DNA from: Thermoanaerobaculia bacterium
GTDB lineage: Bacteria > Acidobacteriota > Thermoanaerobaculia > Multivoradales > Multivoraceae
Length of the DNA: 64,000 bases
Assembly (NCBI GenBank): GCA_963666565.1
Contig: OY762911.1
Location: 4,672,001-4,736,000, forward strand
Direction of reading: 5' to 3'
The translations under genes were made by a program, and so were the position numbers. Numbering within the stretch: the first letter of the stretch is position 1; each line of letters begins with the position of its first letter. A model generated the notes under the pieces. The model saw only the letters and a list, made by a program, of their open reading frames with translations, ran no database searches and was not told the origin of the DNA. Positions 1 to 64,000 of this stretch are shown piece after piece.

Positions 1-2
1 TC

Positions 3-1226
3 CTGCTCGCGCCCGAGGCCCCGGACCGCGCGATCCCCTTCGGCCGCCACGTCGGCGAGCCGGCCTGGCAGGAGGTGCCGGGCGAGTACCGGGCCATGCT
101 CCGGCGCCTGATCGTGATCCAGGGCGACACGGAACCCGCGTCCGTCGAGCAGCAGCGCTTCCTCGGCAAGACCGCGCCCTCGCTCTACGACATGCGCAAC
201 CTCTTCCAGGTCAACGTCGAGGAGGGGCGGCATCTCTGGGCGATGGTCTACCTGCTGCAGAAGTACTTCGGCCGCGACGGCCGGGAGGAGGCCGGCGAGT
301 TGCTGCGACGCCGGTCCGGCTCCGACGACGCCCCGCGCATGCTCGGCGCCTTCAACGAAGAGACGCCGGACTGGCTCTCCTTCTTCCTGTTCACCTTCTT
401 CACCGACCGCGACGGCAAGATGCAGCTCGAGTCGCTGGCCCAGTCCGGCTTCGACCCGCTGTCGCGCACCTGCCGCTTCATGCTGACGGAAGAGGCCTTC
501 CACATGTTCGTCGGCGAGAGCGGAGTGACCCGTATCGTCCAGCGCACCTGCGAGGCGATGGCGGCGGCCGGCATGGACGACCCCGGCGACATCGAGGCCG
601 TGCGCGCGCTCGGCGTGATCGACCTGCCGACGATCCAGAAGAAGGTCAACCTCCACTACTCGCTGACCCTCGACCTGTTCGGTTCCGAGCTGTCGACGAA
701 CTCGGCCAACTTCTTCAACGCCGGGCTCAAGGGCCGCTTCCGCGAGCACCGGCTGGAGGACGACCACCGGCTGCTGGACGACACCTACGGGATCCTGGAA
801 CCGTCGAACGGCGCCAATTCGAAGGGCGGCTGGCACGTCGTCCAGCATCCGGCGCTCAACGCCCTGAACGCCCGCCTGCGCGACGACTTCACGGACGACT
901 GCAACCTCGGCGTCGGCCGCTGGAACAAGACGATCCGGCAGACCGGCGTGGACTTCGAGATCGCGCTGCCCCACGTCGCCTTCCACCGGCAAATCGGCGT
1001 CTACCGCGACCTGCACGCGACGCCCGAAGGCGAACTCGTCTCCGAGGACGAGTGGAATCGCCGTCGCGACGAGTGGCTTCCCGACGACGCCGACCGCGCC
1101 TTCATCGAGTCCCTGATGGAGCCGGAGTTCCGGCCCGGCCGCTACGCCTCATGGATCGCCGAACCGAGGATCCGGATCAACCACAAGCCGGGCGACTTCG
1201 AGTGGGTCAAGCTCGCCGAGGCGTAG
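3..1226 (+). CDS. boxB: benzoyl-CoA 2,3-epoxidase subunit BoxB (5' truncated by the window edge)
   Basis: Frame is open from base 3. FGRHVGEPAWQEVPGEYRAMLRRLIVIQGDTEPASVEQQRFLG, diiron ExxH motifs (EEGRHLWAM, EEAFHMFVGE) and FFTDRDGKMQL are characteristic of BoxB. Confidence 0.92.
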   Translation: MLAPEAPDRAIPFGRHVGEPAWQEVPGEYRAMLRRLIVIQGDTEPASVEQQRFLGKTAPSLYDMRNLFQVNVEEGRHLWAMVYLLQKYFGRDGREEAGELLRRRSGSDDAPRMLGAFNEETPDWLSFFLFTFFTDRDGKMQLESLAQSGFDPLSRTCRFMLTEEAFHMFVGESGVTRIVQRTCEAMAAAGMDDPGDIEAVRALGVIDLPTIQKKVNLHYSLTLDLFGSELSTNSANFFNAGLKGRFREHRLEDDHRLLDDTYGILEPSNGANSKGGWHVVQHPALNALNARLRDDFTDDCNLGVGRWNKTIRQTGVDFEIALPHVAFHRQIGVYRDLHATPEGELVSEDEWNRRRDEWLPDDADRAFIESLMEPEFRPGRYASWIAEPRIRINHKPGDFEWVKLAEA

Positions 1227-1348
1227 GGCTGCCTGACGCCGCAAGCAGACGACCGGCAATCTCGCGGGCTCCTTCGCGCCCTGGCTCGCTTCGGCGGCGG
1301 GAGCCGGGCGCATCGTGCCGCGGGTTTACGGATAGCGGCGCCAACTCC

Positions 1349-1933
1349 TCAGGGGTACAGCAGGCCCCTTCGCCAGGAGTCGCCGTCCCGTTCGTAGAAC
1401 GTCCGGTCGTGGAGCCGGTGCTCCCGGGCCACCCAGAACTCGAAGCGCCGGGGCACGACCCGCAGTCCCGTCCAGTGGGGCGGGCGCGGCACCTCGCGGC
1501 CGGCGAATCGCTCGTTCACCCGCTCGAAGTCGGCGAGAAGCTGTTCCCGGCTTGCCAACGGCCGGCTCTGCCGAGACGCCCAGGCGCCGAGCTGGCTGTT
1601 CCGAACGCGGGTCGCGAAGTAGGCGTCGGCCTCGGCCTCGCCGACCCGCTCGGCGCGGCCGAAGACGCACACCTGCTCCTTCGGCTCCCGCCAGAAGAAG
1701 TTCAGGCTGACGTCGGGCCGCGCCAGGATCTCCCGGCCCTTGCGGCTCTCGAGATTCGTGTAGAAGACGAAGCCGTCCCGGTCGAAGTGCTTGAGCAGCA
1801 CCACGCGGGACGACGGGCGACCCCGCTCGTCGGCGCTGGAGACCACCATCGCGTTCGGCTCGGCGAGGCCGGTGGCCGAGGCGCGCTCGAAGAGATCGCG
1901 GAAGCGATCGAAGGGGTCGGCGGCGGGTGCCAT
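1349..1933 (-). CDS. pdxH: pyridoxamine 5'-phosphate oxidase
   Basis: EPNAMVVSS, PSSRVVLLK, FYTNLESRKG, SQLGAWASRQS, EFW..REHRLHDR and a terminal LYP; start placed at ATG 1933 (MAPAADPF). Confidence 0.93.
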   Translation of the reverse strand: MAPAADPFDRFRDLFERASATGLAEPNAMVVSSADERGRPSSRVVLLKHFDRDGFVFYTNLESRKGREILARPDVSLNFFWREPKEQVCVFGRAERVGEAEADAYFATRVRNSQLGAWASRQSRPLASREQLLADFERVNERFAGREVPRPPHWTGLRVVPRRFEFWVAREHRLHDRTFYERDGDSWRRGLLYP

Positions 1934-2012
1934 GGGCGAACTCTTACCGATCCCGCGTCCCGGGCCAACCCCGCCGGCCCGCTTCGCCGCCGTGTGAAAC
2001 GATTGCCGGCCC

Positions 2013-3050
2013 ATGAAGGTCGGCGTCCTCCAGTTCTTCTCCTGGCCGGACCGGCGGATTCCGCTCGATCAGGTCTACCACCGCGCCTTCCAGCGCATCG
2101 ACATCATGGAGCGGAACGGCTACGACGCCGTCTGGCTCGCCGAGCACCACTTCAGCTCGTTCAGCATCTGCCCGTCGATCCACATCATGGGCACCCACGT
2201 GGCCGCGAGGACGGAGAACCTCCGCATCGGCACCGGCGTCTCACTGGCCCCGTTCTACAACCCGCTGCGGTTGGCGGAGGAGGTGGCGCTGCTCGACGTG
2301 CTGTCGGGCGGCCGGGTGAACTGGGGCGTCGGCCGCGGCTACCAGGAGGGCGAGTTCAAGGCCTTCGGCGTCGACCCGCAGCACAGCTACGAGGTGTTCC
2401 GCGAGCACGTCCAGACCGTGATCGGCGCGTGGACGGAGGAGCGCCTGACGTTCGAGGGCGAGCACTTCCGGTGCGAGGACGTCGAGGTGCTGCCGAAGCC
2501 GGCGCAGCGGCCGCACCCGCCGGTGTGGTTGGCGGCCTCCTCGCCGGAGGCGATGAACTGGGCCGCCGAGAACGGATTCTCGATCATGCTCGACCCGCAC
2601 TCGGCGCACACCCGGATCGCCCGGAAGCGGGAGCTGTACCGGGGCATCCTGGAGGACCACGGACACTCGATCGAGGGCCGGGAAATCCCGATGGCCCGCC
2701 TGATCGCCTGCGCTCCGACCCGTGCGGAGGCGGAGCGGATCGCGCGCCAGGGCGCCGAGTGGACGGTCGGCTCGCACAAGAAGAAGGGCGTGCGGGCGGC
2801 CAGGGTCGAGAGCAGGCTCAACCGCGACCTGAGCGATCTGGCCCAGGACCACATCTTCAAGGACTCGGCGACCCGGTCCGCCATCGACCGTTACCTCGAC
2901 GGCGTCATCGTCTACGGCACGCCGGACGAGTTGATCGACGAGATCGCGCGGCTGAAGGAGGAGATGTTCCTCGACTACCTGCTGCTAGCGCCCCTCAGCC
3001 ACAGTTCCTTCGTGCTGTTCACGGACGAAGTGCTGCCCCGCGTCGTCTGA
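2013..3050 (+). CDS. luciferase-like (LLM class) flavin-dependent oxidoreductase
   Basis: AVWLAEHHFS, NPLRLAEEVALLDVLSGGRVNWGVGRGY and PKPAQRPHPPVWLA motifs. Confidence 0.9.
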   Translation: MKVGVLQFFSWPDRRIPLDQVYHRAFQRIDIMERNGYDAVWLAEHHFSSFSICPSIHIMGTHVAARTENLRIGTGVSLAPFYNPLRLAEEVALLDVLSGGRVNWGVGRGYQEGEFKAFGVDPQHSYEVFREHVQTVIGAWTEERLTFEGEHFRCEDVEVLPKPAQRPHPPVWLAASSPEAMNWAAENGFSIMLDPHSAHTRIARKRELYRGILEDHGHSIEGREIPMARLIACAPTRAEAERIARQGAEWTVGSHKKKGVRAARVESRLNRDLSDLAQDHIFKDSATRSAIDRYLDGVIVYGTPDELIDEIARLKEEMFLDYLLLAPLSHSSFVLFTDEVLPRVV

Positions 3051-3054
3051 AAAC

Positions 3055-3200
3055 CCGCTGGGTGCGCGGGTCTTCCGACCCGCCCACGTGCGGTGCCGCG
3101 GAGCCGCCCGGCCGGACGACAGGGCGGCCGGCCGGAGGCCGGCGCGACTCACTTGGCCGCCTCCGGCGGCAGCGGGTCAGAGGACCCGCGCACCCAGCGG
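3055..3200. repeat. inverted pair of REP-like palindromes (REPIN-like), consensus CTGGGTGCGCGGGTCTTCCGACCCGC
   Basis: Copy at about 3058-3083 and reverse-complement copy at about 3172-3198, between convergent genes; internal hairpin GCGGGTC-N4-GACCCGC. Confidence 0.85.
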
Positions 3201-3214
3201 CTACGTCTGCCGCT

Positions 3215-3526
3215 TCAGCGACGGCGGCCCTTGAACACGTACGACAGGCCCTCTTCGGCGAAGGCGCGGCACGCCTTGTCCTTGAACTCCACCGCCTTGT
3301 CCCATTCCTCGACGTCGTAGTAGTCGCGCTCGGCGACGACCCGGATCTCGCGCACCGTACGCTCGTCGAGATCGAGGCGCTCCGCGATCTCGCGGTCCGA
3401 CAGGCCGCGGCGCCGCTTCTCGCCCGGCAGGTGCTCGTGGATGTCGACCTGGATCGAGTTCGACAGCTCCAGGATCTCCTCGCGGTGGCGGCGGTAGGTC
3501 TCGGGATCGACAAAGAAGAAAGCCAC
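3215..3526 (-). CDS. small hypothetical protein with an HTH-like segment
   Basis: AAGGAG RBS before the GTG start; GLSDREIAERLDLDERTVREI resembles a helix-turn-helix; last gene of the QueG-like operon. Confidence 0.75.
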   Translation of the reverse strand: MAFFFVDPETYRRHREEILELSNSIQVDIHEHLPGEKRRRGLSDREIAERLDLDERTVREIRVVAERDYYDVEEWDKAVEFKDKACRAFAEEGLSYVFKGRRR

Positions 3527-3547
3527 GTTCGACTCCTTTCTCGGCTC

Positions 3548-4450
3548 CTACGCCTTCTGCCGGAACTCGGCGCCCACGGGACAGACCCTCATGCACTCCC
3601 AGCACTGCCCCTGGCTCTGCGCCGCGTAGGTCATCGACCACAGCGTCTTCGTGAAGTGGCTGGAGTACAGCACCATCTTGCGCGCCTCCGGGTCGTCCTG
3701 GTCGAGGGCGAGTTCGAGCCCCTTCTGGAAGCCGGGAATCCAGTGCGTGTAGACCCGGGACGTGCAGCGGGCCGCGTCGTAGCGGCGCTCGACCAGCCGG
3801 CCGTTCTCGATCCGGCCGTCCAGGCAGCCGCCGTCGCCGAGCGGGCAGACCCTGGTGCAGGGCGTGGCGCCCTCGGCCTCCCACATCTCGACGCAGGCCG
3901 GCGCCGGGCAAGCCGGTTCGGCAAGCGGCGGCGTGACGGGGAACGGGTACGTGGTGACGATCGCCGAGTAGAACAGCAGGCCGTACTCGGGGTGCAGCAC
4001 CGGGCCGGCCAGGCTGCGCGAGCCGCAGCCGGCCAGCTCCGCCGCCAGGGCGACGCTCAGGAAGGGCCGGTTGCCGCGACGGACGCCCGGCGGCACGAAC
4101 AGCGCGTAGTAGCCGAACTCCGCCTCGATGAACTTCGCCGCCTTGAGGCCGAGGGAGTTGATCCGGTCGCTGGTGCCCATCGTCTCCAGGTGCTCGTGGA
4201 CCGGACTCGCCCAGTCCGCCGCCCGCGGCGGACTGCCGCCGAGGACCACGACGCGGCGCGCATCCGGCAGCAGGTCGCCCGGACGGAAGCCCTCCGGTGC
4301 GTCTCCGAAGGCGCCGGCGTCGGCGACGCCCAGGGCCAGGGCGCCGCCGCGCTCGGCCATCGCCGTCAGGCGATCCAGCGCGGCCGCCGCTTCGTCCGCC
4401 GTCGGCTCGGGAGCGATCCCCGAGTCGGGGGCGATCCGCCGGACCGTCAC
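3548..4450 (-). CDS. QueG/epoxyqueuosine reductase-like Fe-S protein, paralogue B
   Basis: LGVADA..F..APEGFRPGDLLPDARRVVV, SVALAAELAGCG..LHPEYG, Cys clusters CPAPAC..CTRVCP and QCWECMRVCPVG; the GTG at 4450 overlaps the upstream stop (GTGA). Confidence 0.75.
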   Translation of the reverse strand: MTVRRIAPDSGIAPEPTADEAAAALDRLTAMAERGGALALGVADAGAFGDAPEGFRPGDLLPDARRVVVLGGSPPRAADWASPVHEHLETMGTSDRINSLGLKAAKFIEAEFGYYALFVPPGVRRGNRPFLSVALAAELAGCGSRSLAGPVLHPEYGLLFYSAIVTTYPFPVTPPLAEPACPAPACVEMWEAEGATPCTRVCPLGDGGCLDGRIENGRLVERRYDAARCTSRVYTHWIPGFQKGLELALDQDDPEARKMVLYSSHFTKTLWSMTYAAQSQGQCWECMRVCPVGAEFRQKA

Positions 4451-5310
4451 CGGAGCCGCCTCTCGCCCATGCCGACCGGACACACCCGCATGCACTCGAA
4501 GCACTGCGCCACGCTCTCCTTGTAGTACGAGAGCGACGAAAGCGACTGGGTGAAGAAGTCGGAGTAGATCATCGACCTGCGCCGGTCCCGGTCCTCTTCC
4601 GTGGTGATCTGGACAAGGGACTTCTGGATCGAGCCGATGCCGAAGTTCATCGACCGCGAGGTGCAGCGCTCGCGGTCGTAGTACGAGTAGCCGATCCTGC
4701 CGTCCTCGTCGAGCGCGCCGTCGAGGCAACCGCCCTCGTCCTTCGGGCAGGAGGCGAGGCAAGGCGTCGTGCCCAGCTTCTCGTACATCTGGATGCAGGG
4801 CTTGGAAGGGCAGACATCCTCCTCGAGCGGGTGGTCCGGTTCGAGATCGAGGGTTGTGACCAGCGCGGCGTAGTACAGCAGGCCGTAGCGAGGATGGAGG
4901 ATGATGTTCGCGGCCAGCGACCGGGTGCCCAGACCGGCCAGCACCGCGGCCAGCATCATGCTCATCGGCGGATTGTGCCCGGCCGTGGGGAGAGACGGCG
5001 CCTGCAGGGCGCGGTGGCCGTGTTCCCGCTCGATGTAGTCGCACATCACGTGGACCGCCACGTTCTCGCGGAAGTCGTAGCCGGTGATCTCCATCACGCG
5101 GTGATCGGGACAGCGCCAGGCGCCCGCCGTCGGCCCCTGGTTGCCTGCGACGACGACGCTCTTCGCGCCCGGCAGAACGTCTTCCGGCCGGTGCCCCTCC
5201 GGCACGAACTCGTTGAACGCGCTGGCGGCGGCGACACCGACCACGAGGGCGCCGGCCCCGGCGCCGACGTCGCGCACCGCCGCCGTTCGCTGCTGTCGGG
5301 CGTCCGCCAT
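4447..5310 (-). CDS. QueG/epoxyqueuosine reductase-like Fe-S protein, paralogue A
   Basis: VGVAAA..F..VPEGHRPEDVLPGAKSVVV, MLAAVLAGLG..LHPRYG, CPSKPC..CLASCP and QCFECMRVCPVG; GGAG RBS before ATG 5310. Confidence 0.75.
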   Translation of the reverse strand: MADARQQRTAAVRDVGAGAGALVVGVAAASAFNEFVPEGHRPEDVLPGAKSVVVAGNQGPTAGAWRCPDHRVMEITGYDFRENVAVHVMCDYIEREHGHRALQAPSLPTAGHNPPMSMMLAAVLAGLGTRSLAANIILHPRYGLLYYAALVTTLDLEPDHPLEEDVCPSKPCIQMYEKLGTTPCLASCPKDEGGCLDGALDEDGRIGYSYYDRERCTSRSMNFGIGSIQKSLVQITTEEDRDRRRSMIYSDFFTQSLSSLSYYKESVAQCFECMRVCPVGMGERRLR

Positions 5311-5337
5311 CGGGCTCGCTCCGGTAAGGTGCTCCTC

Positions 5338-6057
5338 GTGAACTCCGGGGACGATAGCACCAGCGTCGACGCGGGCGTCGAGGTCGTCAATCCGTGGGAG
5401 GAGCGGAAGGACCGCGGCAGGTTCTCCGCCCTCGTCGCCTCTCTCGTCCTCCTGGCCACCGCCCCGAGGAAGTTCTTCGACGGTACCCGGCCCGACGCGG
5501 GCATCTGGAGTCCGCTCTTCTTCGTGGGCCTGATCACGGTCATCTATGTCGTCCTGGGAGGCGTCGTTCTCACGGTCCTTTCGCTGACCCTTTCGGAACA
5601 GGCACTGGAGTCCGTCTGGCAAACCTGGTTCTGGACCAATCCGTCTCAGTTCGGAACCTCGGAGGAACTGCCCTTCGGCCCCACCCTGACCGCCCTCATC
5701 GGCTTCCAGCTCCTCCTGCTCACTCTCCCCCTCATCTTCGCCATCACGCTGATCGTGATGTTGATCTGGGGCTCGCTGGTCCACCTTCTTCTGGTCGCAA
5801 CTCGCACCCCGAGGCCTCACGGGTTCCGCGGCACCTGGGCCGTGATGTGCTACGCCAACGGTGCAGCCCTCCTGGGCATCGTTCCCGTCGCGGGCGGAGT
5901 CCTGGGAAGCGTCTGCAGCGCGGTTCTGGTCGGGATCGGCCTTCACGTCGTGCAGCGGGTCGGCGTCATTCGAGCCACGGTCCTGGCCTCGATCCTGCTC
6001 CTCCTGTCCTTCCTGGGGTGGCTGATCCCTCGCGCCTTGCAAGGCAGCATCTTCTAA
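5338..6057 (+). CDS. YIP1-like multi-pass membrane protein
   Basis: NPWEER..LLATAPRKFF N-terminus, about 5 hydrophobic helices and GFRGTWAVMCYA; GTG start 7 nt after TAAGGT. Confidence 0.65.
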   Translation: MNSGDDSTSVDAGVEVVNPWEERKDRGRFSALVASLVLLATAPRKFFDGTRPDAGIWSPLFFVGLITVIYVVLGGVVLTVLSLTLSEQALESVWQTWFWTNPSQFGTSEELPFGPTLTALIGFQLLLLTLPLIFAITLIVMLIWGSLVHLLLVATRTPRPHGFRGTWAVMCYANGAALLGIVPVAGGVLGSVCSAVLVGIGLHVVQRVGVIRATVLASILLLLSFLGWLIPRALQGSIF

Positions 6058-6122
6058 GGCCGACTTAGTAGAGTCGGGCGCCGCGCCCAGCCAGGGCGCC
6101 GAACGCCGACCCGCCTGACGCC

Positions 6123-7159
<1,037 letters not shown>

Positions 7160-7160
<1 letters not shown>

Positions 7161-7219
7161 TGCCCGTCTTCCGGTTCAACGACCTGCGCTTCCCGCGCCG
7201 GTTCGAGCGGTTCGCCTGA
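7160..7219 (+). CDS. putative 19-aa Phe-rich minicistron MPVFRFNDLRFPRRFERFA, a near-duplicate of the pheS 3' end
   Basis: Its ATG overlaps the pheS TGA (TGATG at 7158-7162) and its TGA overlaps the pheT ATG (TGATG at 7217-7221); 5 of 19 codons are Phe. Confidence 0.45.
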
Positions 7220-9882
7220 TGCGGGTTCCGCTCAACTGGCTCGGCGACTTCGTCGACGTCGGCGACGACGCCGACGGTCTTGCCGAGCTGCTCACGAACG
7301 CCGGCCTGGAGGTCAAGGCGGTCGAGCGCTTCGGCGTGGAAGGCGCCGACCTGCCCTGGCCGGCCGACCTCGTCATGGCGGCGAAGGTCCTGCGCGTCGA
7401 CCCGGTGCCCGACGCCGACCGCCTGGTGCTGGCGACCGTGGACTACGGCGCCGAGGAGACGCGCCAGGTGATCACCGGGGCGCCCAACCTGTTCCCGTAT
7501 CTGGGCCAGGACCTCGGCGGCGCCGACATCTGGGGCGCCCTGCTGCTCGCCGGCGCCAGCTACCGCAATCCCTACCGCGACCTGAAGGTCACGCGCCTCA
7601 AGCCGAAGAAGCTGCGCGGCATCACGAGCGACGCGATGTTGTGCTCGGCGGCGGAGCTCGGACTCGGCGAGGACCACGAAGGGATCGTCCTGTTCGAGCC
7701 GGCCGACGAACTGCCGGCGCTTCGGCCCGGGCGGCCCCTGGCCGAGGTGCTCGGCGACGTCGTGCTCGACATCGACGTGATCCCCAACATCGCGCGCTGC
7801 GCTTCGGTCCTGGGCGTCGCGCGCGAGGTCGCGGCGCTCACGGAAGCGGAGTTCCGGCCGCCGGCGGTCCCGCTCACGATGGAAGGGCCGCCGGTCGCCG
7901 GCCGGGTCGAGATCGCGACCGAGAACCCGGAGCTGAACCCGCGCTTCGTCGCCCTGCTGATCGAGGGAATCGAGCAGGGGCCGTCGCCGTACTGGATGCA
8001 GCACCGGCTGCAACTCGCCGGGCAGCGGCCGATCGGCAACGCGGTCGACATCAGCAACTACACGATGCTCGAGGTCGGCCAGCCGAACCACGCCTTCGAC
8101 TACGACCTGCTGCGGCAGCGGGCCGACTCGTACGCGGAAGGCGGCCCGGTACGGATCGTCACGCGGCTGGCGCGCGAGGGCGAACGCCTCACCACGCTGG
8201 ACGGCGCCGAGCGGCAACTGCGACCCAACCAGATCATGGTCACCGACCCGGCCGGCTCGCTCAGCGTCGGCGGCGTGATGGGGGGCCGGGACAGCGAGAT
8301 CGGCCCGGAGACCCGCAACGTGCTGCTGGAGGCGGCGGCCTGGGAACCCCGGAGCATTCGGCGCACCCAGCGACAGCTCGGCGTCCACACCGAGGCCGGT
8401 TTCCGTTTCAGCCGCGGCGTCCATCCCAGCCAGGCCCTGCTCGGCGCCCGGCGGACCGCCGAACTGCTCCGGCTTCACGCCGGCGGCACGATCGCCGAAG
8501 GGATCGTCGATCGCTACCCGCAACCGGCGCCGACCGTCACGGTCGACTTCGATCTCGGCTACCTGCGCCGGCTGAGCGGACTCGATTTGGGTGCGGAGGA
8601 GACGTCGGAGCTGCTGCGCCGCCTGCAGTTCGAAGTCGACGCGGTTGAGGACGGCACGGTCGAGGGGAGCACCGTCGAGCGGGGCACCGTCGAGAACCGC
8701 GCCGATGCGGCCGGCTCCGCTCCCGGCGTGGAAACGCCCGCGTCCCGCCCCGATCCCCGCCCCGGAACGCCCTCGCTTCTGCGCGTGACGGCGCCCGACC
8801 ACCGCCTCGACATCGAGGGCCAGCACGACCTGGTCGAGGAGGTCTGCCGCATCTACGGCTACGACCGCATCCCTTCGACCGTGCTCAGCGACGTGCTGCC
8901 GCCCCAGCGCGGCAACCGCGAGCAGGCCTTCGAGGATCGGGTCAAGGACATCCTCGCCGACCTGGGGCTCCAGGAGATCGTCAGCTACCGGCTGACGACG
9001 CCGGAAGCGGAAGCGAAGCTGCAACTCGAAGACGCCGAGCCGCCGCCCTACGTACGGCTCGCCAATCCCTCGACCCAGGACCGGGTCGTCATGCGCCGCA
9101 GCCTGCTGGCGTCCGTTCTGGAAGCCGCAGCGTCGAACAGCCGCTTCACGGACCGGCTCGCCCTGTTCGAGGTCGGCCGCGTGTTCCCGGTCGACGAAGG
9201 CGATTCGCTGCCCGTGGAGCGGCAACGGGCCGCCCTCGCGCTGACCGGTCCGCGCCGGGCAGACCACTGGCAGGCGGCTAACGTGAGCGATGACTGCTTC
9301 GACTTCTTCGACATCAAGGGCGTCGTCGAGACGGTCCTGGATCGGCTCGGCCTGGCGGTCGAGTTCAGCGCGCCGGAGGCGGACGCGACGCCACCGTCCT
9401 TCCGCCCAGGACGTTCCGCGGCGATCGAGATCCGTGCGGACGCGAAGCCCATCGGCTGGCTGGGTGAAGCCCATCCGGCGGTGGCCGCGCGCTTCGATCT
9501 GGAGCCAGACGACGGTCACCCCGTCCTCGCCGCCGAACTCGACCTCGACCGCATCCTCGAGCTCGTCCCCGATTCCCTTCAGGTCGAGCCCGTCCCCGTC
9601 TATCCGGAAGTACGCGAGGACCTGGCCCTGATCGTGGAAGAGGCGACGCCTGCCGCGGCCGTCGAGGCAGCCCTCCTCGCCGCCGGCAAGCCCCTTCTAT
9701 GCGCCGTCGAGCTCTTCGACGTGTTCCGCGGCGACGCGATCGGCGAAGGCTCGAAGAGCCTCGCCTACCACCTCACGTTCCGGGCCCCGAACCGCACCCT
9801 CCGCGACCGGGACGTGAAGAAGCTCCGCCGGCGCATCCTGGGCCAGGTCGAGAGATCCGTCGGCGCCAGGATCCGGGAGTAG
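7219..9882 (+). CDS. pheT: phenylalanine--tRNA ligase beta subunit
   Basis: MRVPLNWL start, OB-fold (LRGITSDAMLCS), B3/4 (VDISNYTMLEVGQPNHAFD), B5 (HRLDIEGQHDLVEEVCRIYGYD) and FDX-ACB (LFDVFRG..KSLAY) regions. Confidence 0.97.
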   Translation: MRVPLNWLGDFVDVGDDADGLAELLTNAGLEVKAVERFGVEGADLPWPADLVMAAKVLRVDPVPDADRLVLATVDYGAEETRQVITGAPNLFPYLGQDLGGADIWGALLLAGASYRNPYRDLKVTRLKPKKLRGITSDAMLCSAAELGLGEDHEGIVLFEPADELPALRPGRPLAEVLGDVVLDIDVIPNIARCASVLGVAREVAALTEAEFRPPAVPLTMEGPPVAGRVEIATENPELNPRFVALLIEGIEQGPSPYWMQHRLQLAGQRPIGNAVDISNYTMLEVGQPNHAFDYDLLRQRADSYAEGGPVRIVTRLAREGERLTTLDGAERQLRPNQIMVTDPAGSLSVGGVMGGRDSEIGPETRNVLLEAAAWEPRSIRRTQRQLGVHTEAGFRFSRGVHPSQALLGARRTAELLRLHAGGTIAEGIVDRYPQPAPTVTVDFDLGYLRRLSGLDLGAEETSELLRRLQFEVDAVEDGTVEGSTVERGTVENRADAAGSAPGVETPASRPDPRPGTPSLLRVTAPDHRLDIEGQHDLVEEVCRIYGYDRIPSTVLSDVLPPQRGNREQAFEDRVKDILADLGLQEIVSYRLTTPEAEAKLQLEDAEPPPYVRLANPSTQDRVVMRRSLLASVLEAAASNSRFTDRLALFEVGRVFPVDEGDSLPVERQRAALALTGPRRADHWQAANVSDDCFDFFDIKGVVETVLDRLGLAVEFSAPEADATPPSFRPGRSAAIEIRADAKPIGWLGEAHPAVAARFDLEPDDGHPVLAAELDLDRILELVPDSLQVEPVPVYPEVREDLALIVEEATPAAAVEAALLAAGKPLLCAVELFDVFRGDAIGEGSKSLAYHLTFRAPNRTLRDRDVKKLRRRILGQVERSVGARIRE

Positions 9883-9950
9883 GCCCGCGGAACGAGGCCT
9901 CGGGGGCGACGCAGCCTTGCCTGGAACTGGCTGCGGCCGGAGACGGGCTT

Positions 9951-9990
9951 CCGCTGGGTGCGCGGGTCTTCTGACCCGCTGCCGCCGAAG
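9951..9990 (+). repeat. REP-like palindrome copy
   Basis: CCGCTGGGTGCGCGGGTCTTCTGACCCGCTGCCGCCG between convergent pheT and rsmE. Confidence 0.8.
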
Positions 9991-10041
9991 ACGGCGAGAA
10001 AGACGCGCCGGCCGTCGGACCGGCTCCGCTCCTCTCCCCCT

Positions 10042-10767
10042 TTACGCGCCAAGGCGCGACAGCAGGGCCACAACCGCATGCTCCACCCGCAGCGGCCGCG
10101 GACCGAGGCTTACCGCCCGCGCGCCAGCCGCCGCGAATCGACCGACTTCCTCGTCCAGGAAGCCCCCTTCGGGGCCGACCAGCAGCGCGGTCGGACCCTC
10201 GATGCCGAGCGGGCACGGCTCGGCGCCGGCGGCATCGGCGACCAAGACCTGCACGGGGTCCCGAACCAGGCCGGGCATCGAATCGGCCAGATCCCGCGGC
10301 CCTCTCAGGCACTCGATCTCCGGCAGCGCCGTGTCCCGCGCCTGGGCCAGACCCAGCATCAGGTGACGGCGGAGCGACTCCGGCCGCATCACGGAACTCT
10401 GCCAGTAGCTCTTCTCCACCCGCGCCGTTTGGACCAGCAGGATCCGCTTGACGCCCATTGCCGCCGCGGCCTGCAGGATGCGGCCCGTGAACTTGGGCCG
10501 CGGCAGCGCCAGCACGAGAGTCACCGGCAACGGCGCCGGCGGCCGGCGGTCGAGCGGCCCGAGTTCCAGCACGACCCGCTCCCGGCTCAGTTCGACGATC
10601 CGTCCGCGGCCGATGCCGCCGCCGAGCCGGCCAACTTCCAGCGTGTCGCCGACGGCCGCCCGCAGCACCTTGCGCACATGCCGGAGGCGCTCCCCGGCCA
10701 CGACCGCGCGCAGGTCGTCGCCGGCCGCCGCATCGAGGTCGCCATCCTCCAACAGAAGCAGGTTCAT
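10042..10767 (-). CDS. rsmE: 16S rRNA m3U1498 methyltransferase
   Basis: HVRKVLRAAVGD, LALPRPK, VGPEGGF and SLGPRPLRVEHAV SPOUT motifs. Confidence 0.92.
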   Translation of the reverse strand: MNLLLLEDGDLDAAAGDDLRAVVAGERLRHVRKVLRAAVGDTLEVGRLGGGIGRGRIVELSRERVVLELGPLDRRPPAPLPVTLVLALPRPKFTGRILQAAAAMGVKRILLVQTARVEKSYWQSSVMRPESLRRHLMLGLAQARDTALPEIECLRGPRDLADSMPGLVRDPVQVLVADAAGAEPCPLGIEGPTALLVGPEGGFLDEEVGRFAAAGARAVSLGPRPLRVEHAVVALLSRLGA

Positions 10768-10842
10768 GCTGCTACAGTCACGCGCTCAACCACGCACAGG
10801 ATTGCGCTTCAGAGACCACTCGCAGAGGAGGACGGAACCGGA

Positions 10843-11334
10843 ATGGCAGCAAAGAAGTTCCCGATCGAGGCCGGCCACATCATGATGTTCGCCCGCGCGG
10901 TCGGCGACCCGAACCCCATCTATCACGACGCCGAGGCGGCGGCGGACACGGAACCCGGCAAGACCATCGCGCCGCCCACCTTCTACCAGGCCTCGGCCCA
11001 GTTCGACCCGAACTACTTCCTGCGCCCCAAGATCGGCGAACCGTGGTTCGGCTCCGGCAAGGAGCCGACCGGCGTACCGCCCGAACGGACCGGCGGCGAC
11101 GGCGGCACCGGGCTCCACGCCGAACAGCGTTTCGAGTACTTCCGGCACGTGAGCCCGGGCGAGACCCTGACGCTGAAGACCCGGCCCGGAAAGAGCTGGG
11201 AACGGCAGGGCAAGCGCGGCGGCAAGCTCACGTTCAGCGAGAACATCACCGAGTACTACGACGAATCCGGCGAACTCGTCGTGCGCGCCACCGGCGTCGG
11301 CGTGCGCACCGAGAAGGTCGTCGAGAGCGACTGA
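10843..11334 (+). CDS. MaoC-like dehydratase, N-terminal-type subunit (hotdog fold)
   Basis: IEAGHIMMFARAVGDPNPIY, IAPPTF and GLHAEQRFEY; GAGGAG upstream. Confidence 0.85.
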   Translation: MAAKKFPIEAGHIMMFARAVGDPNPIYHDAEAAADTEPGKTIAPPTFYQASAQFDPNYFLRPKIGEPWFGSGKEPTGVPPERTGGDGGTGLHAEQRFEYFRHVSPGETLTLKTRPGKSWERQGKRGGKLTFSENITEYYDESGELVVRATGVGVRTEKVVESD

Positions 11335-11345
11335 GGGAGAAGAAG

Positions 11346-11768
11346 ATGGCACTTCAGGCAAGCAAGGTCCAGGTCGGCGACACCTACACCCAGAAGCTCA
11401 CCGACGACCTCTCCCGCACCCAGATCGTCCAGTACGCGGGCGCCTCGGGCGATTACAACCCGCTCCACTCCGACGAGATCTTCACCACCAAGGTAGCGAA
11501 GTACCCGACCGTCTTCGCCCACGGCATGCTGACGATGGGCATGACCGGCCGGATGGTGACCGACTTCGTCGGCGACGGCCGGCTGACCGCCTACGGCGTC
11601 CGTTTCACGCGCCAGGTGTGGCCGGGCGACGCGCTCACCGCCACGGCGAAGGTCGACGCGGTGCGCGAGGAGGACGGCCAGGGCCTGGTCGACCTGTCGG
11701 TGACGACGGTGAACCAGGACGGGGACGTCGTCGTGATGGGCAAGGCGACGGCGAAGATCGACCCGTAG
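11346..11768 (+). CDS. MaoC family (R)-hydratase/dehydratase
   Basis: YAGASGDYNPLHSD..FAHGMLTMG hydratase-2 motif. Confidence 0.9.
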   Translation: MALQASKVQVGDTYTQKLTDDLSRTQIVQYAGASGDYNPLHSDEIFTTKVAKYPTVFAHGMLTMGMTGRMVTDFVGDGRLTAYGVRFTRQVWPGDALTATAKVDAVREEDGQGLVDLSVTTVNQDGDVVVMGKATAKIDP

Positions 11769-11791
11769 CCTCTTGGCGAGGCTTCGCCCCC

Positions 11792-11813
11792 GAGTTATAC
11801 CGTGGTATAACTC
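11792..11813 (+). promoter_or_regulatory. palindromic operator overlapping the -10 box of the toxin-antitoxin operon
   Basis: Perfect inverted repeat GAGTTATACC-GT-GGTATAACTC containing TATAAC and ending 6 nt before the antitoxin ATG; typical of TA autoregulation. Confidence 0.7.
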
Positions 11814-11819
11814 AGGGCC

Positions 11820-12077
11820 ATGCACACCACCACCCTGCGAAAGGTCGGCGGCTCGATCATGCTCGCCGTGCCCCCGGTGCTCCTCGACCTGCTGACGCTC
11901 GGCGCCGGCGCCAAGGTGGACATCGGCGTCGAGGGCGACCGTCTGATCGTTGCGCCCAGAACCCGTCCAAGCTACTCGCTCGACGAACTGCTGGCGATGT
12001 GCGACGAAGCCGCGCCGGCGGACGACGAAGATCGTGCGTGGCTTGACGGCCCGGCTGTCGGCAACGAGTTGCTGTAA
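11820..12077 (+). CDS. PemI/MazE-type antitoxin (AbrB fold)
   Basis: LRKVGGSIMLAVP N-terminus, YSLDELLA and a W...VGNELL C-terminus; TAATG overlap with the toxin. Confidence 0.9.
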   Translation: MHTTTLRKVGGSIMLAVPPVLLDLLTLGAGAKVDIGVEGDRLIVAPRTRPSYSLDELLAMCDEAAPADDEDRAWLDGPAVGNELL

Positions 12078-12409
12078 TGCGCCGCGGCGAGATCTGGCTC
12101 GTCAGCCTCGATCCCGCCACCGGCCATGAACAACGGGGAACACGGCCGATTCTGATCGCGTCCCCCGCGCGTTTCAACGAACTGACCCGGACGCCGGTCG
12201 TACTTCCGATCACTACCGGCGGCCGCTTCGCGCGCAGACGCGGTTTCGCGGTCTCGCTTGACGACGCGGGTACCCGAACGGTCGGCGTGATCCGGTGCGA
12301 CCAGCCGCGCACTATGGACCTTGCCGCACGGAACGCCAAACGTCTGGAATCCGTTCCCGAGGAGATCGTGCACGACGTGCTGGCGCGCTTGGCCACGATC
12401 CTGACCTAG
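12077..12409 (+). CDS. pemK: PemK/MazF family endoribonuclease toxin
   Basis: RGEIWLVSLDPATGHEQRGTRPILIAS, VLPITTGG and RCDQPRTMDL. Confidence 0.9.
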   Translation: MRRGEIWLVSLDPATGHEQRGTRPILIASPARFNELTRTPVVLPITTGGRFARRRGFAVSLDDAGTRTVGVIRCDQPRTMDLAARNAKRLESVPEEIVHDVLARLATILT

Positions 12410-12445
12410 GTTGCACGGAACTGCCCGCCGAGCGGCCCGGGCCTT

Positions 12446-12641
12446 CCGCTGGGTTCGCGGTCTTCTGACCCGCCCGCGGGCGGCGCCGCAGAGCGGCGCA
12501 GCCCGAACGAAAGCGCCGCCGGCCAAAAGCCGGCGACCCCACTCCAAGCGAGACGCCAGCCCGAGAGGTGCCGGCCTCCGGCCGGCGCGTCTCTTCGGCC
12601 GCCTCCGGCGACAGCGGGTCGGAAGACCCGCGCACCCAGCG
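12446..12641. repeat. inverted pair of REP-like palindromes
   Basis: Degenerate copy at about 12446-12472 and reverse copy GCGGGTCGGAAGACCCGCGCACCCAGCGG at about 12614-12642. Confidence 0.8.
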
Positions 12642-12699
12642 GGCGACCCCGTTCCCTGCGCGACAGCGCAGCGGAGACCCCCTGTACCTGCTTCGTGGC

Positions 12700-13794
12700 T
12701 CAGGGATTGACGCCGTCCACGGCGATTTGGCGCAACGCATGGTCGCAAAGCACCAGCGCGATCATCGCCTCGCCCATCGGCACGAAGCGCGGCAGCAGGC
12801 AGGGGTCGTGCCGGCCCTTGGTGGCGATCGTCGTCGGCTCGCCGGCCCGCGTCACCGTGTCCTGGGGCTGCGGCAGGCTGCTGGTCGGCTTGACCGCGCA
12901 GCGCAGGACGATCGGCTGACCCGACGAGATGCCGCCCAGCATGCCGCCATGCCGGTTGCTCCGGGTGGCGACGCGACCGCTCCGCATCTCGAACGGATCG
13001 TTGTTCTCGCTGCCGCGCGCACGCGCGACGCCGAAGCCGGCGCCGTACTCGACGCCCAGCACCGCCGGCAGGCTGAAGAGCGCCTTGCCGAGGTCCGCCT
13101 TCAGCTTGTCGAACACCGGCTCGCCCCAGCCAGGCGGCACGCCCGTGGCCACGAGTTCCGAGACGCCGCCAACGGAATCGCGCTCCGAGCGCATCCGCTC
13201 GATCAGTTCCGCCATGCGCGCCGCGGCCTCCTGGTCCGGGCAGCGCACCGGGTTCGACTCGACCTGGTCGAGGGTGACCGCGGCCGGATCGTCGATCCGG
13301 CCGTCGATGTCGCCGATGCTCTTCACGTAGCCGACGATCCCGACCCCCCAGCGCTCCCGGAGCAGCTTCTTCGCCACCGCCGCCGCGGCCACACGCACCG
13401 AGGTCTCGCGCGCACTCGAGCGGCCGCCGCCCCGGTAATCGCGGAAGCCGTACTTCGCGTCGAAGGTGTAGTCGGCGTGGCCGGGCCGATACTTGTCCCT
13501 GATCTCGCTGTAGTCGCGCGGCCGCTGGTCCCGGTTCTCGATCAGGAAGCCGATCGGGGTCCCCGTCGTCGTGCCCTCGAAGATGCCGGACAGGATGCGG
13601 CAGCGGTCCGGTTCGTTCCGCTGCGTCGTCAGTCTCGACTGTCCCGGCCGGCGCCGGTCGAGGTCCGGCTGCAGGTCGGCCTCGGACAGCTCGAGCCCCG
13701 GCGGCACCCCGTCCAGGATGCCGACGTAGCCCGGCCCGTGGCTCTCGCCCGCGGTGGTCAGCCGCAGCGCGGTTCCGAACGTGTTCCCGGCCAT
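12700..13794 (-). CDS. aroC: chorismate synthase
   Basis: [35 protein letters not shown] and GRHDPC motifs. Confidence 0.98.
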
Positions 13795-13850
13795 GACACG
13801 GGCACTCTGCCATATGCCCGCAAACCGCGAACGGGCGTAGACTCCGGTCG

Positions 13851-14756
13851 ATGCAGATTTCGACTTCGGCCGCTTCGTTCGACTCGCCGCCCATCGACGC
13901 GGTCGGCGTCGAGGAGCGGGTGGCCCGGCTCTGCTCGCGCTCGATCAAGAAGGCCGCGAAGCTCCAGGCGCTTCATCTCACGCTGTCGATGATCGACCTG
14001 ACGACGCTGGAGGGCGCCGACTCCGAGGGCAAGGTGCGGCAGCTCTGCGCCAAGGCGCTACAGCTTCACGCGGCGTTGCCCGATCTGCCGCATGTGGCCG
14101 CCGTCTGCGTCTATCCGGCTCTGGTCGGGGTCGCCCGGCGGGCGCTTGCCGGCAGCGGCATCAACGTCGCTTCCGTCGCGACCAGCTTCCCCGCCGGCCA
14201 GGCGCCGCTGGAGATCAAGCTGCTGGAAGTGCGAAAGGCGGTCGAAGCAGGCGCCGACGAGGTCGACATGGTTATCTCGCGCGGCCGGTTCCTGGCCGGC
14301 GACTTCGCCTACACGGCGGACGAGATCGCCTCGGTCAAGGAGGCCTGTGGCGACGCCCACCTCAAGGTGATCCTCGAGACCGGCGAGCTCGGCACCCTCG
14401 ACGCTGTGCGCCGCGCCTCGGACTTGGCCATGCGCTCCGGCGCCGATTTCATCAAGACCTCGACGGGCAAGATCAAGCCGGCCGCAACGATGCCTGTGGT
14501 GCTCGTCATGCTGGAGGCGATCCGCGACCACTACCGCCGCACCGGCGAGAAGATCGGCATGAAGCCGGCGGGCGGCATCTCGACCGCAAAGGACGCGATC
14601 CGGCACCTGGTCATGGTGCGCGAAACGCTCGGTCAGGACTGGCTCGACCCGGACCTGTACCGTTTCGGGGCGAGTTCGCTCGCGAACGATGTCCTGCGCC
14701 AGATCGTCAAGCAGCGAAGCGGCGTTTACCAGTCGTTCGACGACTTCTCGATGTGA
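13851..14756 (+). CDS. deoC: deoxyribose-phosphate aldolase
   Basis: [49 protein letters not shown] and RFGASSL. Confidence 0.95.
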
Positions 14757-14775
14757 GCATGTGGCGGCCAGAACC

Positions 14776-16293
14776 ATGACGGACTCCACCCCATCGACCG
14801 CACTCACGGCGCCGAAGCTCCGTCTCGGCCTCCGCGGCGACGGCGACGACGGCTGGGGCTACGCACCGGCGCCCGAGTCGACCGACCACGTCGAACTCCG
14901 CGACCGCTACGGCCTGTTCATCGACGGCGAGTTCGTGGACGCCGACGACGGCCGGACCTTCGAGACGGCGAACCCGGCCACGGAGGAGAAGATCGCCGAC
15001 GTCGCCCTGGCCGGCGACGCCGACGTCGACCGCGCCGTGGCGGCCGCCCGCCGCGCCTACGAGGAGGTCTGGTCGAAGCTGGCGCCCAGGGAGCGCGGCA
15101 AGTACGTCTACCGGATCGCTCGCGTGCTCCAGGAACGAAGCCGTGAACTCGCGATCACCGAGTCGCTCGACGGCGGCAAGCCCATCCGCGAGTCGCGGGA
15201 CGTCGACATCCCGCTGGCGGCCGCGCACTTCTTCTACTACGCCGGCTGGGCAGACAAGCTGGACTACGCCTTTCCCGGCCGCGGCGCCCGGTCGCTCGGC
15301 GTCGCCGGCCAGGTCATCCCGTGGAACTTCCCGCTGCTGATGGCGGCCTGGAAGATCGCGCCGGCCATCGCGGCCGGCAACACGGTGGTGCTCAAGCCGG
15401 CCGAGACGACGCCGCTCACCGCGCTCAAGCTGGCCGAGATCGTCCGCGAGGCCGGCGTGCCGCCGGGAGTCGTCAACATCGTCGCCGGCGCCGGCGAAAC
15501 GGGCGCCTCCGTCGTCCAGCACGACGGCGTCGACAAGGTCGCCTTCACCGGCTCCACCGAGGTCGGCAAGCTGATCCGGCGCGCGCTCGCCGGTAGCGGC
15601 AAGCACTACACGCTCGAGCTCGGAGGCAAGGCGGCCAACCTGGTGTTCGAGGACGCCGCCGTCGACCAGGCGGTCGAGGGGATCGTCAACGGCATCTTCT
15701 TCAACCAGGGCCACGTCTGCTGCGCCGGCTCGCGCCTGCTGGTGCAGGAATCCGTCGCCGACGAGGTGATCTCGAAGCTCCAGGACCGGATGGAGACCCT
15801 GATCGTCGGCGATCCGCTCGACAAGAACACGGACATCGGCGCGATCAACTCCCGCGCCCAGCTCGACAAAATCGAGGAGTACCTCACGATCGGCGAGGAG
15901 GAGGGGGCCGTGCCGTTCCAGACCTCGTGCCCGGTGCCCGAGCGCGGTTACTGGTGCCGGCCCACCCTGTTCCTGGGCGCCGCCCAGTCGCATCGCGTGG
16001 TCCAGGAGGAGATCTTCGGCCCGGTGCTCGCGGTGCAGACGTTCCGCACGGTGGACGAGGGCATCGCGATGGCGAACAACACGCCCTACGGCCTCTCGGG
16101 CGGCGTCTGGAGCGACAAGGGCGCGAAGGCGTTCCGGGTCACCAGCCGGATCCGCGCCGGCGTGCTGTGGGCGAACACCTACAACAAGTTCGACCCGACC
16201 GCGCCGTTCGGCGGCTACAAGGAGAGCGGCATCGGCCGCGAGGGCGGGCTCGCCGGGCTCCACGCCTACCTGCAGCCGGAGGCAGCGGCATGA
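14776..16293 (+). CDS. aldehyde dehydrogenase (deoC-associated)
   Basis: IPWNFPLLM, LKPAETTP, FTGSTEVG, LELGGK, catalytic GHVCCAGS, EEIFGPV and PFGGYKESG. Confidence 0.95.
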   Translation: MTDSTPSTALTAPKLRLGLRGDGDDGWGYAPAPESTDHVELRDRYGLFIDGEFVDADDGRTFETANPATEEKIADVALAGDADVDRAVAAARRAYEEVWSKLAPRERGKYVYRIARVLQERSRELAITESLDGGKPIRESRDVDIPLAAAHFFYYAGWADKLDYAFPGRGARSLGVAGQVIPWNFPLLMAAWKIAPAIAAGNTVVLKPAETTPLTALKLAEIVREAGVPPGVVNIVAGAGETGASVVQHDGVDKVAFTGSTEVGKLIRRALAGSGKHYTLELGGKAANLVFEDAAVDQAVEGIVNGIFFNQGHVCCAGSRLLVQESVADEVISKLQDRMETLIVGDPLDKNTDIGAINSRAQLDKIEEYLTIGEEEGAVPFQTSCPVPERGYWCRPTLFLGAAQSHRVVQEEIFGPVLAVQTFRTVDEGIAMANNTPYGLSGGVWSDKGAKAFRVTSRIRAGVLWANTYNKFDPTAPFGGYKESGIGREGGLAGLHAYLQPEAAA

Positions 16294-17168
16294 GCGAGCG
16301 ACGATCTGCGGCCGCCACCGACCGCCTGCCGGTGCTCAAGACCCACAAGGTCTACGTCGGCGGCAAGTTCCCGCGCTCCGAGTCCGGCCGCTTCGACCGC
16401 GCGCTGGCCCCGGACGGCACGCCGATCGCGAACATCTGCCGCTGCTCGCGCAAGGACGTGCGGGACGCCGTCACCGCGGCCCGCGCCGCGCAGGCCGGAT
16501 GGGCCGCCCGCACCGCCTACAACCGCGGCCAGATCCTCTACCGGATCGCCGAGATGCTGGAGGGCCGGAGCGGCCAGTTCGAGGCCCTGCTCGCTGCCGG
16601 CGGCACGACCCCGGATGAGGCCGCCGCCGAGGTCCAGGCCGCCGTCGACCGGCTCCTCCACTACGCCGGCTGGACCGACAAGTTCCAGCAGGTCTTCTCC
16701 GCCGTCAACCCGGTCGCCACGTCGCACTTCAACTTCTCGATCCTGGAGCCGATGGGCGTCGTCGGCGTGCTCGCCCCCGAGTCGCCGCTGCTCGGCCTCG
16801 TTTCCTCGATCGCCCCCGCGATCGCCGGCGGCAACACGACCGTGGTTCTGGTCTCCGGGAGCCAACCGCTTCCAGCCACCACGTTCGGCGAGGTCCTGAA
16901 CTCCTCCGACGTCCCCGGCGGCGTCGTCAACATCCTCACCGGTCGCCGGGACGAGATGCTCGCGCCGCTCGCCGCGCACCGCGACGTCGACGCCCTGGTC
17001 CTCTGCTCGCCCGACCCGAACGTCGCCAGGTCCGCCGAGGTCGAAGCGGTCCACAACCTCAAACGCGTCGCGGTCCGGCCCCACGAGGACTGGACCGACG
17101 TCCAGAGTCCCTACGAGATCACCGACCTGCAGGAAGTGAAGACGACATGGCATCCGATCGGGAGTTGA
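16290..17168 (+). CDS. short aldehyde dehydrogenase-like partner subunit
   Basis: KVYVGGKFPRSESGR, YNRGQILYRIAEMLEGR and EVKTTWHPIG; no catalytic Cys region; ATGA overlap with the upstream ALDH. Confidence 0.85.
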   Translation: MSERRSAAATDRLPVLKTHKVYVGGKFPRSESGRFDRALAPDGTPIANICRCSRKDVRDAVTAARAAQAGWAARTAYNRGQILYRIAEMLEGRSGQFEALLAAGGTTPDEAAAEVQAAVDRLLHYAGWTDKFQQVFSAVNPVATSHFNFSILEPMGVVGVLAPESPLLGLVSSIAPAIAGGNTTVVLVSGSQPLPATTFGEVLNSSDVPGGVVNILTGRRDEMLAPLAAHRDVDALVLCSPDPNVARSAEVEAVHNLKRVAVRPHEDWTDVQSPYEITDLQEVKTTWHPIGS

Positions 17169-17629
17169 CACGCGACACGGTCGAGGGAGCGTCCGGGCAG
17201 CCCCCCACACCACCCGAGACCGGCGAGATGGAGCTCCCGCTCCACGCGCGCAACCGCGCCGCCGAGATCGTCCGGTCGCCGGACAAGCTCCGGGCGATGG
17301 TCGCTGAAGCCAGGGAGAAGGCCGACTCCGCCGGCGGCGCCACGAGTCCGCTCAGCGGTGTGATCGAAGACCTGAAGACGATGTTTGACCTGCTCCGCGC
17401 GGTCGCACGCGGCAACTACCGGCTCCGAAAGGAGACCCTGATCCTCATCGCCGGCGCCGTCCTCTACTTCGTCATCCCCATTGACGTCATCCCCGACTTC
17501 ATCCCGGTCGCCGGCTTCATCGACGACGCCGCGGTCATCGCCTGGGTGGTCAAGACCTGCAAGACCGAGATCGATCTGTTTCGGGCAATCACCGCAGGCA
17601 CCGACACGCCCGAACCGCACGTTGCCTAG
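17165..17629 (+). CDS. DUF1232/YkvA family membrane protein
   Basis: AVLYFVIPIDVIPDFIPVAGFIDDAAVI signature; start uncertain (TTG 17165 overlapping the upstream stop, or ATG 17228). Confidence 0.85.
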   Translation: MTRDTVEGASGQPPTPPETGEMELPLHARNRAAEIVRSPDKLRAMVAEAREKADSAGGATSPLSGVIEDLKTMFDLLRAVARGNYRLRKETLILIAGAVLYFVIPIDVIPDFIPVAGFIDDAAVIAWVVKTCKTEIDLFRAITAGTDTPEPHVA

Positions 17630-17833
17630 TCCGGCGTCCAAGCCCACAGGACGTCATCGGGATCGCCTCCTCTCACCGTCGGCTCAGCAGGCCCAGGAGG
17701 TACGCGAAGCCGGCCTCCCCGAAGCGAGTTCGTCGCCGAACGCTCGCGTATCGCGACCTACTTCGTCGCATGGAACCGCTACGGTCCTTGGCTGAGTTGG
17801 GTCGATGCTGACGAGCGAGGACGAGGCCACGCC

Positions 17834-20800
17834 ATGAGATCACCAGGACGACAGGAAGGCGACCGGCTCATCGAGGCGCAGGCCCAGCGGCAGGTGCAGA
17901 CATTCTTCGACGAACTGAAGAACGGCACCCGGAACTACCGGACGGTCGCCAGCCTGAGCGGGCAAATCACCCAAGAGTACCGGGGACGCTGCGTGCTGGA
18001 GCTCCTGCAGAACGCACACGACGCGCTCGCCGGCGCCGGACCGGACGATCCACGCCTCATCTCGTTCGTGCTCGTTGCCGAACCCGAACCCGAACTCCTG
18101 GTTGCGAACAGCGGCCGGCCCTTCCGCCGGAAGGACTTCGAGGGGATCTGTCAACTCGGCCAAAGTCCGAAGGACCCGAACGAGAGCGTGGGAAACAAGG
18201 GGCTCGGCTTCCAGAGCGTTCTCGAAGTGTCTACGCGGCCCGAAGTCTGGTCGACTGCCGCCGCAGAAGACTCCCTGGAGTTCGCGTTCGGTTTCGACCC
18301 TGCCGGAATGCGGCGTCTCGTCGAGCAGGCGGCCGCCGAGATCGAGCGTGGGTCATCGACTCCGCAAGCCAGCACCGGCCGCCGAATCATCAACTGGTCG
18401 CAAGAACAGTTGCTCGACTACCAGAGACATGACCGGTCCGGCGGAGCGGTCGACGCTACTCGCGAAGCCCGGAGGTACCTGTCCCCATACTCGATCCCGC
18501 TGCCGATCGCGGAGACGCCTCCAGAGGTCGCCGAGCTTCTAGGCGCGGGTCACGTGACGGTCATCCGACTGCGGATCGACGGTGGCAGAACCCGCGCGGT
18601 GGACGAGGCCATCGAGGACCCCGACCAGCCTGCAGGCGCAACTGCTGATCAGCGACTCGCAGTGAACGAGGCGATTGATGCGATCAAGGACCAGCTCGAC
18701 GAACTGGACGCCCGCTCGACCGTCTTCCTGCAGGACCTCGAGAAACTGACCATCGACATCGACGGAGAGCGCCGTGTTCTCGAGCGAATCGTCGATTCGA
18801 CCGCAGAGGTGCCGGCCTCGCGACCTGCGCGCGAGCAAGTGCTGCTGGTTGGGGGGCCAGCCCAAACCGCCCTGGCCGACACCACCCGGGAGTTCCGCGT
18901 ATGGACGCGCGGCCTGGGAGGCGATGGCGACCTCGCGGAAGCGCGACGAATCCGGGATGCCGTCAAGCACCTGCCGAACCGTTGGCCGGAGGTTCGGCAG
19001 GTCGAGGTCGGCGTAGCGGTCGAGGACACGGAATCGCCGGAACCGGGCGCGTTCGTCATCTTCCTGCCCACGGAAGTCGGAACCGGCGCCGGAGCGCTCG
19101 TCAACGCCCCGTTCTACGGTTCGCTCGACCGCCGCCAGATCAACTTCGAGGACGAGTACAACTCGCTGCTACTCGAGTACGTCATGGACTTGGCGCTCGA
19201 CGTGGCCACCGAACTCGCGGCGGGACCGACCGAAGTGTGGCGCGCACGGGCGGTCATCGACCTGCTTGCTTCCGCGGGCCCGACGCCCGCGGACGGTCGA
19301 CCGGCCCCCATGGACCGAGTCCGTCAGCGGGCGGACGACACACAACGGGATCTCGACAAGGCGGCCCTGCTCCTCTGCGACGCCGGTTGGCGAAGGGCCG
19401 AAACCGCGAGGTTCATGCCCGACGTTCCCGGCGATGGCCCCCTAGGCGCGGACCCATGGCGCGAAAGCGCCGCCTTCGACGTCGTCTCTTCCGGGCTCGA
19501 CGGTCGCCGCAAGGACGTCGAAGCGCTTCTCGACTGTTTCGGCGGATCGTCGAAGCCGGCGCCAGCCGAGTGGGTGAACACGGTCGAGCGTCTCGCGGAT
19601 CGGATTCACCGCGGCGGGATCGACGTTCCCTGGGACGCGTTTCTGACCAGTTTGGGAACGGTCCTGCCGCAAGAGATCCGCTCCGAACCCAGGACCGGCA
19701 CCGCCGACCCGCTCTCCAATGCAGAGTTCCTACCCACCCAGGACGGCCGTGTGCTCTCCGCCTCCGGCGGCGTCCAGATCTTCTTTCGGCCCCGTAGAGG
19801 ATTCGACGACGCAGCGGAGTTCGTCGATCGAGTTCCCGACGCGCTCGCGGATCGCATCGCGTTCCTTCACGATGGCGTGAGGACCCATGAAGGGCCGCAA
19901 CGGCGGAACACCGAAGTCCAGGGGTTCCTAAGCGGACGGAACGGACGCTTCGTCCAGAGCTTCCGGCGAGAAGACCTCCTCCGGGAGGTGATCCTCCCGG
20001 CACTCCCCGAGTTGCCCGCGGAACATGGGACACCGGAGGCCGACCGCTGCTCCGAGATCCTCGGATGGACGCTCCTGCTGCTCGGCGGCGAAGAGCTGGA
20101 AGCGGTCGACGACCTCCTGAGACGTCTGCCTGTTGCCTGCCACGGCGGTTGGCTGGCGGCGGGCAAGGCAGCCTTCGGTCCGGGTTGGCCAAGCCGGCAT
20201 GGCGAGTGCCTCCAGACACTGGCAGACGGCTTGCCCGAAGGTGGACGCCGCGTGCTCGACCTCGCGCTCCTGCCGCCGCGGGACCCGCGGTGGAGACTCG
20301 ACTCGGCGGCTCCGAACGAACTGCTCGAGAGAGCCGGGGTCATCGACGGACTCCCCCTGGAAACCGCGGAACCACTTCTCTTCGCGATGTCCGCGAAGTA
20401 CCGGGAGTTGCCGCGGAACGCGCCTCGGGGCATTCCCCAGGACGCGTGGGACGACTGGCTCGACGCCGTGGATGCGGAACTGAAGCCGGAGATCAAGAGT
20501 CGGACCGCCTACCGGCTCGCCGATGTCCATCTGGCGTCCGAGATCCACTCCCTGCCGAATCTCGACGCGCCGGCGGGAGAAGCCCTTTCCGACCTGATCC
20601 TCTCGTCCCTAGGGAAGTGGGACGGTGCGTGGGAATCGGCCATGGTCACGAGACCGCGCTATCCGAACTTCCCCACCGGCATCACCTCTCCTCTCAAGCA
20701 CTGGCTGACAACTCTCCCGTGGCTCCATGACAACCAGATCAAGCCGCGCCCGCTGTGCCGGCGATGGTTCGTGCCGGAGTCGCTCCTCCGGGGTCAAGGG

Positions 20801-23404
20801 GGCCGGTTCGCTCATCTGGCCCCCTTGTCGCTGAAGCTCGCCCGCCGCCTGGGTGAAAACCCCGATCTGCTCGCCACGCTCAAGCGGGTCGGTTTGAATG
20901 TCTATCCGACGGAAGACGACCAAGGCGGGCCCGAGTTGCTCGAAGCTCTGGCGGACGCCCACGACAAGAAAGAGATGCCCGCCGGCGGATTCGACGTCTT
21001 CCTCGGTCAGGTGCGTCACGCCTGGAGGCACCTTGACCCCAGCGGCGAAGTGCCGGAGCGTTTCCTCGTCCGGACCCGGGCGCGCAGGTTCGAGGTCAAG
21101 AGAGCGGCCGAACTGTCCGGCGTCTATCTGCCCGATCACAACACGCGTAGCCGCTCGCTTCGCGACCACGAGAAACCGATCGTCGAGATGCGCCTCGCGG
21201 AGGCGCAGGGCGCCGTCGGCGATCGGCTCGACACGATCGACTTGAGGCGCGCGTCGAATCTGCGCGAACGCTGCCTCGCAGACGGCATACCGCTGCTCGA
21301 CGACGCGACCGCCGGCGCCGTGCCGATCGAAGACACGGAACTGAACTGGCTGCCCCTTGTGCTGTTGACCCTGGCCGCGCACGGGGGCGCGAATCCCCGT
21401 GGACCGGCCACCGACGCCTGGCGGAACGCCATGGGGCGGCTCCGCAGTGCCCTCGTGCGTCGCTGCGGCTCGCTCGCGGTGGAACTGATGGACGCCGACA
21501 AGGTCGTTGCCCACGGCGAGCCCCGGGCCCACTGGCTCCCCCAGCACGGGGTGCTGCTGCTTGGCCACGAGGCGGAGTACGAGGACTTGGCATCCGCGAG
21601 CCAGGCGATTCTCGAACGTCAGGATCTTCTGAAGGACCTCCGCCTCGTCCTGGGGAATCTCGCGGCCGCTGCGCCGAAACCGACCGGCCAACAGATCGAG
21701 GCCGCACTCGACCGAGCCGAGATCGATGGCGGGGCGGTAGCCGACATTCGCCACAGGTGGTTCGGCGCCACCGCGCTTCTCGTCGACCGCATCCGGCCGG
21801 TTCTCAGGTTGCTCGGGGTAGCCGGCGCAGGCCTCGACGCAGCAGCCGGCGATACGCGGGCCCTCGAGGCATGGCTGAAAGCGCACCTGCCGGAACGTAG
21901 CGGCAGATGCTGGGCGCCGGAAGAACTCATCAGGGCCGCCAGACGAAGCCGCGACGACCAGGAAATGGGACGCGAGGCCTTTCGGCGCCTCGGCGAAGAC
22001 GCTCAGCTCCCAGCCTGGAACAACGCGCTGGCCGAGCTCGGCGACCGCTACGCGAAGGTGGCGAACGACGACGCAGCCGATCAGGCAAAGCGGCACGCCG
22101 AGGACGCCGCGCCGCTGCTTCGAGCGCTTGCCCACCACGTTGCCGACGAAACGGGCGACGCGGACCTGTTCCTCAGGATGGAAGAGGCGGGCCGGGAGTT
22201 CAAGGCGCCAGCCGACTGGGGCACTCGATGGTGGGAGGTACCTCTCGATGCGGTGCTGGGACAACTGCGTACGGCCTACCTGGGGGAACTGGCCGTTGAC
22301 TCGGGCCTAATCGACGCCCTCGACGGCCCGAGCACGCTCGCGGACCTTCGCGAAGCACTCAAGCAGAGACGAATCGCCCTCGACGTCGACCCGTATGAGA
22401 CCTTCCGCCAGAACGGGAACCGACTCAGCAAGGCGATCGGCCAAGTCCGCGATCTCCACCGGGCGTGGCTGGAGATCTCAGGAGCAGACCCGATCCCTCC
22501 CCGGGACGAAGCCCCCGGGTCGCCACGATTGGACTCCTCGGCGTACCTTCGGGACTGGTCCGAGGCCGAGATCTTCGGGCAAGCGCTTGAGATGGTGGAT
22601 GACGCGGCGTTGCGAAGGAAGTGCGCCGGTTGCAGCGCCGTCCACGCGGCGCGAGAGCGGCTTGGGGTCACTCCAGAGGCTGTTGAACACGCGACGCGGA
22701 AGCGCGAGGAGCGCCAGCGGGAAAAGGAACGAGAGAAGAGGACCTTCACGATTGCGGGAAAGTCGTTTGAAGTGGATGGTCCCGAGAGCTACGGCGATCT
22801 TCTGGCTCGTCTCGACGCATTGCCGGAACCGAAGGGGCCCAGCGTCAAGAGCGAAGAGTCGACGCGGCTGGTCCCACCGGGGCCCGGTCCAACCTCGAGC
22901 CAGAAGTCCATCCCAGGCTCGGGCGGCAAGACCTCCCACCTGTACTCGCGACCCCACCTTCCCGGCCTAGTCGGGATCGTCGGCGAGATGCACGCCTATC
23001 GCTACCTTCGGTCTGACTTCGGCAGCGGGGTCGTGACACCTGCCGCGTGGGTGTCCGAGAACGGCCTCAAGGTCCTGCCACCGGCAAGTAGCGAGAAGCG
23101 TGACGCGAGCGACAGCTACGGCTTCGACTTCCGATTCACAAGCAGCGGAATCACCTGGCACTTCGAGGTCAAAGCGACCAGGGAGGACGAGACGAGCTTC
23201 TCGCTACCGCCGAGCGAGATTCGCGCAGCCACGAGACTCGCAAACAGCGGCCACCACTGGCGGATACTCCGCATCAGGCATGCGTTCTCCGACACGCCGC
23301 GAATCGACTTGCTCCCCAACCCCTTCGAGACGGGGTTCTCGAACCTCTTTCGACTCAGCAGCGGCGGGCTGACTGTGCGCTACGCACTGGGCGCCGATAT
23401 GTAG
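17834..23404 (+). CDS. large sacsin-like GHKL ATPase with a C-terminal DUF3883/NOV-like PD-(D/E)XK domain; putative defence protein
   Basis: N-terminus ELLQNAHDA..VANSGRPF..VGNKGLGFQSV; C-terminus GIVGEMHAYRYL..WVSEN..DSYGFDF..FEVKAT..SEIRAA. Confidence 0.75.
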   Translation: MRSPGRQEGDRLIEAQAQRQVQTFFDELKNGTRNYRTVASLSGQITQEYRGRCVLELLQNAHDALAGAGPDDPRLISFVLVAEPEPELLVANSGRPFRRKDFEGICQLGQSPKDPNESVGNKGLGFQSVLEVSTRPEVWSTAAAEDSLEFAFGFDPAGMRRLVEQAAAEIERGSSTPQASTGRRIINWSQEQLLDYQRHDRSGGAVDATREARRYLSPYSIPLPIAETPPEVAELLGAGHVTVIRLRIDGGRTRAVDEAIEDPDQPAGATADQRLAVNEAIDAIKDQLDELDARSTVFLQDLEKLTIDIDGERRVLERIVDSTAEVPASRPAREQVLLVGGPAQTALADTTREFRVWTRGLGGDGDLAEARRIRDAVKHLPNRWPEVRQVEVGVAVEDTESPEPGAFVIFLPTEVGTGAGALVNAPFYGSLDRRQINFEDEYNSLLLEYVMDLALDVATELAAGPTEVWRARAVIDLLASAGPTPADGRPAPMDRVRQRADDTQRDLDKAALLLCDAGWRRAETARFMPDVPGDGPLGADPWRESAAFDVVSSGLDGRRKDVEALLDCFGGSSKPAPAEWVNTVERLADRIHRGGIDVPWDAFLTSLGTVLPQEIRSEPRTGTADPLSNAEFLPTQDGRVLSASGGVQIFFRPRRGFDDAAEFVDRVPDALADRIAFLHDGVRTHEGPQRRNTEVQGFLSGRNGRFVQSFRREDLLREVILPALPELPAEHGTPEADRCSEILGWTLLLLGGEELEAVDDLLRRLPVACHGGWLAAGKAAFGPGWPSRHGECLQTLADGLPEGGRRVLDLALLPPRDPRWRLDSAAPNELLERAGVIDGLPLETAEPLLFAMSAKYRELPRNAPRGIPQDAWDDWLDAVDAELKPEIKSRTAYRLADVHLASEIHSLPNLDAPAGEALSDLILSSLGKWDGAWESAMVTRPRYPNFPTGITSPLKHWLTTLPWLHDNQIKPRPLCRRWFVPESLLRGQGGRFAHLAPLSLKLARRLGENPDLLATLKRVGLNVYPTEDDQGGPELLEALADAHDKKEMPAGGFDVFLGQVRHAWRHLDPSGEVPERFLVRTRARRFEVKRAAELSGVYLPDHNTRSRSLRDHEKPIVEMRLAEAQGAVGDRLDTIDLRRASNLRERCLADGIPLLDDATAGAVPIEDTELNWLPLVLLTLAAHGGANPRGPATDAWRNAMGRLRSALVRRCGSLAVELMDADKVVAHGEPRAHWLPQHGVLLLGHEAEYEDLASASQAILERQDLLKDLRLVLGNLAAAAPKPTGQQIEAALDRAEIDGGAVADIRHRWFGATALLVDRIRPVLRLLGVAGAGLDAAAGDTRALEAWLKAHLPERSGRCWAPEELIRAARRSRDDQEMGREAFRRLGEDAQLPAWNNALAELGDRYAKVANDDAADQAKRHAEDAAPLLRALAHHVADETGDADLFLRMEEAGREFKAPADWGTRWWEVPLDAVLGQLRTAYLGELAVDSGLIDALDGPSTLADLREALKQRRIALDVDPYETFRQNGNRLSKAIGQVRDLHRAWLEISGADPIPPRDEAPGSPRLDSSAYLRDWSEAEIFGQALEMVDDAALRRKCAGCSAVHAARERLGVTPEAVEHATRKREERQREKEREKRTFTIAGKSFEVDGPESYGDLLARLDALPEPKGPSVKSEESTRLVPPGPGPTSSQKSIPGSGGKTSHLYSRPHLPGLVGIVGEMHAYRYLRSDFGSGVVTPAAWVSENGLKVLPPASSEKRDASDSYGFDFRFTSSGITWHFEVKATREDETSFSLPPSEIRAATRLANSGHHWRILRIRHAFSDTPRIDLLPNPFETGFSNLFRLSSGGLTVRYALGADM

Positions 23405-23425
23405 CTGCCGCGACCAAACGCGCGA

Positions 23426-24028
23426 TCACCTGTACGGAAACAGCCTCCGCACTTCGAGCTCAATCTCCACGCCCGGCACTCTCAGCCGATCGTCGCCGTC
23501 GTGGACCGATCGCTCGCTATAGCCGTCAGGCCCGGGCGCGCTGCACGCTTCGACGGTACGACTTCCCAAGTCGACCAGCCAGAACTCCCGGATGCCGTGG
23601 CGGGCGTAGAGCCGCGCCTTGACCCGGCGGTCGTAGTCTCGGGTCGTGTCCGAGACCTCGATGGCGAGGAGCACGTCCTCGGGCCGCGGGAGACTCTGGC
23701 TGTACGCGTCATCGCGCCTGACGAGCACGCAGACGTCGGGCTGCGGCTCCGTGGCGTCATCGAGACGAATCGGGCTCTGAACCCGGATGGAGGCGCGGCG
23801 GTCGACCGCGCCGAAGAGGAACTCGGCAAGGAGGTCGACACAGGCCGCGTGGCGACTTCCGACGGGGGACATCACGACGATTTCTCCTTCGATGAGCTCG
23901 ACCCGGTCGTCTTCGCTCAGGATTCCCGCCCGCGCCATCGCGTGGTAGTCGTCCACCGTGAACAACCGTCTGGCGGGTGTAGCAGGCGGTGTCCCCTCCG
24001 CCCTCGTCTTTCGCGCGGCCACCGTCAT
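23426..24028 (-). CDS. Uma2 family putative endonuclease
   Basis: FTVDDYHAM..RVELIEGEIVVMSP, EPQPDV, LAIEVSDTT..YDR..KARLYARHGIREFWLVD. Confidence 0.92.
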   Translation of the reverse strand: MTVAARKTRAEGTPPATPARRLFTVDDYHAMARAGILSEDDRVELIEGEIVVMSPVGSRHAACVDLLAEFLFGAVDRRASIRVQSPIRLDDATEPQPDVCVLVRRDDAYSQSLPRPEDVLLAIEVSDTTRDYDRRVKARLYARHGIREFWLVDLGSRTVEACSAPGPDGYSERSVHDGDDRLRVPGVEIELEVRRLFPYR

Positions 24029-24106
24029 ACCGTGGATCTTACCCGCGGAGGCGAACCGCTCCAGCGTTGGTGATGCGGATCCGGCAACGTGGCCGCCCGC
24101 ACGGGG

Positions 24107-25318
24107 CTACAGCGACGCCGCGCCGTGGTACGCCCGCGCGACCCAGGCCATGAGCTGGGCGCATAGCAGCCCCAGCGGCGTGCCGACCAGGTTGCCGAGT
24201 ACGCCCATCAGCACCCCGACCGCGGCCAGGGCGGGCTGGAACACGCCAGCGACGACCGGAGTCGAGATGACGCCGCCGACGTTGCCCATGCTGCCGGTCG
24301 CAAACAGGAAGATCGGCGCGCGCAGAAGGCGCATCGCGAGGAACAGGCAGGCGACGTGGATGCCGATCCAGACGACGCCGACGCCCAGCACCAGAGGCGC
24401 CTCGGCAATGGCGGCGAGGTCGCCGCCCGCACCCATCGTCGCGACCATCAGGTAGAGGCCGCCGTAGGCCACCGGCGTAGCTCCCCGGTGTTCGAGACGC
24501 CGGATCGGCGTGAACGACAGTCCCAGGCCAAGCGCGACGACCAGCAGGATGCCCCAGGTGAAGTGCGACAGCACGGAGCCCACCTGCGGCAGCAGCTCGC
24601 CGCCGCGCATGCAGAGCCAGCTACCGACCAGGCCGACGCCGAGCATGGAGGCGAAGGCCGGCAGCGTGATCGGCCGCGCGTTCTCGGCCTGGACCTGCTG
24701 CAGCCGCCGGTTCAGTGCGTCGAGTTCTTCGCGGCGCGCCCGGTTCCAGCGGTCGATCCGGTTCTGGTGGCCACTCAGCAGGATGACGATCGACATCCAG
24801 CCGTAACCGACGACCGAGTCGACGATGATCATCGGAGCGAAGACGTCGTCGGGAGCGCCGACGCCCTCCTTGATCGCGATCATGTTCGACAAGCCGCCGA
24901 TCCAGGAGCCGGACAGCGCTCCCAGCCCCTTCCAGATCTGCGGGTCGTCGAGGAACGGCTGGAAGATGGCCAGCGCGATCGGTCCGCCGATCACGATGCC
25001 GACCGACCCCGACAGCAGCATCGCCGCGGCGAGCGGTCCCAGGCGCCTGATCGCCGGCACGTCGGTCGCGAGCACCAGGAGCAGCAGCGAGCACGGCATC
25101 AGGTAGTCGGTGCACCAGTCGTAGAAGGCCGACTCGGCCGGAGTGATGCCGGCCGTGGTCAGCACCACCGGCAGCAGGTAGATCCAGACGATCGGCGGCA
25201 GGTAGCTGAACAGCCGGTCGAGCGGCTTCGTCTGCGCCAGCACGAAGATCAGGGCCACGAAGCCGGCGAAGAAGACGAGCAGCGCGGTCGGGTCGTCGAT
25301 CAGGGCCGGCGCCGTCAT
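24107..25318 (-). CDS. DUF819 family membrane protein
   Basis: Multiple hydrophobic segments; LSGSWIGG..NM and SMGNVGG motifs; ATG 25318 (MTAPALIDDP). Confidence 0.85.
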   Translation of the reverse strand: MTAPALIDDPTALLVFFAGFVALIFVLAQTKPLDRLFSYLPPIVWIYLLPVVLTTAGITPAESAFYDWCTDYLMPCSLLLLVLATDVPAIRRLGPLAAAMLLSGSVGIVIGGPIALAIFQPFLDDPQIWKGLGALSGSWIGGLSNMIAIKEGVGAPDDVFAPMIIVDSVVGYGWMSIVILLSGHQNRIDRWNRARREELDALNRRLQQVQAENARPITLPAFASMLGVGLVGSWLCMRGGELLPQVGSVLSHFTWGILLVVALGLGLSFTPIRRLEHRGATPVAYGGLYLMVATMGAGGDLAAIAEAPLVLGVGVVWIGIHVACLFLAMRLLRAPIFLFATGSMGNVGGVISTPVVAGVFQPALAAVGVLMGVLGNLVGTPLGLLCAQLMAWVARAYHGAASL

Positions 25319-25399
25319 CGCGGGCGATTGTAGTCGCGGGCTGGCTGCTATCTTCCGACGCCACCTTCCCGAGCCTGACCTGCCAGGAGAGCTTCGCCC

Positions 25400-26443
25400 A
25401 TGAGACATCGCACACCGGCCATCGTGTCCGCGCTGACGGCGACCTTCCTCCTGCTGGGTTCCGCCGCCGCTGCCCAGTTCGGAGCGCGGCCGCCCAACCG
25501 GTCGTCCCTGCTCGACGACGGCGCCCTCCACGTCGTCATCTGCGGCAGCGGTTCGCCGTTGCCGAGCATCGACCGTGCCGGACCCTGCACGGCGGTGATC
25601 GCCGGGGGCCGGATGTTCCTGATCGATGTCGGCCCCGGCTCGACGGAGAACCTCCGCCTCTGGGGATTGCCGGTCGGCAGTCTGGCCGGCGTCCTGCTGA
25701 CCCACTTCCACTCCGACCACATCGGCGAACTCGGCGAGGTCGTCTTCGCGAGTTGGACATCGGGCAGGGCCGTGCCCCTGGACGTGTACGGCCCGGCGGG
25801 CGTCGAACAGGTCGTCGCCGGCTTCCAGGCAGCCTACGAACTGGACGTCTCCTACCGTGTCGCCCACCACGGCGCCGACGTGCTGCCGCCGGAGGGCGGC
25901 AAGGCGAACGGGCACGCCATCGAACTCGCCGAGGACGCCCCCTCGCGCGTCTTCTACGACGAAGACGGGCTGAAGATCGCCGCGTTCCTGGTCGAGCATG
26001 AACCGATCTCGCCGGCGCTCGGCTACCGCGTCGACTACGGCGGCCGCTCGGTCGTGGTCAGCGGCGACACGATCCGTTCGGCGAACGTGGAGGCGGCGAG
26101 CCAGGGCGTCGACGTCCTGGTCCACGAGGTCCTGTCCGGCGCCCTGATCGGCGGGGCGGCGCAGGCGCTCGATAGCGCCGGCAACGAACGGACCGCGACG
26201 ATGCTCCGGGACACGCTCGACTACCACACCTTCCCCGCCGACGTGCACGCCCTCGCCGCCGACGCGAAGGTGAAGCTGCTGGTGCTGAGCCACCTCGTGC
26301 CGCCGCTGCCCGCGGCGCAGGCCGAGGGCGTGTTCATGCGCGGCCGGGCCGAGGACGCCCCGAACGATGCGGTTGTCGCCGCCGACGGCATGCATATCTC
26401 GCTGCCGGCGAACAGCGACGAACGGACGATCGAGAACTTCTAG
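25400..26443 (+). CDS. secreted MBL-fold metallo-hydrolase (RNase Z/arylsulfatase-like)
   Basis: Signal peptide; CGSGSP, THFHSDHIG, VVSGDT, LVHE, YHT and LSHLVP. Confidence 0.88.
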   Translation: MRHRTPAIVSALTATFLLLGSAAAAQFGARPPNRSSLLDDGALHVVICGSGSPLPSIDRAGPCTAVIAGGRMFLIDVGPGSTENLRLWGLPVGSLAGVLLTHFHSDHIGELGEVVFASWTSGRAVPLDVYGPAGVEQVVAGFQAAYELDVSYRVAHHGADVLPPEGGKANGHAIELAEDAPSRVFYDEDGLKIAAFLVEHEPISPALGYRVDYGGRSVVVSGDTIRSANVEAASQGVDVLVHEVLSGALIGGAAQALDSAGNERTATMLRDTLDYHTFPADVHALAADAKVKLLVLSHLVPPLPAAQAEGVFMRGRAEDAPNDAVVAADGMHISLPANSDERTIENF

Positions 26444-26452
26444 CCTCGCACG

Positions 26453-27274
26453 ATGACGACCTGGGACGCCGAACTCGAGTTCGCGGTCGAAACCGCGTGG
26501 ATCGCCGGCCAGTTGACGCTCGAGTTCTTCCGCCACGGAGTCGAGGAGGAGCTCAAGAGCGACCGCTCGCCAGTCACCGAGGCCGACCGCGGCGCCGAGG
26601 AACTGATCCGCTCCCGCATCGCCGAGACCTTTCCCGGCGACTCGATCGTCGGCGAGGAGTTCGGCACGGGCGGCGGAATGGCGAGCGCGGACGGCGACGC
26701 CGGCGGAGCAGCGCAAGCGGCCAGCGACGGCGGTGCCGAGCGCCGCTGGTACATCGATCCGATCGACGGGACCCGCTCCTTCGTCCGCGGCGTACCCCTG
26801 TACGGCATCCTGATCGGCTTGGAGGTCGAGGGCAGGGTGGAGGTCGGCGTCGCCCACTTCCCCGGCATCGGCGAAACAGTGGCGGCCGCCTCCGGCCACG
26901 GCTGCACGCTGAACGGCGAGCCGGCCCAAATCCGCGAAACCGCCAGCCTCGCCGAGAGCTACGTCTCGTTCGGCGATCCGGGCCTCTTCGTCGACTCGCG
27001 CCACCGGAAGGCCTGGCAACGGATGATGAACCACACCGCCTACCGCGTCGGCTGGTCCGACGCCTACGGCCACGCCCTCGTCGCCACCGGAAGGCTCGAA
27101 CTGATGGTCGATCCGAGGATGAGCGCCTGGGACTGCGGGCCCTTTCCCGTCATCCTGCGAGAAGCCGGCGGCTACTTCGGCGACTGGGACGGCAACGAGA
27201 CGATCCACGGCGACCGGGTGTTCAGCACCACGCGACGGCTGCTGCCCGAAGTCCTGGAACTGCTCGCCGACTGA
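26453..27274 (+). CDS. inositol monophosphatase family protein (histidinol-phosphatase-like)
   Basis: SPVTEADRGAE, GEE, IDPIDGTRSF, WD and EAGG motifs. Confidence 0.88.
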   Translation: MTTWDAELEFAVETAWIAGQLTLEFFRHGVEEELKSDRSPVTEADRGAEELIRSRIAETFPGDSIVGEEFGTGGGMASADGDAGGAAQAASDGGAERRWYIDPIDGTRSFVRGVPLYGILIGLEVEGRVEVGVAHFPGIGETVAAASGHGCTLNGEPAQIRETASLAESYVSFGDPGLFVDSRHRKAWQRMMNHTAYRVGWSDAYGHALVATGRLELMVDPRMSAWDCGPFPVILREAGGYFGDWDGNETIHGDRVFSTTRRLLPEVLELLAD

Positions 27275-27277
27275 GCC

Positions 27278-27532
27278 TCAGCCGCCGCCCGTCGGCTCCT
27301 CGCCGTCCTCCAAGGGACCGGCCACGCAGCTCAGCAGTTCCTTCACCTCGTCCAGCCGGTTGTCCGGTACGCAGAGCTTCACCGGCACCGGCGACTTCCC
27401 CATCATCCCCATGCCGAACATGCCGACCCCGGCGCTCTGCACCAGGAACGGAATGTCGTACTGGTCCAGGGCGTGGCCGATCGTCTCGGCCTCGAGCCGG
27501 GAGTCGAAGGTGGCGAGTTCGACGAACTTCAC
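27278..27532 (-). CDS. DUF2007-like small protein
   Basis: VELATFDSRLEAETIGHALDQYDIP..VKLCVP pattern. Confidence 0.6.
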   Translation of the reverse strand: MKFVELATFDSRLEAETIGHALDQYDIPFLVQSAGVGMFGMGMMGKSPVPVKLCVPDNRLDEVKELLSCVAGPLEDGEEPTGGG

Positions 27533-27659
27533 GGATGCGGCGCCTGCAACACGGTCGCCCTCCAGCTTAGCGAAGCCCGGGCTCCCCGGCGCACCGGGTC
27601 CAGCCGCGTCGGCGCGCGGGCAGTTGCCTCAAGACGTCCCGACGTCTATAGTCCCCGGC

Positions 27660-28811
27660 ATGGAACCGCCCCGCCGGCCGCCCGGTCAGGTCCGAGACGC
27701 GATCGTCGCGGTGCTGCGCACGTATCCCGACGGAGCCTCGCCCAGTCTCATCGAGCAGGGAGTGCGGCAGCGCATAGGACCTGTGGCCGGATCGAGCATC
27801 CGCTCCTACCTCCGGTTGAACACGCCGACTCTCTTCGAGAAGCCCGCGCGGGGTCTCTATCGACTGGGCAGCGGTGAACCTCGACGGGGGCCACCCAGCA
27901 GTGAACTCCGGGATGCACTGCCGGCGTTCGACCATGGCGGAGCGTCGATCGTCCATGCCGACTGCCTCGACTGGCTGAGGGCCTGCGAGCCCAGCACGAT
28001 CCACGCCGTGGTCACCGACCCCCCCTATGGCCTCGTCGAGTACTCGACCCGCGAACAGGAGAAGCTCCGTGCCCGGCGCGGCGGCGTGTGGCGCATCCCG
28101 CCTTCCTTCGACGGCGCGAAGCGGTCTCCTCTGCCGCGCTTCACGACTCTGTCCGAAACGGACAAGGAAGCTCTGGAGGCGTTCTTCGAGACCTGGGCAA
28201 GGCTGCTCCTGCCGGTCCTCGTTCCCGGCGCCAACGTCGTCGTCGCCACCAACCCCCTTCTCTCCTACCTGGTTTCGGGCGCGCTCGCGCGCGCCGGCCT
28301 GGAACGGCGCGGCGAACTCGTCCGGCTCGTCACCACGATGCGCGGTGGAGACCGTCCAAAGGGAGCTCACGTCGAGTTCAACGATGTGAGCGTGATGCCC
28401 AGGTCCATGTGGGAGCCGTGGCTGTTGTTCCGCAAGCCACCCGAGGGCAGAATCCAGGACAACCTGCGGAAGTGGGGCACCGGCGGATTCCGGCGCCCCG
28501 AGAGCGGTCGTCCCTTCGGCGACGTGATCCGCTCCGCACCCACTCGGGCCGCGGAGCGAAAGCTCGCGCCGCACCCGAGTCTGAAGCCTCAGCGCTTCCT
28601 CAGGCCAGTTGTGCGAGCCGTCCTGCCCTTGGGCGAAGGAGTCGTGCTCGACCCATTTTGCGGTGCCGCCTCGACTCTGGCCGCGGCAAACGCCATCGGC
28701 TATCGCAGCATCGGCATCGAGAAGGACGCGCACTACTACCGCATGGCGCGCGAGGCGCTGCCGCGGCTCGGCGCCCTGAGGGGCCAGCAGCAGCTCTTCG
28801 ACCGTGCCTAA
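27660..28811 (+). CDS. beta-class N4-C/N6-A DNA methyltransferase with an N-terminal winged-HTH-like domain
   Basis: TDPPY precedes HPSLKP and VLDPFCGAASTL (beta order); N-terminus VRDAIVAVL..SIRSYLRLN..FEKPARGLYRL. Confidence 0.9.
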   Translation: MEPPRRPPGQVRDAIVAVLRTYPDGASPSLIEQGVRQRIGPVAGSSIRSYLRLNTPTLFEKPARGLYRLGSGEPRRGPPSSELRDALPAFDHGGASIVHADCLDWLRACEPSTIHAVVTDPPYGLVEYSTREQEKLRARRGGVWRIPPSFDGAKRSPLPRFTTLSETDKEALEAFFETWARLLLPVLVPGANVVVATNPLLSYLVSGALARAGLERRGELVRLVTTMRGGDRPKGAHVEFNDVSVMPRSMWEPWLLFRKPPEGRIQDNLRKWGTGGFRRPESGRPFGDVIRSAPTRAAERKLAPHPSLKPQRFLRPVVRAVLPLGEGVVLDPFCGAASTLAAANAIGYRSIGIEKDAHYYRMAREALPRLGALRGQQQLFDRA

Positions 28812-29425
28812 CGGTCCGGGGCCCCAGGCAGATAGAGCCAGTTTCGCCGGAACCTCCGGATGCCGTCCCGGTCGAGCGTCGCCGTCCGCGTTCCCAATTC
28901 GCCCCGCTCGTTTCGACGGAAGTCGTCCACCGTCACGTAGCCCAAGTAGACCTCGGTGAAGACCATCGGCCTTCGAGCGCGAGCCGGCTCGGTCACGTGG
29001 TCCGTCTCGTAGACGAAGACGCAGAGCCACTGGTCGCGGGCGCCGTGGAAGTCCACGGCGCCGCCCTTCTTTCGGGTCGTCTTGATCTCGAGCCCCTCTT
29101 CTCCCGCCGCAACGCTGTTGTCGGGATAGACGCCCTCGACGAGGAGATCGGGATGACCGTTGTGGTAGCGGTTCTCGGTCAGACTGCGTGCGTGGTTCGC
29201 GAGGCTCGCCGTCAGCATGTCCGAGACGAAGCCGGACATCGCAGCCGGGCGCAACAGGTCGTCGAGCCGCTTCAACCCTCGCCCAAGCAGGTTGCCGTTG
29301 ACGTCGTGGAGGAAGTCGTAGACGTCCTGCATCGCCAGGTCGAAGTCCTTGACGCGCAGTTCGTAGGGAAGCGGCAGATCCGGGTTGAAGCCGGCAGGAT
29401 CGACCTGGCTCCGCCCGGTGGCCAC
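28808..29425 (-). CDS. putative type II restriction endonuclease (PD-(D/E)XK), convergent with the MTase
   Basis: GHPDLL...GLEIKTT catalytic-like motif; its 3' end overlaps the MTase stop; GTG start at 29425 is inferred. Confidence 0.65.
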   Translation of the reverse strand: MATGRSQVDPAGFNPDLPLPYELRVKDFDLAMQDVYDFLHDVNGNLLGRGLKRLDDLLRPAAMSGFVSDMLTASLANHARSLTENRYHNGHPDLLVEGVYPDNSVAAGEEGLEIKTTRKKGGAVDFHGARDQWLCVFVYETDHVTEPARARRPMVFTEVYLGYVTVDDFRRNERGELGTRTATLDRDGIRRFRRNWLYLPGAPDR

Positions 29426-29448
29426 GGCATCCTGGCGGCCGCCGGGCA

Positions 29449-29904
29449 CTACTCCTCCGGCAACTTCAGCATCAACCCGAGCCGGGTACACCGCGCCACC
29501 AGTTCGTCGCGCTGGTTGTAGGCGCGGTGCTCGAAGGTCACGATGCCGGCGTTGGGGCGCGAGCGGCTTTCCCGCTTGTCCTTGACCTCGGTCTCGATCC
29601 GCAGGGTGTCGCCGTGGAACACGGGCCGCGGGAAGACGACGTCGTTCCAGCCCAGGTTGGCGATCGTGGTGCCGAGGGTCGTGTCGCCGACCGAGATGCC
29701 GACCATCAGGCTGAGGGTGAAGCAACTGTTGACGATCCGCTCGCCGAACTCACTGTCTTTCATCGCCTCCGCGTCGAGGTGGAGGGCCGCCGGGTTGTGG
29801 GTCATCGCGGTGAAGAAGACGTTGTCCGCCTCGGTCACGGTGCGCCGGAGGGCGTGGTCGAAGACCTGGCCGACTTCGAACTGCTCGTAGTAGAGACCTG
29901 CCAT
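29449..29904 (-). CDS. MaoC family dehydratase
   Basis: [27 protein letters not shown] and PVFHGDTL. Confidence 0.9.
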
Positions 29905-30025
29905 GCGGCAACCCTAGCGCGGTGGGGTCGTCGTTGCTTCGCGGCGACGTCTGCCGCCGCACCCGGCGCTGCCAGAGCGGCGCCGGCCTGCCGCCGGCGC
30001 GTCCTTCTGGCCGCCTCCGGCGGTA

Positions 30026-30102
30026 GCGGGTCGGAAGACCCGCGCACCCGGCGGAAGGGTTGTTCCATGCGCGGCAGCGGGTCGGAAGACCCGCGCACCC
30101 AG
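30026..30102 (-). repeat. two co-oriented REP-like palindrome copies
   Basis: GCGGGTCGGAAGACCCGCGCACCC at about 30026-30049 and 30077-30100. Confidence 0.8.
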
Positions 30103-30116
30103 TGTCCGCGCGAGCG

Positions 30117-31424
30117 TCAGCCGATGCGCTCGATTTCGGCGCCGAGCGACCGCAGGCGCTCGTCGATCCGTTCGTAGCCGCGGTCGATCTGCTGCACGTT
30201 GTCGATCACGCTGCGGCCCTCGGCGCACAGGGCGGCGATCAGCATCGCCATGCCGGCGCGGATGTCCGGGCTCGTCATGTCCCGGCCGTACAGCTTTGAC
30301 GGCCCGCTGACCACGACGCGGTGCGGGTCGCAGAGCACGATCTGCGCCCCCATCGCCACCAGCCGGTCGACGAAGAACATGCGCGACTCGAACAGCTTCT
30401 CGTGGATCAGCACGGAGCCCCGGCTCTGGGTCGCGCCGACGACGGCGATGGAGGTCAGGTCGGCCGGGAACCCCGGCCACGGAGCGTCCTCGATCTTCGG
30501 GATCGCGCCTTGGAGGTCGGCGCGCACGCGCAGTTCCTGGCCGCCGGGGACGAACAGATCGCGGCCGTCGCCCCGGATCTCGAAGTCGATGCCCAGGCGG
30601 CCGAAGGCGATCCGGGTCGCCCGGTGGTCCAGCGGCCGCGCGTCGGGTATCCGCAGCTCGCCTCCCGTCACCGCCGCCAGCGTGACGAGCGATCCGACCT
30701 CGATGTAGTCGGGGCCGATCTCGAACTCGGCGCCGCCGAGCCGGTCGACTCCCTCGATCGTCAAGGCGTTCGTCCCGATGCCGTCGATCGGCACGCCCAT
30801 GGCCCGGAGCAACCGGCAGAGATCCTGCACGTGGGGCTCGCTCGCCGCGTTCAGAATCCTCGTCTCGCCTTCCGCCAGCGACGCCGCCATCACCGCGTTC
30901 TCGGTCCCGGTCACCGAGGCCTCGTCCAGGAAGATCTCGGCCCCGCGCAGACGCGCCCCGGCGCCCTCGACCCGGCACTCAAGCCCGCCGCGCGGACAGA
31001 GTTCGATGGCGGCGCCCAGGCGCTCCAGCGCCAGGACGTGCGTATCGATCCGCCGCCGGCCGATGACGTCGCCGCCCGGGGCCGGCATGTTCACGCGGCC
31101 GCGCCGCGCCAGCAGCGGCCCGGCCAGCAGGATGGAGGCGCGAATCGCCCTGCAGAGATCCGGGTCCGGATCGTCGTCGCCCAGGCCCGCGGCCCGGACC
31201 CGCACCGTGTCCTCGCCGGTGAACTCGGCCTCGGCGCCGAGCTGGCGAAGCAGGCCGACCTGCACCTCGACATCGCGGATCCGTGGCACGTTCCCGATCG
31301 TGACCTCCTCTTCCGTCAGAAGCGCCGCCGCCAGGACCGGCAGCGCCGCGTTCTTGTTGCCCCGCGCCCGCAGCGTGCCCGAGATCGGCCGGCCGCCTTC
31401 GATCACGAACTGGGAGCGCGGCAT
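30117..31424 (-). CDS. murA: UDP-N-acetylglucosamine 1-carboxyvinyltransferase
   Basis: [30 protein letters not shown] (Asp at the usual Cys115 position), SVTGTEN, WPGFPAD, DIRAG and IDRGYE. Confidence 0.96.
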
Positions 31425-31625
31425 GTGTCCGGCGGAGTCCATCGGGGCACTAGGAACTCGCGCCACAGGACGTAGCGAAGCGAGTGCTGCGGCGCGAGGT
31501 CATGGCGAGGTGGGGGCTGGGGCCGAACACGGAGTCTGCGACGGGTTCGGCGGCTCTAGTTGACCACAGGAACGCAATGCGGGCCGCGCCTGTTCCGGCA
31601 AGACCCGTCGGGCGCCCACTGCCGA

Positions 31626-31651
31626 TGAAACTTCGACGGCGCGTTATCGTC
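31626..31651 (+). promoter_or_regulatory. candidate ECF-sigma promoter
   Basis: TGAAAC-N16-CGTC upstream of the secreted protein at 31732; matches the general ECF AAC...CGT pattern. Confidence 0.35.
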
Positions 31652-31731
31652 GTATGAAGAAGCAGGACGAGGGCAAGCTGCCCCGAGCCTCGCCGAGCTG
31701 CAAGAGCAACAATCGACACGGGAGACCCGAC

Positions 31732-32475
31732 ATGAAGAACCGTCGCCGCCGATGGTCCGCTCCGGCGTTCGCCTTCCTGATCGCCCTCGCGCCCGCCGCC
31801 GTTCCGGCCCAGGAGGAGACCGGCGCCGTCCCGGCTCAGGAGGGCGCAGGCCAGAGCGAGGAAGAGAGATGGGAGGAGATCGGTCAACGCTGGCAGAAGT
31901 GGGGCGAGCAGTTCGCCCGGAGCTTCGAGAACGTCGACTGGGAATCCCATCGCGAGGGCTGGGAGAAGCACGGCCAGCAGTGGCAGGAATGGGGCGAACA
32001 GTTCGCCGCCTCCTTCCAGGAGGCCTTCGACGAAGAAGACTGGGAAGCCTGGGCCGAGCAGTTCGAGGACGCGAACTTCAAGGATCTGGACGAGGCCGAG
32101 CGCGAGCGCCTGAAGGCCGCCCTGGGCGAGTTCAGGGAGTCCTTCGGCGACGCCATGGAAGGCGTGGACTGGGAGACGTTCCTTGAGGCGCTCGTTGCCT
32201 TCGCCAACCAGATCGGCGAAACCGCGGCACTGACGGCCGAGGGCGTCGCCGGCGCCGGTTGGGGCGACTTCGGCGATCTCGTGGCCCGGACGGTCGAGCA
32301 GGCGCTCGAAACCGCCGGAGAGGCCACGGAGCGGGCCGCCGAAGAGGCCGGGGAGGCGAGAGAGTCCGCCGGCGAAGAGGCCGAACGAGCGGAGGACGCT
32401 GCCGAGGCCGCGGCGGAAGCAGCCGAAGGCGCGTCAAAAGCAACCGAGCAGGAAGCCGAAGAGATCGACGCCTGA
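31732..32475 (+). CDS. secreted acidic Trp-repeat hypothetical protein
   Basis: GGAG RBS; signal peptide ending AVPA-QEE; repeated WExxGQxWQxWGEQFAxSF; Glu/Ala-rich tail. Confidence 0.7.
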   Translation: MKNRRRRWSAPAFAFLIALAPAAVPAQEETGAVPAQEGAGQSEEERWEEIGQRWQKWGEQFARSFENVDWESHREGWEKHGQQWQEWGEQFAASFQEAFDEEDWEAWAEQFEDANFKDLDEAERERLKAALGEFRESFGDAMEGVDWETFLEALVAFANQIGETAALTAEGVAGAGWGDFGDLVARTVEQALETAGEATERAAEEAGEARESAGEEAERAEDAAEAAAEAAEGASKATEQEAEEIDA

Positions 32476-32639
32476 ACGCGTCTCCGGGAACGCTCCGGCG
32501 GCCGACGGATCGAGGGCAGGGATGCCCAGAGACCCACGCGCTTTCGGGAAACCCCTCGTGACGGCGTCGGTCCGCTCGGCGCGGCAAACCGGCGTGACGT
32601 AGGCTTCGCGCTCCCCCTCACGACCCACGGAGTGCGGAG

Positions 32640-33590
32640 ATGCCAGTCGATCCCCAGGTACAGGCCTTCCTCGAAGCCCAGGCGCAGGCCGCCGTCGAGA
32701 ACCACGTTCCTCCCATCGCGGAGCAGACCGTCGAGATGGCCCGCGCCGGCTATCTCGCGGTCGCCGAGATGCTGGGGCCGGGGCCCGACGTAGACACCGA
32801 GGACTCGGCGGTTCCCGGCCCGGCCGGGGACATCCCGGTCCGCATCTACCGGCCGCGGGACGCCCGCCCCGGCCTGCCCGTCCTCGTCTACTACCACGGC
32901 GGCGGCTGGGTGATCGGCGACCTCGACACCCACGACTACGCCTGCCGCGAACTCTGCGCCGGCGCCGGATGCCTGGTGGTCTCCGTGGACTACCGGCTCG
33001 CGCCCGAGGCACGGTTCCCGGCCGCGGTCGACGACTCCTGGGCCGCCTTGCAGTGGGTCGCCGCAAACGCGGAAAGCCTCGGCGGCGACCCGTCCCGGAT
33101 CGCCGTCGGCGGCGACAGCGCCGGCGGCAACCTCTCCGCCGTGATGAGCCTGCTCGCCCGCGACAACGGCGGCCCGGACCTCGTCTTCCAGCTCCTCGTC
33201 TACCCCGCCGTCGACATGGACTTCAGCCGTCCCTCGATCGACGAGAACGCCGACGGCTACGTGCTGACGAAGGACCACATGATCTGGTTCCGGGGCCACT
33301 ATCTCCGCTCCGAAGCCGACCGCTCCGACTTCCGCGCCTCGCCGCTGCTGGCCGCCGACCACGGCGGCCTGCCGCCGGCCCTGGTCGTCACCGCCGAGTT
33401 CGACCCGCTCCGCGACGAAGGCCGGGACTACGCCGAGGCCCTCCAGGCCGCCGGCGTCGACGCCACGCTCTCGAACTACGAGGGCCAGGTCCACGTCTTC
33501 TTCCAGCTCTCGCCGATCCTCAACGGCGGCCGCAAGGCGGTCGACGAGGCGTGCGCGGCGCTGCGCGCGGCGTTCGGCGAGACCGGTTGA
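32640..33590 (+). CDS. alpha/beta hydrolase, hormone-sensitive-lipase family esterase
   Basis: HGGGW, VDYRLAPE, GDSAGG, DPLRDEG and the catalytic H in VHVF. Confidence 0.93.
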   Translation: MPVDPQVQAFLEAQAQAAVENHVPPIAEQTVEMARAGYLAVAEMLGPGPDVDTEDSAVPGPAGDIPVRIYRPRDARPGLPVLVYYHGGGWVIGDLDTHDYACRELCAGAGCLVVSVDYRLAPEARFPAAVDDSWAALQWVAANAESLGGDPSRIAVGGDSAGGNLSAVMSLLARDNGGPDLVFQLLVYPAVDMDFSRPSIDENADGYVLTKDHMIWFRGHYLRSEADRSDFRASPLLAADHGGLPPALVVTAEFDPLRDEGRDYAEALQAAGVDATLSNYEGQVHVFFQLSPILNGGRKAVDEACAALRAAFGETG

Positions 33591-33804
33591 CGCCCACCCA
33601 ACCGGCGGAAGGCTGGAGATTCCCGGCAGGCCGGCGCGCGCGGAGTCGTCATGGCGAAGCTCCCGAGCAGTTCGGGTTGGCGACCATGCCGGCCGGCCTG
33701 GCCTCACCAGATCGTCCGCCACCCTGCAGCGCCAGCAACTGGAAGCCGCGCTCAGTCGGCGGTTCCTCTCGGAGACAAGAAGGGGGAAGCGGTAGGCTCG
33801 CGCC

Positions 33805-35391
33805 GTGAGCGTTCCCGCCAGCCGGCCGAGAAACGCCGCCGAGTCTCTCCAGACCGAACGGCAACTCGGCGCCGTCGCGGCGGAACTGACAAGCACAAAC
33901 CGCCCGCTGGCGGCCAAGTCGCCGGGACACGGTCTCGCGGACGAACTCCGAGACCGGATCCGAGCAGGTGGCGACCCGCTCGGCGAGGCTTTCTGCAGAA
34001 TCCGAACGCCGCGGGAACGTCGCGACCAGGGGGCCACCTATACGCCGCCGGCGATCGTGGACAACATGCTCGCGTGGACGGCGAGGCACAAGTCGCCGGC
34101 CCGTGTTGTCGATCCTGGCGCCGGATCCGGACGCTTCATTCTGGCTGCCGCTCGCCAGTTCCCGGACGCCGATCTGGTCGCGGTCGAAACGGACCCGCTC
34201 GCGACTCTGATCCTCCGGGCCAACGCCGAGGTTCACGGCCTGTCCGAACGCCTCTCGATCAAAGAGACCGACTACCGCGACCTCTCGCTGCCCGCGATCG
34301 ATGGACCGACGCTGTTCGTCGGCAATCCGCCCTACGTTCGCCACCATCGCATCGACGCCGAGCGGAAGGACTGGCTCGTCGAGACCGCCGCCAGGCATGG
34401 GCTCCGAGCGAGCAAGCTGGCGGGACTCCACATCCACTTCTTCCTCAAGAGCCTGGAGTTGGCGCGGCCGGGCGACTACGGCGCCTACATCACGGCAGCC
34501 GAGTGGCTGGACGTCAACTATGGCTCGGTGCTTCGCGATGCCCTCGCCGACGGACTGGGCGGCCTCGCTCTGCACCTCATCTCGCCCAAGGCCGCGCCTT
34601 TCCCGGACGCGCTGACTTCGGCCGCCATCACGTGCTGGGAGGCGGGCAGCCACGGCCCTGCCGTCGCGGTGCGGACGATCGACGATCCTGACGACCTGGA
34701 CGAGCTGCGATCGCGGCGGTCGGTACCCTGGAGCACCTTCAAGAAGGCGCACCGCTGGTCGACAGTCATCAGGCCCTCCGGCCGCAAACGCGCCGGCGCC
34801 ATCGAGCTCGGTGATGTCTGCCGAGTTCACCGCGGCCAGGTGACCGGCAACAATGGGGTCTGGATCGCCGGGAAGTACGACGGGGACCTGCCGCCCGAGG
34901 TCCTCTTTCCGGCCATCACACGCGCGCGGGAGCTGTTCTCGGCAGGCCCCGTTCTTGCCCGTACGGACGATCTGCGCGGCATCGTGGACCTGCCGCACGA
35001 GCTCGACAGCCTGCCGGACTCGGACCGCAGCCTGATCGACGAGTTCCTTCGCTGGGCGCGGGAGCAAGGCGCGCACAAGTCCTACATCGCCCGCCACCGG
35101 CGTCCCTGGTGGAAGGTCGGCCTGCGAGAGCCCGCACCGATTCTCTGTACCTACATGGCGCGCCGCCCGCCAGCGTTCGTCCGCAACGTGTGCGGCGCCC
35201 GCCACATCAACGTCGCCCACGGCCTCTACCCCCGGCAAGAGCTTCCCGACGCGCAGCTGGCGGCGCTCACCGAATGGCTCAACCGCCACGTCGGCACCGA
35301 CCAGGGCCGCACCTACGCCGAAGGCCTGACGAAGTTCGAGCCCAAGGAGGTCGAGCGGCTCCCGATCCCGAGGCTTGAAGAACTCGGATGA
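33805..35391 (+). CDS. gamma-class N6-adenine DNA methyltransferase
   Basis: GATYTPP, VVDPGAGSGRF before GNPPYVRHH, and C-terminal GRTYAEGLTKFEPKE. Confidence 0.9.
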   Translation: MSVPASRPRNAAESLQTERQLGAVAAELTSTNRPLAAKSPGHGLADELRDRIRAGGDPLGEAFCRIRTPRERRDQGATYTPPAIVDNMLAWTARHKSPARVVDPGAGSGRFILAAARQFPDADLVAVETDPLATLILRANAEVHGLSERLSIKETDYRDLSLPAIDGPTLFVGNPPYVRHHRIDAERKDWLVETAARHGLRASKLAGLHIHFFLKSLELARPGDYGAYITAAEWLDVNYGSVLRDALADGLGGLALHLISPKAAPFPDALTSAAITCWEAGSHGPAVAVRTIDDPDDLDELRSRRSVPWSTFKKAHRWSTVIRPSGRKRAGAIELGDVCRVHRGQVTGNNGVWIAGKYDGDLPPEVLFPAITRARELFSAGPVLARTDDLRGIVDLPHELDSLPDSDRSLIDEFLRWAREQGAHKSYIARHRRPWWKVGLREPAPILCTYMARRPPAFVRNVCGARHINVAHGLYPRQELPDAQLAALTEWLNRHVGTDQGRTYAEGLTKFEPKEVERLPIPRLEELG

Positions 35392-36308
35392 TCGAACCGA
35401 GGCGGTGGACCCTCCCCGAGCTTGAACGAGACGCCGAAGAAGCCGAGTCGGTCTTCCGCGAAGAACGGCTCAGCGAGCCCCTGCATCGGTACACGGAGTT
35501 CTTCGAGCGCTTCGCGGCCGTCTTCCGGGAACTCGTCGACCGCCTGCCGGCGCTCGCGCACGCGGAGGACTCAGCGGACACGATCATCGAGATCTTCAGC
35601 GAAGAGGACGCGCGAACTGCTCTTCGCTACCTCGCCGCGCCCCCGGTGTCAGACGACGACCTGAAGACTCTCGCCGAGACCAGACTCTCCGCCGCCGCCC
35701 TCCGAAGCACACCTGAGAACGCCCGCCGCATCGCCGCTCTCGTCTTCCGCCTGATCGATCCCCACCGCTTTCCCTGGGTCACCGAGAGCCGCCTGCCTAC
35801 GAGCGACGAAGTCGAACGCGCCGTCGTCGCTTCCGCAGCCCTCGTTGCGACGCAGAAGGTCGCCACCTCCCGTCGAAGCGCCAGCAAGGTCCAGGAAGAC
35901 GCGGTCAAGGAGGTGCTCCGCTCCCGCGACTTCATCGAGGATCCTTCCCGGCCCGACATCGAGACCCTCGTCGATGCCCCGGCCCCGAACCACTTCCGGA
36001 GCGAAAGCAAGCTGGGCCGAACCAAGGCCGACATCGTGGCCCGTCTGGCCGATCAGCGGATTCTGGCAATCGAATGCAAGGTGTCCAACAGCGCCGTCAA
36101 CTCCTTCAAGCGCGTCAACCACGAGGCCGTCGGCAAGGCACGGTCCTGGCTGTCCGACTTCGGAACACGCCAGATCGTCCCGGCCGCCGTCCTCGGCGGT
36201 GTGTTCAAGCCCGAGAATCTGGCGACGGCTCAAGACGAGGGACTCGCGCTCTTCTGGGCCTTCCGCCTTGACGATCTGAGGGAGTTCCTCCAGCAGGTTT
36301 CAGCCTGA
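35388..36308 (+). CDS. XamI-family restriction endonuclease
   Basis: LRYLAAPPVSDDDLKTL, DPHRFPW and KADIV..AIECKVSNSAVNSFKR resemble the XamI family; ATGA overlap with the MTase. Confidence 0.8.
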   Translation: MIEPRRWTLPELERDAEEAESVFREERLSEPLHRYTEFFERFAAVFRELVDRLPALAHAEDSADTIIEIFSEEDARTALRYLAAPPVSDDDLKTLAETRLSAAALRSTPENARRIAALVFRLIDPHRFPWVTESRLPTSDEVERAVVASAALVATQKVATSRRSASKVQEDAVKEVLRSRDFIEDPSRPDIETLVDAPAPNHFRSESKLGRTKADIVARLADQRILAIECKVSNSAVNSFKRVNHEAVGKARSWLSDFGTRQIVPAAVLGGVFKPENLATAQDEGLALFWAFRLDDLREFLQQVSA

Positions 36309-36401
36309 GCCAGGTCCGCGCCCGGTTGGTTCCGTGTCAACGACATTCCGCGACGGCAGCGGCGAATCCGACAGCGATGCGGGCCGCGACGTCTCATCGC
36401 C

Positions 36402-36438
36402 TTGACACGTCACCCGTAGTGTGTACTATGTAGTACAC
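36402..36438 (+). promoter_or_regulatory. sigma70-type promoter with an overlapping palindromic operator
   Basis: TTGACA (36402)-N16-TACTAT (36424); perfect inverted repeat GTGTACTA-TG-TAGTACAC at 36421-36438 abutting ATG 36439. Confidence 0.7.
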
Positions 36439-36789
36439 ATGACATTCGGGAGCCACGTACGGAAGCGGCGCGAGGCGTTGCGGCGAGACGACCCTTCGTT
36501 CTCGCTGCGCCAGGTCGCGCTGCGGGTCGGAATCGAGCCCGCCTACCTGAGCAAGGTGGAGCGCGGGCAGGTGGCGCCTCCCTCGGAGGCGACGATTCGG
36601 CGGCTCGCCGCCGAGCTGGCCGAGGAACCGGATCTCCTCCTCGCCATGGCCGGCAAGGTCTCCCGCGAACTTCAGGAGATCATCATCCGCCGCCCTCAGC
36701 TCTTCGCCGAACTGCTGCGGCAGCTTCGGCGAGCGCCCGACGACGCCCTTCTGCGAATCGTCCGGGAGGTTCGGGACGGCGACTGGTAA
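36439..36789 (+). CDS. XRE-family HTH transcriptional regulator
   Basis: FGSHVRKRRE..SLRQVALRVGIEPAYLSKVERG. Confidence 0.9.
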   Translation: MTFGSHVRKRREALRRDDPSFSLRQVALRVGIEPAYLSKVERGQVAPPSEATIRRLAAELAEEPDLLLAMAGKVSRELQEIIIRRPQLFAELLRQLRRAPDDALLRIVREVRDGDW

Positions 36790-36809
36790 GACGACGACAG
36801 GAGAACCAG

Positions 36810-37802
36810 GTGATCGAACTTCGCAACGACGAACTCAGCTTCAGCTTCCCGGAAGTCCACCGAGACGCACGGGCGTCCGTTTCCTTCAGCCGGACGCTGC
36901 GGATTCCGGACGACAACCGGTCGCATCCCCTGCCGCCGGGCCTCGGCCGGTTTCCCCTACACCACGTCGACGACTACGTGTCCCGCCTGCCCGCCGACTG
37001 GCGCCGGCACGGCGGCGTCTTCCTGCCGATGTACCAGGCCGAGGCGCTGTGGATCCTGTTCAACGGCAGCTATCCCATGGCGGTCAAGGTCGCGGCGGGG
37101 AAGATCGACGCGGTCACGGGAACGCGCTTTCGGAACCGGCTGCACAAGAAACAGGACTACGTCGTCCTGCCGGAGCAGCCGTGGCTCGACGGCTTCTGCG
37201 TCCGCAAGGGGCTGATCCGTCAGTTCGTTGCGATGCCGCTCGGGGAGGGCTACACCGCCGAGGAGCAGTTGACCGGAGAGGCCGAACACGGCGGCCTGCA
37301 GTTCGTCGTGTATCCGATGAAGGCGTCGCGCTACGAAGAGATGAAGCGGAAGTGGGAAGACGTTGACCTCCTCTTCTGCCCGGCCGAGCCCGCCCAGACG
37401 GTCGCGCGCGAGATGGGCCTCGCGCCCGGCGGCCTGATGCACCAGGAGATCTACGAGGACGACCACGGCCTCGACGCCTGGGACATGAGGGCCCGGTCGC
37501 GGTGTTTTGTCCACATCCTCAACTCGGCCCAGTATCGCGGCGTCACCGGCGGCAGGCCGCCGCACGAACCGCCAACCGCTGCGGACTACGGCCGCTACGG
37601 CCTCCCTTGGTTCGAGTACTACGACGCCGACCGGAAGGCCCTTGACGGCGCGCCCAGGCTTGCCGGCCTGGACAGCGTCGCGACGCGCCGGATCAAGGAA
37701 GGGCACGAACCACCGGAGGACGACGTGACGATCCCCGCGGCGGCAAGGCACGTCGTTTCGCTAGGACCGGACCGAGACCGCGTCCGCGAAGGCCGATTCT
37801 GA
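36810..37802 (+). CDS. hypothetical protein (RTLRIPDD/LPPGLG motifs)
   Basis: AGGAG RBS; normal GC-rich codon usage; motifs FLPMYQAEALW, QPWLDG, QFVAMPLGEGYT and GLPWF. Function unknown. Confidence 0.75.
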   Translation: MIELRNDELSFSFPEVHRDARASVSFSRTLRIPDDNRSHPLPPGLGRFPLHHVDDYVSRLPADWRRHGGVFLPMYQAEALWILFNGSYPMAVKVAAGKIDAVTGTRFRNRLHKKQDYVVLPEQPWLDGFCVRKGLIRQFVAMPLGEGYTAEEQLTGEAEHGGLQFVVYPMKASRYEEMKRKWEDVDLLFCPAEPAQTVAREMGLAPGGLMHQEIYEDDHGLDAWDMRARSRCFVHILNSAQYRGVTGGRPPHEPPTAADYGRYGLPWFEYYDADRKALDGAPRLAGLDSVATRRIKEGHEPPEDDVTIPAAARHVVSLGPDRDRVREGRF

Positions 37803-37936
37803 CCGGGCCGCCGAACGCTCAGCGAAAAGCAAACCCGACCGTGAGTCAGCGGTCCTGAGACCCCAGCAGCGCGAGACCCACCAAGGCGCGAAGCACAAGT
37901 GCCTGATCCCCGCGGGCCATCTGCTAGCCTCTCTTT

Positions 37937-38137
37937 GTGACTGCTTTCGAGAAGATCACTGGTGTGCCGCTCCGGAAGGCGAGGCGCCAGTGCTTCGCCA
38001 CGCTGTTGGTCGGGGTTCCCTTCGCGGCAGCCGCGGTTTGGGAGCCCGGAATCGTGGGCTTCGCCCTGGTGGCCGCCTGGGCCGGCGGTTGCGTCGCCGC
38101 CGTAGCTGGCCTGCTGGGCAGCGCGCCCCGAAACTGA
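37937..38137 (+). CDS. small hydrophobic hypothetical protein
   Basis: Two hydrophobic stretches; TG-C-TAGCCT extended -10-like box 6 nt before the GTG. Confidence 0.4.
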   Translation: MTAFEKITGVPLRKARRQCFATLLVGVPFAAAAVWEPGIVGFALVAAWAGGCVAAVAGLLGSAPRN

Positions 38138-38460
38138 GCGGTCAACTCTCGGCCGCTCTGTTACCGCCTCCAGCGTCGTCCGCCGCTTCTTCGCGGCACT
38201 CGGGCGTCGAAGCAGTTCACTCTTGAGCCTTCGCGGGCACACCGGGGAGCATCGCCCCTGCGTCCAGCAGTTCCTCGGCCGACCGAGCTGCCGCCGCTTC
38301 CAGTTCCAACCCCCCTGCTTCAAGGTCGGCCACATGTCCCGATTGCGCCGCCAAGGCCGCGCCTTGTTCAAGGTCAACGTCCCATGCCGCCGCCCAAAGG
38401 ACTGCGGCAGACATCTGCCCATGAGACACCTTCACCCGACCGGACCGCTCCGTTTCGGTC

Positions 38461-43245
<4,785 letters not shown>

Positions 43246-43451
43246 GGGTCATCCTAGGAGATGCGCCCGATACGCAGCGAAGCAAGGTCGGGCGCCATCT
43301 CCTGGGGTGAGGACGGGATGGGCCGAAACACCGAGCTCGCGAGGAGTTTCGGGGCGCTACGCCGTTCGCGCGGCCCCGCCGGCGCGCACCCGGCTGCTAA
43401 CCTCGCCGCTCTTCGGGAACCGGATCGAGCGGCAGGCGGAAACAAGGAGCG

Positions 43452-43757
43452 ATGGCGCACCACGACCACGGCAAGCACGGCGGCAAGCGCTACTGGCTCG
43501 ACGACAAGCGGAACGTCGCCAAGGTCTTCTACGCGCTGATCGCCGTCGATGTCCTGTGGCTGGCGGCTGACTTCTTCTACAAGAAGAAGGCGGAGTTCGA
43601 CGCCTGGGGCGGCTGGGCGGACGGTGGACTCGGGTTCTACCCCGTCTACGGCTTCGTCGGCGCCTTCCTGCTGGTGCTGGCCGCGAAGCAGATGCGGCGC
43701 GTGCTGATGCGGCCCGAGGACTACTACGAGCGGCGCCGCGACGGCGGGGCTTCCTGA
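43452..43757 (+). CDS. small membrane protein associated with mrpD-like genes
   Basis: AAGGAG RBS; GFYPVYGFVG..LMRPEDYY. Confidence 0.75.
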   Translation: MAHHDHGKHGGKRYWLDDKRNVAKVFYALIAVDVLWLAADFFYKKKAEFDAWGGWADGGLGFYPVYGFVGAFLLVLAAKQMRRVLMRPEDYYERRRDGGAS

Positions 43758-43764
43758 GTCCCGG

Positions 43765-45549
43765 ATGGTCGACTTCCTGCTGTCGCCGCCGCTGCTGCTG
43801 ATGTTCGGCAGCGTGGCGCTCGCCGCGGCGCCGCGCAACGTGCTGCCCCGCACCGTGTTGCGGGCGCTCCTGCTGGCCCTGCCGGTCTGGTCGCTGTGGC
43901 GGTTCTGGGGCCTCGACTTCGGCGATCACGCGCAGTTCGACCTGTTCGGCCAGACCCTGACGCTGATGCGGATCGACGGTCTCTCCCGGATCTTCGCCGT
44001 CATCTTTCACCTGGCGGCGCTGATCGGCAGCGTCTACTCGTTCTACGTCAAGGACAACTTCCAGCCGCTCGTCGGCGTCTTCTACGCCGGATCGGCGCTG
44101 GGGGTGGTGCTCGCCGGCGACCTGTGGACGCTGTTCCTGTTCTGGGAGATCGCCGCGGTGTCGTCGGCGCTGCTGGTGTGGGTGCGGCGAAGCGGCCGGG
44201 CGGCCGGCGCCGGGCTGCGCTACCTCGGGATGCAGATGGTGTCCGGCGTGATGCTGCTCGCGGGGATCGTGCTGCTCCGGCACGAACTCGGGGCCGCCCC
44301 CGGCTGGGCCGAGTTCCGCGACCTCACCGGCCTGCTCGAGGACGGCGGGCTCGGCTTCGCAAACCTGGGGCCGACGCTGATCCTGCTCGCCTTCGGCCTC
44401 AAGGCGGCCTTCCCGCTGCTGCACAGTTGGCTGATCGACGCGTACCCCGAGTCGACTCCGGCCGGCGCGGTGTTCCTGTCGGCGTTCACGACGAAGTTCG
44501 CGATCTACGCCCTCGCCCGCGCCTTCCCCGGCCAGTCCGAGCTGATCTGGATCGGCGGGCTGATGACCGCCTTCCCGATCTTCTTCGCCGTGATCGAGAA
44601 CGACCTGCGGCGGGTGCTCGCCTACAGCATGACGAACCAGCTCGGCTTCATGGTGGTCGGCATCGGCATCGGCACCGAACTGGCAATCAACGGCGCGGCG
44701 GCCCACGCCTTCGCCGACATCCTGTTCAAGGGGCTGCTGTTCATGGCGATGGGCGCGGTGCTCTACCGGGTCGGCCACGTGAACGGTTCGGACCTGGGCG
44801 GCCTCTACAAGTCGATGCCGATCACGACCGGGCTGTGCATCGTGGGCGCGGCGTCCATCTCGGCCTTCCCGCTGTTCTCGGCCTTCGCGACGAAGTCGCT
44901 CATCATGAGCGCGGCGGCGCACGAGCACTACCTGTGGCTGTGGCTGGTGCTGCTGTTCGCCTCCGCCGGCGTCTTCCACCACGCCGGAATCAAGATCCCG
45001 TTCTTCGCCTTCTTCCACCACGACTCGGGCATCCGCTGCAAGGAGGCGCCGCGATCGATGATCGTCGCGATGGTCCTGGCGGCCGCGGCGAGCATGGCGA
45101 TCGGCCTGTTCCCGCTGGCCGAGATGTGGTTCGGCGTCGCGAATCCGTTCTACGAACTGCTGCCCTACCCGGTCGACTACGAGGTGTACACGACGACCCA
45201 CGTCATCACCCAGAGTCAGCTCCTCTTCTTCTCGGCCCTGGCGTTCGCGACGCTGATGCGCACCGGCCTCTACCCACCGGAACTGCGCTCGGTGAACCTG
45301 GACGCCGACTGGCTCTACCGCCGGGTCGGCCTGCGCGTGTGGGACGGCGTCGCCGCGGCGTGCGTTGCGCTGCACCGGGCCGGGTACGCCGTCGCCGGGC
45401 GCCTTGCCGCCCGTGCCCTCGCCACGGCGCAGCGTCACCTGGGGCCGCAGGGGTTCCTGGGCCGCTCCTGGCTCACGGCGTCGATGGCGCTCTGGGTGGC
45501 GCTGCTGCTGGCGGCGTACCTCGTCGTCTTCTACTGGCGGTTGGGTTAG
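43765..45549 (+). CDS. Mrp Na+/H+ antiporter subunit D-like (NuoL/M/N family)
   Basis: FWE, LHSWLIDAYPE, FTTK, RRVLAYS, AHAF..FKGLLF, LGGL and many TM helices. Confidence 0.88.
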   Translation: MVDFLLSPPLLLMFGSVALAAAPRNVLPRTVLRALLLALPVWSLWRFWGLDFGDHAQFDLFGQTLTLMRIDGLSRIFAVIFHLAALIGSVYSFYVKDNFQPLVGVFYAGSALGVVLAGDLWTLFLFWEIAAVSSALLVWVRRSGRAAGAGLRYLGMQMVSGVMLLAGIVLLRHELGAAPGWAEFRDLTGLLEDGGLGFANLGPTLILLAFGLKAAFPLLHSWLIDAYPESTPAGAVFLSAFTTKFAIYALARAFPGQSELIWIGGLMTAFPIFFAVIENDLRRVLAYSMTNQLGFMVVGIGIGTELAINGAAAHAFADILFKGLLFMAMGAVLYRVGHVNGSDLGGLYKSMPITTGLCIVGAASISAFPLFSAFATKSLIMSAAAHEHYLWLWLVLLFASAGVFHHAGIKIPFFAFFHHDSGIRCKEAPRSMIVAMVLAAAASMAIGLFPLAEMWFGVANPFYELLPYPVDYEVYTTTHVITQSQLLFFSALAFATLMRTGLYPPELRSVNLDADWLYRRVGLRVWDGVAAACVALHRAGYAVAGRLAARALATAQRHLGPQGFLGRSWLTASMALWVALLLAAYLVVFYWRLG

Positions 45550-45554
45550 CGACC

Positions 45555-45698
45555 GGCTGGGCGCGCGGGTCCTCTGACCCGCTGCCGCCGAAGGCGGCGT
45601 CCAGCGTCGTCGCCGGCCTCCGGCCGGCGGCGTTCGGTCCGGGCTGCGCCGCTCCGCGGCTTCGCCCGTCAGCGGGTCGGAAGACCCGCGCACCCAGC
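45555..45698. repeat. inverted pair of REP-like palindromes
   Basis: CTGGGCGCGCGGGTCCTCTGACCCGC at about 45557-45582 and a reverse copy at about 45672-45697. Confidence 0.8.
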
Positions 45699-45745
45699 AT
45701 CAGCTTCTCTAATGCTCAGCGCTTGCTCATCAGGGTTAGCTAATG
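45696..45745 (+). promoter_or_regulatory. two candidate LysR boxes
   Basis: CATCAG-N5-CTAATG (T-N11-A within an AGCAT/ATGCT dyad) and CATCAG-N6-CTAATG just upstream of lysR. Confidence 0.4.
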
Positions 45746-45763
45746 TAGGCTCTTGCACTTCCG

Positions 45764-46684
45764 ATGCAAGGGCTCAGGATCTTCTGCGACGTCGCCGATC
45801 TGCGCAGCTTCAGCCGTGCCGCCGAGCTTCACGGCATCACGCAGTCCGCGGTCAGCCAGCGCATCCAGCACCTGGAGGAACTGTTCGGCACACGGCTGCT
45901 CGACCGCTCGAAGCGGCCCTTCGTGCTGACGCCGGCCGGCGAACTGGTCTCCAGCGAGGGGCGCGAACTCGTCGCCCGTTACGACGCGCTGGCGCGCAAC
46001 GTCGCCCGCCTCGACCCGGAGCGCGGCGGCACCGTGCGCGTCCACGCGATCTACTCCGCCGGCATCGCCCTGCTCAACCAGTTGCGGGCCGAGTTCCATC
46101 TCCGGCGTCCGGAAGTCGACGTGGAGATCGAGTACGAACCGCCGTCCGCGGTGGCCGAAGCAGCCCGGACCGGCCGCTGCGACTTCGGCATCGTCTCCTA
46201 CCCGGAGCAGTGGCCGGGCCTGCATTCGCGTCCGCTGCGCGAGGAGCGGATGTGCCTGGCCTGCGGCGTCGACCACGAACTGGCCGGCGCCGACCGGGTG
46301 CGCGCCACCGACCTCGACGGCCGCGAGTTGATCCACTTCACCCACGAACTCCCGGCGGCGCGGCACATTCGCAGCTACCTGGTCGCAAACGGCGCCAATG
46401 CGGTGTTCGCCCAGCGTCTCGACAACATCGACACGTTCAAGAACATGCTGCAGGCGACGGACTACGCGGCGATCCTGCCGCTGCGGACCTTCCTCGCCGA
46501 AGTGCGCGCCGGCCTGCTCGCCGCGGCGCCGCTCGAACCGGCGCTCGAGCGGCCGATGGGGATCGTCTTCGCCCGCCGCCGGCTGCGTCCGGCCGCCGAG
46601 GACTTCGCGGCCTTCCTGGTCGAAAACGCCGGGCCGATGCTCGCGGACGACGACCTGAGCGCCGAGCGCGGAGAAGCGGCATGA
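45764..46684 (+). CDS. LysR-family transcriptional regulator
   Basis: SFSRAAELHGITQSAVSQRIQHLEELFGTRLLDR HTH. Confidence 0.93.
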   Translation: MQGLRIFCDVADLRSFSRAAELHGITQSAVSQRIQHLEELFGTRLLDRSKRPFVLTPAGELVSSEGRELVARYDALARNVARLDPERGGTVRVHAIYSAGIALLNQLRAEFHLRRPEVDVEIEYEPPSAVAEAARTGRCDFGIVSYPEQWPGLHSRPLREERMCLACGVDHELAGADRVRATDLDGRELIHFTHELPAARHIRSYLVANGANAVFAQRLDNIDTFKNMLQATDYAAILPLRTFLAEVRAGLLAAAPLEPALERPMGIVFARRRLRPAAEDFAAFLVENAGPMLADDDLSAERGEAA

Positions 46685-46769
46685 CGATCCGTAACGACAC
46701 GCTCGCCGCCGCCTGCCTCCCGCTCGACACGCGGACGGAAGCCACCGACCGACGGCCGCTGGAGCCCGC

Positions 46770-51353
<4,584 letters not shown>

Positions 51354-51409
51354 GGACGGCCGGGGGGGAAGGTGCAAGGCCAGGCGATGCAATCCGGCAC
51401 GACAGCGCC

Positions 51410-51462
51410 CTGGGTGCGCGGGTCTTCCGACCCGCACTGGGTGCGCGGGTCTTCCGACCCGC
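51410..51462 (+). repeat. tandem duplication of the 26-bp REP-like unit
   Basis: CTGGGTGCGCGGGTCTTCCGACCCGC twice, separated by 1 nt, between gltB and gltD. Confidence 0.85.
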
Positions 51463-51522
51463 TTCCGAGTGAACTCGCGCGAGGCGCCAGCCTCGCTCCT
51501 TCCTGTTGAGAGGGCGGCAGGC

Positions 51523-53022
51523 ATGGGCAAGGACACCGGCTTCAAGGAGTACGCGCGCGCCGCGGTTCCCTACCAGGATCCGCTGATCCGCCTGAGTCAC
51601 TACGGCGAGTTCCTGGCGCCGGTGCCGGAACAGCACCTCGCCACCCAGGGCGCCCGCTGCATGGACTGCGGCGTCCCCTTCTGCCAGTCCGACGAAGGCT
51701 GCCCGATCGACAACCTGATCCCGGAGTGGAACGACCTCGTCTACCAGGGCCGCTGGAAGGAAGCGCTGCGGCGCCTGGAGAGGACGAACAACTTCCCCGA
51801 GTTCACCGGCCGCGTCTGCCCCGCCCCGTGCGAGGGCGCCTGCGTGCTGGGGATCACCGACCCGGCGGTGACGATCAAGAACATCGAGAACGCGATCGTC
51901 GACCGCGGCTTCGAGGAGGGCTGGATCGTTCCCCGCCCGCCCGTCAGGCGCACCGGCAAGAAGGTCGCGATCGTCGGTTCCGGGCCGGCGGGACTCGCCG
52001 CGGCGGCTCAGTTGAACGGCGTCGGCCACTCGGTCGCCGTCTTCGAACGCGAGGACCGCATCGGCGGCCTGCTGATGTACGGCATCCCGAACATGAAGCT
52101 CGACAAGCGCCTGGTCGTCGACCGGCGGATCGACCTGATGCGGGCCGAGGGCATCGAGTTCGTGACCGGCGCCCACGTCGGCGTGAACGTCGACGCCGCC
52201 GATCTGCGGCGCGACCACGACGCGATCCTGCTCGCCTGCGGCGCGACGAAGCCGCGCGATCTCCCCATCCCGGGCCGCGAGCTCGCGGGCGTCCATTTCG
52301 CGATGGACTTCCTGACCGAGCACACCCGTGCCCTTCTCGACGCCGATCTGCCGAGTGACGGCGCCCACCCTGTCCAGGCGCCGATTCACGCATCCGGAAA
52401 GAACGTCATCGTGATCGGCGGCGGCGACACCGGCGCCGACTGCATCGCGACCGCAGTGCGCCACGGCTGCGCCTCGCTGGTTAACTTCGAACTGCTGGAG
52501 CGGCCGCCGGACGACCGGGCCGCCGATAACCCGTGGCCGGAATGGCCCCGCATCTTCCGCGTCGAGTACGCGCACGCCGAAGCCGCGGCCCGGTTCGGCG
52601 CCGACCCGCGCGTGTTCTCCGTTCTCTCCAAGCGCTTCGTCGACGACGGCGCCGGCGGCGTCGCCGGTATCGAGACCGTCCGCGTCGCCTGGAAACGGGA
52701 CGCCGGCGGCCGCTTCGCGATGGAGGAAGTGCCCGGAACCGAAGAGACCTTCGAGGCCGAACTCGTGCTCCTGGCAATGGGCTTCCTCGGCCCCGAAGCG
52801 ACTCTCGGCGAGCGCTTGGGCCTCGCCACGGACGAGCGCAGCAACTTCGCGGCAGAACCCGGCCGGTACGCGACCTCGGTCGAGGGGGTCTTCGCCGCCG
52901 GCGACTGCCGCCGCGGACAGAGCCTGATCGTGTGGGCGATCGCCGAGGGCCGCGGCGCCGCGGCCCGGATCGACGAGTACCTGACCGGGGCCACCGAACT
53001 GCCGCTGCCGTCGGCGCTCTGA
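51523..53022 (+). CDS. gltD: glutamate synthase small subunit
   Basis: [44 protein letters not shown] and [14 protein letters not shown]. Confidence 0.97.
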
Positions 53023-53229
53023 CCACCCTCCGTTCTGGTCGAACAGATCGAACACCTCGATGCGGCATCCCACCGCGCGAACCCGACAGGTGTGCTCTTG
53101 ACTCCTCGGAGGAGGACATCAGGGACTACTCCACCGGCGAGCTTCCAAGGGCGATGTTCAACTGAGATGGGCTGCACCAAGAGGTGCCCTCACTCCATCT
53201 CTGCACCCCCGCCTTCGCGGCCGTCGACA

Positions 53230-53600
53230 AGGCCTTGGCCGCTCGGCGCCCCAACGCGCCGCTTGAAGCCGCGCCCTACCACACGCCCCATCACGACGGA
53301 ACCTGATCCCAACTCAGAGTCCAGAAGCCGAGCGACCGCCGAGCTACTCGCCGCCCACAACCAGTCGATCACCAGCGCATCGAACAACGCACCGAAACGA
53401 GAGTCTCCCTCCGACCAGGGTGCGCTGATCGTGAGAACCCCCGTGCTCCGCGCACCGCACGCGGAGCACGTCCGCGGCCAAGATGGTCCGGTACGCTGCC
53501 GGATACGGGGGTCCCGATCTCGGCATCGCAGGTACCTCCTCCTACGAGGAGGAAGTGCCTGCGGAACCGGGGCAAGCTCAACTCGTCCCCCTTCGATTCG
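53230..53600 (-). pseudogene. degenerate ISL3-family transposase fragment
   Basis: APWSEGDSRFGALFDALVIDWLWAASSSAVARLL..MGRVVGRGFKRR resembles the ISL3 N-terminal zinc-finger/HTH region; no catalytic domain follows. Confidence 0.65.
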
Positions 53601-53645
53601 GAAGGCCCCAGTGGTCTTCCGCCTTTCCCCCGGCATGCGACAAGG

Positions 53646-54257
53646 TCAATGAACGTCTTCGGAGAGCCAGTACCCGAACGCTTTCTCCAGATTCTCTCTG
53701 GCAGAGCTAACCGCTTGGCGCACATACTCGGCTTCAGAATCGGCACGAATCCGACTCAGCTCTCGCCGAACCGTAGTCAGGATCCGAGTAGCATTGCGCA
53801 TATCGGGATGCCGTGCATACGGGCGAAGGGCACGACGATGTTCCAGAAGTGCGCGGAGACTCCAATCTCGCAGTTCTGGGTGGCTGTACATGGGCTCTGT
53901 CGTTCTCGTGTCTGAGACACCATCCAAGATGCGAAAGACGATCGTCGCTTTGTAGTTCTCTGCAGCCATCCAGTCTGGATCATGCCAAGAGTCGAGTCTA
54001 CTAAGGGCGTTCTCCACTCGCGTCGGAACCTCGACGTCGATCAGGCGCACCATGCGATCCTCTTCCTTCGCTTCGGCGAATTCTCCTTGGAAAAACGAAA
54101 AGAGAATCGGCAGGGAGACAACGGCTAGAGAAGGCAGTAGAGCCACAAAGAAAGGCTCGTTCAGGAAACGCCATAGGCCTCGGCGCTGTCCCTTCATTGG
54201 GCCAGGCTCACAAGTGGCCTGTATCTTCGATTCGTCGGCTGACGCGCTACTCTTCAC
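53646..54257 (-). CDS. hypothetical protein with an N-terminal transmembrane segment, lower GC
   Basis: 203-aa ORF with PFFVALLPSLAVVSLPILFSFF; visibly more AT-rich than the flanks; directly downstream of the silent receptor cassette. Confidence 0.55.
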   Translation of the reverse strand: MKSSASADESKIQATCEPGPMKGQRRGLWRFLNEPFFVALLPSLAVVSLPILFSFFQGEFAEAKEEDRMVRLIDVEVPTRVENALSRLDSWHDPDWMAAENYKATIVFRILDGVSDTRTTEPMYSHPELRDWSLRALLEHRRALRPYARHPDMRNATRILTTVRRELSRIRADSEAEYVRQAVSSARENLEKAFGYWLSEDVH

Positions 54258-54328
54258 CCAAAGCGTCTCCCTGGTGTCAGCGGTTCCGAGAGAGTAGGGG
54301 GCCTCTGGCTGGGGGCGCTCAACCTAGC

Positions 54329-56737
54329 CTAGAAGCTGAACCGAGCGCCAATCTGTAACTGACGCCAGGACGTGACTCGGCCGGACGGTATGCCGAGGTC
54401 TTCGGGAACTACGCCGCCCTCCACGTTTCGCTGGCTGAAGCCGACCGCGAAGCTGTGTTCGTCGAATAGGTTAAAGGCCTCGACGAACACGTCCAGGCGC
54501 ATTTCATCGCCGAACCGGAAGAACCTGCCGACGCGGACATCGACCGTCTGGAGCGACTCGTTCCTGAAGGTGTTTCGTCCTACGACGGAACCATCGATGA
54601 TGGCTCGGTAGTCGGGGCAGTTGAAGATGGGCCACCCGCAGCCGATACTGTCGAAGCCTCGGACGGGTGTGTCGCGGTCGTTCACATCAACGGCCGTGTA
54701 CGGCGTTCCCGACTGGTAGTTCAGGATGCCGGAGATCTGGAAGTCGGCCGGCAACTGGACCATGCCCGTAACTACGAGCCGGTGCTTCACGTCACGATCC
54801 GAGAGGCCCCAGTCGTAGTCCAGGTTGCCGGTGTCGGAGATCGTGACGCCGGTCGCCGAACGCTCGTTCGAGTCGGTGTCGCGATCCTCGCCCCAGGTGT
54901 AGTGGGCGCCGAACTGGTAGCGACCGGTGAAGCGCTTGTTCGCCTTGAGCGTGACCGCCTGATACTCGGACTCGCCCCGAGACTGGCGAACGAGGACTTC
55001 GGCGCACCGGATTTCGTCGAGACCCGGGCACACGTCATTGCGGCCGGCCCACATCGGGCGGCCGTACGGGTCGTAGCCGCCGAAGACCCGGTTGAAGTCC
55101 GTGTTGCGCTGCAGGCTGGTCGCTTCGGCATACACGGCATCGACGCCGGCGCTCCAGCCGCCGCCGAGTTCCCGCTCCCAGCCGACGCTGGCGCGCAGCG
55201 TTTGGGCGTCGTCGAACTCGGGATCCACGTACGAGATGGCGGGAATGATGCCCGGCGGCGGGTTCTCGTTGTCGATCTGCGTCCCGAGCGGCACGTAGCC
55301 GTTCTGGCCGGGACGAACCGTGATGCGACCGTAGTTCGGCGGTACGCCGTTGGCCTGAACCTGGTTGGCGAACAGCAGGGTGGGCGTGCGGCCGAAGAAG
55401 AAGCCGATGCCGCCGCGGAGGACCGACCGGCCCTCGTCCTGGGACCTGGCGAAGCCGAAGCGGGGCGCCAGGTTCTCGGTGTCCGGGATCTGGCGGCCGT
55501 CCGGGTGCAGGTGATCCAGGCCGTCCGGGTTGTCCGTGGACGTATAGCGGAGGCCGTAACTGATTGTCACGTTGTCCCGCTTGAGACTGTCCTGCCCGTA
55601 GAAGGCGAGGGCCTCCTGAGTCTCGTCGTAGTTCGGGTACGTCGAATCGCCGAACCAGATTCGCGCCCGGAAAGCCTCGTTGCTCAAGAAGTCCTCCGGC
55701 GAGCCGAAGTCATAGCGGCCGTCGCGGCTGCCGGCGAAGAGCTGCGCCAGATCGTCCTTCGAGTAGTCGACGCCGAACTTCATGTCATGGGCACCGAACA
55801 GGTAGGAGAAGTCGTTCTTGACCTGGAGCTGCTCTTCCTCAACGAAGATCGGGAGGAAGTCGAACTTGCCAACGCTGTCAAACTCGTCGAAGAAGAAGCG
55901 GACCTGCGCCTCGATTGGCGTGCCGACCCGCTTGGACAGGCGATCCAGATTGTCCGTCGCGGACTGAATCCGGAACTCGTTGACGCCACGGCTGCCGACG
56001 ACCGAGGTCATCGATGCGATGATGGACAGCGTGTCCTCCGTCTTCAGCGACTCCTCGTCCAGGTAGTCGCTCTCCCGCTCGAAGTCCGTCACATTGGCGC
56101 GCAGGGTGATGAGGTTCGAGTCGTTGATCTGGTGGTCCAGCTTGCCGAAGAGGATCTGGTTGCTCACCGAGCGCAGGAACAAGCCGGTGGCGGAACCGTC
56201 GGCGTTTCGCTCGAAGCCGTCGACCAGAGCCGCGAATCCGGGCTCTGTCTCCGCCCTCTTCATGATCAGGTCGTAGGTGCTGTTGACGCCGGTCGAGCGC
56301 AGCGAGCGGGAGAACGGGATGTCCTGGTCGCGGAGGTCGACGCCGAAGTAGTAGTGGGTGCGATCCTGCTTGAACGGACCACCGACCGAGAAGCCGTAGT
56401 TCTGGGTGTCGAACTCGTCCACCGGTCGCGAGCCGTCACGGCCCCGGAAGTCGTCGAGAGGCGACGAAGGAATGTCCTCGGCCATGCTGTCGTCGCGGAA
56501 CTGGTAGAAGGCCGAGCCCCTCATCTCGTTCGTGCCGGACTTCGTGACCACGTTGACGAAGGCGCCGCCGTGCCGGCCGTACTCGGCCGAGAAGCCGTTG
56601 GTGATGACCTGGAACTGGCGAACCGTGTCCTGGGCGATGATCAGGCCGTCGTTCTCGGTCGCCTCGCCGCCCCGGCCATAGCCGAAGAAGGTGCTCTTGT
56701 TGTCCGCGCCGTCAACGGAAAGGCCGCTGTACATGCC
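54329..56737 (-). other. 5'-truncated, open-frame TonB-dependent receptor cassette (alternative barrel allele)
   Basis: 801 codons collinear with the 59067-61445 portion of the intact receptor; in-frame TGA two codons upstream; no signal peptide or N-terminal domain; ends in QIGARFSF. Confidence 0.9.
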
Positions 56738-56894
56738 TCACTGGTCGGGCTTCAGTTCCATGAAGGTCCGAAGAGCAGGAGAGAGTCCGGGAACAACCGA
56801 GAACTCCTGTAGACACCGTCACTTGTGAAGGTCTCGTTACGTTGCCCAAGGCCGCGGATGCGGTTGACGGCAAACGGCAAATCGCCGACGGGAT

Positions 56895-56922
56895 TGGGGG
56901 AAGTGGGGGACACGGTGAGGGA
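56895..56922 (+). promoter_or_regulatory. candidate integrase arm-type binding repeats
   Basis: TGGGGGA (56895), TGGGGGA (56904) and TGAGGGA (56916) direct repeats just upstream of the integrase. Confidence 0.4.
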
Positions 56923-56955
56923 GTGCCATACGGCCGTCCTTGCTATGTTCGAGCG

Positions 56956-58092
56956 ATGCCCCTTACCCAACGGAGAGTCGACGCCGTCAGACCCACCGGC
57001 CGGCCCTTCAAGCTGTACGACCGCGACGGCCTGATGCTCAGGGTCACCGCCGCCGGCAAGAGCCGATGGGTCTGGAGAGGCGTCGTCAAGGGAAAGCGGA
57101 TCGAGGTCGGCATGGGCTCGACACGTTTCCGCTCGCTGAAGGAGGCAAGGGAGGTCGCCTTCGAGAATACGAGAACGGCGAGACTGGGAGGCGATCCCAG
57201 AGCGGCCGTGTCCTCTGACGTTCCGACCTTCAGGGAAGCCGCGACGCTCTATCTGGAGATCCAGTCCACCGATTGGGGAGAGGCCCACTCCCGCCAAGTC
57301 AGACGGATGCTGGAGCGCCATGCGTTCCCGGGCTTCGGGGACCTTCCGGTAGACGAGATCCAGACCGCCGACGTGATGCGGGTTCTGGTACCGCTGTGGC
57401 GGCGTCAGAGGCCGACCGGACAGCGGCTCAGGCAGAGGATCGCCGGCGTCATGGCGTGGAGCGTAGCGGCGGGCTACCGGGCCGACGATCCGACGAGCAC
57501 TCTCTCGGCGGTCTTGCCCGCCGGCCGGACGCGGCGGAAGCACCATCGCTACCTGCCCGCCGTCAAGCTGCGCGAAGCACTGGTCAAGGTGCAGGACTCC
57601 GGAGCATGGATCGGAACGCGGTTGGCCATGCGCTTCCTGGCGCTGACGGCGGCGCGCTCCGGCGAGGTGCGTGGAGCGAGGTGGCGGGAGATCGATCTGG
57701 AGTCGGTCACGTGGACCGTTCCCGCCTCGCGGATGAAGGCGCGCCGTGAGCACCGGGTCCCCCTCTCCAGCGCGGCCCTTGCGGTCCTTGAGCGGGCCGG
57801 CGGACTTCGGGGTCGGGGCAGAGGGCTCGTCTTTCCCGGCGTCCAGGGGAAGATGGTCGGTGTGTCGGTGTTCGGTCGGCTGCTGAGAGACCTCGATATC
57901 GATTGCAGCCCGCACGGGTTCCGCAGTGCGTTTCGGTCGTGCTGCTCCGACGAGGGGATCGACCGGGAGTTGGCGGAACAGGCCCTGGCACACGCGGTCG
58001 GGAGCCAGGTCGAGCAGTGCTATGCGCGAAGCGACGTGCTGGAGCGCCGCCGAGACGTCATGGAGGCTTGGGGTGCGTTCCTGGTCCAGTAG
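56956..58092 (+). CDS. P4-like tyrosine integrase with an arm-binding N-terminal domain
   Basis: MPLTQRRVDAVRP..KLYDRDGLMLRV arm domain; catalytic R (TAARSGE), K (RMK), HxxR (HGFRS), H (LAH) and Y (CYAR) are intact; TG-C-TATGTT lies 6 nt before the ATG. Confidence 0.93.
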   Translation: MPLTQRRVDAVRPTGRPFKLYDRDGLMLRVTAAGKSRWVWRGVVKGKRIEVGMGSTRFRSLKEAREVAFENTRTARLGGDPRAAVSSDVPTFREAATLYLEIQSTDWGEAHSRQVRRMLERHAFPGFGDLPVDEIQTADVMRVLVPLWRRQRPTGQRLRQRIAGVMAWSVAAGYRADDPTSTLSAVLPAGRTRRKHHRYLPAVKLREALVKVQDSGAWIGTRLAMRFLALTAARSGEVRGARWREIDLESVTWTVPASRMKARREHRVPLSSAALAVLERAGGLRGRGRGLVFPGVQGKMVGVSVFGRLLRDLDIDCSPHGFRSAFRSCCSDEGIDRELAEQALAHAVGSQVEQCYARSDVLERRRDVMEAWGAFLVQ

Positions 58093-58334
58093 CGGACGGA
58101 CCGGACATGCAGGGCCGTGGTCCAGGCTCGCGCCGCAGCTTCGCCGCGGCGCGGGGGGCTTTCCCAGGGGCAATCCAGTCCCCTGGGCGGAGCCACGGAG
58201 CTGGCCCTGCCGTTGGCTCATAGACAGCCGGATCGAGCGCCTCCGCGAAGGCTTCAACGCCCCGGCGGAGACTCTCCGCGTGAAGTCCGCGAACCGTGCC
58301 GTCGATTCAATATCTTGAAGCGAGCCGCCCTCCG

Positions 58335-58364
58335 TTGACGGGGGGCGAAGCGATTCTCTATAGT
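58335..58364 (+). promoter_or_regulatory. sigma70-type promoter of the TonB-dependent receptor
   Basis: TTGACG-N18-TATAGT, about 150 nt upstream of the GAGGAG RBS and ATG 58512. Confidence 0.55.
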
Positions 58365-58511
58365 CGTACCCGGTCTGTGGCCTTGCGCGCGAGCGCCCCA
58401 CCACCGCCACCCACTCGGACAATCGAGAGACCTTCCACGCGTGAAGCGCACGCCGGTGAATTCGTGCCGAATTCGACGGCGCCTACTCAGACACAGAGGA
58501 GAAACCCCACC

Positions 58512-61445
58512 ATGCAGTCGACCCGCCTCCGGGCACGTCTTCTTGCGACCCTCCTGGCAACGGCCTGCGTCCTCCTGATCGGCGGCGCCGGCTTCGCCCA
58601 GACGATCACCGGCACCGTCCAGGGCTACATCTCGGATGTCGAGGGCGGCCCGATTCCCGGCGTCACGGTGACCGTCACCAACCAGGACACCGGCATCGCC
58701 CGCGCCGCCATCGCGGACGCCAACGGCTTCTACAGCGCCAAGGCGCTCCAGGTCGGCACCTACTCGGTGACCGCCGAACTCGCCGGCATGCAGACCACGC
58801 AGCAGAGCGACGTCTCCGTCCTGGTCGGCCAGATCAAGGACGTCAACCTGACCCTCGAGGTCGAGTCGACCTCCGAGGTGATCACCGTCACGTCCGAGGC
58901 CCCGATCATCGAGGTCAGTCGTTCGGGCGCCGCCAACTACATCGACGAGGTCGCCATCGAGAGCCTGCCGATCGTCGGCCGCGACTTCACCGACTTCGCG
59001 ATTCTCACTCCCGGCGTCCAGCGCGACCGTTCCCGCGGCTTCCTGACCATGGCCGGTCAGCGCGGCATGTACAGCGGCCTGTCGGTCGACGGCGCGGACA
59101 ACAAGAGCACCTTCTTCGGTTACGGCCGCGGCGGCGAGGCCACCGAGAACGACGGCCTGATCATCGCCCAGGACACGGTGCGCCAGTTCCAGGTCATCAC
59201 GAACGGCTTCTCGGCCGAGTACGGCCGGCACGGCGGCGCCTTCATCAACGTCGTCACGAAGTCCGGCACGAACGAGCTCAGGGGTTCGGCCTTCTACCAG
59301 TTCCGGGACGACAGCATGGCCGAGGATCTGCCGTCCTCGCCGCTCGACGACTTCAACGACCGCGACGGCTCGCGTCCGGTGGACACGTTCGACACCCAGA
59401 ACTACGGCGTCTCGATCGGCGGGCCGTTCAAGCGCGACCGTACCCACTACTATTTCGGAATCGACCAGCGCGACCAGGACATCCCGTTCACCCGGTTCCT
59501 GACCAACCGCGGCGGCAGCGTCTATGACCTGGTCATGCAGCGAGCGCAGAGCGAGCCCGCCTTCGCCGCCCTGGTGGACGGCTTCGAGCGAAACTCCGAC
59601 GGCTCCGCCACCGGCCTGTTCACGCGCTCGGTGAGCAACCAGATCCTGTTCGGCAAGCTGGACCACCAGATCAGCGACGCGAACCTGATCACCCTGCGAG
59701 CCAACTGGACGGACTTCGAACGGGAGAGCAGCTTCCTCGACGAGGAGTCGCTCAAGACGGAGGACACGCTGTCGATCATCGCGTCGATGACCTCGGTCGT
59801 CGGCAGCCGCGGCGTGAACGAGTTCCGAATTCAGACGGCCGACGACAACCTGGATCGCCTGTCCTTGCGGGTCGGCACGCCGATCGAGGCGCAGGTCCGC
59901 TTCCGCTGGAACGGCGCGAGCGTCGGCAAGTACGACTTCCTGCCGATCTTCGTGGAGGAGTCGCAGCTCCAGGTCAAGAACGACTTCTCCTACCTGTTCG
60001 GCGCCCACGACATGAAGTTCGGCGTCGACTACTCGAAGGACGACCTGGCCCAGCTCTTCGCCGGCAGCCGCGACGGCCGCTACGACTTCCGCTCGCCGGA
60101 GGACTTCCTGTCCAACAACTCAAGCGCCGCCCGGATCTGGTTCGGCGATTCGACCTATCCGAACTACGACGAGACCCAGGCGGCTCTCGCCTTCTACGGC
60201 CAGGACAGCCAGAAGCGCGACAACATGACGATCAGCTACGGCCTCCGCTACACGTCCACGGACAACCCGGACGGTCTCGATCATCTGCATCCGGACGGCC
60301 GCCAGATCCCGGACACCGAGAACCTGGCGCCCCGCTTCGGCTTCGCCATGGCCCAGGACGAGGGCCGGTCGGTTCTCCGCGGCGGCATCGGCTTCTTCTT
60401 CGGGCGCACGCCCACCCTGCTGTTCGCCAACCAGGTTCAGGCCAACGGCGTGCCGCCGAACTACGGCCGCATCACCGTCACTCCCGGCGAGAACGGCTAC
60501 GTGCCGCTCGGAACGCCGATCGACAATGAGAACCCGCCGCCGGGCATCATCCCCGCGATCTCCTACGTCGACCCCGAGTTCGACGACGCCCAGACGCTGC
60601 GCGCCAGCATCGGCTGGGAGCGGGAGCTCGGCGACGGCTGGAGCGCCGGAGTCGACGCCGTGTACGCGGAGGGCACGAGCCTGCAGCGCAACACGGACTT
60701 CAACCGCGTCTTCGGCGGCTACGACGAGTACGGTCGCCCGATGTGGAACGGCCGCAACGAAGGAACCTGCCCCGGAGTCCCGGGCGCCGAATGCGCCGAG
60801 ATCCTGGTTCGGCAGTCCCGCGGCGAGTCCGAGTACCAGGCGGTCACGCTGAAGGCGAACAGGCGCTTCACCGGCCGCTACCAGATGAGCGCCCACTACA
60901 CCTGGGGCAAGGATCGCGACACCGACTCGAACGAGCGTTCGGCGACCGGCGTCACGATCTCGGACACCGGCAACCTCGACTACGACTGGGGTCTCTCGGA
61001 CCGCGACGTCAAGCACCGTCTGGTGGTCACCGGCATGATCCAGTTGCCGCTCGACTTCCAGATCTCGGGCATCGTGAACTACCAGTCGGGTACCCCGTAC
61101 ACGCTGGTCGACAACGGCGTCGACTGGGCTTACTGTCGCACGGTCGGCTGGAACTGCCCGGACTACCGTGCGGTGATGGACGGCGTCGTCGTCGGCCGGA
61201 ACACGGAGCGGAACGAGTCGATCCAGACGATCGACGTTCGCCTCGGCAAGTTCTTCACCTTCGGCGACGGCATGCGGCTCGACGTCTTCGTCGAGGCGTT
61301 CAACCTGTTCGACGAGAACAGCTTCGGCGTCGGCTTCAACCAGCGCAACATCCGCAACGGCAACGTTCCCGACGACTTCGGGGTCCCGTCGTACCTGACG
61401 ACGCGCCCGCGCCAGTTGCAGATCGGAGGCCGGTTCAGCTTCTAG
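58512..61445 (+). CDS. TonB-dependent receptor (Oar-like, with an N-terminal carboxypeptidase-regulatory-like domain)
   Basis: Signal peptide ending GFA-Q; GTVQG..GGPIPGVTVTVTN; LPIVGRDF; FSAEYGRHGGAFINVVTKSGTN; NLAPRFGFA; C-terminal QIGGRFSF (terminal Phe typical of outer-membrane barrels). Confidence 0.93.
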   Translation: MQSTRLRARLLATLLATACVLLIGGAGFAQTITGTVQGYISDVEGGPIPGVTVTVTNQDTGIARAAIADANGFYSAKALQVGTYSVTAELAGMQTTQQSDVSVLVGQIKDVNLTLEVESTSEVITVTSEAPIIEVSRSGAANYIDEVAIESLPIVGRDFTDFAILTPGVQRDRSRGFLTMAGQRGMYSGLSVDGADNKSTFFGYGRGGEATENDGLIIAQDTVRQFQVITNGFSAEYGRHGGAFINVVTKSGTNELRGSAFYQFRDDSMAEDLPSSPLDDFNDRDGSRPVDTFDTQNYGVSIGGPFKRDRTHYYFGIDQRDQDIPFTRFLTNRGGSVYDLVMQRAQSEPAFAALVDGFERNSDGSATGLFTRSVSNQILFGKLDHQISDANLITLRANWTDFERESSFLDEESLKTEDTLSIIASMTSVVGSRGVNEFRIQTADDNLDRLSLRVGTPIEAQVRFRWNGASVGKYDFLPIFVEESQLQVKNDFSYLFGAHDMKFGVDYSKDDLAQLFAGSRDGRYDFRSPEDFLSNNSSAARIWFGDSTYPNYDETQAALAFYGQDSQKRDNMTISYGLRYTSTDNPDGLDHLHPDGRQIPDTENLAPRFGFAMAQDEGRSVLRGGIGFFFGRTPTLLFANQVQANGVPPNYGRITVTPGENGYVPLGTPIDNENPPPGIIPAISYVDPEFDDAQTLRASIGWERELGDGWSAGVDAVYAEGTSLQRNTDFNRVFGGYDEYGRPMWNGRNEGTCPGVPGAECAEILVRQSRGESEYQAVTLKANRRFTGRYQMSAHYTWGKDRDTDSNERSATGVTISDTGNLDYDWGLSDRDVKHRLVVTGMIQLPLDFQISGIVNYQSGTPYTLVDNGVDWAYCRTVGWNCPDYRAVMDGVVVGRNTERNESIQTIDVRLGKFFTFGDGMRLDVFVEAFNLFDENSFGVGFNQRNIRNGNVPDDFGVPSYLTTRPRQLQIGGRFSF

Positions 61446-61500
61446 GCTGAGCGGTGCCAGAGCAGCCGCGGCGCCCGAGGCCGCGGCAAAGAGAAATCGA

Positions 61501-61532
61501 GGGCCTCCCCAGCAACGGGGAGGCCCTTCTTC
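61501..61532 (+). terminator. intrinsic terminator hairpin
   Basis: GGGCCTCCCC-AGCAAC-GGGGAGGCCC followed by TTCTT, between convergent genes. Confidence 0.75.
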
Positions 61533-61553
61533 GTCAACGATCGCGGAGCGGCT

Positions 61554-62522
61554 TCAGAGCCGGAGAAGTCGAAGGAGTTCCGCTTCGTCGGCACACATCT
61601 GCGCCGCCTTGGCGATCTCGACCTCGGACAAGCCGCGGAGGCCGGCCAGGCGTTCGGCAAGGTCCGGGCTCGTCGGTACGCCGCGCGCATCGAGCACGGC
61701 GACCGCCATCCGGGCACGCCCTGCGGCGAGGCCCTCGTCACGGCCCTCGTCGCGCTCAGCTCGCAGCCACGGATCGTCGTCCGGGCCGGTACCCTCGAGC
61801 GCGCCCATAGCGCGGCCCACGCGACGGAGAACCTCCAGGGTCTCCGGCGACGGCAGGTCGCGGCTCAGGGCAACGTGGATCTCTTCGGCGGTCCAGCCCG
61901 GAAAGGCCCGGCTGGAGGCCGCTTCCCGGAAGCGCTCGCCGTGGTGAAGGTGAATCGTCAGACCGGACAGCAACGACCTCGGATACGAGCGTTCGTCCGG
62001 CACGTCGATCCAGACCTCCGGGAAGCCCCAAGCCTCGTACAGCGGCAGCTTCCACAACCGCGCGTCGGTCGAGTAGTCGACTTCCAGCACGACGTCCGGC
62101 AGTTCGCCGCCGTCAATGTCCACCCGCGCCCCGGCCGGCAACGCGGCCGGATCCAGGTAGAGGATCTGGTCGGCCTGCATCAGCACCCTGTACCCGCCGT
62201 CAGCCTTGGCGCGCACCAGATCCGCCGTCCCCAACGTCTCGATCGGCGCGCCTCTCGACGCCGCGATGCGCTCGGCCAACCTGGCCAACCGCTGCGAGGG
62301 GCGCTCGTGATAGACGGTCGTCGGTTCGCGCAGGACCATGGCCCGCTCCGTGCGTTCCTCCCAGTACTCCACGCGGCCCTCGTAGTCGTCGATCCGCTCC
62401 TTCGGGATCCGAACCGTCCGGCAACCGGACTCGGCGGCCAGGGCCAGCGGCGATGCAACCGGCTCGGGACGTCCCGCTTCCGGCGGCCGCGGGTTCGGGG
62501 TTCGGACGGGCGGTTCAGCCAT
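61554..62522 (-). CDS. Uma2-like putative endonuclease
   Basis: MQADQILY, LPDVVLEVDYST..KLPLYEAWGFPEVWID and an E.RDEGRDEG tail; TACGCT 6 nt before ATG 62522. Confidence 0.75.
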   Translation of the reverse strand: MAEPPVRTPNPRPPEAGRPEPVASPLALAAESGCRTVRIPKERIDDYEGRVEYWEERTERAMVLREPTTVYHERPSQRLARLAERIAASRGAPIETLGTADLVRAKADGGYRVLMQADQILYLDPAALPAGARVDIDGGELPDVVLEVDYSTDARLWKLPLYEAWGFPEVWIDVPDERSYPRSLLSGLTIHLHHGERFREAASSRAFPGWTAEEIHVALSRDLPSPETLEVLRRVGRAMGALEGTGPDDDPWLRAERDEGRDEGLAAGRARMAVAVLDARGVPTSPDLAERLAGLRGLSEVEIAKAAQMCADEAELLRLLRL

Positions 62523-62544
62523 GGCCCGAGCGTACACCGGCGCT

Positions 62545-62700
62545 CGGGCCTTCGGCAGCGAGAACCCGGACTGCGGAACGTCGCGGTCGAGAAAGGTCTC
62601 CACGAAACTCTGGCGCCACAGGGCGGACAGGTCGCCGTCCTCGGCCAGAAAGCTGCGAGGGAACCCGCCCCGCAACCAGAGCTTCCGCCATCCGCCTGGA
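62545..62700 (-). pseudogene. fragment of an AAA-ATPase/DUF4143-type gene
   Basis: KLWLRGGFPRSFLA..WRQSFVETFLDRDVPQSG matches the central motif of that family; no Walker motifs nearby. Confidence 0.6.
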
Positions 62701-62767
62701 GTTGCTTGAAAATCGCTCGGTCAAGAGACGATTTTCCCGAAACTTCCGGTGCGGACCGCGTCTCAGG

Positions 62768-64000
62768 CTACCCGGCCACCCAGGGAATCGTCTGCGGACC
62801 TTCGGGCAGCACGCAGATGCGCGCGTCGGGCCGCGCCGCCACGCACTCGGCGAGCGCGTCGTCGAGGTCGGGCGCCGGCTCGAAGTGCGCGGCGGCAAGC
62901 TGCTCCCCGCTCAGGCCGTCCGCCTTGACCAGCACCCGGGCGCGGCGCTGGATCAGCGCCTGAACCTGGACCTGCCACTGATCTGGCTCGGTCGTCGGAC
63001 GAGCCTCGATCTGCTGGAGCAATTCCTCGGGCGAGCCGCCGCGGCCGAGCAGTTCGGCGTAGCGGCCGTGGTCCGGAATGCCGTCGCTGCACTCGGCCGC
63101 GCAGAGGATGGTTCCGCCGTCGGCGACCACCTGCGCGGCCGCCGACATCCCCTTGACCGCCTGGTAGAGGTTCTGGTCGAGCGGGTAGCCGGAGTTCGTC
63201 GTCACGACGACGTCGAACCGGTGGCCGGTCTCCCGCATGGCAATCGGCTTCGCGGTCGCGCAGGCCCGCCGGTGCATCTCGAAGAGTTCGCCAGCGAAGA
63301 CGTACGTGATCCTCTGCTGCCGGTCGAGCAGCACGTCGACGCTGAAGTGCGGCTTCGCCTCCGGCCGCGCCGCGATCGCCCGGATGTCGCCGTGCAGCGG
63401 GTTGTCGTCGATGATCCCCCAGGTCGACCGCGGATCGCCCACGCGGGCGGCGTCGTGCAGGGTGAGCACCGTGTCGAGCCCGGCGAGCCCCGGCGCCACC
63501 ATCTTCGGGCCGCCCGAGAAGCCCGCGAAGAAGTGCGGCTCGACGAAGCCGGTCGTGATCCGGAGGTCGGCCTCCAGCCAGTGGCGGCAGAGCCGGGTCG
63601 GGACGCCGGCGCCGGTCTCTCCCAGGTCGACGAGCGAGGCGTCGTCGCGGGCGTCGTGGTTGACCACGCGGCAGGCGCCGAGGATCTCGTCGCCCAGCAT
63701 CGCCCGGAGTTCGGCCCGCGTGTTGGCCCGATGAGTGCCGGTGGCGATCAGGATGGTGACGTCCTCCGGGCGAACGATGCCGTCGAGTTCCCGCAGAACC
63801 GCGGCGACCATCTCCCGCCGCGGCTGCGCCCGGGTGATGTCGCACACCGAGATCGCGACGGTCTGTCCCGGCTTCGCCAACTCGCGGAGGGGCGGTCCGG
63901 CGACCGGTCGCCGCAGCGCCGCTGTCAGAGCCGCGGCCGGTTCGTCCAGTGCGGGCGCCTGGATCGGCTCGATCACGGTCGTCCGCTCGCGCGGCACGTT
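62768..64000 (-). CDS. larA: nickel-dependent lactate racemase family protein (5' end outside the window)
   Basis: CDITRAQP, ATGTHR, VVNHD, EPHFFAGFSGGPK, GYPLDQNLYQAVKG and EC.DG. Confidence 0.88.
   Translation of the reverse strand, partial: NVPRERTTVIEPIQAPALDEPAAALTAALRRPVAGPPLRELAKPGQTVAISVCDITRAQPRREMVAAVLRELDGIVRPEDVTILIATGTHRANTRAELRAMLGDEILGACRVVNHDARDDASLVDLGETGAGVPTRLCRHWLEADLRITTGFVEPHFFAGFSGGPKMVAPGLAGLDTVLTLHDAARVGDPRSTWGIIDDNPLHGDIRAIAARPEAKPHFSVDVLLDRQQRITYVFAGELFEMHRRACATAKPIAMRETGHRFDVVVTTNSGYPLDQNLYQAVKGMSAAAQVVADGGTILCAAECSDGIPDHGRYAELLGRGGSPEELLQQIEARPTTEPDQWQVQVQALIQRRARVLVKADGLSGEQLAAAHFEPAPDLDDALAECVAARPDARICVLPEGPQTIPWVAG

What the first reader, a model, noticed from the sequence alone, without database searches (positions are those of the whole stretch)
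54329..61445. Candidate integrase-driven outer-membrane receptor switch: expressed TonB receptor plus an inverted silent barrel cassette, with the integrase and promoter inside the invertible segment
Seen: two copies of one TonB-dependent receptor point away from each other. The right copy (58512-61445, +) is complete, with promoter, RBS, signal peptide and N-domain. The left copy (54329-56737, -) begins abruptly mid-protein at GMYSGLSVDGADNK, follows an in-frame TGA, and stays open for 801 codons to the terminal Phe. Clear homology starts at a shared 17-mer, GGCATGTACAGCGGCCT (56721-56737 on -, 59064-59080 on +). The 2.3 kb between the copies holds only an intact tyrosine integrase, the receptor promoter and the 5' 185 codons. 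Geometry: a crossover anywhere in the inverted homology flips this segment and fuses the promoter and N-terminus in frame to the other barrel. Established: Bacteroides susC/susD shufflons and the R64 shufflon swap alleles with tyrosine invertases, and TonB receptors are common phage and bacteriocin receptors. Inference: this is a two-state receptor switch for phage or host-immune evasion. I do not know of one described with an Oar-like receptor and an arm-domain P4-type integrase.
Basis: partly seen in the sequence, partly recalled or inferred. Interest (0 to 1): 0.92.

Follow-up and report, generated by a model that had tools for sequence, protein, structure and literature searches.

The report
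Mobile island carrying spare receptor barrel
A small mobile island next to a core outer-membrane receptor gene of a sponge-associated acidobacterium carries an integrase and a promoterless, still-selected spare copy of most of that receptor, placed so that one flip would swap the exposed part of the protein, though no flipped form has been seen.

Summary
A complete Oar-like TonB receptor (58512-61445, +) faces an inverted copy (54329-56737, -) that lacks its first 185 codons. A P4/CP4-57-type integrase, the promoter and those 185 codons lie between them.

New here:
- 53023-58188 is a 5.2-kb island inserted at the 3' end of gltD. It occurs in 2 of 42 genus genomes, and a relic of the gltD end lies at 58189-58213.
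- The integrase belongs to a multi-copy mobile family. The outer end of its conserved module coincides with the truncation point of the cassette, so that junction is an att-type junction. The resident gene carries the matching core in inverted orientation.
- The cassette is under strong purifying selection: dN/dS 0.10 against the copy in the other species, and 12 nonsynonymous of 44 cassette-specific changes. There is no mosaic exchange with the resident barrel.
- Differences between the two barrels concentrate in predicted extracellular loops.

Against a working switch:
- Only one orientation was seen, in 2 of 2 genomes. The read contigs cannot resolve orientation.
- No full-length protein with the cassette-type barrel is on record.
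- The second species' cassette is broken.

Verdict: a plausible, evolutionarily supported but unproven receptor-barrel swap. It is a new variant of the Bacteroides susC shufflon kind.

The parts
51469..53022 (+). gltD (glutamate synthase small subunit), the core gene whose 3' end is the island's insertion site
   Evidence: Pfam Pyr_redox_2 and Fer4_20. gltB lies upstream at 46770-51353. In G001 it is followed directly by the receptor promoter.
52987..53011 (+). Left copy of the gltD 3'-end repeat (the present end of gltD); attL-like
   Evidence: 20 of 25 bases equal to 58189-58213, read by eye.
53023..54325 (.). Island segment X: lower G+C, ORFs without any family, not shared with the island copy in G031
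   Evidence: GC 0.55-0.63 against about 0.70 in the flanks. No Pfam or NCBIfam hit for three ORFs. No homology to L028 538-3389.
54329..56737 (-). Silent barrel cassette B2: codons equivalent to 185-977 of the receptor. No promoter, start context or signal peptide. In-frame TGA just upstream.
   Evidence: dN/dS 0.10 against the G031 copy.
56721..56737 (-). Core of junction J1 (cassette | integrase module): att-type junction
   Evidence: Homology among the integrase-module copies starts right after this point. The equivalent point in another group of copies is a mapped element-chromosome junction.
56738..56955 (+). Conserved 5' region of the integrase module (the spacer), presumably the arm and promoter region
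   Evidence: Aligned in 12 of 14 copies. Shared at 66-72% with more distant copies from 56737/56758 on.
56956..58092 (+). P4/CP4-57-type tyrosine integrase, 378 aa, intact
   Evidence: Pfam PF13356, PF22022 and PF00589. NCBIfam NF007246, below its cut-off. PDB hits to integrase domains. dN/dS 0.145 against G031. Single copy in G000.
58093..58188 (.). Island-specific tail Y, between the integrase stop and the gltD relic
   Evidence: Shared only with G031 among the 42 genus genomes.
58189..58213 (+). Relic of the original gltD 3' end (attR-like); resident DNA resumes here
   Evidence: 22/25 match to the gltD end of G001, the only match in the window, 0.00 expected by chance. G012 and G036 intergenic DNA aligns from about 58182 on.
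58335..58364 (+). Sigma70-like promoter of the receptor, inside the invertible segment
   Evidence: TTGACG-18-TATAGT, 10 of 12. A consensus match only.
58512..59063 (+). Receptor 5' part: signal peptide, CarboxypepD_reg domain and first part of the plug (codons 1-184)
   Evidence: No second copy in the genome.
59064..59080 (+). Core of junction J2 (attB-like) in the resident gene, inverted relative to J1
59064..61445 (+). Resident barrel B1: rest of the plug and a 22-strand barrel. Orthologous to the single receptor gene of the other genus genomes.

Best explanation
A small mobile island sits at the 3' end of gltD, directly upstream of a core Oar-like TonB-dependent receptor gene. It carries a P4/CP4-57-type integrase and a promoterless cassette that encodes the last 80% of a diverged allele of that receptor.

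The cassette's truncated end is an att-type junction of the integrase's own module. The resident gene holds the same core at the equivalent codon, in inverted orientation 2.3 kb away.

The most likely mechanism is that the integrase recombines these two cores. This inverts the 2.3-kb segment that holds the integrase gene, the promoter and codons 1-184. The promoter and N-terminus are then fused in frame to the cassette barrel, and the resident barrel is silenced. A second flip reverses this. The two barrels differ mainly in surface loops, so the flip would change what the cell exposes.

Shown: the anatomy, the island nature, the position of the junction, and selection on the cassette.

Inferred: that inversion happens, that this integrase catalyses it, and what it is for.
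For: 1. Geometry and in-frame fusion.

2. The cassette is selected.
- Against the G031 copy there are 94 synonymous and 35 nonsynonymous differences in 799 codons. dS is 0.19 and dN/dS is 0.10, as low as gltB (0.115) and the resident barrel (0.146) of the same genome pair.
- The binomial p against neutrality is 3e-32.
- Among 120 codons with a single difference, 44 changes show a state absent from all 19 resident-type genes. Of these, 32 are synonymous and 12 nonsynonymous (p 7e-12). For the G000 lineage alone the split is 20:6.
- A cassette without promoter, start or signal peptide can only be selected if it is expressed after joining the 5' part.

3. There is no mosaic. Of 184 informative quartet sites, 170 support cassette|resident, 11 support within-genome similarity and 3 support crosswise similarity. 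They are unclustered. This fits exchange at one fixed point.

4. The integrase is tied to that point.
- Homology among 14 aligned integrase-module copies begins immediately after the 17-mer.
- In a second group of copies the same module end is a mapped element-chromosome junction against the empty site in G000. There the target also begins GGC and has TCGGTCG 12-18 nt in.

5. The integrase is intact, is single-copy in G000, and has dN/dS 0.145.

6. Differences between the barrels lie in predicted extracellular loops: 72/359 residues against 39/433 elsewhere (Fisher p 1.3e-5). Loop 10 has an 8-residue insertion. The model has pLDDT 80.3.

7. The cassette lineage is old and distinct. The two cassette copies form a clade (support 100/99) on a long stem, outside every species' resident gene.

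8. A precedent exists: the B. thetaiotaomicron BT1040/1042/1046 susC shufflon with the BT1041 tyrosine recombinase (passages read).
Against: - Only one orientation is on record. G000 and G031 are both in the same state.
- Contigs of 4 runs list no strand-changing joint. However, they break at shared 31-mers and cannot tell orientation.
- Among 247 proteins with E<=1e-100 in a 5.8-billion-protein collection, none other than the cassette itself exceeds 87% identity to it. No expressed fusion has therefore been seen.
- In G031 the cassette carries a premature TAG and an 8.25-kb insertion. The attR-like relic is missing there.
- The island is absent from 40 of 42 genus genomes, so it is dispensable.
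- The integrase has an arm-binding domain and belongs to an integrative-element family. Only 1 of 18 other loci shows such an inverted repeat, and that locus has the same arrangement as G031.
- The gltD-end direct repeat gives the integrase an ordinary job, integration and excision.
- The junction J1 has only one element arm. Arm-dependent integrases may not recombine it with a bare core.
- Loop-biased divergence is usual for any pair of TonB receptors.
Confidence: 0.45

Rival explanations
1. Inert by-product of mobile-element traffic. An integrase element once inserted into a receptor gene. Later rearrangement or transfer left a truncated barrel beside the resident gene. It is never expressed and is slowly decaying.
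For: - The island nature, its patchy presence (2 of 42 genomes) and the att-like repeat at gltD.
- The cassette-integrase junction is an ordinary element terminus.
- The G031 copy is broken by a stop and by a second integrative element.
- No flipped form and no cassette-type full-length protein were found.
Against: - dN/dS is 0.10 over dS 0.19 between the two cassette copies. Lineage-specific changes give 12 nonsynonymous of 44, where about 34 of 44 is expected under neutrality.
- All four gaps in the alignment with the resident barrel are whole codons, 11 residues in all, and the cassette has no stop in 801 codons.
Confidence: 0.22
2. The cassette is a functional reservoir, but the exchange is RecA-dependent. 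Homologous recombination or gene conversion acts across the 2.4-kb inverted homology, as with pilS/pilE-type silent cassettes. The integrase serves only the island's integration and excision.
For: - Nine identical tracts of 31 nt or more, the longest 58 nt.
- The integrase is of the integrative, arm-binding type.
- A slight excess of within-genome over crosswise quartet sites, 11 against 3, p 0.057.
- In 75 of 120 single-difference codons, both states also occur among resident genes.
Against: - No block of exchanged sequence: 170 of 184 informative sites keep cassette and resident apart, and the longest run of other patterns is 2.
- The two copies are only about 86% alike (0.145 nt divergence over the whole alignment), which depresses homologous recombination (general knowledge).
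Confidence: 0.13
3. The cassette is used by excision and re-integration, not by inversion. The island leaves the gltD site as a circle and integrates at the core inside the receptor gene. The resident barrel is replaced by the island's and displaced as a direct repeat, a conversion-like receptor swap. The inverted arrangement seen here is a parked or secondary state.
For: - Spacer-core-cassette has the form of an attP whose far arm is a copy of the target's 3' part, as in elements that restore the gene they enter (the general pattern is recalled).
- The island is flanked by direct att-like repeats and could excise in G000.
- dS of the island (0.18-0.19) is below that of 9 neighbouring core genes (0.27-0.93, median 0.41), which suggests transfer between species.
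Against: - No genome with the direct-repeat arrangement was found among the 42 genus genomes.
- No full-length cassette-type protein was found.
- This reading needs two different att specificities for one integrase.
Confidence: 0.12
4. Assembly artefact: two strains' receptor alleles were joined in inverted order.
For: The genome comes from a metagenome-type source. Related species co-occur in the runs: many partly fitting contigs appear.
Against: - The genome is a single 4.79-Mb contig.
- The same arrangement is in G031, at 93% identity.
- Mismatch-free contigs in 4 runs span gltD-X-cassette (52527-54866) and both cores (56684-59117). Depth over cassette and resident pieces is equal.
Confidence: 0.02

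Closest known systems
Bacteroides thetaiotaomicron BT1040/BT1042/BT1046 susC-like shufflon with tyrosine recombinase BT1041 (Porter et al., bioRxiv 10.1101/521070; passages read)
   Same: One full-length TonB-dependent transporter gene plus 5'-truncated copies. A tyrosine recombinase gene lies within the locus. Recombination inside the 5' part of the ORF moves the promoter and 5' end to another body.
   Different: - There it was shown by PCR, amplicon sequencing and a recombinase mutant; here nothing is shown experimentally.
- There the repeats are direct as well as inverted, whole operons are involved, and the organism is in Bacteroidota.
- Here there are two states only, an Oar-like receptor without SusD, and Acidobacteriota.
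- Here the recombinase is of the arm-domain integrase type and sits on a mobile island.
Bacteroides fragilis SusC/SusD inversions, and gene-altering programmed inversions in general (Milman et al., NAR 2023, PMC9881135; passages read)
   Same: Inverted repeats lie within coding sequence, with a recombinase nearby. [quoted passage not shown]
   Different: - The long-read-confirmed cases in that paper are in Actinobacteria, Bacteroidetes, Firmicutes and Proteobacteria.
- The word Acidobacteria does not occur in its main text. Its supplements were not seen.
R64 shufflon with Rci (recalled; listed)
   Same: A tyrosine recombinase swaps alternative 3' ends of one surface-protein gene by inversion.
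   Different: - Rci acts on short sfx sites that separate many small segments, and lacks an arm-binding domain (recalled).
- Here one 2.4-kb cassette shares homology with the expressed gene throughout.
P4/CP4-57-type integrase islands that enter the 3' end of a gene and bring a replacement end (general knowledge, recalled)
   Same: The integrase lies at the island edge. There is an imperfect direct repeat of the target gene's 3' end, an empty site in relatives, and a patchy distribution.
   Different: - The target is gltD and not a tRNA gene.
- The island is only 5.2 kb.
- Its main cargo is a truncated copy of the neighbouring gene, joined to the integrase module at a second att-type junction.
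Silent-cassette antigenic variation (pilS/pilE and similar; recalled)
   Same: A promoterless partial copy kept open by selection serves as an alternative for an expressed surface-protein gene.
   Different: Those systems work by non-reciprocal gene conversion and give mosaics. No mosaic is seen here.

Membership tests
TonB-dependent receptor, Oar-like (CarboxypepD_reg + OMP_b-brl_4) | N-terminal carboxypeptidase-regulatory-like domain and outer-membrane barrel domain | tested here: met
   PF13620 scores 65.2 bits (cut-off 32.3). PF25183 scores 231.2 bits (cut-off 30).
TonB-dependent receptor, Oar-like (CarboxypepD_reg + OMP_b-brl_4) | 22-strand barrel with alternating long outer loops and short inner turns; terminal aromatic residue | tested here: met
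   AlphaFold2 model, pLDDT 80.3. I read 22 strands from its secondary-structure string, separated by inner turns of 2-5 residues. The protein ends in F.
TonB-dependent receptor, Oar-like (CarboxypepD_reg + OMP_b-brl_4) | TonB box and TonB-dependent transport | not tested
   No motif search or assay was done.
Tyrosine recombinase, P4/CP4-57-type integrase | Arm-binding, central and catalytic domains | tested here: met
   PF13356 48.2 bits, PF22022 81.3 bits and PF00589 59 bits, all above their cut-offs. PDB matches to integrase N-terminal and central domains. NF007246 scores 148 bits, below its 434-bit cut-off.
Tyrosine recombinase, P4/CP4-57-type integrase | Catalytic R-K-H-R-H/W-Y residues | tested here: inconclusive
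   The motifs HGFRSAFR and YARSD are visible in the translation. They were not aligned to a reference with known catalytic positions.
Gene-altering programmed inversion (shufflon-like switch) | Inverted repeats inside coding sequence flank a segment that carries the promoter and 5' end; the alternative 3' body lacks a promoter | tested here: met
Gene-altering programmed inversion (shufflon-like switch) | Recombinase gene in or beside the invertible segment | tested here: met
   The integrase lies inside the segment. Its module end lies at the repeat boundary.
Gene-altering programmed inversion (shufflon-like switch) | Both orientations coexist in a population or among close relatives | tested here: inconclusive
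   2 of 2 genomes are in one orientation. Contigs of 4 runs cannot resolve orientation. No fusion protein is on record.
Gene-altering programmed inversion (shufflon-like switch) | Inversion depends on the recombinase | not testable with these tools
   This needs an experiment.
Integrative genomic island at a gene 3' end | Insertion relative to relatives, with an empty site | tested here: met
   In G001, gltD is followed by the receptor promoter on two contigs. G012 and G036 align from about 58182 on. The junction is present in 2 of 42 genus genomes.
Integrative genomic island at a gene 3' end | Direct repeat of the target's end at both borders | tested here: met
   58189-58213 matches a relative's gltD end at 22/25, with 0.00 expected by chance. 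The match to the window's own gltD end is 20/25.
Integrative genomic island at a gene 3' end | Excision and circular form | not tested
   No raw reads were available.

The most novel reading that the evidence does not exclude
The island is a transferable receptor-swap module. It is an integrative element whose integrase uses a core inside the open reading frame of a core outer-membrane receptor. It carries a promoterless alternative for 80% of that protein. Wherever it lands beside or in the receptor gene, the host gains a reversible, integrase-driven choice between two surface-exposed barrels. The cassette lineage is maintained by selection while it travels between species.
Probability: 0.3. 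Interest if true: 0.8.

Novelty: new variant of a known kind. Interest (0 to 1): 0.6.

Why it matters
TonB-dependent receptors are major surface proteins and, in other bacteria, entry points for phages and bacteriocins. Recombinational switching of their bodies is documented in gut Bacteroides.

If the locus works as proposed, three things would follow.
- The principle would extend to Acidobacteriota living in sponges.
- An arm-domain integrase of a mobile element could serve as the invertase.
- Such a switch could itself be horizontally mobile.

The locus also gives a clean test case for selection on a silent cassette. It is directly testable with long reads or a two-site reporter.

If the cassette proves never to be expressed, the strong purifying selection on it would remain unexplained.

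Tried and rejected
- Reads. Only Logan contigs of 4 runs (3 samples, 1 study) hold the stretch, and no RNA holder is listed. The contigs break at 31-mers shared by the two barrels. The piece 56684-59117 is its own mirror in either state, so orientation cannot be read. No strand-changing joint is listed, and 115 loose ends were not shown.
- Protein collection. A 978-aa member of the cassette's cluster looked like a fusion product. It is an ordinary orthologue: 85% identical to the cassette and 87% to the resident gene.
- Metagenome scans. The spacer-cassette junction pattern gave 0 hits. The cassette protein gave 43 loci. Only 3 were at 83-88%, all orthologue-like; the rest were at 40% or less.
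- Truncated proteins P0058 and P0060 start at or near the same residue.
- Search for att repeats at other integrase loci with blastn-short. It failed its own positive control on the window, so it says nothing.
- Shared motif between the gltD att-like repeat and the receptor core (and by eye). Only short GC-rich similarities were found, so nothing is claimed.
- Tree of the 3' partition. The G031 piece was out of frame and gave a meaningless long branch. Only the 5' partition (546 columns) is used.
- The gltD row (dS 2.49) is an alignment artefact caused by indels, and is dropped.
-. 31 ORF rows were examined. 9 rows with GC3 >= 0.82 and dN/dS < 0.4 were taken as genes; this choice was made after seeing the table. 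Two rows with GC3 0.83 but dN/dS above 0.4 (dS 0.16 and 0.21) were left out as probable antisense or partial frames.
- Rfam. One weak match below the gathering score; no riboswitch in the receptor leader.
- Literature. No paper holds all of 'TonB-dependent receptor', 'DNA inversion', 'integrase' and 'Acidobacteria'. None holds 'Candidatus Multivorans'. Supplements were closed.
- The origin of the arrangement could not be resolved: why the island has both a gltD-type repeat and a receptor-type junction.
Full report
OBSERVATION. The window holds a complete receptor gene at 58512-61445 (+). It is 977 aa, with Pfam CarboxypepD_reg and OMP_b-brl_4 domains. An inverted partial copy lies at 54329-56737 (-) and is open for 801 codons. 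Five colinear inverted-repeat segments join 54326-56748 to 59053-61448 at 75-90% complementarity. The proteins share 681 of 802 aligned residues. The copy starts at GGC ATG, equivalent to codons 185-186, directly after an in-frame TGA.

Between the copies (56738-59063) lie four things:
- a 378-aa integrase with Arm-DNA-bind_3, Phage_int_M and Phage_integrase domains;
- the only sigma70-like site of the region, at 58335-58364;
- an AGGAG ribosome-binding site;
- codons 1-184.

The genome is one 4.79-Mb contig. It has no other close copy of the barrel; the next best match is 32% identical. It has no second copy of the promoter and 5' part.

THE LOCUS IS A MOBILE ISLAND.
- In the genus, 35 of 36 other genomes first searched hold the receptor, nearly all as a single full-length gene at 84-88% identity.
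- In G001, on two contigs, gltD (51469-53022) is followed directly by the receptor promoter region.
- The segment 53023-58188 is therefore an insertion. It comprises a lower-GC stretch X, the cassette, the integrase and a 96-nt tail.
- At 58189-58213 lies a relic of a gltD 3' end. It matches the G001 gltD end at 22 of 25 bases. It is the only such match in the window, with 0.00 expected by chance.
- From about 58182 on, the DNA aligns with the gltD-receptor spacer of G012 and G036.
- The cassette-integrase junction occurs in 2 of 42 genus genomes, G000 and G031. In 39 others only the receptor part of the probe matched, and 1 gave no match.
- Record titles of related loci name Candidatus Multivorans and Acidobacteriota/Holophagales MAGs.

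THE INTEGRASE FAMILY.
- Eighteen loci in species genomes encode relatives, most at about 88-89% identity and in different surroundings.
- Only 1 of the 18, with the same arrangement as in G031, has a large inverted repeat.
- Other copies lie beside housekeeping genes and are followed by element genes such as a TraG-like coupling protein.
- G000 has one copy only.

THE JUNCTION.
- An alignment of 14 upstream regions shows that the conserved integrase module begins about 215 nt before the start codon. In G000 and G031 this point lies immediately after the 17-mer.
- In a second group of copies, next to a methyltransferase-type gene, the same module end abuts chromosomal DNA. Compared with the empty site in G000, the junction is at the predicted base. 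That target also begins GGC and has TCGGTCG 12-18 nt in.
- The cassette|spacer junction is therefore an att-type junction of this integrase family. The resident gene holds the matching core, inverted. The N-terminal side shows partial similarity to the module end over about 13 nt.
- The 17-mer as such is a conserved coding motif. It is exact in 14 of 19 orthologues.

SELECTION ON THE CASSETTE.
- Against the resident barrel, dS is 0.42 and dN/dS 0.24.
- Against the G031 cassette, 799 codons give 94 synonymous and 35 nonsynonymous differences. dS is 0.19 and dN/dS 0.10. The p against neutrality is 3e-32.
- The same genome pair gives the following values:

| Gene | dS | dN/dS |
|---|---|---|
| gltB | 0.205 | 0.115 |
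| integrase | 0.184 | 0.145 |
| N-terminal part | 0.24 | 0.19 |
| resident barrel | 0.32 | 0.146 |

- Nine neighbouring core genes give dS 0.27-0.93, median 0.41 (selection of rows described under Tried and rejected). The island copies thus seem younger than the genomes. This fits transfer between species and the patchy distribution.
- Import of tracts from expressed genes could mimic constraint, so I separated the changes. Among 120 single-difference codons, 44 carry a state absent from all 19 resident-type genes. These split 32 synonymous to 12 nonsynonymous (p 7e-12). For the G000 lineage alone the split is 20:6.
- The two cassette copies form a clade (support 100/99) on a long stem, outside every resident gene (5' partition only).

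NO MOSAIC. Of 184 informative quartet sites, 170 group cassette with cassette and resident with resident. Eleven group the two copies within one genome and 3 group them crosswise. The longest run of the minority patterns is 2; sliding distances agree. Identical tracts that could support homologous recombination do exist: 9 of 31 nt or more, the longest 58 nt. Any exchange has nevertheless left the barrels whole, as expected for a fixed crossover point.

STRUCTURE. An AlphaFold2 model of the resident protein has pLDDT 80.3 and pTM 0.76. I read 22 strands from it, with short inner turns and long outer loops. Differences between the barrels fall on 72 of 359 loop residues, against 39 of 433 elsewhere (Fisher p 1.3e-5). 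They are strongest in loops 2, 4, 8, 10 and 11, and loop 10 has an 8-residue insertion. This fits a change of the exposed surface, but it is also the usual pattern for diverging receptors.

EVIDENCE AGAINST A WORKING SWITCH.
- Both genomes are in the same state.
- In G031 the cassette has a premature TAG at codon 176 and a compensated +1/-1 indel pair. It also has an 8.25-kb insertion with a 9-nt overlap. The insertion carries another tyrosine integrase, a terminase-like gene and an ISL3 transposase. The gltD relic is missing there.
- The read data are contigs only and cannot resolve orientation; no strand-changing joint is listed.
- No protein above 87% identity to the cassette, other than the cassette itself, is among 247 strong hits.
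- Two metagenome scans added nothing.

INTERPRETATION. A promoterless, signal-less cassette cannot be under selection unless it is periodically joined to the 5' part. The anatomy offers exactly one simple way: recombination between the two inverted cores. The integrase module ends at one of these cores. I therefore favour an integrase-driven inversion (0.45). The rivals are:
- an inert relic (0.22), which leaves the selection unexplained;
- RecA-dependent exchange (0.13);
- swap by excision and re-integration (0.12);
- misassembly (0.02).

How the island came to have both a gltD-type repeat and a receptor-type junction remains unresolved.

COMPARISON AND NOVELTY. The closest known system is the B. 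thetaiotaomicron susC-like shufflon. It has 5'-truncated transporter genes and a locus-encoded tyrosine recombinase, and was shown by PCR and a mutant. TonB-linked outer-membrane proteins are enriched among predicted gene-altering inversions. The confirmed cases there lie in four other phyla, and Acidobacteria is not mentioned in that main text. No paper held all of my four search terms; supplements could not be seen. The case here would be a new variant of that kind. It differs in the phylum, in the receptor type (Oar-like), in the recombinase (an arm-domain integrase of a mobile family), and in the switch module sitting on a transferable island. It remains a candidate until both orientations are seen.

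Noticed in passing
L028 4169-12420 (G031): An 8.25-kb element is inserted in the G031 cassette with a 9-nt overlap of the flanks. It carries a second, different tyrosine integrase at its edge (L028 11335-12738, -), a terminase-large-subunit-like gene and an ISL3 transposase. A second ISL3 copy lies between gltD and the cassette.
   Followed up: partly
L032, L033, L036, L047: Direct repeats of the integrase gene's 3' end (127-270 nt, 83-88% identity) lie 4-6 kb downstream of full integrase copies. L047 has several. This suggests tandem accretion, or an att site that overlaps the integrase 3' end in part of this family.
   Followed up: no
L031, L033, L043 and L129 (G000:C1:1358880-1362203): Three integrase copies from different genomes sit at one site next to a 127-128-aa gene with a 6-O-methylguanine methyltransferase DNA-binding domain. 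The open frame of that gene runs up to the element end. G000 has the empty site.
   Followed up: partly
window 53646-54257 (-): A 203-aa ORF lies in the lowest-GC part of the island (0.55-0.59). It matches no Pfam or NCBIfam family, and the G031 island lacks it.
   Followed up: no
proteins P0058 and P0060 (public collection): Two receptor relatives, of 786 and 792 aa, begin at MYSGLSVDG and MAGQRGIYSG. This is at or 6 residues before the cassette's truncation point. They come from contigs of 2.5 and 17.3 kb and may be further truncated cassettes. Their context could not be fetched.
   Followed up: no
window 61495-61639 (-): A weak Rfam match to ncS011 (25.3 bits, gathering score 48) overlaps a strong terminator-like hairpin at 61500-61527, just downstream of the receptor on the opposite strand.
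   Followed up: no
window 56752-58422 (-): A 556-codon open frame runs antisense to the whole integrase gene and ends 18 nt before the cassette's ATG. It is in a different frame from the cassette and is probably a high-GC artefact.
   Followed up: partly

Follow-up and report, generated by a model that had tools for sequence, protein, structure and literature searches.

An islet-borne, 5'-truncated and inverted copy of an outer-membrane receptor gene in the genome of a Thermoanaerobaculia bacterium is best explained as a swappable alternative receptor surface that would be exchanged by inversion, a reading to which a probability of about 0.45 is assigned; no swap has been seen. As this cassette differs from the receptor mainly in predicted surface loops and has been kept intact by selection, it probably constitutes such an alternative surface. 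It lies within a stretch of 64,000 nucleotides (the window; contig OY762911.1, positions 4,672,001 to 4,736,000), on an islet of approximately 5.2 kb (~53014-58296) which comprises an ORF, the cassette, and an integrase and which, as comparison of related loci indicates, has integrated into the 3' end of gltD, immediately ahead of the receptor gene. An earlier note on this DNA read the cassette as a second allele of the receptor and missed that it rides on a horizontally moving islet in gltD.

The host is described as a sponge-type acidobacterium. Its genome (G000) contains only two receptor copies at >40% identity, the full-length transporter and the cassette (Table 1). The cassette encodes the second half of the plug and the entire barrel. 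A signal peptide and a promoter-like site are both absent, and its ORF is preceded, 2 codons upstream, by an in-frame stop. The two arms of the resulting inverted repeat are identical at 2035 of 2380 aligned nucleotides (85.5%), including identical runs of 58, 52, 47, and 42 nt, and the protein alignment contains 682 identical residues in 803 columns (85%). The 5' boundary of the homology is sharp: 17 identical nucleotides lie directly inside it, and similarity upstream of it, a potential sign of recombinase half-sites, is at the shuffle level (the observed score is equaled or exceeded in 734 of 1000 shuffles). The allelic differences had been placed in 59480-61440, a range that is inside the repeat and covers part of it only, the repeat beginning near 59058. 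The arms flank the integrase, a promoter-like site, and the receptor 5' end; the promoter-like site is the sole sigma-70-like match in 53000-62000 and is located upstream of the receptor, within the segment that could invert.

Table 1. Features of the receptor locus and the gltD islet (positions in the window; G050, second species of the genus with the islet)
Feature	Position	Strand	Description
gltD (glutamate synthase small subunit)	51469-53022	+	TIGR01317, E = 9.9e-226; last codons are the islet insertion site
Left copy of 8-nt repeat TGCCGTCG	53006-53013	+	Left islet junction
Islet cargo region	53023-54325	.	Low G+C, 55-59% vs ~70% nearby
Cargo ORF	53646-54257	-	203 aa; downstream of cassette, same strand
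Left arm, 2.4-kb inverted repeat	54326-56743	-
Silent cassette (C1)	54329-56734	-	801 codons + stop; homologous to receptor residues 186-977
Spacer and integrase-upstream module	56744-56934	+	160/192 positions identical to G050
Tyrosine integrase	56842-58092	+	Arm-DNA-bind_3, Phage_int_M, Phage_integrase; conserved part from ~56935
Displaced, degenerate gltD 3' end	58189-58222	+	~26/35 nt match 52988-53022 (by eye), then native spacer
Right copy of TGCCGTCG	58297-58304	+	Directly before conserved GATTCAA motif upstream of receptor
Sigma-70-like promoter match	58335-58364	+	TTGACG, 18-nt spacer, TATAGT; consensus match alone
Full-length TonB-dependent transporter	58512-61445	+	977 aa; signal peptide, CarboxypepD_reg, plug, predicted 22-strand barrel
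Right arm, inverted repeat (C2)	59058-61448	+	Residues ~183-977
Variable block 1	59490-59522	+	End of predicted strand 3 and loop L2
Variable block 2	59901-59921	+	Predicted loop L4
Variable block 3	60114-60131	+	Predicted loop L5
Variable block 4	60747-60794	+	Predicted loop L8, Cys753-Cys761
Variable block 5	61104-61157	+	Predicted loop L10, Cys875-Cys882; cassette +8 residues
Variable block 6	61347-61379	+	Predicted loop L11

The structural model identifies the receptor as a TonB-dependent transporter with a plugged 22-strand barrel. The count of 22 strands comes from the DSSP string of the AF2 model (pLDDT 89.9, pTM 0.88), in which short turns alternate with long loops, and at least 500 PDB transporter chains match the model at E <= 0.001. 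The best structural matches found by Foldseek, YddB (PDB ID: 6ofr, E = 6.8e-47) and FusA (PDB ID: 4zgv, E = 3.3e-46), share the plug and the 22-strand barrel, but their sequence identity to the receptor is only 11-12%, and the receptor carries a CarboxypepD_reg domain at its N-terminus and is a member of Pfam family OMP_b-brl_4 (PF25183, E = 4.9e-68). Its C-terminus reads ...GGRFSF. The segment EVITVTSE (residues 122-129) fits an ExxTVT pattern in the alignment columns and is a candidate TonB box.

The differences between receptor and cassette are arranged as the earlier note had described them. The region 59101-59220, said to differ at six synonymous sites, has exactly six differences, all at third codon positions; the six quoted pairs of fully replaced short blocks are all present in receptor and cassette; the indels preserve the frame, every alignment gap being a multiple of 3 (3, 3, 9, 24, 6 and 9, 3, 6 nt); and both Cys pairs are kept (receptor Cys 753/761 and 875/882, cassette Cys 569/577 and 699/706). 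The differences are also clustered rather than evenly spread, with a dispersion index of 2.17 in 10-residue bins, a value reached by none of 5000 shuffles (mean 0.85, maximum 1.57). As proposed, the blocks map to predicted extracellular loops (L2, L4, L5, L8, L10, and L11): among the 121 differing columns, 82 fall within the 366 columns of such loops and 39 within the 436 columns elsewhere (odds ratio 2.9, p = 1e-7). The plug half is nearly invariant (2 of 71 columns differ).

The conclusion that had been drawn from this pattern, namely that a conserved scaffold with variable loops makes the cassette functional, does not hold. As many as 112 of the 121 differing columns are also variable among 39 full-length orthologues of the genus, so the loop pattern corresponds to ordinary between-species divergence, expected of any diverged orthologue pair; the informative test is selection between two silent copies of the cassette. 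The identity of the cassette to the receptor (86%) is comparable to that of orthologues from other species (82-93%), and most of the divergence therefore dates from a time when each was a normally expressed gene in a lineage of its own. The cassette corresponds to the C-terminal 80% of the receptor of a diverged lineage and is not a local duplicate. Of the other 41 genomes in the genus, 39 carry the receptor once; G017 gave no match and G050 three.

In relatives devoid of the islet, gltD runs straight into the upstream region of the receptor. The 34 orthologous loci comprise nine direct joins of gltD to the GATTCAA motif, seven loci with a spacer like that of G000, 16 with no motif match, one with a different spacer (G010), and one with the islet (G050). 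The gltD-receptor junction of G014 and G006 was considered as an excision scar and dropped; as direct junctions occur in nine genomes, they are probably native. The islet-borne letters that follow the left copy of TGCCGTCG provide the gltD stop codon, and the G050 islet starts likewise, with (G/T)CGCTCTGA following CTGCCGTC; TGCCGTCG matches at 12 places in the window (7.7 expected), so that as an 8-mer it is fairly common. tRNA genes, as potential integration targets, are present neither in the window nor in seven related loci. The cargo region at 53023-54325 is not shared with the G050 islet, and the 203-aa ORF within it has no Pfam, NCBIfam, or PADLOC match, Atlas leads being weak and sub-threshold.

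The integrase, single-copy in the genome, is of the ICE/P4 integration type and outside the known invertase families, which counts against the swap. Its upstream module is conserved with the integrase loci of other species to within ~20-27 nt of the cassette boundary. Relatives of the integrase at 85-88% sit, in other contexts, at the ends of ICE-like elements that carry a TraG-like coupling protein; G000 lacks the ICE body, with just ~100 nt following the integrase. No inverted cassette was found within ~10 kb of these relatives. The end-placed integrase, the target repeats, the empty sites, and the same-site copy in G050 are characteristic of an integrative islet. Integrative elements that enter the 3' end of a protein or tRNA gene and bring a replacement end with them, such as P4-like islands and the dusA islands (PMC4482086), have in common with the present islet the terminal integrase, insertion in the last codons, the stop codon restored by the element, the displaced degenerate gene end at the far junction, and empty sites in relatives. 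The present element differs in that it carries, in inverted orientation, a large piece of the neighbor gene instead of the target gene, and in that it is tiny, the G000 copy containing no transfer genes.

G050 is the one other species with the islet, which brings the arrangement to 2 of 42 species of the genus; a sample of 151 genomes of the order yielded no additional case, and a search of genome contigs by junction pattern returned the G050 record only. Two metagenome matches (L058 and L059) were rejected as 25-nt chance matches in DNA of 49% G+C. The cassettes of G000 and G050 are sisters (95.9% amino acid identity) on their own deep branch, the host receptor copies of the two genomes each group with other species, and the closest relatives of G050 (G006 and G014) do not have the islet. 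Synonymous divergence between the two genomes is 0.19 for both the cassette and the integrase, in comparison with 0.32 and 0.45 for the host genes (receptor and gltD, respectively). Moreover, the islet is in a gltD background with the spacer in G000 and in one without it in G050. These comparisons indicate that the islet is younger than its hosts.

Between the two cassettes, dN/dS is 0.11 (bootstrap 0.07-0.16; 786 codons, Sd 93.8, Nd 38.2), and 0.10 once windows with possible exchange are removed; the value is 0.14 for the integrase and likewise for host genes. Changes polarised to the G000 branch of the cassette comprise 47 synonymous and 17 nonsynonymous ones, and the non-coding islet spacers are 17% diverged. 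As a value of approximately 1 is expected under neutral decay, function is better supported by this ratio than by the loop pattern: the codon comparison indicates that the silent cassette is under purifying selection. The idea of a functional promoterless cassette therefore stands on the selection between islet copies and not on the scaffold-and-loop argument by which it was introduced.

The same data bear on a different origin, in which an ICE-type element, once located beside or within the receptor locus of another lineage, caught a receptor fragment by an aberrant rearrangement and has carried it since as an inert passenger, never expressed. Such a relic should drift, whereas dN/dS is low over a dS of 0.19 on both branches, like that of integrase and host genes, and the 801-codon frame is intact, with in-frame indels only. 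The G000 and G050 copies also share the boundary and the upstream spacer, so the fragment was not captured twice. The kinship of the integrase with those of TraG-bearing ICE-like elements, the lost ICE body, the rarity of the arrangement, the ordinary orthologue-like block pattern, and an alternative orientation that was not detected are all in keeping with a relic. The cassette of G050 is moreover broken by a nonsense codon and an 8.2-kb insertion, and thus dispensable in that species, which speaks against the swap as well. On balance, a relic is considered unlikely. Far less probable is the expression of the truncated ORF alone, from the ATG at 56734, as a barrel-only protein with a role of its own. 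This ATG is aligned with Met186 of the receptor and the ORF is under constraint; however, the product would contain half a plug only, no promoter-like site exists upstream, and GAGG is only 1 nt before the ATG. It would also lack a signal peptide, and outer-membrane barrels are not known to be exported without one.

For the preferred explanation, the swap by inversion, the following course is proposed. The islet has inserted site-specifically in the last gltD codons, upstream of a conserved single-copy receptor. Between the 2.4-kb repeats lie the integrase, the host promoter, and the first 185 receptor codons, and a reciprocal crossover anywhere in the repeats would invert this segment. The host N-terminus would become joined in frame to the cassette, yielding a receptor that differs in six of its surface loops, while the host barrel is stored as the silent copy. 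Recombination might be due to the integrase acting at the sharp 5' boundary or to RecA acting on stretches of identity, the longest of which is 58 nt; since the repeats are only 85% identical, RecA-dependent inversion would be rare. Escape from phages or bacteriocins, or changed uptake, could be the benefit.

The use of the cassette by inversion, as suggested earlier, is compatible with the geometry and would preserve the frame in every case, but neither an inverted nor a mosaic form was found. Both assemblies (G000 and G050) are in the state in which the host barrel is expressed. Four sequencing runs of one study contain 96-97% of the sampled words (17 other runs, at most 0.15); all four, as Logan contigs, break at words shared by the repeats (56587-56684 and 59117-59214). 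The joints listed for these contigs are 20-26-nt 'skips' with no strand change, uninformative on rare inversions, and the sole contig across both repeat boundaries (56684-59117) has the assembled orientation. Among 5.8 billion proteins, the best match to a full-length protein with the cassette barrel is only 87% identical, hence no such joined protein is on record. No trace of a past inversion was found in the N-terminal region: that of G050 is host-like, nearest to G006 and G014 (0.041-0.045), and those of G000 and G050 are not sisters.

The closest known arrangement is the susC shufflon BT1040-1046 of B. thetaiotaomicron, in which two 5'-truncated genes surround a tyrosine recombinase and a crossover close to where the homologous region starts on its 5' side places promoter and N-terminus on another barrel (bioRxiv 10.1101/521070). 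Phage escape is the role proposed for SusC switching in Bacteroides (bioRxiv 10.1101/521070; PMC9881135). SusC/SusD inversions of B. fragilis use Tsr-type invertases, and predicted inversion targets show an enrichment of TonB-linked proteins (PMC9881135); in the passages considered, inversions confirmed by long reads come from four phyla, none of them Acidobacteriota. A literature search on phase-variable TonB-dependent transporters with truncated inverted copies likewise returned no mention of Acidobacteria. As in the Bacteroides shufflon, the present locus combines a full-length transporter with a 5'-truncated inverted homolog around a tyrosine recombinase; a crossover would give an in-frame alternative, and the recombinase gene lies between the repeats, though it is of the integrative-element type, unlike known invertases. 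The locus differs from the shufflon by its occurrence in Acidobacteriota, its one cassette, and the lack of a SusD partner and of an operon of its own. Here, cassette and recombinase reside on a horizontally transferred gltD islet, the recombinase is of the Arm-DNA-bind_3/P4 type with ICE-like relatives, and inversion is suggested by geometry.

If the cassette is used, a lineage could gain receptor-surface switching by receiving a 5-kb islet horizontally, a recombinase of the integration type could serve, or tolerate, an inversion system, and the mosaic loop alleles of the genus would gain a concrete vehicle. A bolder version, tentative and rather doubtful, regards the islet as a portable phase-variation module: a minimal islet would home to the end of gltD because the neighbor is a conserved outer-membrane receptor, deliver a flippable foreign barrel, and have its ICE-type integrase co-opted as an invertase. 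Under this version, sponge-symbiont Acidobacteriota could pass on horizontally the very capacity to alter a surface that acts as receptor for phages, bacteriocins, or nutrients.

Use as a conversion donor was also suggested in the earlier note, by analogy to pilS and vls cassettes. In Neisseria pilS/pilE and Borrelia vls, many cassettes donate by unidirectional segmental conversion. These systems resemble the present one in a promoterless partial copy of a surface gene near the expression site, with differences in exposed segments; here, however, the cassette is single and inverted, and conversion tracts were not found. The genome contains no array of silent cassettes, and over the entire length the site patterns are symmetric, sites shared inside one genome not being in excess (52 vs 55 and 58 vs 48), so the suggestion found no support in its pilS/vls form. 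Patchy homologous exchange, in which the cassette would donate loop variants by segmental conversion or by recombination after transfer, lacking a two-state switch, and would be the source of the mosaics in the genus, is quite unlikely. Loop blocks are indeed mosaic among species (the L2 block typical of the G000 clade also occurs in G015, and some clades have the Cys loop in L8 whereas others do not), the cassette itself combines blocks resembling those of different lineages, and the identical runs listed above exist; against this, the cassette is a single one and the host copies retain their lineage identity. Two local hints of exchange are weak. Within 60300-60450, the sequence closest to the G000 cassette is the host copy of its own genome (0.027; 4 vs 9-11 differences), counts that carry little weight because all four sequences are strongly conserved there, as they are across the low-dS stretch 60291-60460. 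At the 3' end, 19 sites are common to the G050 cassette and the host copy of that genome, vs 5 in the reverse pattern.

The 51-63 kb part of the window contains three consecutive features: a silent, inverted, and 5'-truncated receptor copy (C1, the cassette), a tyrosine integrase, and the full-length receptor gene. The receptor combines a CarboxypepD_reg domain with an OMP_b-brl_4 barrel; its AlphaFold2 model (70 diverse homologues as input; pLDDT 89.9, pTM 0.88) is matched by solved TonB-dependent transporters, best by YddB (6ofr) and FusA (4zgv). C1 and the corresponding part of the expressed gene (C2) form an inverted repeat (54326-56743 and 59058-61448, 85.5% identity), with a sharp 5' edge at codon 186, mid-plug, and a 3' edge 3 bases past the stop codon; upstream of the repeat boundary, similarity is not above chance. 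The sole promoter-like site (58335-58364) lies between the arms, together with the integrase and the receptor's first 185 codons (N).

Features of the receptor locus and of the related G050 locus (L013)
Feature	Position	Strand	Remarks
C1, 5'-truncated inverted receptor copy	54329-56734	minus	801 codons
Tyrosine integrase	56842-58092	plus	Arm-DNA-bind_3, Phage_int_M, and Phage_integrase domains
Degenerate gltD end copy and native spacer	58189-58296		
Full-length receptor gene	likely start 58512	plus	start behind GAGGAG box; 977 residues
G050 insertion splitting the cassette	L013 4169-12420		8.2 kb
Terminase-large-subunit-like gene in the G050 insertion	L013 5765-6964	minus	
Second tyrosine integrase in the G050 insertion	L013 11335-12738	minus	

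A crossover anywhere in the arms would invert the segment with the promoter-like site, the 185 codons, and the integrase, producing an in-frame N+C1 gene followed by a 203-aa ORF, while C2 would stay silent, adjoining the integrase. A site-specific event at the boundary would fit the first 17 nt past it, identical in both arms, and the nearby integrase-upstream module, which is conserved in other species and stops ~20-27 nt short of the cassette boundary; alternatively, RecA-dependent crossovers might occur in identical runs of 58, 52, 47, and 42 nt. Both assemblies with the cassette (this genome, G000, and G050) are in the host-barrel state, comparison of their N regions gave no sign of islet ancestry, and a protein-database search returned no N+C1 protein. 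The public runs are available as contigs, which break at the repeats; the only one that crosses both boundaries (X19, 56684-59117) shows the assembled orientation.

The low dN/dS of the cassette is the strongest argument that it is, or until recently was, under selection. The same islet occupies the same place in one other species, G050, and the comparison of the two cassettes is the informative one, both copies being silent. Over 786 codons, they show 93.8 synonymous and 38.2 nonsynonymous differences (dS 0.192, dN 0.0215, dN/dS 0.11, bootstrap 0.07-0.16); the ratio is 0.10 once windows placing either cassette nearer to a host gene are dropped. Polarised by orthologues, the G000 branch has 47 synonymous and 17 nonsynonymous changes, and the G050 branch 43 and 16, respectively. 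The non-coding islet spacers are 17% diverged, in line with dS, and the integrase shows a similar constraint (dN/dS 0.14). As a never-expressed fragment should approach 1, the cassette has probably been exposed to selection, and its being an inert relic is doubtful. Joining to N would be the simplest route by which it meets selection; we place switching by inversion slightly below even odds (roughly 0.45), while independent expression of the truncated ORF seems highly improbable. The G050 cassette, with a TAG codon and a splitting insertion that also carries an ISL3 transposase, is dispensable in that species. This IS (1343 bp) is present twice at the G050 locus, with 99.9% identity (L013 1584-2926 and 8247-9589).

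The earlier note's description of two receptor alleles differing in loop-like blocks is borne out. All 6 differences in the 120 nt from 59101 fall at third codon positions, the six replaced blocks are found in both copies, indel lengths are multiples of three, and the Cys pairs 753/761 and 875/882 are retained in both. The 121 columns that differ lie in clumps (dispersion index 2.17, reached by 0 of 5000 shuffles). In the standard transporter topology, long loops point outward and 2-4-residue turns toward the periplasm. With 22 strands assigned by the DSSP string of the model, and sidedness taken from topology rather than model coordinates, the six blocks map to predicted extracellular loops L2, L4, L5, L8, L10, and L11. 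Differing columns are enriched in the predicted loops (82/366, against 31/336 in strands, 6/28 in turns, and 2/71 in the plug; odds ratio 2.9, p = 1e-7), with L6, L7, and L9 near-identical (3/109). Between C1 and C2, dN/dS reaches 0.60 in the six blocks and 0.14 outside them, with 0.22 over the whole comparison.

That a conserved scaffold with varied loops implies a functional cassette, as also proposed there, does not follow: 112 of the 121 columns vary among 39 full-length orthologues as well, whereas 474 of the 699 columns identical in the two copies show no variation. The receptor is conserved in the genus: in genomes of 41 other species, a single copy is present in 39, while G017 yielded no match and G050 yielded three. 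Orthologues are 82-93% identical to the expressed copy, and C1 (86%) is as distant as another species' orthologue. Across the genus, these six blocks are also the hypervariable ones, spread mosaically among species. The orthologue-like distance, shared variable columns, and dN/dS values indicate that the pattern arose while both copies were ordinary expressed genes; it is uninformative on the cassette's present state. Patchy exchange between cassette and host receptor is improbable, within-genome shared sites showing no excess (52 vs. 55), which leaves the suggested use as a gene-conversion donor unsupported. In the orthologue alignment (loci L013-L056), variants of L2, L4, L8, L10, and L11 are mosaically distributed over the species, and in ~16 of them the Cys-bonded L8 is swapped for a Cys-less form 8 residues shorter. 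This mosaic suggests inter-lineage recombination and diversifying pressure on the surface.

Among known systems, the B. thetaiotaomicron BT1040-1046 shufflon is the closest. As outlined in a preprint, a full-length susC-like gene and its two 5'-truncated counterparts recombine there around a tyrosine recombinase, with variants selected by phage pressure (bioRxiv 10.1101/521070). Predicted targets of programmed inversion are described as enriched in TonB-linked proteins (PMC9881135). Unlike the shufflon, the present case belongs to another phylum, has a single, operon-less cassette, and involves an integration-type recombinase; the main difference is that the cassette seems to ride a horizontally moving islet targeting the neighbouring gene.

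In three islet-free genomes (G014, G006, and G051), gltD is joined directly to the receptor's upstream region, whereas G000 has ~5.3 kb inserted between them. Both junctions resemble those of site-specific integration into gltD's last codons: TGCCGTCG is present at 53006 and 58297 (as an 8-mer, weak evidence alone), the islet sequence provides the stop codon of gltD, and a degenerate gltD end with its native spacer is found at 58189-58296. C1 and the G050 cassette (95.9% aa identity) are sisters and together make up a separate deep branch, while the host receptor copies of G000 and G050 group with different species. Since dS between G000 and G050 is lower for the islet (cassette 0.19, integrase 0.19) than for the host genes (receptor 0.32, gltD 0.45), the islet is absent from G006 and G014, the nearest relatives of G050 (4-5% diverged), and gltD-end versions differ between the two sites, the islet is younger than its hosts, and we infer its horizontal spread. 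The arrangement is rare: within the genus, 2 of 42 species have it, and sampling 151 genomes of the order revealed no other. G+C is 55-59% at 53600-54400 (203-aa ORF and cassette 3' end) vs. ~70% in the flanks, consistent with foreign origin.

Integrase relatives with 85-88% identity occur in six other species, flanked on one side by ordinary host genes and on the other by ICE-like genes, among them one for a TraG-like coupling protein; no receptor fragments lie near them. The ICE body is missing in G000 and G050. At L015, L016, L017, L018, and L019 (G022, G003, G013, and G016), these integrase relatives precede a conserved 352-aa ORF that belongs to no known family; at L017, a TraG/TrwB-like coupling protein follows as well. 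Genomes with this ICE-like element family hold several copies of it along with many fragments, with as many as 13 matches in G003.

In the genus, the gltD-receptor junction takes two forms: the gltD frame runs into a conserved GATTCAACATCTTGA box (9 genomes), or gltD ends at a stop codon of its own, with a spacer of 80-110 nt behind it (7 genomes); G010 has a spacer of another kind. Just upstream of gltD, a 27-nt unit occurs in two tandem copies (51406-51459, 96% identical). Just downstream of the receptor, a 373-aa gene (61554-62675, minus strand) with a weak match to Uma2 (putative restriction endonuclease) represents an insertion when compared with G014, G006, and G051, where 61528 joins almost directly to ~62775.
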